Source: a virus
Lineage: Duplodnaviria > Heunggongvirae > Uroviricota > Caudoviricetes
Strand: one strand, 5' to 3'
DNA: 14,000 nucleotides
Virus record (IMG/VR): IMGVR_UViG_2778261687_000010
Coordinates: 1-14,000 of that record
Part shown: positions 1 to 14,000 of the stretch, one piece after another
Numbering within the stretch: position 1 is the stretch's first letter
How the letters are laid out: each line of letters begins with the position of its first letter
Translations under genes and position numbers: made by a program
The notes under the pieces: model-generated
The model's database searches: none
Told to the model about the DNA's origin: nothing
Seen by the model: only the letters and a program-made list of their open reading frames with translations

Positions 1-993
1 CTAGTCGGTGGACATTATGTGGACACTCCCACGCATAGGGTTAAATCGTATGGCATCAGTCAGATAATCTGGGGCGAAGTGAGCATATGTCATTGTTTGC
101 TCGATTGTTGTATGACCCAAAATACGCTGTAGCGTGATGATATTCCCGCCGTTGATCATGAAATGTGTTGCGAAGGTATGGCGTAAAACATGCAGTGCCT
201 GACCTTTCGGCAAGTCTGGCTTAATCTTACGAAGAACATCGCGAACTCGCTCATAGTTGGTATCGAACAATTTCCCCGATTTGCGTGTAAGGATGTAGTC
301 CGCGATTTCCTTCGATATCGGAACAGTACGAGCTGGGCCGGTTTTGGTCTTAACAAAGGTCACACGGTTACTTATCACGTTTTCAGCTTTAAGATTACTG
401 GCTTCACCCCATCGTGCTCCTGTATTCAGGCAAAGAACGACAACTCTGCGATCATCCCCTGTAAGGGCATTCAGCAAATGGTGGATCTCTTCTTCGGACA
501 GAAATGACATTTCTGTGTTTTCCAGACGTAACTTCTTCACGGCGCGAAACGGGTTTTCGTGATGAAATTCTTCCATATCTATCAGCAAACTGAACATGCT
601 GGACATGGAACAGAAATCCCTGTTTACCGTGCCAGCAGATACTCCACTATGAAGTCGTTCTGCACGATATTTCATCAGAAAGTTGCGGGTAAGCTCGTAC
701 ACTCTGGGTTCCGCCATTTCTCGGTTGATTTTTTCCAAACGCTTTTTATATGAGTCACCATAGTTGTGATTCTTTCCATGGTAGCTCCACCATAAAGAAA
801 TTAACTCGGATACAAGCCTCCTGTCTGCGGGTTTATCCTGCCATTCTTTATCGTGAAAGTTTGTCAGTACATACCGCTCGTATGCCTGTGCTTCCGCCTT
901 TCTGTCAAATTTGCGTCGAATCCTTCTTCCTGAGGTTCCGCGCGGTCTAACGTCCACTTCAAAACGACCATCATCAAGCTTCTTAATCGACAT
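1..993 (-). CDS. int: Tyrosine recombinase, P2 Int-like integrase
   Basis: ORF 1..1020 on the minus strand. The N-terminus from the internal ATG at 991-993 (MSIKKLDDGRFEVDVRPRG...RRIRRKFD) closely matches my recollection of the P2 Int N-terminus (MAIKKLDDGRYEVDIRP...). The C-terminal catalytic region carries HVLRHTFATH...GGNIITLQRILGH...YAHF, typical of the R..H..R..Y tyrosine recombinase signature. A GGAGGG Shine-Dalgarno sits about 8 nt upstream of the 993 start. The stop codon is at window position 1-3, so attL should lie just outside the window. Confidence 0.9.
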   Translation of the reverse strand: MSIKKLDDGRFEVDVRPRGTSGRRIRRKFDRKAEAQAYERYVLTNFHDKEWQDKPADRRLVSELISLWWSYHGKNHNYGDSYKKRLEKINREMAEPRVYELTRNFLMKYRAERLHSGVSAGTVNRDFCSMSSMFSLLIDMEEFHHENPFRAVKKLRLENTEMSFLSEEEIHHLLNALTGDDRRVVVLCLNTGARWGEASNLKAENVISNRVTFVKTKTGPARTVPISKEIADYILTRKSGKLFDTNYERVRDVLRKIKPDLPKGQALHVLRHTFATHFMINGGNIITLQRILGHTTIEQTMTYAHFAPDYLTDAIRFNPMRGSVHIMSTD

Positions 994-1059
994 AGCGAAG
1001 CCCTCCGATGTATGAATCATTATGTAAATTTTGCGCTAACGCATAGAAAAACCAGATGT

Positions 1060-1359
1060 TTAGCCAATTTTCCGGGTGGAACGGGATGATGTTATGTTGT
1101 CTTGCCCATCAGGGGAGAGAGACGGGGACACCTGCCCCGCAATTGGTGCCGTCTTATCTGTCATTAACCAGAGTGTATATTTTTCAAACATATGTACCTC
1201 TATAACACTTTCTAAGACTTCTGCACGAGCTGGCTGATGGCCAGTTTCGTACTTTTTTATTGTTCCAAGAGCTACCCCAGTAAGCTCTGAAAAATCTTTT
1301 TGAGTTAACCCTTCAGCTTTCCGGATCTGCCGGAGTTTCTCCGCATAATTTCTTGACAT
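1060..1359 (-). CDS. C: Immunity repressor, P2 C-like (99 aa)
   Basis: 99 aa, the same length as P2 C. The C-terminal half (KYTLWLMTDKTAPIAGQVSPSL...) matches remembered P2 C (KYTLWFMTNQIAPESGQIAP...). The N-terminal helix-turn-helix region reads LTQKDFSELTGVALGTIKKYETG. ATG at 1357-1359, divergent from cox. Confidence 0.85.
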   Translation of the reverse strand: MSRNYAEKLRQIRKAEGLTQKDFSELTGVALGTIKKYETGHQPARAEVLESVIEVHMFEKYTLWLMTDKTAPIAGQVSPSLSPDGQDNITSSRSTRKIG

Positions 1360-1467
1360 GGTTCTTGTATCGCAACTATTATTGGTTCTTACAAAAGAAC
1401 CTTGACAAAAGAACCCTAGAACGACTTAAAGCGCCCTAGGAACCCAAACTAACGAAGGATACCACAG
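1360..1467. promoter_or_regulatory. Divergent early promoter/operator region between C and cox
   Basis: 108 bp between divergent C and cox. Five copies of a GGTTCT/AGAACC half-site: inverted copies at 1360-1365 and 1384-1389, direct copies at 1396-1401, 1410-1415 and 1418-1422. These include an 11-bp direct repeat ACAAAAGAACC at 1391-1401 and 1405-1415. A consensus -35 TTGACA lies at 1402-1407 on the plus strand, overlapped by the repeats. An AAGGA RBS sits 9 nt before the cox ATG. Confidence 0.6.
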
Positions 1468-1749
1468 ATGAAGGAACCAGCAGAAAAGGCGCTTTCAGAG
1501 TTGGTGACCCCTGAGCTTTCTGCCGAATATATAGGCAAAACGCCTGCTGCAATTCGCAAAATGGCCACGGCTGGAAAACTGCCGGTAATCCGCATGAAAG
1601 ACCCTCTAAATCCATCAAAAAAAGGTGGGGAAATCTATATCCATCGGGGGGAATGGGATGCTTATGCCATTCATTTGGCTCAAATTGCCCCGCCTGAATG
1701 GCATGACTGGAAGAACCGTTTATTCACGAAAGATAAAAGTGCTCGTTAG
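1468..1749 (+). CDS. cox: Cox-like excisionase / transcriptional regulator
   Basis: 93 aa; IGKTPAAIRKMATAGKLPVIRMKDPLNPSKKGGEIYIHRGEW aligns with remembered P2 Cox (IGKSTGAVRRMIDKGKLPVIDMTDPQSASGRAGEYWVYLPAW). Position is divergent from C, as in P2. Confidence 0.8.
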   Translation: MKEPAEKALSELVTPELSAEYIGKTPAAIRKMATAGKLPVIRMKDPLNPSKKGGEIYIHRGEWDAYAIHLAQIAPPEWHDWKNRLFTKDKSAR

Positions 1750-1775
1750 TAAACTAAATATTATTGGGGATTATC

Positions 1776-2111
1776 ATGAAGACTAAATATGCCACGCTGA
1801 TTCGTAGTCTGTTGCAAAACTATCACGCTCAGGCAAAAACCATTGATAAAGAAACATTCTCTGTACATAGCGATGGCTTGCAGTTAATGGAATTAAACAT
1901 TCAGCTTGCAAAATGCCTTGAGGGTATAACCTCCACTGCTCGCTTTAATAATGATAGTGATGATTTTGAAGAACTGCACAAAATCACGCTTATGGTATTT
2001 GGCGGAAATATACCAACTGAAAATAACATTTCCGGTCTTATGTCGCTGGCTACCACAGCGTTAAAAAGTAATAACTCGCATCTTAAATCTGTTGCAGCTT
2101 CCCAACGTTAA
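1776..2111 (+). CDS. Hypothetical protein (early region)
   Basis: The ORF-track start at 1764 is TTG; the ATG at 1776 is preceded by GGGGA (1766-1770). No motif recognised. Stop at 2109-2111, 9 nt before the next gene. Confidence 0.5.
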   Translation: MKTKYATLIRSLLQNYHAQAKTIDKETFSVHSDGLQLMELNIQLAKCLEGITSTARFNNDSDDFEELHKITLMVFGGNIPTENNISGLMSLATTALKSNNSHLKSVAASQR

Positions 2112-2120
2112 GGAACCGAT

Positions 2121-2690
2121 ATGAAACATTTAATGATTGACCTTGAAACAATGGATAATAAACCGACTTCTGCGATTGCTTCTATCGGTGCTGTATTCTT
2201 TGACCCTGAAACTGGCGAAATGGGTGAACAGTTTTATCAACGTGTCAGCCTGGGCAGCTGTGTAGGCCACGGTCTCACTATGGGGTCAGAAACCGTATTA
2301 TGGTGGATGCGTCAGGATGCCGAAGCGCGTAGCGAGCTGCTTAATGACGATTGTCTGGACTTGCCTCTGACGTTAGCTAATCTGGAAGCTTTTATTACTG
2401 AGCATTCTGACCCATCTAAAGTACAGGTATGGGGGAATAGTGCAGCGTTCGACAATGTTATTTTACGTAATGCATCAGAGAAATGCGGGTTTGCCGATCC
2501 ACTTTGGTACTACTGGAATGACCGTGATGTAAGAACGGTTGTTGAACTGTCAAAAACACTTGGGCTGAATGTTCGTAATATTATTAAGTTTGATGGTGTT
2601 AAACATCACGCTTTATATGATGCCATTCATCAGGCTAAAGTTGTTTCTTATGTCTGGATGTATCTTGTAAAAATAGCCAGTGTGAAATAA
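2121..2690 (+). CDS. DEDDh-type 3'-5' exonuclease-like protein
   Basis: The N-terminal MIDLET motif has the acidic D-x-E pair of DnaQ-like exonucleases, and the C-terminal HHALYDAIH provides an H-x4-D motif. AAGGA RBS at 2110-2114. Confidence 0.6.
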   Translation: MKHLMIDLETMDNKPTSAIASIGAVFFDPETGEMGEQFYQRVSLGSCVGHGLTMGSETVLWWMRQDAEARSELLNDDCLDLPLTLANLEAFITEHSDPSKVQVWGNSAAFDNVILRNASEKCGFADPLWYYWNDRDVRTVVELSKTLGLNVRNIIKFDGVKHHALYDAIHQAKVVSYVWMYLVKIASVK

Positions 2691-2692
2691 CG

Positions 2693-2911
2693 ATGCTTAC
2701 AGTGACCTCTCATGCAAGTAAAAGTGTCATTCACAAGGCATTTTCAGTGCTGACAGAATATTACAACGGCAAAAAGGTATATCAGGTTATTAAGCCAAAA
2801 CATTATTTCTCTGTTCATGTTTCTTATCGCTGGCGATTACTGAGTAAGGATAAGGGCAGAAGCTGGGAACTAATGACACATGAGCGATATAACAAGCAGT
2901 ACAGAATATAG
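2693..2911 (+). CDS. Hypothetical small protein (72 aa)
   Basis: ATG at 2693, 2 nt after the previous stop (possible coupling). Weak RBS and no recognisable motif. Confidence 0.35.
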   Translation: MLTVTSHASKSVIHKAFSVLTEYYNGKKVYQVIKPKHYFSVHVSYRWRLLSKDKGRSWELMTHERYNKQYRI

Positions 2912-2950
2912 TTTTTGCCTTTTACCCATTATTTCACATCTGGATTATTT

Positions 2951-5608
2951 ATGAACGAAACGATACAACAGGACGTTGTGCGCCGTCTTGTTCGGGACTT
3001 TGAATTTAAAGAGCGGGATAAGTATTTGCAGCAGGGCGTTTGCCCTGCCTGTCGTAAGCGCGAATTATTTACCAGCATAGAAAAGCCCTGGATTCTGAAA
3101 TGTGGCCGTGAAAATAACTGCGCACATCAGATTGTCGTGAAAGAGCTGTATCCGGATATCTTTGAAGACTGGTCAAAACGTTACCAGACCACAGAAGATA
3201 ACCCCCATGCAGTAGCTGAGGCGTATCTGCGCGAGGCCAGAGGGCTGGAGACTGAGCCATTAAAAGGCTGTTTTACCCAGGGTGCATTCGTGAAAGATGG
3301 CATGGGGTCGGCAACGGTCAGATTTTCGCTGTCATGCGGTGCAACATGGGAGCGCATCATTGACCAGCCGCAGCGCTTCGGTAAGCAGAAAGCCAACATC
3401 AGGGGAAGCTATGTCGGTCACTGGTGGGTTCCTCCCTTTATCAACCTGCAGGAAGTGAACGAAATCTGGATCACTGAGGGAATCTTCAACGCGCTGAGTC
3501 TGTGCCAGGTAGGGTTACCTGCAGTTGCCACACTGAGCAGTAACAACTATCCGCTGGCCGCACTGGATACGCTGGCCAAAGAACTGGGTGAAAAACCACG
3601 TCCACGTCTTGTATGGGCGTTTGACGGCGATAAAGCCGGCACAAAGCACACACTGGCGTTCGCTGCCCGTAGTGATGCTGCAGGATGGAAAACTCGTGCC
3701 GCGCAGCCGGTGAAATCATCGGCATCGCTGGACTGGAATGACCTGTTGTTACGTAACCGGTTCAGTAAGTCGGACATTAAAAATTATCGCTACTATGGCG
3801 ATCTCCTTCTGGCAAAAAGCCCGACTGAGAAAGCGCTGCTCATGCATCAGCATAACGAGTGGCACTCGTTCTACTTTGAGCATAACTCCCGCATGTACTG
3901 GTTTGAGCTGGATCTGGACAGGTATATGCGAGCCTATGAGCGCATCACCAATACCGGTACCGAAGTGGTGATGGAGTGGGAGGCCAAAGAACGGGCGGTT
4001 AAAGAGTCAGGCGGCGTGACCGAAATAGCTAACTGCTGGCTGACGCCGCTTTACTTTCAGCGGTCTGAACCTACGGACGAGTCCTGGTATTACGTGAAAG
4101 TCAGTATGCCTAACCGGCCAGCCGTGAAAGATACTTTCACGGCTAATCAGCTCACCAGCTCCGCCGAGTTCAAAAAGCGTCTGCTGCACATCGCCAAAGG
4201 GGCGGTGTACACAGGCAGCACCAAACAGCTGGATAAGTTCATCCAGATGCGCCTCCCTGAAATCAAAGAGGTAAAGACGCAGAATTTCATCGGCTATAAC
4301 AAGGATTATGCCGCCTGGTTGTTTAACCGCGTGGCCGTTTGCGATGGCCGGCTGTATGAGATGAACGACGAGGATTACTTCGAAATCAACAGTGCCAGCG
4401 TTAAGAGCCTGAGCCTCACGCCGGCGCTGGATCTGAATCCGAAGCTGAACGAGTTTACTACGGGTTGGGTAGACGATATCTGGACGGCATTTGGTGAAAA
4501 AGGGTATGTGGCGCTGGCGTTCTGGCTGGGGTCGCTGTTTGCCGAACAAATCCGCGAGCGTGACAAGTCATTTCCGTTTCTGGAAATCGTGGGCGAGCCG
4601 GGGACAGGTAAATCCACGCTGATAGAATTTCTCTGGAAGCTCGCCGGCCGTGAGGAATACGAAGGGTTTGACCCATCTAAATCTACCGCCGCCGCGCGTG
4701 GCCGTAACTTCGCCCAGGTCGGTAATCTGCCGGTTGTGCTGATTGAGGGCGACCGTACTACCGATAACGCCAAGCAACGCGCTTTTGACTGGGACGAGCT
4801 GAAATCACTGTATAACGGTCGTGCCTCCCGCGCCGTGGGTATCAAATCGAACAATAACGAGACGTATGAGCCGCCGTTCAGGGGAAGTATTGTGATAGCG
4901 CAAAATGCCGACACAGACGGCAGCAAGGCGTTTCTGGAGCGTATCATCCACATCTATACCGACAAGCGCGGCCAGTCCATTCAGACGCGCCACGCTGCAG
5001 AACGACTTGAACAACTCCCCGTTAGCCAGGTATCCGGATTCACATTACTGGCCACCATGCGCGAAAAAGAAATCATGCAGACGTTCGGCAGGGGGTACGA
5101 GCGAGCTAGGAATGAGCTGGAGTCTAATAGCAGTATTCGCCATATCCGTATTGCAAAGAATCACGCGCAGCTTGTGGGCTTGCTGGAGGCGCTTGCACTT
5201 GTTGTACCGGTGCCGGTTGAACGTATAGAAAAAACGCGTGAAGCCATCACCGCGCTGGCCGTTGAACGTTGTCAGGCACTTAAAAAGGATCATCCTCTGG
5301 TGCAGGAGTTCTGGGAGCTGTTTGATTACTTGGATGAACTGGCACCTTATGGCATCAATCATTCATCAGATGAAAATGAAATCGCGGTTAATTTCAATCA
5401 CATGGAAGAGGTCGCCGCAGCACACCGGCAGCGTATTCCGTTCACGTTAACGGAAATTAAAAAGCTGCTTAAAAACGGCAATGAGCGCCGGTTTATCAGA
5501 CAAAGCACCACGCGCAGCGCGGTAAGTGAGCGCCATAATCGTGGTAAAGGGGATATGCAACGGATGCCGGAAACATTCCGCTGCTGGATATTTGGCCGGG
5601 AAAAGTAA
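2951..5608 (+). CDS. Replicative primase-helicase (zinc ribbon + TOPRIM primase fused to Walker-A NTPase)
   Basis: The ORF-track start at 2915 is TTG; the first ATG is at 2951 (MNETIQQ...). Zinc-ribbon CPACRKRE...CGRENNCAHQ near the N-terminus. TOPRIM-like WITEGIFNALS and AFDGDKAG (DxD). Walker A EIVGEPGTGKSTLIEF, with a candidate Walker B VVLIEGD. The architecture resembles P4 alpha-type primase-helicases and is not a rolling-circle initiator like P2 A. Confidence 0.8.
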   Translation: MNETIQQDVVRRLVRDFEFKERDKYLQQGVCPACRKRELFTSIEKPWILKCGRENNCAHQIVVKELYPDIFEDWSKRYQTTEDNPHAVAEAYLREARGLETEPLKGCFTQGAFVKDGMGSATVRFSLSCGATWERIIDQPQRFGKQKANIRGSYVGHWWVPPFINLQEVNEIWITEGIFNALSLCQVGLPAVATLSSNNYPLAALDTLAKELGEKPRPRLVWAFDGDKAGTKHTLAFAARSDAAGWKTRAAQPVKSSASLDWNDLLLRNRFSKSDIKNYRYYGDLLLAKSPTEKALLMHQHNEWHSFYFEHNSRMYWFELDLDRYMRAYERITNTGTEVVMEWEAKERAVKESGGVTEIANCWLTPLYFQRSEPTDESWYYVKVSMPNRPAVKDTFTANQLTSSAEFKKRLLHIAKGAVYTGSTKQLDKFIQMRLPEIKEVKTQNFIGYNKDYAAWLFNRVAVCDGRLYEMNDEDYFEINSASVKSLSLTPALDLNPKLNEFTTGWVDDIWTAFGEKGYVALAFWLGSLFAEQIRERDKSFPFLEIVGEPGTGKSTLIEFLWKLAGREEYEGFDPSKSTAAARGRNFAQVGNLPVVLIEGDRTTDNAKQRAFDWDELKSLYNGRASRAVGIKSNNNETYEPPFRGSIVIAQNADTDGSKAFLERIIHIYTDKRGQSIQTRHAAERLEQLPVSQVSGFTLLATMREKEIMQTFGRGYERARNELESNSSIRHIRIAKNHAQLVGLLEALALVVPVPVERIEKTREAITALAVERCQALKKDHPLVQEFWELFDYLDELAPYGINHSSDENEIAVNFNHMEEVAAAHRQRIPFTLTEIKKLLKNGNERRFIRQSTTRSAVSERHNRGKGDMQRMPETFRCWIFGREK

Positions 5609-5654
5609 CGGTTCACTAGTGCCTAACTTTATTGTTAGGGGAAGGAGCGAACAT

Positions 5655-5700
5655 TGAAGCAATAGGGGCGTTATCTTTATTGCTTCATTCTTATTTTAAA
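5655..5700 (+). terminator. Hairpin plus T-tract after the primase gene (candidate intrinsic terminator)
   Basis: 10-bp inverted repeat TGAAGCAATA (5655-5664) / TATTGCTTCA (5678-5687) followed by TTCTTATTTT. The stop codon of the convergent minus-strand gene (5677-5679) lies inside the hairpin. A second short hairpin, CCTAAC-N6-GTTAGG, is at 5622-5639. Confidence 0.45.
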
Positions 5701-6396
5701 GTTCTTTAATTTACCGTACAGAGTATCCCGCAGGGAAAACGAAGGAACCCAATCAAAACCAGTACGCCAGGGGCGTGGACTGCCATGAAAGCAAACAACC
5801 GCCACATTATCAGGGACTTTCCCTGTCGCAGCCTCAGAGGCTAAATTTGCATTGAAGCCAATCATCGAGGGGGTGGCGATGTCACATTTATAACTAACAA
5901 TTGAGCCAGGAATGATATCCTGCCATAGGGCTGGTTTTATGATGCTACCGAGAAATCCCTGATCACCCCATTTGTCTTCAGTCTGACAATTGCGCATAAT
6001 TTTCTCAGGATCAATAATGAATTGTTCCCAAATCGTCTTTTTAATCGACGCCGGAATCATCATTATTGATGAGTTTACTCTTGAGGCATGGTTAAACTCC
6101 CGAAGCATTGTAAATTTCTTCGCACCTTCGAAAATATGAATATCTCCCGTGACCACAACATCTACGTCAAAATAGAGTAAATCTTGGTCTCCAAGGACTG
6201 GGTGATTAGGATTAAATAGTTCAATTTTAGACCACCATCCCGGCCAGTTATAAAGCAAAGGGGTTGTGTTAACTCCAGGAATATTATCTGCATCGGTTAA
6301 ACATATAGATGGAATATCTTTGAACTGACGATGAAGCCATTGGGCGTGTTTAGGGGTAAACTCTTTACTACATTTAAGAACTGAGACTATTAACAT
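5677..6396 (-). CDS. Cargo protein, putative GT-A-fold (DxD) nucleotide-sugar transferase-like; function unknown
   Basis: 239 aa with an ATG at 6394-6396 and a strong GGGAGG Shine-Dalgarno about 8 nt upstream. Visibly more AT-rich than the flanking prophage genes. Contains LLYFDVDVVVTGDI (hydrophobic strand plus DxD) and C-terminal FHGSPRPW, reminiscent of GT8-type glycosyltransferase motifs. No obvious transmembrane segments. Bounded by terminator-like hairpins on both sides. Confidence 0.75.
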   Translation of the reverse strand: MLIVSVLKCSKEFTPKHAQWLHRQFKDIPSICLTDADNIPGVNTTPLLYNWPGWWSKIELFNPNHPVLGDQDLLYFDVDVVVTGDIHIFEGAKKFTMLREFNHASRVNSSIMMIPASIKKTIWEQFIIDPEKIMRNCQTEDKWGDQGFLGSIIKPALWQDIIPGSIVSYKCDIATPSMIGFNANLASEAATGKVPDNVAVVCFHGSPRPWRTGFDWVPSFSLRDTLYGKLKNFKIRMKQ

Positions 6397-6500
6397 AAGA
6401 TGCCTCCCAAAATTTGGAAAGATAATATCATGTTTAGGAGGGGGGGACTATTAATCACTTGGTCATTCATCGACGTTGATAGATGGGAATCTGTTACATC

Positions 6501-6536
6501 TCAGAAAATAAAAGCACCGGTAGCGGTGCTTTTTTC
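6501..6536 (-). terminator. Intrinsic terminator downstream of the ogr-like gene
   Basis: Hairpin AGCACCG-GTAG-CGGTGCT at 6513-6530, flanked by T-runs on both strands: TTTTTT at 6531-6536 on the plus strand, and TTTATTTTCTGA on the minus strand (complement of 6501-6512). It lies directly after the ogr stop (6536-6538) and separates ogr from the 5677-6396 cargo gene. Confidence 0.55.
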
Positions 6537-6865
6537 TATGCGGCAGCAGTGCCGTCCTGACTCAGAAACTTTAACATCAGCTGCTTTTGCTGGATATCAA
6601 GGCTGTTACAGATAGTGGCGATCAACGCATCGCTGGATTTGGCGCTGGGGCTGATGGTATGTGAGAATGTCATATTCATCACAAAAGTGTGACCACATTC
6701 AACATCGGTACACGCGCAATATAAATCCGACAGTTCCTTGTGTTTTCGGGCTGTTTTTTTGATAACAGCCCTTGCCTCACATACCGGACAGTAAACCTTC
6801 ATTACCCGCATATCCATCGCTCCGGAAGTTGGAAAACGATGATATTTTAGCCTTTTTGCGAACAT
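6536..6865 (-). CDS. ogr: Ogr/Delta-family zinc-finger late transcription activator
   Basis: CPVCEARAVIKK...YCACTDVECGHTFV fits the Ogr/Delta C-x2-C...C-x4-C zinc-finger pattern (P2 Ogr: CPLCQ...YHQCQNVNCSATFI). The longest ORF starts at the ATG at 6863-6865, overlapping the portal stop as TAATG. Internal ATGs at about 6809-6817 (MDMRVMKVYCP...) would give a more Ogr-like N-terminus. Confidence 0.75.
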   Translation of the reverse strand: MFAKRLKYHRFPTSGAMDMRVMKVYCPVCEARAVIKKTARKHKELSDLYCACTDVECGHTFVMNMTFSHTISPSAKSSDALIATICNSLDIQQKQLMLKFLSQDGTAAA

Positions 6866-7884
6866 TAATCACCTTCCAGCTCACTGTCTTTCAGGAAATT
6901 AAGGTACAGGTGGGGCGGTACATCACTTTCCTGTTCCACTGCGGCGGTAAACATGCGCTGAATGGGCAAAATTTCTGCTTTGCGGTAGGTTTTGGACGCT
7001 TTCTCAACATCTCCCATTACTGCGCCGTTCGTCGGGATAATCCCCGCCAGTCCTGCCGGGAATCGATGCGCGGTCAGTACGTCCTGGGCGCTGATGCTCT
7101 TGATGTTCTGAAACTCATCTTTGGCGCTGATATCCCCAATCGGGATAAATTTGATGCCGTCCGGATCGCCTTTGGGGATGTTCACAAACATGGTGCTGAA
7201 GTTCCCGATCCCCTTTGACTGCTCCAGCTTCTGAATAATTTCTTCTTCCACTTCATCAGTCATATTTGGGTCGTTACAGTAGATCATGCCACCTGTGTGT
7301 CCGCCGTTATGGTAGTAACGCCGACGAAAAATTGTTGCCTCACCGTTAAGCAGGGCAGAATGGATACCGCTGATATAATCCGGCAGACCATAAATCGCCT
7401 GTTGCGGATCGTACTGCCTGAGAAAAATAATATCTTCAGGCGGATAAATCATCGGTTCACCCTGCTGCAGTACCACAAACTCCCCGGTCTTACGCTGGCG
7501 GGTATAGAGTGCCGGCAGCGGGTACAGTGCCACCACATCCCCCCAGCCGTTACGCACTTTCAGAATGGCCACATCACCGAAGGTCAGCCAGTCGAACACG
7601 GCTGCACCAAGCTGTTCATGCGTCAGTCCGCCGTCTTTATAGTTTGCCGTCACCATATTGCGACGGGCATACAGCACACCGCCGTGCTGCGCGTTCAGGT
7701 TCACCAGTTGCGCCAGCGCCAGCCGGTCAATCGGGAGCGTCCAGTGTTCCGCTTCATTGTCATACCAGACGTCTGTGTAGTTTGTGCCGGTCGTCAGAAT
7801 GGGTTCCGGTTTACCCAGGGTAATAAGGCTCATATGGCGCGGCTTGCTGGCGGTGCGGCGTTCCCTGTATTTCCGTTTTTTCAT
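6865..7884 (-). CDS. Q: Portal protein, P2 gpQ-like
   Basis: 339 aa, with a size and position typical of P2 Q (immediately downstream of the terminase large subunit on the same strand). AGGGA RBS upstream; the start overlaps the stop of the upstream gene as ATGA. Confidence 0.75.
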   Translation of the reverse strand: MKKRKYRERRTASKPRHMSLITLGKPEPILTTGTNYTDVWYDNEAEHWTLPIDRLALAQLVNLNAQHGGVLYARRNMVTANYKDGGLTHEQLGAAVFDWLTFGDVAILKVRNGWGDVVALYPLPALYTRQRKTGEFVVLQQGEPMIYPPEDIIFLRQYDPQQAIYGLPDYISGIHSALLNGEATIFRRRYYHNGGHTGGMIYCNDPNMTDEVEEEIIQKLEQSKGIGNFSTMFVNIPKGDPDGIKFIPIGDISAKDEFQNIKSISAQDVLTAHRFPAGLAGIIPTNGAVMGDVEKASKTYRKAEILPIQRMFTAAVEQESDVPPHLYLNFLKDSELEGD

Positions 7885-8855
7885 GCTGCTTTCCCTAAGT
7901 TACCCCAGCGTGATTTTCGCTGGTTTTCAAAGTTTAATGGCTCGTTGTCAATGGCATGGGCGATAGCCCAGAAACTGTCTGCGTGTCCTGTTTCTGCTGT
8001 GCGATCGGCGACGAAAGTCATTGCGTTGCCGCTGGCCGTGGACGTACGGCGGATGGTCATAAAGCTGGCGGCGATTTCGGTCTTCTCCTTATCCCATTCC
8101 ACGCGGCCGTCTTCGATAACGTCGATCATCTTCATCACCAGACGATTTTTGGTCTCGACGCCGTAGCGGATCGCCACTGCCTGACGCATGGCAAAGTGCT
8201 GAACGTCTTCAAAGACACCGCTACCCAGTCCAGTGATATCAATGCCGATGTAGGTCATGTTGTACTGGCCAAACAGCTTCTTAATCTGTGCCGCCTGCCA
8301 CTTCCAGTTCATCCCCTGCCAGTGGAATACACGCAGTACCCGAAATTTTTCGCCGGCCACTATCGGCGGCGCGATGATCACGAAGGTGGAGGTGTCTCCG
8401 CTGCGAGCCGGGTCATAACCCGCCCACACTTCACGGTTGCCGAACGGCCGGGGCAGGTTTTCGTCATGATCCTCCCAGATATCCGGATCTACACAGCAGC
8501 GTTCTACGTGAGAGAACGAAAATACGCTGTCCTTGCTGTCCACGAACACGCACATATACAGCATGTTGAAAGTGTCGCGGTTGTAGCGGTTGCGCAGCTT
8601 CCCGATGCTGGCGAGATTAAACCCGCCTGCGATCGCGTCTTCCATTGTGATGATGTAGCGCCACTGCCCATCAGGACATAACCGTCCACCGTCGCGCAGC
8701 TCCTTCTCCGTGGGAAATTGTACGCGCGCGCGTTTTTTGTCACCGCGCTTCCATTCTTCACCAGTCCAGAACGGGTACGCCTGGTGCGTTTTGCTGCTGG
8801 GGGTGGAAAAGTAGGTGGTTCGCCATTTGTCGTGTGTGGCCATCGCGCTGGCCAC
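7881..8855 (-). pseudogene. P: Terminase large subunit (P2 gpP-like), 5'-truncated: nuclease domain only
   Basis: The ORF begins with GTG at 8853-8855 and the frame is open only back to about 8885. The C-terminal half carries nuclease-domain features (WAGYDPARSGDTSTFVIIA, GIDITGLGSG, HADSFWA). No Walker A (GxxxxGK[ST]) anywhere. At about 324 aa it is far shorter than typical large terminases, so the ATPase half is missing. Confidence 0.7.
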
Positions 8856-8879
8856 TTCGTTTAATTTTGCAAAGTTGGG

Positions 8880-9100
8880 TATCTGCTATTGAAACCCGTC
8901 TGGGTGAGGCGGAAGAAGCGGTATCTGATGTGCAGGACGATGTGGACACCGTGAAGGAAGTAGTGGACACCGAAGATTTTGCGCGTCTGGTGGGGAACCT
9001 GCCGGAGCTGGTGAAAAACTTCAGCAAGCTGAATAACAAAGTTACTCAACTGCCGGACAAGAAATTCAGCAAGGGCAAAAAAGGCTTCAATTTCCTGTAA
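8880..9100 (+). pseudogene. O: Capsid scaffold (P2 gpO-like) 3' fragment
   Basis: Short acidic, coiled-coil-like ORF tail (AIETRLGEAEEAVSDVQDDVDTVKEVVDTEDF...KKFSKGKKGFNFL) ending 34 nt before the capsid gene, as O precedes N in P2. Only about 70 codons are plausibly scaffold. The assignment rests on position and composition. Confidence 0.4.
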
Positions 9101-9134
9101 GGGATAACACTACTTTTCTTTAAGGAAAAAGAAT

Positions 9135-10163
9135 ATGCAATTAAATGCGAAAGCCCGTGAGTTTCTGCTTCAGTATCACACCGGGCTGCGTGAATCCTAC
9201 GGGGCGACCGACAGCGAACGCTGGTTTGCACTCACCGACCCCAAAGAAACCCAGCTGCGCAATGCGCTGATGGAGCAGTCTGATTTCCTGAATCTGATCA
9301 CCGTTGCCGATGTCGATCAGCTGCAGGGGCAGGTGGTTCCGGTTGGCAGCTCTGGCCTGTATACCGGGCGTGTACTGGATGGCCGCTTCCGTAAGAAAGT
9401 GGGCGTGAGTGGTAATGATTACAGTCTGGTCGAGACCGACTCATGCGCCGCACTCACCTGGCAGTTGCTTTCTGTCTGGGCGAACGCCGGCGATGAAAAC
9501 GAGTTTTTCCAGCGTGTTCAGGAGTTCACCAATCAGGCGTTTGCGCTGGATATGCTGCGTATCGGCTTTAACGGTACCAAAGTGGCTGAGACCACGAACG
9601 CGGAAACCAACCCGAACGGCGAGGATGTGAACAAGGGCTGGCATCAGATCGTCAAAGAGTGGAAGGACGGCCAGCAGATCATCACTGATGCGGTGGTGCT
9701 TGACGGTGACGGGAAAGGCGATTACGTGTCGCTGGATGCAATGGCCTCCGACCTTATCAACGCCAAAATCCCGGCACAGTACCGTAATGATCCACGCCTG
9801 GTGGTTCTTGTCGGCGCTGATCTGGTCGCGGCGGAGTCGTTCCGTCTGTATCAGAAAGCAGACAAACCCACGGAGAAGATCGCCGCGCAACTGCTGTCTG
9901 ACAGCATCGCCGGCCGCACGGCTTACGTACCGCCGTTTATGCCAGGCAAACGCATGATTGTTACGACACTGCCAAACCTGCACATCTACACCCAGCGCGG
10001 CACGCGTCAGCGTAAAGCGGAGTTTGTGGAAGACCGTAAACAGTACGAAAACAAATACCTGCGTAACGAAGGTTATGCGGTTGAGTATCCGGAACTGTAC
10101 GCCGCGTTTGATGAAAGTGCGGTAGCTATCGGGGCACCTGTCGCGCCTCCGGCAGGCGAGTAA
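9135..10163 (+). CDS. N: Major capsid protein, P2 gpN-like
   Basis: 342 aa, with several blocks matching remembered P2 gpN: FLNLITVADV vs FLTRINIVPV, IGFNGTKVAETTNAETNP vs AGFNGVKRAETSDRSSNP, DPRLVVLVGADLVAAESF vs DPDLVVIVGRQLLADKYF. AAGGAAAAAG RBS upstream. Confidence 0.85.
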   Translation: MQLNAKAREFLLQYHTGLRESYGATDSERWFALTDPKETQLRNALMEQSDFLNLITVADVDQLQGQVVPVGSSGLYTGRVLDGRFRKKVGVSGNDYSLVETDSCAALTWQLLSVWANAGDENEFFQRVQEFTNQAFALDMLRIGFNGTKVAETTNAETNPNGEDVNKGWHQIVKEWKDGQQIITDAVVLDGDGKGDYVSLDAMASDLINAKIPAQYRNDPRLVVLVGADLVAAESFRLYQKADKPTEKIAAQLLSDSIAGRTAYVPPFMPGKRMIVTTLPNLHIYTQRGTRQRKAEFVEDRKQYENKYLRNEGYAVEYPELYAAFDESAVAIGAPVAPPAGE

Positions 10164-10173
10164 GGGGGATTTA

Positions 10174-10743
10174 ATGCAACTGTCACCGGCACAGCGCCAC
10201 AGCGCACGAATTGAAGCGGAGCGGTTACTGCGACAGCAGCAGTCTCTGGACACGGAAACCAGCCTGCATATTCAGATTGTCGCGCTGGAGAAAGATGTCG
10301 CCGCAGCTGCAGCGATTGAAAGCCGCGCTGAGCGAATGGAATTTAAGCGTGATGTGCTGTTACCGCGCTGGATGCCAACCGCGCAATCCTGGCTGGAAGG
10401 TGACAGTGTGCAACAGAATCCTGTTTTTGCCTGGTGTGTCGTCTGGCTGTTTGATACAGGCCAGTTTGACCAGGCGCTGGACTGGGCGGATGTGGCAATC
10501 CAGCGGGGGCAGGAAACCCCGGCCGCGTTCGGCAGTACGTTCCCGGTGTTTGTGGCGGATACGGTGTTGTCCTGGGCGGAAGCGGAAGCCGTACAGGGGC
10601 ATGATGTGGAGCCGTATTTTGGCCGTACGCTGGAAAACGTGACGCAGCACTGGAATGTGTATGAGGTCATTAAGGCCAAATACGGGGATGGCCATAAAAG
10701 GCGCGTTATCGCCGGCTATCGAAATGTACGACGCGCTGAATGA
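10174..10743 (+). pseudogene. M: Terminase small/endonuclease subunit (P2 gpM-like), probably 3'-truncated
   Basis: N-terminal MQLSPAQRHSARIEA, LLPRWMPT and WLFDTGQFDQALDWADVAI resemble P2 gpM (SPAQRH..., LLPFWLPW, WRLDTGDIAGALEIARYAL). At 189 aa it is shorter than the roughly 247 aa I recall for P2 gpM. Its 3' end overlaps, out of frame, an ORF with tape-measure character. AAGGGGGA RBS upstream. Confidence 0.65.
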
Positions 10744-11419
10744 TGCCGCCGCAAAAGGGATTGATAATCAGGCATTAAAGACAGTACAGCGTGACGCGCT
10801 CCGGTTCAGCATGACCTACGGTGCCAGCGCGGTGGAGTTCGTCAAATCCACAGAGAACATTAACGCTTCCATTGCCGGCCTTACCGCCAGCGAGCTGCCG
10901 AAAGTGACGAAGGTCGCTAATACGCTGGCATTTGCCCTGAAATCCACATCCGCCGACACGGCGGAGTTCATGGGGCAGATGTACGGTAACTTTTCCGCCG
11001 ATGCGGCGCGGCTGGGTAAAGTCCAGTTCGCTGAGCAACTGGCGGGGAAAATGGTGTATATGCGCAAGGTCTTCGGTACCGAAATGGGTACCATCAAAGA
11101 CCTGATGGAAGGGGCGCGAGGTGTCGGGACTAACTACGGCGTCGGGCTGGATGAACAGCTGGCGGTGCTGGGACAGCTAAATCGTACGCTGGGAACAGAA
11201 GCCAGTAGCGCTTACGAAGGCTTCATGACCGGCGCGATGGAGGGAGCTAAAAAGCTGGGGCTGTCCTTCACGGACTCCACCGGCAAAATGCTGTCCATGC
11301 CTGAAATGCTGATCAAGCTGCAGGGCAAATACGGCAAAAGCCTGGAAGGGAACCTGAAAGCCCAGGCGGAGCTGGATGCGGCATTTGGTGACAGTTCAGC
11401 GGTGATAAAACACCTGTAG
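10655..11419 (+). pseudogene. T: Tail tape measure protein fragment (core region)
   Basis: The translation has tape-measure core character: Ala/Gly/Leu-rich with repeated GxxxA and LGxxA blocks (e.g. LAVLGQLNRTLGTEASSAYEGFMTGAMEGAKKLG). It is only about 250 aa, starts inside the M ORF in another frame, and no tail genes precede it. Confidence 0.6.
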
Positions 11420-11454
11420 CCGGGTGTTATCTGCTGATTAAACACTGGGATGAT

Positions 11455-11901
11455 GTGAAAGCGGCGGTGATGAATACGGCAGCGTTTACCGCCGTGGCTG
11501 GTGTGGTGGAATGGCTTGCCGGCGTGTTTTCCGCTGCGTGGCAATGGATCACGGACGGCTGGAACAGCTTTATTGCGCTGCTGACCGGGTTTTCACCGTC
11601 ACAGGCGTTAAGCGGCATGGCCAGCGGGATTGTTTCCCTGTTTGATAACGTCTGGCAGACCATCAAAGGCGGGTTCCTGAAATCGTGGAACTGGATTGTC
11701 GGAAAACTCAATAAAATTCCGGGCGTCGATATTTCACTGGCGAACGAATCTCAACCGGCACTGACAACGAATACCAGAACATTATCGCCTGATTTCTCAA
11801 CCAGCCCGCGTCATGCGGGCTTTATCGCACCCACCAGACCTCACCAGACGCATTCTGAGCGCCGACAGTATCTACACCCGCTCCAATCCCAACTTAATTA
11901 G
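11455..11901 (+). pseudogene. T: Tail tape measure protein fragment (second piece, different frame)
   Basis: W-rich repeats typical of tape-measure C-terminal regions (AAWQWITDGWNSF..., VWQTIKGGFLKSWNWIVGKL). The frame differs from the 10655-11419 piece, and the last 40 or so codons look like out-of-frame read-through. Confidence 0.45.
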
Positions 11902-11976
11902 CTTTAAAAGCACAGCAAGGCGCTGATGCAGCCTGCCACGACGAAATAACGGCGGAAGTGACGAAAACGGCGCTAC

Positions 11977-12000
11977 ACCGCACCCGCCTGCGGTTTTCGT
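11977..12000 (+). terminator. Candidate intrinsic terminator
   Basis: ACCGCA-CCCGCC-TGCGGT hairpin (6-bp GC-rich stem) at 11977-11994 followed by TTTCGTGTT. Confidence 0.35.
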
Positions 12001-12452
12001 GTTGAGAATGATTTCAGTTTTTCTGGGGGTACAAAACACATCGCCAGACTGCGCCAGCGCTGGGGCTTTGGCGGTAGTTCACCGACTGAAATATGTGAAA
12101 CAGATTTCAAGGATTACAGTTTTTGTGCAATTACCGGCCGTGGGTGAAAAATGACGGTGCCGGACTTCATGCGGGTTTAACAGTGATTACGTGACTTTTA
12201 ACGTAACGGCCGCAGCGGGATCACGTAAGCGGGAGAAAGTGACAAGGCCTTATTTGATGTGTTCTGGCGCGGAATGACCGTGAGATGCGGAACTGAAATA
12301 CTTTGCACAGCCTGAACTATAGCCATACCTACATTAACGTACTGCACCAATGCTCAAATCACTAACAGAGATATATACAAAACCACCAACAAATCAGGGT
12401 GATTTCTGACCACTTCTAATTTTTTCAAAAATTTAGGGGGAGCATCGGAAAA

Positions 12453-12718
12453 CCGTCACAAACATCACAGATTTAAAAAATATCATTTATCTATATGATA
12501 TGTATAAGTAAATTCATATATTGAAAACCATCACAAGAGCATCACAAGAGCATCACAGTGTGACGGCCTTAAAACATCACAACTCTGTTTTATAACTCGC
12601 TGAATTTATAGGGTGTGACGGTTTACGTTACGTTTTGTGATGGTTTTACCATCACAACATTTATTCATGATAATCAGATGGTTAATGGTTTTTTTTGTGG
12701 GGCGTGATGGTTGTGACG
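12453..12718. repeat. Iteron-like array: about 12 copies of C(C/A)(G/A)TCACA(A/G) in both orientations flanking an AT-rich tract
   Basis: Direct copies at 12453-12460, 12463-12470, 12529-12536, 12540-12547, 12551-12558, 12575-12582 and 12649-12656. Inverted copies (TGTGA(C/T)GG) at 12559-12566, 12614-12621, 12636-12643, 12703-12710 and 12712-12718. Includes a tandem 11-mer CATCACAAGAG x2 (12529-12550) and a perfect palindrome TGTGATGG-TTTTA-CCATCACA (12636-12656). An AT-rich stretch at 12471-12528 sits between the first and second repeat clusters. Confidence 0.7.
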
Positions 12719-12785
12719 TTTTTCCGATGGGCAACTTAAAAATGCTAAGTAAGACGAAACAAAATTTTAACAGCGTGGTGGGATA

Positions 12786-12805
12786 GCGCCCCTGTTCAGG
12801 GGCGC
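12786..12805. terminator. GC-rich hairpin just downstream of the acyltransferase gene (possible terminator)
   Basis: GCGCCCCTG-TT-CAGGGGCGC perfect inverted repeat beginning 8 nt past the minus-strand stop codon (12813-12815). There is no strong U-tract on either side, so its terminator function is uncertain. Confidence 0.3.
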
Positions 12806-12812
12806 AAATGTT

Positions 12813-14000
12813 CTACTTTGCAATCTGAAGTTGAGGACGCTTATGTATGATGCTGCGACTTTCGACATATTTGTACATAACCGGCGCAATGATACCTGCC
12901 GCAATAATTGCACAAATCTGCCAAACATAGTTTCCTGCACTATATAAATAATGTTTAGATACTGTTTGAGTTATCCCATGAACTAAATAAAGGGAGAAAC
13001 TGCAGGTTCCCAGCATAGTTACAGGCAGGGATGTAAGTAAGCCAAAGTAATCACATCCGCACTTTATTGTGTAGAAAACAATAAACATATAAAGCGGAGT
13101 TGTAGTGTTGTAAGCATGTCGAGTAAAATATATGGCTGCGAATAATAATAAAGCGCAGATTATATCTGATGGGCGCTTGTTGCTCTTGATTGTAGCGACA
13201 AGAAATCCTGCAAGGAAATACATTATATAACTCAGGTGTTGTTCATTGTTTATAAAATACTTGAATAATAAAACACATCCCATTAAAAAAATAACAAATG
13301 CTTCTTTATATTTGATGTTTTTCATTATCAGATATAAAAATGGAATTGCAAGGTATAGGCGTAATTCCCAGACTAACGTCCAGAACACACCAGATGTGGC
13401 AATCTGGAGCGATACACCATTGATGTTAGCGCCAGGCGGATTGAATATAAATGGTAATGAAGATATAAACCATTGCGATACTGGAGTATGGTTATCCGGA
13501 TTCATGATAAATGTTGCAATATATATTATAAATAAAAGAACAACTACAGGTGGGTAAATTCGCATGAATCGTGAAATTGCAAAGCTTTTTACATCGAAGG
13601 AGTCCGCTAGTGCCTTTTTGAAAAATAAAAAAGCAGACAGCATAAAAAAGACCCCAACAGATAACTCTCCTGTTAGATATATGGCGCGTTTTACATTGCT
13701 GAGTGTAATGTACTCAAGAGACCAGTATATATCTGATTCTCCTCCGGCTCTCCAGTAAAGATGGAATACAGCAACCATTGCTGCACAAATTCCACGTAAG
13801 CCATCAAGCGAGGCGTATTTATGTTTTGCAGGTGTAATACCCAATAACTTAGAAGTGACATATATTGTCGCTATAAGTATGCTGAGATAAAGTCCGTATT
13901 CAAAAATATATTTCATTATAATAATTACGCTTGGTGTTTTTATGGATGTTAACATTTTTTGCGGATGTCGGGAATGCTCTGTGGACTTATTGACACGCAT
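12813..14000 (-). CDS. Acyltransferase-3 family integral membrane protein (O-antigen/polysaccharide O-acetyltransferase-like)
   Basis: SLDGLRGICAAMVAVFHL matches the N-terminal signature of acyltransferase-3 / OafA / Oac-type enzymes (LDGLRG...A..VV..H). The remainder is highly hydrophobic with multiple predicted transmembrane segments. The region is very AT-rich. The true start is uncertain: the ORF is open to the window edge, and in homologues the LDGLRG motif lies about 10-35 residues from the N-terminus, so an internal start is plausible. Confidence 0.8.
   Translation of the reverse strand: MRVNKSTEHSRHPQKMLTSIKTPSVIIIMKYIFEYGLYLSILIATIYVTSKLLGITPAKHKYASLDGLRGICAAMVAVFHLYWRAGGESDIYWSLEYITLSNVKRAIYLTGELSVGVFFMLSAFLFFKKALADSFDVKSFAISRFMRIYPPVVVLLFIIYIATFIMNPDNHTPVSQWFISSLPFIFNPPGANINGVSLQIATSGVFWTLVWELRLYLAIPFLYLIMKNIKYKEAFVIFLMGCVLLFKYFINNEQHLSYIMYFLAGFLVATIKSNKRPSDIICALLLFAAIYFTRHAYNTTTPLYMFIVFYTIKCGCDYFGLLTSLPVTMLGTCSFSLYLVHGITQTVSKHYLYSAGNYVWQICAIIAAGIIAPVMYKYVESRSIIHKRPQLQIAK

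Follow-up and report, generated by a model that had tools for sequence, protein, structure and literature searches.

A GT8-like glycosyltransferase carried as single-gene cargo of a defective P2-type prophage, and its possible role in modification of the host surface glycan

The cos-proximal hotspot of P2-like phages, defined as the region between the replication gene and the portal gene, harbours tin and old in P2 and is enriched in anti-phage systems (PMC9122126). Non-defence cargo, such as par systems and a CDT toxin, has also been recorded there (PMC9122126). In the 14,000-nt stretch analysed here (the window), which originates from an E. coli prophage of the P2 type that is defective and has lost virion production, this position is occupied by one gene encoding a protein of 239 aa. 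The locus therefore raises the question of what kind of enzyme this gene specifies, and whether its product acts on the phage particle, on an invading phage or on the surface of the host.

Locus organization and borders of the cassette

The features of the hotspot and its surroundings are as follows:

2915–5608, + strand: toprim/DUF5906 primase-helicase-type replication gene (rep), left border of the hotspot
5655–5687, + strand: 14-bp hairpin with a T-run, overlapping the stop codon of the glycosyltransferase gene (−15.7 kcal/mol, z = −5.2)
5677–6396, − strand: GT8-like (GT-A, retaining-type) glycosyltransferase gene, ATG start, member of the PHROG 1962 / P1 PmgQ family
6403–6408, − strand: Shine-Dalgarno sequence GGGAGG, separated from the ATG by 6 nt (direct sequence reading)
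6422–6430, − strand: candidate extended −10 element TGATATTAT, picked by eye
6510–6533, − strand: intrinsic terminator directly 3' of the ogr stop codon (−15.3 kcal/mol, z = −5.0)
6536–7884, − strand: ogr (6536–6865) and the portal gene (6865–7884), right border of the hotspot

The arrangement corresponds to that of the tin/old hotspot of P2 in its cos-proximal location and in its variability among related prophages. It differs from P2 in that ogr adjoins the portal gene and the replication gene encodes a toprim primase-helicase, not gpA. The original prediction of single-gene, AT-rich cargo was borne out by base composition: the glycosyltransferase gene has a GC content of 0.410 (GC3 0.379) and the whole interval 5609–6535 of 0.411, compared with 0.521 (GC3 0.594) for rep and 0.529 (GC3 0.615) for the portal gene, i.e. 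41% versus 52–53% in the neighbours. The slot also proved to be variable, as had been proposed. Among prophages whose structural modules are 78–81% identical to that of the window, one (L005) carries a DUF2806 gene in this place, and two others (L006 and L007) contain a small conserved hypothetical ORF and no further cargo. In the accessible part of the hotspot tables and supplementary tables of Rousset and co-workers, DUF2806 occurs together with a reverse transcriptase (RVT_1), and neither a glycosyltransferase nor the accession of the window protein is listed (PMC9122126).

Comparison of the carriers, among them prophages of the lambda-like, P2-like and other myovirus types, revealed that homology at the DNA level ends within −22/+1 bp of the ORF. 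The only flanking DNA that they have in common is a leader of about 20 nt containing the ribosome-binding site; a promoter or terminator shared by all carriers was considered and rejected, since the flanks are unrelated beyond these ~20 nt. Of 9 further contexts that were examined, 6 show the gene in convergent orientation to adjoining tail-fibre or tail genes, which places it outside those operons; its adjacency to tail-fibre genes may simply mirror a general cargo hotspot.

In the window, the gene is co-directional with the terminase-portal-ogr genes. It is insulated from their late transcript by the terminator behind ogr, which consists of a 10-bp stem followed by UUUUAUUUU. The U-tract of the hairpin at the opposite end is present on the + strand only, so the rep transcript is provided with a canonical terminator, and that of the glycosyltransferase gene with a hairpin only. 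These two structures, together with the GGGAGG motif, agree with the signals noticed in the original prediction. A simple consensus scan requiring a −35 element detected no sigma-70 promoter upstream of the gene; the Ogr-type late-promoter element TGT-N12-ACA was also absent from this region, and its count in the window did not exceed that expected by chance. The ogr terminator, the lack of an Ogr-type element and the convergent orientation in most other contexts suggest that the gene would be transcribed independently of the late operon.

The allele group is present in 24 of 5,426 complete E. coli genomes, 18 of which share one allele at one locus, and the 54% allele of L010 found no match in this set. 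Several deletion derivatives of the prophage, the window among them, are incapable of forming virions; in all of these the ORF is preserved without damage and with 100% identity. Their identity to the intact prophage, which measures 28.9 kb and is carried by strain NT1F10, for example, amounts to 99.9%, and thus retention of the ORF tells little about selection.

Fold, catalytic motifs and family

Two parts of the coding sequence are of particular importance for the following analysis:

6160–6168, − strand: codons of D77-V78-D79, forming the DxD motif for binding of metal and nucleotide sugar (D77 and D79 invariant in 63 homologues)
5680–5766, − strand: cationic C-terminal tail RTGFDWVPSFSLRDTLYGKLKNFKIRMKQ, residues 211–239, net charge +5, with residues 222–238 predicted to form a helix

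The highly confident structure model has a GT-A fold (single Rossmann-like alpha/beta/alpha), with GT8 structures as its closest counterparts. The motifs LLYFDVDVVV and FHGSPRPW (H204–W210), which had been singled out from the sequence, are both present and invariant or nearly so in the 63 homologues, as is G144-D145-Q146. The DxD motif aligns with that of glycogenin, Gat1, WaaJ and WaaO, and G144-D145-Q146, part of a GDQG motif that corresponds to (G/N)DQ(G/D) of GT8 enzymes, and H204...P207-R208-P209-W210 are in register with the same four enzymes. No membrane-spanning segment was identified (maximum Kyte-Doolittle value of 1.0 for a 19-residue window). The proposal of a soluble GT-A-fold transferase is thus upheld by fold, motifs and structure comparison alike, and the predicted chemistry is a retaining, Mn2+-dependent transfer from a UDP-sugar.

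The links to GT8 are visible at the level of profile and fold. The family profile matched GT8 sequences of the PDB with E values of 9e-8 to 5e-6, the closest solved structures being the protein-directed enzymes Gat1 (Skp1 alpha-GalT) and glycogenin. In hhalign comparisons it matched the E. coli LPS outer-core enzymes WaaJ (E 2e-5, probability 76%) and WaaO (E 3e-3). Single-sequence searches yielded no match to Pfam, including PF01501 (Glyco_transf_8), at E values up to 10, none in NCBIfam and none among PDB sequences. The protein is therefore better regarded as belonging to a divergent sister family than as a curated GT8 member. Its identity to the CAZy GT8 enzymes LgtC, WaaJ, WaaO, WaaR, WaaI, WaaT, glycogenin, Gat1 and GlyE is only 10–16%. 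The Waa enzymes have about 338 aa with a C-terminal domain that the window protein lacks, the Lys of the GT8 KPW motif is replaced by Arg (HxxGxxKPW versus HGxPRPW), and the invariant C32 and S168-Y169-K170 distinguish the family from GT8.

The protein is not an orphan: residues 1–223 of 239 match PHROG 1962 ("glycosyltransferase"; E 5.8e-81), and it is 40% identical to PmgQ of P1 and HdmD of P7 (BLASTP, E 5e-49; detected also by tblastn). Homology to the latter spans the whole catalytic domain and includes all conserved motifs. However, pmgQ lies in an operon with a C1-controlled late promoter, together with ppp and the genes for the MptE-like proteins PmgO and PmgP, whereas the window gene stands alone, and the C-terminus of PmgQ is short and acidic (charge −5), in contrast to the cationic one of the window protein. 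PmgQ is dispensable for P1. A literature search found no functional study of pmgQ, pmgO, pmgP or hdmD, and the comparisons made here provide a first functional lead for the three uncharacterised P1 genes.

Tail-less members of head modules and tailed lineages

Most tail-less members of the family are encoded within head modules of phages. An MptE-like (PmgO/PmgP-like) or FkbM-type methyltransferase partner was found within 3 kb in 21 of the 32 tail-less IMG/VR clusters, and head-module markers within the same distance in 20 of 32, the usual order being capsid, partner, glycosyltransferase, connector. P2-like prophages of Ewingella, as well as L032, carry in the same portal-to-rep region a tight operon with the order terminase, portal, MptE-like, MptE-like, Nucleotid_trans, glycosyltransferase, and the top structural matches in BFVD are fusions with MptE-like domains. 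This prevalence in head modules suggests virion glycosylation as the ancestral role of the family. Proteins of the PmgO/PmgP type and a WaaZ homologue (see below) give sub-threshold matches to Pfam MptE-like. The idea that PmgO and PmgP are themselves WaaZ homologues was set aside (hhalign E 1e-3 to 4e-3, probability 8–21%).

The clade of the window protein displays a different pattern. All 35 of its members (at least 47% identity) possess the tail, which has 28–43 aa and a net charge of +3 to +11, while 81 of 83 other homologues lack it (for all 83, median length of the C-terminal extension 12 aa and median charge 0; Mann-Whitney p 1e-17). Full-length members are found in Escherichia, Citrobacter, Salmonella, Klebsiella, Shimwellia, Pectobacterium and Vitreoscilla (47–84% identity). 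In every case the gene stands by itself, located either at a prophage end or beside tail-fibre assembly genes, and no MptE-like or methyltransferase partner was detected in any of the 4 IMG/VR clusters of this clade or in the other contexts examined. Possession of the tail is thus linked to genomic context. A basic, aromatic C-terminus probably mediates the membrane binding of LgtC, a GT8 enzyme with lipooligosaccharide as its acceptor, and the tail of the window protein may serve a similar purpose; it could instead bind nucleic acid or another partner.

Only one other tailed lineage (P0054 and P0049 in the tree) was identified, which is chromosomal in Halomonas and arose independently. The tailed copy of H. 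cupida is located in a waa-like cluster with two GT4 genes and genes for a WaaP/Kdo-family kinase, an epimerase, Ugd and a WaaZ homologue, and that of H. binhaiensis adjoins genes for Ugd and a WaaZ homologue (36% identity to WaaZ of K-12, E 2e-52). Tail-less copies of Halomonas getboli and of the related Halomonadaceae Onishia and Aidingimonas are, in contrast, located in prophage head modules. The waa-type setting applies to the Halomonas tailed lineage and not to the window gene, whose product belongs to a different lineage and is only 39% identical to the Halomonas proteins. The family has gained a cationic tail and moved out of the head module on two independent occasions, in one case ending up in an LPS-core cluster and in the other at prophage cargo sites. 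This pattern offers a compact and testable example of the possible re-targeting of a phage enzyme; taken alone, the gene of the window is just a single, rare item of cargo.

Probable function of the cargo gene

Among the alternatives raised in the original prediction, the evidence favours modification of LPS. We consider it the best single explanation, although with a probability of only about 0.45, that the lone gene encodes a membrane-associated enzyme which alters a lipid-linked glycan, either the LPS core or another one, and so brings about lysogenic conversion. According to this model, a mobile single-gene cassette (moron) would encode an active, soluble GT8-like retaining glycosyltransferase able to associate with membranes and expressed in the lysogen. 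The enzyme would bind a UDP-hexose at its DxD/Mn2+ site, be held at the inner membrane on its cytoplasmic side by the cationic tail, and attach a sugar in alpha linkage to a lipid-linked glycan. The likeliest acceptor would be the LPS core, and an Und-PP-linked O-unit or ECA unit might also serve. The probable benefit of the altered surface glycan would be masking of the receptor against LPS-binding phages. Support for the LPS reading comes from the GT8 chemistry, the transcriptional autonomy of the gene, its behaviour as a cassette, the clade-specific tail, the independent Halomonas lineage in LPS clusters, the intact ORF in deletion derivatives unable to make virions, and the presence of an Acyl_transf_3 (OafA/Oac-type) gene at a second cargo site of the same prophage.

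GtrABC (P22, SfX, CPS-53) and Oac/OafA are likewise prophage-end cargo that alters LPS and blocks adsorption. The GtrABC system, however, comprises three genes, for a flippase, the bactoprenol GT2 enzyme GtrB and a periplasmic GT-C enzyme, with GtrA and GtrC as membrane proteins, and the window specifies a single soluble, cytoplasmic GT-A protein. Conversion of the GtrABC type was rejected because the gene is single, its product has no hydrophobic segment and is GT8-like, not GT2 or GT-C, and gtr neighbours are missing. Seroconversion by prophages is known to proceed through GtrABC, acetyltransferases and polymerase swaps. Rewriting of the LPS core by a single GT8-like enzyme in the cytoplasm would, if confirmed, represent a different, simpler and Gtr-independent route, with a bearing on serotyping, on phage therapy and on the host range of phages; no publication describing a prophage-encoded GT8 enzyme that modifies the LPS core was found in a literature search.

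Mycobacteriophages are an established case of virion glycosylation by phage-encoded glycosyltransferases, and the window enzyme might similarly modify a phage capsid, tail or tail fibre, with late expression by read-through. This reading, the least improbable of the alternatives but still unlikely, draws on the head-module relatives and their partners, the Ewingella/L032 operon in the same region, the MptE-like fusions, the co-directionality with the late genes and the frequent proximity of the clade to tail-fibre genes. Unlike the virion glycosylation enzymes of mycobacteriophages and PBCV-1 (e.g. A64R), members of the window's clade are encoded outside the structural module, partnerless and with a cationic tail that head-module members lack. 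Moreover, the gene is usually convergent with late genes and is separated from them here by a strong terminator, the bare ORF moves among phages with unrelated virion proteins, sister prophages whose structural genes are roughly 79% identical do without it, and it is still intact in a prophage unable to make virions.

What points to an anti-phage role is the position of the gene. By analogy with GT-A toxins, glycogenin and Skp1 glycosyltransferases, which modify proteins, the enzyme could glycosylate a protein or nucleic acid of the host or of an incoming phage, and would thereby stop infection by a competitor or change the physiology of the host; the richness of the hotspot in anti-phage systems (PMC9122126), the DUF2806 gene in the same slot of a relative, the protein-directed nature of Gat1 and glycogenin, and a tail capable of binding DNA or RNA would fit such an activity, which we nevertheless regard as quite improbable. 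In line with the earlier statement that no named defence system could be assigned, the search of PADLOC-DB v2 matched 0 families at E values up to 10, Pfam and NCBIfam gave no defence match, and there is no partner sensor or effector gene. The suggested divergent Tin-like protein did not stand (BLASTP E 2.5; hhalign probability 0.2%). DNA-hypermodifying phage GT-A enzymes (JGT-like) carry R...DDD...EDY/F motifs and have 5mYOX or ThyS neighbours (bioRxiv 10.1101/2023.12.21.572611); activity of this kind was judged unlikely, as the protein has GT8 motifs instead and the 5mYOX/ThyS pathway genes are absent from the prophage. The non-defence cargo of the hotspot and the Halomonas tailed lineage, which points to LPS, also argue against exclusion. 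Very unlikely, in our estimate, is a one-gene defence in which a GT8-like effector, derived from a virion-glycosylation module and produced by the prophage, glycosylates DNA or protein of an incoming phage or a host factor required by that phage; if true, it would constitute a class absent from current catalogues.

Finally, the gene might be a silent or decaying hitch-hiker, or act inconsequentially on some other soluble acceptor. AT-rich genes are often silenced by H-NS, the promoter is a candidate one, the family is dispensable in P1 and few E. coli genomes carry the allele group. A mere passenger is nonetheless distinctly unlikely, as all catalytic residues are intact in a confidently modelled structure, the full-length ORF has been kept across seven genera, and the cassette carries its strong ribosome-binding site along as a conserved element.

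A GT8-like enzyme encoded between the replication gene and ogr

The analysis confirmed the 239-aa ORF of the original prediction (hereafter the window gene). It and the other genes referred to in the text are:

2121-2690, plus strand: Rv2179c-like 3'-5' exonuclease, preceding the ParE-like ORF
2693-2911, plus strand: 72-aa ORF immediately 5' of the replication gene, encoding a ParE-like toxin domain (PF24732, E 8e-17)
2915-5608, plus strand: toprim/DUF5906 replication protein (897 aa), left neighbour of the window gene
5677-6396, minus strand: window gene
6536-6865, minus strand: ogr, right neighbour of the window gene
6865-7884, minus strand: portal gene, on the right side of the slot, beyond ogr
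12813-14000, minus strand: Acyl_transf_3 membrane acyltransferase of the OafA/Oac type (PF01757, E 6e-29)

As originally proposed, the window gene is richer in AT than its neighbours (GC 41.0%, versus 52.1% for the replication gene and 52.9% for the portal gene; GC3 37.9%, 59.4% and 61.5%, respectively). The strong ribosome binding site (GGGAGG, 6 nt 5' of the ATG) and the terminator between ogr and the window gene were also found, the latter as a 10-bp hairpin with a U-tract immediately past the ogr stop codon (6510-6533; -15.3 kcal/mol, z = -5.0). The hairpin predicted at the 3' end of the gene is present (14 bp, 5655-5687, overlapping the stop codon; -15.7 kcal/mol, z = -5.2), but its T-run is on the plus strand, so that it is a canonical terminator only for the replication transcript and a mere hairpin for the gene's own transcript. 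Upstream of the window gene, a consensus scan detected no sigma-70 promoter and no Ogr-type TGT-N12-ACA element was found; a candidate extended -10 sequence, TGATATTAT, was recognized by eye at 6422-6430 (minus strand).

The RefSeq label of the gene is 'hypothetical protein', and its product gave no matches in Pfam, NCBIfam or PADLOC. PHROG 1962 ('glycosyltransferase') matches residues 1-223 (E 5.8e-81), and tblastn against phage genomes identified PmgQ of P1 and HdmD of P7 (40% identity); coliphages Chlobot (75%) and Chuche (55%) carry closer copies. With an AlphaFold2 model (63-sequence alignment; pLDDT 96.7, pTM 0.93), the top Foldseek matches in PDB were LgtC, glycogenin and other GT8 enzymes, and the family profile matched GT8 sequences of PDB at E 9e-8 to 5e-6, with the DxD, GDQG and HGxPRPW motifs in register with the corresponding GT8 motifs. 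The 63-sequence alignment shows no variation at residues K57, D77, D79, G144, D145 and H204. Among E. coli LPS outer-core enzymes, the profile matched WaaJ (E 2e-5, probability 76%) and WaaO (E 3e-3). No hydrophobic segment was found in the protein. The fold model, Foldseek, profile matches and motifs bear out the soluble GT-A enzyme proposed earlier; more precisely, they indicate a divergent GT8-like enzyme of the retaining type. The suggestion of a Tin-like exclusion protein was abandoned, as the protein is unrelated to P2 Tin.

Mobility of the gene and genomic context of its family

The cos-proximal region between the replication and portal genes is a hotspot of P2-like phages, with 1,650 gene arrangements comprising mostly, but not only, defence genes (Rousset et al., PMC9122126). 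The view of the window gene as cargo at this hotspot held, since the content of the slot varies among related prophages and the gene occurs alone elsewhere. Three E. coli prophages have a structural module 78-81% identical to that of the window; in one (strain mip270_05) the slot contains a DUF2806 gene (L005 6795-7832), while the other two carry no cargo gene except a small conserved hypothetical ORF beside the replication gene. The hotspot tables of Rousset et al. (PMC9122126) list DUF2806 together with a reverse transcriptase (RVT_1). Close homologues of the window protein (49-84% identity) are encoded by lone genes at the following sites:

b region of a lambda-like phage, beside the tail-fibre assembly gene
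P2-like genome, at its end
unrelated prophage of a myovirus, at its edge
P2-like prophage, past the tail-fibre assembly gene
Citrobacter prophage of the same family as that of the window, at the opposite end
Klebsiella and IMG/VR contigs, beside tail-fibre genes

Pairwise blastn revealed that homology between carriers is confined to the ORF (borders within -22/+1 bp), only the RBS leader moving along with it. Such borders are the signature of a moron.

The P1 gene pmgQ belongs to a C1-controlled operon that also bears a late promoter and encodes PmgO, PmgP (both weak MptE-like, PF01973, matches) and Ppp. Both CRISPRi and deletion show PmgQ to be nonessential (PMC10695390); we found no functional study of it in the literature. 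Citrobacter phage phiNP carries a PmgP-like and PmgQ-like pair, with lysis genes on one side and terS on the other. In Ewingella P2-like prophages and one IMG/VR contig, a tight operon (terminase, portal, MptE-like, MptE-like, Nucleotid_trans, glycosyltransferase) occupies the same portal-to-replication gene region as the window gene. In one Ewingella prophage (L033 8086-13933), HicB, MarR, TumE and an SLFN/AlbA_2-HATPase gene lie between this operon and gpA. The top BFVD structural matches are glycosyltransferase domains fused to MptE-like domains, and the homologue P0086 is likewise such a fusion. PmgQ-type enzymes with one or two MptE-like (PF01973-related) proteins recur in P1 (L008 3144-5702), Ewingella (L033 5342-7663), the IMG/VR contig (L032 4333-6660) and a metagenomic contig (L014 6001-7227), sometimes joined by a Nucleotid_trans (PF03407) protein. 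On the last contig (1241-11174) the tail-less homologue and its partner reside amid very large Big_1/invasin/intimin-type adhesin genes, an arrangement that may reflect glycosylation of adhesins. WaaZ homologues match MptE-like weakly, and the profile link of PmgO/PmgP to WaaZ is weak (E about 1e-3).

When IMG/VR was searched with the family alignment, over 561 relatives were retrieved; the best 80 of these were grouped at 85% identity into 36 clusters. An MptE-like or Methyltransf_21 partner within 3 kb was observed in 21 of the 32 clusters lacking a cationic C-terminal tail, and head-module markers (capsid, portal, connector and head-closure genes) within the same distance in 20, the usual order being capsid, partner, glycosyltransferase, connector. 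Independent look-ups outside this survey added three head-module examples. In prophages of marine and soil siphophages, an FkbM-type (Methyltransf_21 or Methyltransf_24) methyltransferase gene and the glycosyltransferase gene lie between the major capsid and head-tail connector genes (L018 6405-7615, L019 5969-7636, L015 3673-4997, L034 6477-7648), which points to a virion protein bearing a methylated sugar. The simplest interpretation is that the family normally works late and in association with the virion, where it probably glycosylates a structural protein.

In contrast, all 35 database homologues at least 47% identical to the window protein (its clade) carry a cationic tail of 28-43 residues past HGxPRPW, with a net charge of +3 to +11; that of the window protein, RTGFDWVPSFSLRDTLYGKLKNFKIRMKQ, has a charge of +5, and residues 222-238 are predicted to be helical. 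The other 83 homologues have a median of 12 residues past the motif and a median charge of 0 (Mann-Whitney p 1e-17). All four tailed IMG/VR clusters (among the best 80 of the more than 561 relatives) are lone genes, located close to a prophage end or beside tail-fibre assembly genes. In no case is an MptE-like or methyltransferase partner present within 3 kb or the gene placed between capsid and connector, and a head-module marker lies within 3 kb in only one (L037, apparently a degraded prophage, whose P2-type capsid gene is about 3 kb off).

Only two further sequences, P0054 and P0049, carry such a tail; they are chromosomal, from Halomonas. In a tree of the catalytic domain only, they form a branch apart from the window's clade and sister to tail-less head-module copies, so that the tail arose twice, in two independent lineages that both departed from the head module. 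The tailed copy of Halomonas binhaiensis adjoins a true WaaZ homologue (36% identity to K-12 WaaZ, E 2e-52) and a UDP-glucose dehydrogenase gene, and that of H. cupida resides in a waa-like cluster (GT4, WaaP/Kdo-family kinase, GT4, epimerase, Ugd, glycosyltransferase, WaaZ homologue); the new home of this lineage is thus an LPS-core locus. Tail-less copies of Halomonas getboli, Onishia and Aidingimonas are located inside prophage head modules. Neither the hotspot nor the fold nor the family annotation is new, and the window protein and PmgQ are both uncharacterised; new are the clade-specific cationic tail, its independent second origin inside an LPS-core cluster, and the contrast between the tailed clade and its head-module relatives.

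Possible role of the window gene

We give somewhat less than even odds (about 0.45) to modification of the LPS core or another lipid-linked glycan by a membrane-associated enzyme, leading to lysogenic conversion. The gene would be expressed autonomously and the tail would bind the enzyme to the cytoplasmic face of the inner membrane, as has been proposed for the basic C-terminus of LgtC. An alpha-linked sugar would then be transferred from a UDP-hexose donor to a lipid-linked glycan, most likely the LPS core, and the resulting lysogenic conversion would probably involve masking of an LPS receptor. What the analysis established is the fold and motifs of the protein, its family, the status of the gene as cargo with its cassette borders, and the association of the tail with genomic context; the steps of the mechanism are inferred. 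The OafA/Oac-type gene at the other cargo site of the prophage is consistent with surface-glycan modification, as is the frequent location of the glycosyltransferase gene next to, and convergent with, receptor-binding fibre genes. If true, this would be a Gtr-independent, single-gene form of lysogenic conversion; the gene is a good experimental lead, short of a demonstrated new system.

Glycosylation of the virion, to which the usual head-module setting of the family and the co-directionality of the window gene with the late operon point, is unlikely, although it is the foremost of the alternatives: a terminator separates the gene from that operon, the partner genes were lost in the window's clade, and the gene is convergent in most carriers and moves between phages with unrelated virions. 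Slightly less probable is an idle passenger, or an enzyme with another acceptor. We rate lowest, by a shade, a role in defence or host manipulation through a glycosylated protein or nucleic acid, for which the hotspot position and the protein-directed activity of the nearest solved GT8 enzymes are the sole arguments; features of DNA-hypermodifying GT-A enzymes are absent. The remaining probability falls to explanations outside those named.

The prophage of origin

The window region shares 99.9-100% identity with a prophage that lies between pheL and raiA in 18 of the 5,426 complete genomes of E. coli, mostly pig-derived, where it measures 28.9 kb. The window copy is an internally deleted, defective derivative, unable to make virions: its four junctions (8881, 10683, 11418 and 11775) reflect the loss of part of the large terminase gene (terL) together with the scaffold gene, of the genes from head completion to tail, of a segment of the tape-measure gene, and of most baseplate and fibre genes. 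The prophage is a mosaic of a P2/HP1-type structural module and the toprim/DUF5906 primase-helicase, whereas its closest structural relatives carry the gpA nickase in that place; ogr is directly downstream of the portal gene, whereas in P2 it lies near att. No obvious antitoxin partner of the ParE-like ORF was found among the called genes. Other strains, e.g. PK5, YPE10, PSJ-12 and E89 (the last with IS100), harbour different deletion derivatives. The very AT-rich Acyl_transf_3 gene (36% GC), a second candidate surface-glycan modifier, occupies the right-end cargo site and adjoins raiA; in strain I3 this segment is present without a match to the remainder of the window.

Follow-up and report, generated by a model that had tools for sequence, protein, structure and literature searches.

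The window analysed here is a 14,000-nucleotide stretch of caudoviricete DNA (positions 1 to 14,000 of IMG/VR record IMGVR_UViG_2778261687_000010), in which the longest open reading frame at the locus under study (6536..6865, minus strand) starts with an ATG (Met1) and encodes an Ogr/Delta-type protein of 109 aa. Directly upstream on the same strand lies the portal gene (6865..7884), a homologue of P2 Q that matches Pfam Phage_portal and is annotated as such in relatives. The two genes meet within the pentamer TAATG (6863..6867, minus strand), where the junction reads GAT TAA TG and the last A of the portal stop codon (6867-6865) is the first base of the ATG (6865-6863). A ribosome-binding-like GGTG motif (6871-6874) is found 3 nt upstream of this pentamer. 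At the other end of the frame, an intrinsic terminator (6510..6533, minus strand) consisting of a 10-pair hairpin with a dG of -15.3 kcal/mol (z = -3.4) and a following T-run closes the ogr gene and also marks the end of the whole terL-portal-ogr operon of the intact phage. The first-pass annotation had claimed both the start/stop overlap and a terminator belonging to ogr, and both were confirmed in the sequence. An Rfam search of 6300-7100 returned only a sub-threshold match (26.4 versus 55 bits) to the Salmonella sRNA STnc50 at 6458-6541 on the plus strand, opposite to ogr and overlapping the terminator, that is probably due to chance.

Identity of the portal-adjacent protein

The 109-aa protein matched Pfam Ogr_Delta (PF04606) over residues 26-71 with an E-value of 1.1e-15 and 57.7 bits (cut-off 26.3), covering positions 2-47 of the 47 in the profile, and also matched PHROG 603, annotated as 'transcriptional regulator' (E=2.5e-38). 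Its zinc-finger region, as delimited by Cys alignment and the Pfam match, extends from C26 to C57 (6695..6790, minus strand) with the spacing CX2CX22CX4C. When the protein was aligned with P2 Ogr, 186 B and P4 Delta, a check that had been proposed for the assignment, no loss of this spacing was seen; C26, C29, C52 and C57 were the sole invariant metal ligands, and an additional invariant Cys50 was specific to the subfamily. More than 186 homologues were found in databases, therefore 6536-6865 is not a chance ORF, and the RefSeq entry for the identical protein (WP_000457450.1, annotated at 109 aa) is named 'ogr/Delta-like zinc finger family protein'. AlphaFold predicted residues 21-70, which comprise the zinc ribbon, with high confidence and residues 1-20 with low confidence (pLDDT 45-54). 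A PDB sequence search and a Foldseek search with the predicted model gave nothing significant and no solved structure of a relative, the best sensible structural matches being Rpb9/A12-type zinc ribbons at an E-value of about 0.3. The product of 6536-6865 is a genuine single-domain Ogr/Delta zinc-finger protein, as had been claimed from the letters of the DNA.

Comparison with the characterized members of the family showed that P2 Ogr and 186 B share with the window protein the Pfam family, the Cys spacing and the position of a small activator at the 3' end of a late operon. They are unlike it in that identity is only 20–26%, tblastn at 1e-3 gives no connection and the C-terminal halves are unrelated; pairwise BLASTP against P2 Ogr gave 26% over 38 aa (E=2e-4), which is short of close similarity. 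P4 Delta also belongs to the Ogr/Delta zinc-finger family, but it is a 166-aa tandem duplication located in a satellite next to sid and psu, whereas a single domain in a helper-type phage is found here. Identity to phage members of a portal-adjacent Ogr clade was considerably higher, at 39–64%.

Start signals at the portal-ogr junction

The first Cys is residue 26 in the window protein and residue 4 in P2 Ogr, which gives the longest ORF an N-terminal surplus of about 22 aa over Ogr, close to the extension of about 20 aa that had been estimated earlier. This ORF exceeds a conserved internal start, Met19 (ATG 6811-6809), by 18 aa. An alternative start at roughly 6809 had likewise been put forward and is probably the main one, as homologues in loci lacking a portal gene start at Met19 and this codon is preceded by a GGAG Shine-Dalgarno motif (6820..6823, minus strand) with an 8-nt spacer. 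The core ORF from Met19 (6536..6811, minus strand) would encode 91 aa, the probable main product. Inside the extension lies a conserved -10-like hexamer, TAAAAT (6844..6849, minus strand), whose end is 32 nt away from Met19, compared with 33 nt in P2 ogr and 31 nt in 186 B between the end of the annotated -10 element and the ATG. Start annotation in this group is inconsistent, with 109 aa given by RefSeq and 91 aa by some gene callers.

Start signals were analysed in 48 unique portal-ogr junctions, whose sequences are phylogenetically related and whose counts are thus not of independent events. The overlapping ATG was kept in nearly all of these junctions, two loci having GTG or TTG in its stead and L011 having lost it, and the base before TGA was always A despite the varying last residue of the portal protein, with GGTG just upstream. 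No in-frame stop was found within the extension in any of the 48 junctions, compared with stops in frame 2 in 15. The distance from the portal stop to Met19 was 50 or 53 nt in 47 of the 58 portal-linked loci.

Codon-position entropy was 0.95/0.90/1.19 for the extension versus 0.63/0.31/1.34 for the core. Codon 6 was NTA in all 48 junctions, in comparison to 26% of Leu/Val/Ile codons in the core, while codon 7 was AAA in 45 of the 48, codon 8 began with T in every case whichever amino acid it encoded, and codon 15 was GGA in 40. Conservation of K4, L/V/I6, K7, G15 and A16 is accounted for by the DNA motifs TAAAAT and GGAG, and the approximately 54 nt between the portal stop and Met19 are constrained as nucleotides, almost without amino-acid constraint. 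The conservation of these two motifs argues in favour of Met19 as a real start.

Homologues without an upstream portal gene begin at Met19, often with an in-frame stop 6–21 nt upstream, and carry -10-like elements of their own, tailocin-linked copies included. Met19 is a GTG codon in the Providencia and Siccibacter loci and is absent from two database homologues that retain Met22. The -35 region of the putative ogr promoter is poor (2–3 of 6 positions) and a TG extended -10 is present in only some relatives. As a sigma-70 consensus scan of 6300-9200 returned no promoter-like site, this promoter is proposed purely from conservation. Met19 is probably a genuine start with the 91-aa protein (6536-6811) as main product, and the conservation of both the overlapping ATG and the open frame makes it likely that a portal-coupled 109-aa form is produced as well.

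Alternatively, the annotated 109-aa protein may be the sole product, with functional first 18 residues and neither an internal promoter nor an internal start. This reading agrees with the RefSeq annotation, with the conserved overlapping ATG and its upstream GGTG, and with a frame 0 that is free of stops in all 48 junctions. We consider it unlikely, however, since the extension is almost devoid of amino-acid constraint and its conserved residues coincide with TAAAAT and GGAG, portal-less homologues (again including tailocin-linked ones) start at Met19, the K139 and phiO18P proteins do not have an extension, AlphaFold predicts this part at low confidence, and Met1 has been lost in L011. A frameshift at the slippery A-run of the extension was also considered and was rejected, the heptamer being out of frame and not conserved.

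Gene order in P2-like phages and their satellites

On the P2 and 186 maps, ogr and B follow the tail gene D next to att, and the window gene is not located there, for which reason its position had been described as non-canonical. Our survey does not bear this description out: of the 88 fetched and reference loci with an Ogr homologue, 58 have a portal gene immediately before it on the same strand, and the order terL-portal-Ogr occurs in the Peduoviridae genera Seongnamvirus, Tresduoquattuorvirus, Irrigatiovirus, Longwoodvirus, Bielevirus and Hpunavirus. The identical 1-nt overlap is seen within the terL-portal-regulator order of Cronobacter phage ESSI-2 (Seongnamvirus), and in Yersinia phage vB_YenM_324 and Salmonella phage SW3 portal and regulator overlap by the 4 nt ATGA. 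The gene also follows the portal gene in K139 (with the small orf14 in between) and in phiO18P (after a 65-nt gap), and HP1 has an unannotated ORF in the same place. An ogr homologue between portal and replication endonuclease was described for K139 and Smhb1 in a 2021 paper (PMC8537503). The copy of Burkholderia phi52237 lies in the early region, showing that the post-portal place is not universal. The HP1 ORF (L008 3001-3216; NC_001697 10420-10635), located between the portal gene and terminator T31, was recognized as Ogr-like by tblastn at 39% identity (E=1e-10).

A tblastn search of the phage collection gave 153 records with a portal-adjacent-type protein, and a second search gave 241 records for the P2-type Ogr clade, with only two records shared among the matches listed, which indicated that the two clades are largely separate. 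By its sequence the window gene falls within the portal-adjacent Ogr clade (PHROG 603; ESSI-2, K139 and HP1 type) and not within the P2 Ogr orthologue group. Its post-portal place is unusual in comparison to P2 and 186 but normal for its own clade. The earlier suggestion of a different P2-family gene order is thus correct in that the order differs from that of P2, but this order proved to be the norm for a known group, an outcome that had been named beforehand as one that would refute the non-canonical reading.

Within this clade, ESSI-2 gp32, vB_YenM_324 gp11 and the Salmonella SW3 and SI7 homologues are most readily compared with the window gene, sharing terL-portal-regulator synteny, an overlap of 1 or 4 nt and 48–64% amino-acid identity, which for ESSI-2 takes in the N-terminal extension. 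These phages differ in possessing a gpA-type nickase where a toprim primase is found here, and the window copy resides in a defective prophage with deletions. K139 orf13 (a zinc-finger protein), the Smhb1 homologue, phiO18P gp19 and the HP1 ORF belong to the same protein clade (39–50% identity) and lie between the portal and replication genes, and K139 and phiO18P also share a TTCGG...CCGAA dyad between terL and scaffold. Unlike the window gene, the members of this second group are separate genes after a gap, with no N-terminal extension and no portal overlap, and K139 has in addition the intervening orf14 and an annotated promoter, P13.

It had also been suggested that a satellite-like delta gene was captured into the prophage. 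Homologues of about 55% identity do exist in P4-like satellite contexts, for example L060 (with Ash, a P4 alpha-type primase and Ogr/Delta), and the early region of this prophage carries a toprim primase as opposed to the gpA-type replication protein of ESSI-2. Capture of a P4 Delta-like activator behind the portal gene is nevertheless very improbable and is unsupported by the gene itself, a syntenic, single-domain gene 56–64% identical to those of ESSI-2 and vB_YenM_324. The same place and overlap recur across six phage genera and 58 loci, a single zinc finger is present in comparison to the tandem 166-aa Delta, the intact relative is a full 28.9-kb phage, and nucleotide identity to relatives falls gradually over the portal-ogr junction with no insertion scar. 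Relative to the nearest relatives, this identity is about 90% in the portal gene, about 70% in the zinc finger and about 50% in the 3' half of ogr, and sequences are unrelated past the terminator, a graded fall that fits the edge of a conserved module.

Two further observations concern this boundary and the satellites. When L012, L013 and L016 were compared with window positions 6536-7000, the portal protein was 93–94% identical and Ogr only about 60%, and nucleotide identity stepped down over the portal 3' end and ogr, which identifies this stretch as a mosaic boundary of the head module. Members of the portal-adjacent clade also occur as satellite-borne or orphan copies, in parallel to the P2 Ogr and P4 Delta pair. 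The Pectobacterium polonicum locus L060 (62-8105; also L062 and L068) looks like a P4-like satellite with genes for an Ash family protein, DUF5375, a P4-alpha-type primase (Zn-ribbon/Toprim/DUF927), the Ogr/Delta homologue and an AbiEii-like AAA protein, and has a full-length gene for a P2-family major capsid protein (E=1.7e-65) ahead of it, at the edge of the fetched flank; a P2-type capsid gene of its own would be unusual for a satellite.

Prophage decay, a candidate target and proposed late gene control

The window is 99.9% identical to a prophage that several E. coli genomes carry between pheA/pheL and raiA. The copy in E. coli strain STK78-E (L001) spans 28.9 kb, looks complete and carries genes for integrase, repressor, Cox, exonuclease, toprim primase, cargo, ogr, portal, large terminase, scaffold, P2-family capsid and small terminase, together with head-completion, tail, lysis, fibre and acyltransferase genes. 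The intact relative thus has the P2-type portal, terminase, scaffold and capsid genes that agree with the linkage of the Ogr/Delta family to late genes of P2-like phages and satellites.

In comparison to L001 (blastn), the window has undergone four deletions, corresponding to L001 11881-13422, 15228-20639, 21378-21932 and 22291-29639, with junctions in the window at 8879-8881, 10681-10683, 11418 and 11772-11775 that each show 1–4 nt of microhomology. The genes for large terminase, scaffold, small terminase and tape measure are truncated by these deletions, and most tail genes have been lost. The first took away the 5' half of terL, of which a 3' remnant persists (7881..8880, minus strand, cut at junction 8879-8881), along with the 5' part of the scaffold gene and the divergent late promoters with a TTCGG-N14-CCGAA dyad. 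The same deleted structure at the same chromosomal site was found in independent public assemblies by way of the truncated small-terminase product, and the prophage is therefore a natural, degraded one; a look-up of the truncated terminase product returned no record. Other remnants with different deletions exist, and L094 is even more deleted. The window ogr gene would accordingly be classed, by its sequence context, as an orphan activator that has neither a co-transcribing late promoter nor a recognisable target.

Several other features of this prophage were recorded. Cargo genes occupy the edges of the structural module, namely a glycosyltransferase gene (5677-6396, minus strand; PHROG 1962, E=6e-81, no Pfam match) and an acyltransferase gene (Acyl_transf_3; 12813-14000, minus strand), and both may be surface-polysaccharide modification morons. 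The replication gene (2915-5608, plus strand) is of the Toprim/DUF5906 primase-helicase type as opposed to the gpA-type nicking protein of ESSI-2, vB_YenM_324, K139 and P2, which indicates that the early module was exchanged in this lineage. For the small ORF at 2693-2911, the annotation of one relative (L090) gives a ParE-toxin-like product. The divergent repressor/Cox region (1380-1425) contains repeated GGTTCTT...AAGAACC palindromic words (GGTTCTTACAAAAGAACCTTGACAAAAGAACC) that are likely operators and have no copy near ogr, and a search for repressor-operator words of 8 nt or longer common to the early switch (1356-1475) and the region upstream of ogr returned none.

In an alignment of the terL/scaffold spacers from 52 loci, the dyad TTCGG-N13/14-CCGAA was present in 48, including K139 and phiO18P; P2, SW3 and one Photorhabdus locus lack it, and the copy in L069 is degenerate. 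Conserved -10-like hexamers lie on both sides of the dyad, CATAAT towards terminase and GATACT or AATAAT towards scaffold. About 54 nt separate the centre of the dyad from the terminase-side hexamer. On the scaffold side this distance is 44 nt in L001 and in eight other loci, and in most of the remaining loci an insert of roughly 10 bp in the alignment, or one helical turn, would put the hexamer about 54 nt away. These distances would place the dyad at about -56 or -66, comparable with the -55 site common to the P2 P and O promoters. Exactly one dyad occurs in the intact prophage (L001 12716-12739). The window contains no copy, none being found upstream of ogr, and there is thus no sign of self-activation of the putative ogr promoter. 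Matches to the P2-style motif TGT-N12-ACA in the intact prophage fell only within annotated gene coordinates, and this motif was dropped in favour of the conserved dyad. On the terminase side of L001 (12662-12680), only 6 nt separate CATAAT from the annotated start codon of terL, so that the terL mRNA would be almost without a leader unless this start has been mis-annotated; an insert of 40–50 nt is present there in other relatives.

A separate set of loci carries an Ogr homologue adjoining a TTCGG-N14-CCGAA dyad promoter. In Xenorhabdus beddingii (L070 6004-11657; also L051, L056-L058 and L075) these accompany a headless, tail-only cluster among chromosomal genes that encodes gpR, a sheath-like DUF2586 protein, HP1 Orf24, a chaperone and a tape measure, and that probably represents a xenorhabdicin-type tailocin under Ogr control. 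Xenorhabdicin loci were previously reported to be flanked by ogrK (PMC13280938). Such orphan ogrK-type genes offer the closest analogy for the window copy as activators without a complete phage, and L070 has both a member of its protein clade and the dyad. They differ from the window, where the recognisable target has been deleted, in having kept the target promoter and tail genes.

The co-occurrence of dyad and Ogr homologue supports, without proving, the dyad as the activator site, and the dyad between the divergent terL and scaffold promoters is the probable target of the activator. Its sequence is unlike that of the P2 activator sites, and the one link between protein and site is consequently the analogy with P2. 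That the protein is a zinc-ribbon factor with another role, such as Lar-like restriction alleviation or nucleic-acid binding, is the least credible alternative, as its only other Pfam match, a weak one to Lar_restr_allev (E=2.6e-4, 21.6 bits), is below the cut-off of 28.6 while Ogr_Delta is far over its own, the gene co-occurs with the conserved dyad at late promoters even in tail-only clusters, and, like its counterparts in P2 and 186, it comes last in a late operon.

The best overall explanation, to which we assign a probability of roughly 80% with the mechanism proposed here included, is that the gene encodes a late activator of the ESSI-2/K139/HP1 branch of Peduoviridae and is the last gene of the terminase-portal late operon. 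Expression of ogr would follow two routes. By the first, a weak promoter of its own with TAAAAT as the -10 element would start transcription near 6837, yielding an mRNA translatable only from Met19 and hence the 91-aa core protein. By the second, once late transcription is on, read-through from terL and portal, coupled in translation at TAATG, would produce the 109-aa form with its basic tail, which is unstructured in the model. Both routes together would form a positive feedback loop. The same logic would apply as for P2 ogr and 186 B, each of which closes a late operon, has a promoter of its own about 31–33 nt upstream and shares the operon's terminator. The activator would most likely bind TTCGG-N13/14-CCGAA between the divergent terL and scaffold promoters and recruit RNA polymerase. 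As the dyad and both late promoters are gone from the window, its copy would be an orphan made from its own promoter only and acting in trans only.

It is further suggested, tentatively and at less than even odds, that the junction is a compact control element on a single ORF, in which a portal-coupled ribosome-binding site and ATG, an embedded -10 element and a second ribosome-binding site and start would provide a short form early and a long, basic-tailed form late, with feedback, and that the gene in the remnant could act on the dyads of other elements.

In summary, the gene, its family and its gene order are already known; modest additions are the overlapping start and putative promoter signals together with the dyad, for which no description was found in literature searches that were not aimed at them. 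The gene order of P2 should not serve as the reference for all P2-like phages, and a post-portal Ogr gene needs no flag as unusual. The dyad may provide a simple marker of late promoters in this phage branch and in related tailocins. An activator gene can stay intact in a defective prophage from which its target is gone, and could then still affect other elements. If the reading of the junction as a control element is true, the short form made by the remnant could switch on late genes in relatives that enter the cell, in satellites or in tailocin clusters, provided that these carry TTCGG-N14-CCGAA.

Follow-up and report, generated by a model that had tools for sequence, protein, structure and literature searches.

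A dyad-symmetric iteron array in a defective P2-like prophage is a probable replication origin for the prophage's own primase-helicase

Results

A gene-free kilobase of a degraded P2-like prophage

The DNA analysed here, called the window throughout, is a stretch of 14,000 nucleotides in which remnants of portal, terminase, capsid and tail genes can be recognized. It is 99.9% identical to a prophage of 28.9 kb that about 15 complete E. coli genomes carry, with the alignment falling into five pieces, and the window is therefore a copy of this prophage with four internal deletions, which took part of the large terminase gene and most of the tail genes. The intact prophage sits between pheA/pheL and raiA (insertion locus pheA-raiA) and reads, in order, int, an HTH repressor, cox, an exonuclease, a "toprim domain-containing protein", a small cargo slot, then ogr, portal and terminase on the opposite strand, followed by scaffold, capsid, small terminase, the tail genes, about 1 kb that is free of genes and an acyltransferase gene on the opposite strand. 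Among named phages, Escherichia phage ESSI2_ev239 (Peduoviridae, Evevirus) is its closest relative. Judged by these prophage genes and this relative, the element is a degraded, defective P2-like (Evevirus-type) prophage and not a P4-type satellite.

The cohesive end of the phage could be placed from three observations (Table 1): the 15-mer CTACACCGCACCCGC stands at both ends of the record of Cronobacter phage ESSI-2, the ESSI2_ev239 record breaks at cos with sequencing-adapter and chimeric sequence attached, and more than 119 viral contigs share the cos 19-mer. The layout of the window is therefore tail genes, cos, 456 bp, a dense array of short iterons, cargo and attR, and the order in the circular phage is int, attP, cargo, array, cos. 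The cargo is the acyltransferase gene, which points towards the array and has a hairpin at its end, short of the array; on its other side the prophage ends at raiA. The stretch without annotated genes spans about 1 kb (approximately 11792-12812), in agreement with the ORF-free location given by a first-pass annotation made from the letters alone, and an alignment of seven variants showed a conserved block of 800 bp within it. The array is remote from the primase gene on the prophage map only, where it is 6.8 kb downstream of the gene in the deleted prophage; in circular ESSI2_ev239 the array is about 4.5 kb from the start of the primase gene, across attP. The ESSI2_ev239 array is 91.7% identical to that of the window and lies between the phage's O-acetyltransferase and tail genes.

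Table 1. Features of the window and arrays of the same kind in related elements (positions refer to the window unless a record is named)
Feature	Position	Strand	Sequence or remarks
Toprim / DUF5906 (P-loop) primase-helicase, 885 aa, proposed iteron-binding initiator	2951..5608	+	Pfam Toprim_2/3, DUF5906
Phage cos, cohesive-end sequence	11973..11987	+	CTACACCGCACCCGC; 456 bp left of the array; context, not part of the origin
Whole iteron array, putative origin	12443..12730	.	12 iterons (C/A/G)C(A/G)TCACA(A/G), dyad-symmetric scaffold, ~290 bp
Left terminal element	12443..12469	+	CATCGGAAAAC, iteron CGTCACA, 2 bp (aa), iteron CATCACA
AT-rich tract, candidate unwinding element	12470..12526	.	57 bp, 86% A+T against 50% for 1-11790
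Three tandem iterons (+) with 11-bp spacing, abutted by an inverted iteron	12528..12566	.	CATCACAG/TGTGACGG
Tandem 11-mer	12540-12558		CATCACAAGAG twice, then CATCACAG; repeat families D1, D2
Iteron (+) 12574-12582, 30-bp A+T-rich spacer, iteron (-) 12613-12621	12574..12621	.
Perfect palindrome, two iterons head to head	12635..12657	.	TTGTGATGGT-ttt-ACCATCACAA, 10+10
IHF-consensus match	12672..12684	+	AATCAGATGGTTA, in the third AT-rich spacer; one of only 3 in the window
Right terminal element, inverted copy of the left end	12702..12730	-	CGTGATG, 2 bp (gt), TGTGACG, then TTTTTCCGATG
Iterons, + strand (n=7)	12453, 12462, 12528, 12539, 12550, 12574, 12649	+
Iterons, - strand (n=5)	12558, 12613, 12635, 12702, 12711	-
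phiCTX (NC_003278) array	35100-35390		ATTACC / GGTAAT; 12 of 18 genome copies inside
Smp131 (Stenotrophomonas) array	33053-33325		AGGTAA; 9 of 12 genome copies inside
RSY1 (Ralstonia) array	across the record junction		GGTAAY; copies not counted
Satellite L028 array			CGGTTACA; 12 of 12 element copies inside
Satellite L024 array			GGTTACA

A single, strongly enriched cluster of iterons with dyad symmetry

The word CRTCACA, counted on both strands, has 14 matches in the window compared with 4.03 +/- 2.04 in dinucleotide-preserving shuffles, none of which (0/200) reached 14. Eleven of the 14 fall inside 12454-12718, where the Poisson expectation per 265 bp is 0.076 (P(>=11) ~1e-20), and the other three are scattered singletons, leaving one cluster only. 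When one degenerate position is allowed, 12 copies of (C/A/G)C(A/G)TCACA in both orientations are found in 12453-12719 (267 bp), with a chance expectation of about 0.08. These counts bear out the first-pass annotation, which had described about 12 CATCACA-type iterons in both orientations within some 270 bp, and the further features that it listed, namely a tandem 11-mer, a perfect palindrome and an AT-rich stretch of roughly 60 bp, were found as well. The iterons are interleaved with three A+T-rich spacers. The two ends of the array are an inverted repeat of 37 nt with 81% complementarity, and as single-stranded DNA the array folds far better than shuffled sequences (z = -6.3) because of its dyad symmetry. 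The C/cox intergenic operator region has no copy of the motif, and no competing cluster was seen elsewhere in the window. An Rfam search of 11700-12900 returned no RNA families, and a promoter scan gave 4 weak sigma-70-like matches in the array region versus 2.4 expected, which is no enrichment.

The individual parts of the array recur in related arrays. At the left end, the pattern TCGGAAAA-iteron-N2-iteron is also found in phage RSY1 and in the contigs L058, L060 and L081, and the left end of satellite L028 has the paired iterons with GCGCAAAG as flank. All the related arrays read have some 55-60 bp of AT-rich DNA after their first iteron pair, and in the window we infer that this tract serves as the DNA-unwinding element. 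The tandem-then-inverted arrangement of iterons is shared with L028 (GGTTACATGTAACC), and palindromes equivalent to the one in the window occur in L028 (TGTAACCGCaaaGCGGTTACA), L060 and L081. Other prophages at the same attachment site (L004, L005) retain the two-iteron sub-unit with its 30-bp spacer as a fragment, which sits upstream of a nuclease cargo gene. In the AT-rich spacer of most related arrays read there is a similar ATCA-N5-(G/C)TTA element, as in L028 and L058 and, as an exact consensus match, in L060, but not in L081; the curators of phiCTX annotate an IHF site in the corresponding spacer, and the match in the window is a candidate for IHF binding. The right terminal element is exactly conserved in seven viral contigs and in a copy on a Salmonella plasmid.

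Selection on the iterons in a variable genomic neighbourhood

Of 5426 complete E. coli genomes, 22 carry the array, each of them in one place only, which is always this prophage at the syntenic position; the array is thus not a common dispersed intergenic repeat. It was also found in at least 11 viral contigs. Compared with six diverged phage copies, only 2-3 of 84 iteron sites differ (2-4%), whereas 27-59 of 237 spacer sites do (11-25%), a difference with Fisher P values from 5e-7 to 0.047 across the six copies, and most of the iteron changes fall at the A/G position. The array is thus under selection at its iteron positions, with purifying selection acting on the iterons only. To the right of the array the sequence is wholly different between relatives and the cargo varies, and sometimes there is a cargo gene on the left too, so that the array forms a conserved island in variable DNA. 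A truncated orphan copy with 71.6% identity is carried by the Salmonella IncF plasmid CP053580, which has no primase gene and in which the copy lies far from the plasmid's rep genes. Both this copy and the two-iteron prophage fragment look like relics of recombination.

One scaffold with many iteron words in phages and satellites

The first-pass annotation had proposed looking for the same array in related elements, and this search was productive. An array of the same kind lies between attP and cos in every phage with a phiCTX-type primase that was examined (phiCTX, RSY1, Smp131), although the word is GGTAAY in the phiCTX group and CCRTCACA in the window. In phiCTX, RSY1 and Smp131, as in the window, the array is about 270-290 bp long with a dyad layout, it begins and ends with paired iterons after GGAAA(A), it contains A+T-rich spacers and an IHF site, and its element encodes a primase that is a full-length homologue. 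The phage of the window differs from phiCTX in having the acyltransferase cargo between array and attP and the structural block across cos. The record of phiCTX labels its array only as "region containing R3 repeats", together with two IHF sites. In E. coli P4-like satellites, whose primase is 52% identical to that of the window, the arrays lie beyond the 3' end of the primase gene, immediately to one side or the other of the integrase gene next to it. Finally, an array was within reach in about 17 of 80 viral contigs that encode homologues of the C-terminus of the primase; these arrays span 252-287 bp, and their words are GGTAACA, GGTCACA, CGTTACA, GGTTACA, CCTTACA or ATTACC.

The arrays have a common scaffold. 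It starts with a G-run, TCGGAAAA ((T)CGGAAAA), an iteron, 2 bp, a second iteron and about 55 bp of A+T-rich DNA; it continues with two or three tandem iterons, an inverted iteron, a spacer and the head-to-head palindrome; and it ends with an A+T-rich spacer that in most arrays holds an IHF-like element, an inverted iteron pair, TTTTCCGA (TTTTCCG) and a C-run. The array in the window matches this scaffold element by element, including the two adjacent iterons after (T)CGGAAA(A) in its inverted terminal elements and the position in the attP-cos interval of a P2-like phage, and it holds most of its element's copies of one short word (an array of this type being defined by nine or more copies of one word of 6-8 bp, on both strands, in a stretch of about 250-300 bp); the iteron word alone differs. 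A single dyad-symmetric scaffold of about 265-290 bp is thus found with at least six iteron words across phages and satellites. Iteron words did not map in any simple way onto clades of the C-terminal domain of the primase, and among the exact early-region words shared by relatives, none was conserved enough for a DNA pattern search.

The array tracks the primase-helicase and not the packaging module

The window phage has its cos, cos flank and order of structural genes in common with Cronobacter phage ESSI-2 and Yersinia phage vB_YenM_324, but these two replicate with a P2 gpA-type nickase, a rolling-circle initiator, and have no array. Among 102 contigs with the same 19-mer and enough sequence, 82 have no repeat cluster downstream of cos; about half of the other 20 have iteron arrays, and the rest score only on the ACTGAAA/TGCAAAA repeats of the cos flank. 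The array was absent from all seven cos-bearing viral contigs with a gpA gene in reach, and a primase of the window type and a CRTCACA array were found together in eight viral contigs, in one of which the array is cut by the contig end. One contig (L114) has a window-type primase but, in the 888 nt of sequence that it offers past cos, no array, possibly the result of a deletion. From the gpA-type relatives without an array and the eight co-occurring contigs, the array therefore tracks the primase-helicase and not the packaging and structural module, an association partly confounded by the shared ancestry of whole early regions. In short, the array is real and single-copy, and the same design is present where this primase family is found and absent from the gpA-type relatives examined.

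A candidate origin-recognition region in the primase-helicase

The protein encoded at 2951-5608 matches phrog_1139 "DNA primase" along its whole length. It has more than 2000 homologues and is of the same type as phiCTX orf37, aligning over its full length with the primases of phiCTX (orf37), RSY1 and Smp131 at 40-47% identity. The first-pass annotation had called it an alpha-like primase-helicase. It is indeed a primase-helicase, but of the phiCTX-orf37 family: P4 alpha, to which it is only remotely similar, aligns with it by BLASTP in two short segments only, around Toprim and Walker A (E 0.002-0.003); the order of domains is the same, but the families differ. A sequence search against solved structures gave no matches below E = 0.3. 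In a model of the last 216 residues (pLDDT 91.4), a helical bundle is followed by a beta-alpha-alpha-beta-alpha-beta unit, and the best Foldseek match of this model, a weak one, is the SCCmec helicase Cch (probability 0.94, E 0.03), with SaPIbov Rep as another weak match. Cch and SaPI Rep are self-loading initiator helicases, and SaPI Rep works at an iteron origin. The predicted fold is consistent with the winged-helix-like C-terminus being a candidate origin-recognition region.

Discussion

The comparative evidence favours the hypothesis of the first-pass annotation that the array is an origin or cis-acting site for the element's primase-helicase, as the scaffold is found in primase relatives and is absent from the gpA-type relatives examined. 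We consider it very likely that the array is the prophage's iteron replication origin and that it serves the prophage's own primase-helicase. The best reading of the sequence is that it represents the iteron origin of a self-loading primase-helicase, a kind of origin that is already known, and that the scaffold family to which it would belong includes the R3 region of phiCTX.

Two known systems can be compared with the array. P4 alpha is a single polypeptide that holds Toprim primase, P-loop helicase and, at its C-terminus, a region that binds DNA, and the primase of the window likewise has Toprim primase and P-loop helicase in one polypeptide. The ori and crr of P4, like the array, contain 8-bp iterons in both orientations, often in pairs 2 bp apart, beside A+T-rich DNA. 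However, P4 needs two regions that are 4.5 kb apart, with crr being a 120-bp direct duplication, whereas in the window there is one cluster in place of two separate iteron-bearing cis regions, and this one array is dyad-symmetric; the P4 iteron, TGTTCACC, also differs from that of the window. Of the analogy with P4 ori/crr drawn in the first-pass annotation, the part that stands is thus that of iterons for a primase-helicase, but not the pairing of ori with crr, and the element itself is no P4-type satellite. The second comparison is with the origins of SaPI/PICI elements. In the pri-rep-ori region of EcCICFT073, a putative melting site rich in A+T lies between two sets of short iterons, the initiator is a self-loading helicase, and initiator-dependent replication was tested by a plasmid-maintenance assay (PMC6092414). 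In the window, too, iteron sets lie on both sides of an A+T-rich region (12453-12470 to the left of the tract, and iterons from 12528 to the right), the model of the C-terminal region appears to resemble SaPIbov Rep and SCCmec Cch, and in the satellite relatives the array is downstream of the primase gene and beside the integrase gene. The window differs from SaPI/PICI in that the array is not immediately 3' of the initiator gene (it is 6.8 kb downstream), in that the presumed initiator, a Toprim-primase fusion, comes from another sequence family, and in having three A+T-rich spacers, a central palindrome and conserved CGGAAAA ends.

The comparison with P4 also raises the possibility that the array is a crr-like enhancer or initiator-titration site, with synthesis starting elsewhere, for example in the region of the primase gene, as with ori2 of P4 or repA of N15. 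P4 requires crr besides ori, its crr adjoins attP, between alpha and attP, much as the arrays of phiCTX, RSY1 and ESSI2_ev239 adjoin attP (in Smp131 and the window phage, cargo genes separate the two), and the orphan plasmid copy persists without a primase. Nevertheless, the window has no second iteron cluster, every copy of the L028 word sits in the L028 array, and the array has an A+T-rich tract of its own between iterons, which is the standard anatomy of a melting site (PMC6092414). We therefore regard a crr-like role as improbable.

Less probable again is the multi-operator control region offered as a reading in the first-pass annotation, which would serve the adjacent lysogenic-conversion cargo or late genes and to which C, Cox, Ogr or a host factor would bind. 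Many short dyad sites, the few weak sigma-70-like matches and variable cargo on both sides of the array would suit such a role, but these promoter matches are not enriched, the motif is missing from the C/cox operator region, and the acyltransferase gene runs towards the array and is terminated by its hairpin beforehand. Moreover, relatives that differ in cargo have the array conserved, and it is also present in satellites with quite different regulators. We also considered a CRP-type site and rejected it on reading the sequence, as the TGTGA half-sites are spaced by N11 rather than N6.

The nearness of the array to cos in the window, phiCTX, Smp131 and RSY1 could point instead to a cosB-like packaging site bound by the small terminase subunit. 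The cosB of lambda is composed of short repeats and an IHF site, and is thus built in a similar way. We give this reading very little credence, since ESSI-2, YenM_324 and the 82 cos contigs have the same cos 19-mer and cos flank without the array, the array follows the primase gene in satellites, and the iteron word varies among phages with one cos, as in L116 and L246, which have the same cos as the window and the scaffold at the same position but GGTTACA iterons. The cos-proximal ACTGAAA repeats are better candidates for the terminase site.

Equally hard to credit is a partition site, an accessory site for recombination or a miniature transposable element with inverted ends of 29-37 nt, for although the 11-bp tandem repeats are parC-like, the terminal repeats are inverted and one copy is in a plasmid, neither a scan of nine window proteins nor the intact prophage's RefSeq annotation showed a ParA, ParB or ParM, the probable arm sites of Int (GTCCACA, six copies) adjoin int in ESSI2_ev239 at more than 1.3 kb from the array, and the array is single-copy, syntenic and flanked by conserved phage sequence. 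Neither the partition reading nor the operator reading of the first-pass annotation finds support. The inverted ends had suggested a transposon or miniature element, which was rejected on the same observations of copy number, synteny and flanks, and a plasmid origin was rejected as well, the sole plasmid match being the truncated orphan in Salmonella CP053580, which is far from the rep genes of a plasmid that has no primase.

For an iteron origin served by the primase-helicase, we propose a mechanism by analogy with P4 alpha at ori/crr and with SaPI/PICI Rep at its origins (PMC6092414; P4 annotation). Once the early operon is derepressed, the 885-aa primase-helicase would recognise the iterons through its C-terminal helical and winged-helix-like region and would assemble on the palindrome at the centre and the inverted iteron pairs at the two ends, with bending by IHF at its consensus match probably helping this assembly. 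It would then melt the A+T-rich tract next to the left terminal element and load itself there as the replicative helicase, and its own primase domain would prime synthesis, leading to theta replication of the excised circle. Binding by the primase-helicase, the location of melting, the contribution of IHF and the start of replication at the array are all predicted from these analogies. In the literature searched, we found no binding, melting or replication assay for the array or for the R3 region of phiCTX, no function assigned to that region and no description of the scaffold family.

We can also envisage, more tentatively and with considerable doubt, that the scaffold is a portable, hitherto unrecognised origin cassette shared by P2-like phages of the helper type and their parasites, the P4-like satellites, in which a scaffold of about 265 bp is fixed and the 7-8-bp word is rewritten along with the specificity of the primase-helicase. 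The fixed parts would be the inverted iteron pairs flanked by CGGAAAA, the three A+T-rich spacers, the IHF site and the central palindrome. If this were true, near-identical words, such as CGTCACA/CATCACA in the window phage and GGTCACA in the satellite-like contig L058, could allow cross-replication between helper and satellite, competition between origins, or incompatibility. The defective prophage keeps int, C/cox, an intact primase-helicase gene and the putative origin, and could therefore over-replicate in place if derepressed.

More generally, the array points to the likely origin of the large group of phiCTX-type P2-like phages, for which we found no defined origin or replication start in the literature searched, and it suggests a purpose for the long-annotated "R3 repeats" of phiCTX. 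A conserved scaffold with at least six iteron words would provide a ready series for studying how the specificities of initiator and origin change jointly, and the scaffold may serve as a simple signature with which to annotate origins in P2-like prophages and P4-like satellites.

A cos site shared by phages with different iterons

The record of Cronobacter phage ESSI-2 has the 15-mer CTACACCGCACCCGC of the window prophage at each end, and that of Escherichia phage ESSI2_ev239 breaks at the equivalent position; on this evidence we assign the 15-mer as the phage cos site. In P2 cos lies beside the portal gene, whereas in the lineage of the window prophage it comes after the tail genes. In about 100 viral contigs, the 320 bp that follow cos on its right side contain four to six copies of an ACTGAAA repeat, and these are likely terminase recognition sites.

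Two of the compared contigs, L116 (IMGVR_UViG_3300010279_000222) and L246 (2850535167_000002), have the same cos and conserved block as the window and, at an equal distance from cos, an array with the same scaffold (the dyad-symmetric design with CGGAAAA ends). Their iteron word is GGTTACA, as opposed to CRTCACA in the window; these contigs and the window represent a natural swap of the putative replication origin. Some phages with the window-type cos, as in L215, L164, L191, L216 and contigs like them, also have a GGTAACA cluster of about 175 bp. It is located beyond a small reverse gene, on the right-hand side of cos and about 700-880 bp away from it. This cluster differs from the origin-family scaffold, being shorter and without the CGGAAAA ends.

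For ESSI2_ev239, six of the nine genome copies of another word, GTCCACA, are clustered beside the integrase gene (L003 26742-26959, in the numbering of this phage). These are probably the Int arm-type sites of attP, and the cluster is separate from the putative origin array. The ends of the public record (NC_049392) appear to include Nextera adapter sequence and a chimeric tail-fibre-like fragment.

Decay and cargo of the window prophage

The window prophage is degraded. Compared with the 28.9-kb prophage of E. coli genome NZ_AP023286, it has four internal deletions. Most tail genes are lost through them, and the genes for the large terminase and the scaffold are partly removed. Still intact are int, C and cox, the gene for the primase-helicase and the putative origin. 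Two cargo genes, encoding an acyltransferase and a glycosyltransferase-like protein, are likely involved in lipopolysaccharide modification, and the latter lies between ogr and the primase gene, in a slot that is filled differently in different relatives. The ParE-like gene is also present at the same position in relatives with primases 61-63% identical.

Features of the window prophage discussed in the text
Feature	Window position	Strand	Remark
cos site (assigned from sequence)	11973-11987		15-mer; conserved flank to ~12130
Deletion joints	8881, 10683, 11418, 11775		comparison with NZ_AP023286 prophage
O-acetyltransferase-like acyltransferase	12813-13916	-	low G+C
Glycosyltransferase-like protein	5677-6396	-	phrog_1962
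ParE-like toxin-domain protein	2693-2911	+	72 aa; directly upstream of primase-helicase

Orphan and fragmentary copies of the array

An orphan copy of the array, with 71.6% identity, is present in the Salmonella IncF plasmid CP053580 at 68173-68397 (L006 8001-8225), where an acyl-protein synthase operon lies on one side of it and a DUF883 gene on the other. The copy is missing the left end and one central piece, and a search of this plasmid for a primase homologue found none. A fragment with two iterons was found in other E. coli prophages at pheA-raiA (6001-6057 in both L004 and L005), upstream of a cargo gene for an ATP-dependent nuclease and followed by an 8-bp tandem repeat, (GCGATGAA)n, in six to eight copies. 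Because the same fragment block is found behind one Evevirus-like and one classic P2-like prophage, these data suggest that prophages using one attachment site swap cargo.

Follow-up and report, generated by a model that had tools for sequence, protein, structure and literature searches.

Acetylation of surface polysaccharides by phage-borne enzymes is already well known, and phage acetylases consisting only of an acyltransferase-3 (AT3) domain include Oac (Sf6), OacB (Sf101), OacD (SfII) and Oac of PhiV10 (PMC9558356). The genes for the Sf6 enzyme (OacA) and for that of the E. coli O157 phage PhiV10 lie next to int/attP, cause seroconversion and exclude the phage that carries them (PMC9558356). 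OacB acts on the O-antigen as 3/4-O-acetylase of RhaIII and as 6-O-acetylase of GlcNAc (PMC8952252). Mutagenesis identified R47, H58, W71, F98, R116, R119 and S146 as critical residues of OacB. Three motifs have been defined for AT3 enzymes, namely R/K-X10-H in TMH1, FFxISG in TMH2 and RXXR at the cytoplasmic end of TMH3 (PMC7448272). In OafA, H25 within the R/K-X10-H motif is essential, F41 and G46 were reported to be invariant across 31 characterised enzymes, and the G46A exchange was tolerated; in Oac, G53 was critical (PMC7448272). A pore model for the use of acetyl-CoA by AT3 enzymes has been put forward (PMC9833829). Furthermore, NeaT of E. coli CFT073 is encoded by a very AT-rich PF01757 gene in phi-b0847, a P2-like prophage (PMC3573123), and prophage acetyltransferases have been reported to be common in Klebsiella (PMC13123978).

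Here we analysed a gene at the right end of a 14,000-nt stretch of viral DNA (positions 1 to 14,000 of IMG/VR record IMGVR_UViG_2778261687_000010), referred to below as the window. A homology-based annotation of the gene already exists in a RefSeq phage genome. When phage genomes were searched with tblastn, Escherichia phage ESSI2_ev239 (NC_049392.1; Peduoviridae, Evevirus; 29.2 kb) was found to encode a protein, gp35 (YP_009877480.1), with 96.5% amino acid identity over the full length, which represents the free-phage version of the gene and whose name, O-acetyltransferase, is a homology annotation only. Infant gut viromes were the source of this phage (PMC6969025); the paper makes no mention of the acetyltransferase gene.

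Position of the gene within a P2-like prophage

The window starts with a tyrosine integrase gene (1-1020), followed by a repressor gene, a Cox-like gene, an exonuclease gene, a Toprim/D5-type primase-helicase gene (2915-5608) and an ogr/Delta regulator, after which come portal, terminase, capsid and tape-measure genes of P2 type in fragmentary form. The same DNA is present in the complete genome NZ_AP023286.1, where the window end corresponds to position 21701 of locus L001. Alignment to this genome showed that the window equals an intact 28.9-kb prophage minus four internal deletions. The intact element has the order int, C, cox, replication, ogr, portal/terminase, capsid, lysis, tail, acyltransferase, raiA, with about 1 kb of non-coding DNA between the last tail gene and the acyltransferase gene.

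A 22-bp direct repeat, AAAACGCGCCCGAAGG(T/C)GCGTT, was found between pheL and int and again between the acyltransferase gene and raiA, both copies being located just outside the window. This att core repeat is the terminator hairpin of raiA. The acyltransferase gene lies inside attL/attR, about 180 bp from attR, and int lies at the attL end. The empty site was predicted by joining the outer flanks over one copy of the repeat, and the resulting 559-bp junction gave matches at up to 100% identity in E. coli genomes. With a single match over at least 80% of the junction taken as an uninterrupted site, 5273 of 5426 complete E. coli genomes carried it uninterrupted.

The gene was present in 22 of the 5426 genomes, always at this locus, and the same 22 were the only ones with prophage matches of at least 99% identity. 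The prophage copies were about 99.9% identical to each other. Some carriers had the intact 28.9-kb element; shorter architectures, of which there were at least six, included one with IS100 in int; the window's own deletion pattern was not found among the complete E. coli genomes searched. Membership of a polysaccharide locus conserved on the chromosome of all related genomes, which the preliminary description had named as a refuting result, was ruled out by the narrow distribution together with a distance of about 620 kb from the galF-gnd O-antigen locus.

The ESSI2_ev239 gene resembles the one in the window in phage type, slot, orientation and downstream iteron cluster. It is located directly downstream of int in the order int-attP-gene, next to attP/int in the temperate phage; in the prophage the gene lies at the end opposite int. 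A second AT-rich moron of the window (5677-6396) is absent from ESSI2_ev239. The content of the slot varied between phages. In the sister phage ESSI2_ev015 it holds a gene for a 208-aa 'serine acetyltransferase' together with three small genes; in Cronobacter phage ESSI-2 no gene is annotated at this position. An orthologue with 80% identity in Citrobacter amalonaticus belongs to the same phage type and lies at the corresponding end, with other chromosomal neighbours. A Klebsiella homologue (35% identity) lies in a lambda-like prophage, behind its tail-spike gene, and was found with three different right flanks. The order tail gene, oac, attP/int is also shared with Shigella phage Sf101, where tailspike, oacB and int follow each other. 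Serotype-converting cargo classically shows this layout.

The preliminary description had left it undecided whether the gene was lysogenic-conversion cargo or a separate island. Its position inside the att boundaries and its carriage in a phage genome support the former, that is, phage cargo located terminally in a P2-like E. coli prophage undergoing decay, and the latter was rejected.

Reading frame and flanking elements

As the preliminary description had noted, the gene is strikingly AT-rich compared to the prophage core. Its GC content is 0.364 (GC3 0.332), and values of 0.35-0.39 were obtained over 12250-14000 compared to 0.52-0.57 over 7250-12000, where the phage structural genes are located. 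The minus-strand open reading frame comprises 395 codons; it opens with an ATG at 14000 and closes with the TAG at 12813-12815. It had been suspected that the gene may extend past the window edge; however, in the parent genome NZ_AP023286.1 the frame is closed by a TGA 14 codons before the ATG at 14000, so it does not run off.

The start codon had been considered ambiguous, and extending the window was recommended. The choice was settled in favour of the ATG at 13916 and against that at 14000. As for the ATG at 14000, only 3 nt separate it in the parent genome from a terminator-like hairpin with a 9-bp stem, which leaves no room for a promoter. Among 13 orthologues with the N-terminal helix, including proteins from Citrobacter, Kosakonia, Enterobacter and Klebsiella, 11 start no more than one residue from the Met aligned to 13916, and in the alignment most orthologous proteins lack the 28-residue extension upstream of it. 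The counterpart of 13917-14000 in ESSI2_ev239 and in the Citrobacter relative is divergent and contains indels of -2 and +4 nt that break the frame, and conservation among E. coli, ESSI2_ev239 and Citrobacter picks up again exactly at ATGAAATAT. Because of these orthologue starts, the frame-breaking indels and a conserved promoter-like element upstream (Table 1), the ATG at 13916 almost certainly marks the true start, and the protein then begins MKYIFEYG. The product is annotated by PGAP with 367 aa (WP_162756338.1) in one genome and with 395 aa in other genomes; the present analysis corrects this inconsistent database annotation, in which the longer form stands alongside what is almost certainly the real 367-aa protein.

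Table 1. Coordinates of the acyltransferase gene and its flanking elements in the window
Feature	Position	Strand	Remarks
Extended -10-like element TGTTAACAT (TGTTAATAT in relatives), candidate promoter	13946..13954	-	30 nt upstream of start codon
5' leader and promoter region	13917..14000	-	most likely non-coding, though in frame with the gene
AT3-only membrane acyltransferase CDS, 367 aa	12813..13916	-	start ATG 13916-13914 (almost certain), stop TAG 12815-12813
GC-rich hairpin GCGCCCCTG-TTC/GAA-CAGGGGCGC, possible transcript 3' end or stabiliser	12786..12805	-	7 nt past stop codon, read from sequence

The -10-like element, TGTTAA(C/T)AT, is located within a block conserved among E. coli, ESSI2_ev239 and Citrobacter, surrounded by divergent upstream DNA. 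A generic sigma-70 scan of the region upstream of the gene gave 8 sites compared to 6.8 expected and did not list the element; it is thus the cross-genus conservation that suggests it as a candidate promoter of the gene. The GC-rich hairpin downstream of the stop codon possibly forms the 3' end of the transcript or stabilises it. It was omitted by the terminator scan because it has no T-run. Dam/OxyR-type phase variation of the kind known for oafB was rejected, since the oafB-type GATC signature is missing and no GATC sites are present in the 180 bp upstream of the gene.

Enzyme family, motifs and nearest relatives

The gene encodes an intact AT3 membrane protein of the Oac/OafA superfamily, confirming the assignment in the preliminary description. 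The protein matched Pfam PF01757 (Acyl_transf_3) with an E value of 5.9e-29 and 101.6 bits (cut-off 31) over profile positions 2-322 of 326, and the family search gave no placement in an unrelated transporter family. This single Pfam domain covers residues 35-346 in the numbering of the 367-aa protein (63-374 of the 395-aa query). A match to PHROG 3333, 'O-acetyltransferase', was also obtained (E 1.2e-40). The sole NCBIfam match was a 15-bit fragment to SucT, and Foldseek against viral models returned one unnamed 637-aa match and nothing useful.

The LDGLRG...VFH signature quoted earlier was found in the translation as SLDGLRGICAAMVAVFH. In an alignment of 45 homologues (367-aa numbering), the invariant residues included R41-X10-H52, F90-F91-x-x-S94, R116-x-x-R119, W179, E184, S308 and Y310. 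The R/K-X10-H motif of the AT3 family is thus represented by R41 and H52, and RXXR by R116-F-M-R119, which aligns to R116/R119 of OacB. In the FFxISG region, F90-F91-M-L-S94 is followed by Ala95. The Gly position is Ala also in the nearest orthologues, whereas more distant homologues carry Gly there.

An AF2 model built on the 45-sequence alignment (pLDDT 92.2, pTM 0.90) contained an N-terminal helix and ten further membrane helices, 11 helices in total, with a ten-helix membrane core of the transmembrane acyltransferase fold. The loop charges agree with an N-out, C-in topology, the one predicted for OacB, and this answers the call for a topology prediction made earlier. The model stops after the last membrane helix, and no SGNH match, C-terminal extension or SGNH-type neighbour was found, which places the protein with the AT3-only enzymes Oac and OacB and not with OafA/OafB. 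The dN/dS ratio was 0.20 compared to phage ESSI2_ev239 and 0.05 compared to Citrobacter (dS saturated), indicating purifying selection on the gene lineage.

The best characterised relative is OacB, with 27% identity over 307 residues (E 1e-20). Both proteins are AT3-only with 11 predicted TM helices, the N-terminus outside and the C-terminus inside. Six of the seven critical residues of OacB (R47, H58, W71, F98, R116 and R119) are identical here, whereas S146 is not conserved and aligns to P145 in a variable loop. The low identity indicates a different subfamily and not an orthologue. The carriers also differ, Sf101 being a P22-like podovirus with an O-antigen-cleaving tailspike and the carrier here a P2-type myovirus. 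The Oac proteins of Sf6 and PhiV10 have the R-X10-H and RXXR motifs in common with the present protein and, with Ala95 here in place of the glycine, FFxISG; no match to either was obtained by tblastn against phage genomes at E <=1e-5, which makes them more distant than OacB. A further difference is that phages Sf6 and PhiV10 recognise the O-antigen directly.

NeaT is similarly a phyletically rare AT3 moron of a P2-like prophage transcribed against the neighbouring tail genes, but it is located in a different slot, between the tail fibre gene G and the sheath gene FI. With a best BLASTP local alignment of E 1.8, NeaT was rejected as an orthologue. OafA/OafB (GtrC family II) of Salmonella share the AT3 domain, R-X10-H, RXXR and the proposed acetyl-CoA pore mechanism. 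In contrast, their AT3 part is fused via an 11th helix to a periplasmic SGNH transferase domain, and an identity of this type was rejected for the present protein.

The gene defines an uncharacterised AT3-only subfamily at prophage ends, found with P2-type phage in E. coli and Citrobacter and, at greater distance, with lambda-type phage in Klebsiella; an isolated copy is present in Salmonella. The last of these, in Salmonella 6,14:a:1,7, is located among chromosomal genes with long unannotated flanks.

Acceptor polysaccharide and retention of the gene

The reading we favour, which we consider fairly probable, is that the protein is a stand-alone inner-membrane acyltransferase, carried as cargo by an Evevirus, expressed in the lysogen and acetylating an envelope glycan, likely the O-antigen. 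The gene is an optional moron of ESSI-2-like/Evevirus P2-type temperate phages and occupies a cargo slot bounded by attP and the tail module's end; integration at the raiA terminator puts it at the prophage's extreme right, oriented inward. The hairpin would shield it from raiA read-through, so that expression in the lysogen would most likely depend on its own promoter. If it works like characterised AT3 enzymes, the protein may form a membrane pore admitting cytoplasmic acetyl-CoA, the presumed donor, which would be held by the TM1 arginine and the RXXR arginines with its thioester presented to the TM1 histidine. The residues required by the pore model are all present in the protein. The acetyl group would then be passed at the periplasmic face to a sugar hydroxyl of the envelope glycan, most likely a Wzx/Wzy-made O-antigen, either Und-PP-linked or polymerised. 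Such acetylation would alter the serological epitope and the phage-receptor properties of the cell, including, we infer, adsorption. Since the carrier has P2-type tail fibres and no O-antigen-cleaving tailspike, the self-exclusion logic of Sf6 need not apply. Other points against the favoured reading are the identity of only 27% to the closest characterised enzyme, Ala95 at the position of the glycine reported as invariant (OafA G46, Oac G53), and the failure of the generic scan to list the candidate promoter.

The O-antigen loci of four carriers, 2018-18.25PC, NT1F10, STK78-E and HZ13, were compared. Strain 2018-18.25PC has a fucose-type cluster 78% identical to that of O41, and this cluster was present at >=99% identity in only four genomes, of which the other three are not among the listed gene carriers. 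NT1F10, which represents a clone of about ten pig isolates, is O5, STK78-E has the O22 cluster and HZ13 the O81 cluster. All four carriers have a Wzx/Wzy-type O-antigen with gnu upstream of galF, which implies GalNAc-initiated O-units. A gene with 99.4-100% identity was thus found with four O-antigen clusters (O41-like, O5, O22 and O81). The gene product probably acetylates a surface sugar polymer. With one near-identical enzyme in four serogroups, the O-antigen as acceptor is a best guess held at moderate confidence; four different repeat units are awkward for a repeat-unit-specific enzyme. The spread over serogroups possibly reflects tolerance for the acceptor, a shared sugar or non-O-antigen glycan, or O-antigen switching that came later than gene decay.

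The same enzyme, carried as the same phage cargo, might act on a glycan common to all hosts instead of the O-antigen repeat unit, for example the LPS core, enterobacterial common antigen (ECA), colanic acid/group 4 capsule, osmoregulated periplasmic glucans or the HexNAc that many O-units share at their reducing end. We regard this as a serious possibility, albeit an unlikely one. P2-type phages generally adsorb via tail fibres to the LPS core, which counts in its favour, as do the four O-antigen clusters accompanying an essentially identical gene and the presence of gnu upstream of galF in all four carriers. Moreover, WecH (ECA) and OpgC (glucans) are known AT3-only enzymes with such acceptors (PMC9558356), and the Klebsiella prophage acetyltransferases have been discussed as capsule modifiers (PMC13123978). 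However, OacB, as the nearest characterised homologue, and the best PHROG match both point to the O-antigen, and with prophage copies about 99.9% identical, O-antigen switching may simply be of later date than gene decay. Slightly less likely again is a combination of a shared target (reducing-end GalNAc/GlcNAc, LPS core or ECA) with domestication, in which the host lineage would retain the gene for masking its surface or for defence against phages. It would picture the rest of the prophage being deleted and the O-antigen locus being swapped around the kept gene.

The gene might also be a neutral passenger, no longer used and without effect on the host surface, which is intact because the prophage is young. 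The prophage is decaying, with four internal deletions in the window and other deletions or IS100 elsewhere, the near identity of the copies leaves little time for point mutations, and the O-antigen of the host may not match the specificity of the enzyme. On the other hand, the full gene is kept in all 22 prophage-bearing genomes despite several independent deletion architectures, the dN/dS values of 0.05-0.2 indicate purifying selection in the lineage, and the promoter-like block upstream is conserved across genera, so that we consider a passenger improbable. The retention of the gene through the prophage deletions, whatever their pattern, is suggestive of selection, but weakly so, because the gene is small and lies at the end of the element.

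That the gene belongs to a separate non-phage island abutting the prophage remnant, as the abrupt GC fall (36% compared to 55%) and the non-coding kilobase next to the last tail gene might suggest, is hardly credible, since gene and non-coding stretch both lie within the attL/attR direct repeat, the empty site is precise in 5273 genomes, a packaged phage genome has the same gene and the same non-coding iteron cluster, and the Citrobacter orthologue accompanies the same phage type at a different chromosomal site.

Phage-borne acetylation of polysaccharides alters serotype, vaccine epitopes and phage susceptibility. The persistence of this gene through prophage decay, together with its occurrence in four O-serogroups, makes it a cheap test case for distinguishing broad acceptor specificity from a young passenger.

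Attachment core and adjacent hairpin

The attachment core of the prophage coincides with the intrinsic terminator hairpin of raiA. At attR this terminator is regenerated after integration, while attL carries a core copy with one mismatch beside the pheL promoter. GTCCAC repeats, which may be arm sites of the integrase, were found on either side of the core in both arms and also in relatives. A hairpin with a T-rich tail lies at an equivalent position in E. coli, phage ESSI2_ev239 and the Citrobacter relative, between attP/attR and the promoter region of the acyltransferase. Since the structure was kept in all three genomes while the sequence was different in each, the hairpin is suggested to be an insulating terminator.

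Coordinates of the features described in this part
Feature	Sequence	Position	Remark
Attachment core copies	L002	10209-10230	just beyond window end
	L001 (intact prophage)	21800-21821	just beyond window end
Hairpin and T-rich tail	L001 (E. coli)	21705-21727	
	L003 (ESSI2_ev239)	about 26970-27000	
	L004 (Citrobacter)	about 9905-9935	
CRTCACA cluster	window	12454-12718	AT-rich non-coding DNA immediately downstream of acyltransferase
	L003 (ESSI2_ev239)	28388-28652	
Second AT-rich gene	window	5677-6396	minus strand, 239 aa, GC about 0.38-0.43
Deletion junctions	window	8879-8881	
	window	10681-10683	
	window	11418	
	window	11772-11775	
Acetyltransferase gene	L016 (ESSI2_ev015)	8697-9323	208 aa
Acyltransferase homologue	L005 (Salmonella)	10001-11050	52% identical

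Heptamer cluster downstream of the acyltransferase

The heptamer CRTCACA occurs 14 times in the window, a number reached in none of 200 shuffles, and 11 of these copies lie within 265 bp, in both orientations. Within the cluster, the 11-bp tandem CATCACAAGAG was present in three copies in the window versus four in the pig-isolate clone represented by NT1F10. The same cluster was found in ESSI2_ev239 and was absent from the Citrobacter relative. The cluster looks like a set of iterons; it may be the origin for the window's Toprim/D5-type primase-helicase, or else a packaging site.

Internal deletions and a second AT-rich gene

Compared with the intact 28.9-kb prophage, the window has four internal deletions of about 1.5, 5.4, 0.55 and 7.35 kb, and the flanking matches overlap by 1-4 bp at each junction. 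Across 5426 complete E. coli genomes this exact pattern was not found, though several of them carry other deletion patterns.

The second AT-rich gene is placed between the replication gene and ogr/portal, at "moron position 1" of P2; ESSI2_ev239 has two small hypothetical genes in its place. Its product matched PHROG 1962 "glycosyltransferase" (E 6e-81), and no match was obtained in Pfam, NCBIfam or PDB sequence searches. It may be a second cargo gene that modifies the cell surface.

Cargo slot, homologues and O-antigen loci of carriers

In the sister phage ESSI2_ev015, the same int-proximal cargo slot holds an acetyltransferase gene of soluble type, annotated as serine acetyltransferase. As it differs in type from the AT3 acyltransferase, one slot has recruited two unrelated kinds of acetyltransferase. 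A homologue of the acyltransferase was observed in Salmonella enterica 6,14:a:1,7, isolated between chromosomal genes with flanks of about 0.9 kb and about 2.9 kb without called genes; this copy is possibly all that is left of a prophage.

Four E. coli carriers, whose acyltransferase genes are 99.4-100% identical, have four different Wzx/Wzy O-antigen clusters (loci L013, L014, L015 and L018): O5, O22, O81 and an O41-like cluster at 78% identity, possibly an unnamed O type. Some of the his-operon proteins beside the O-antigen locus were identical between two of the four. Together with the differing clusters, this suggests that the O-antigen was replaced within a related lineage.
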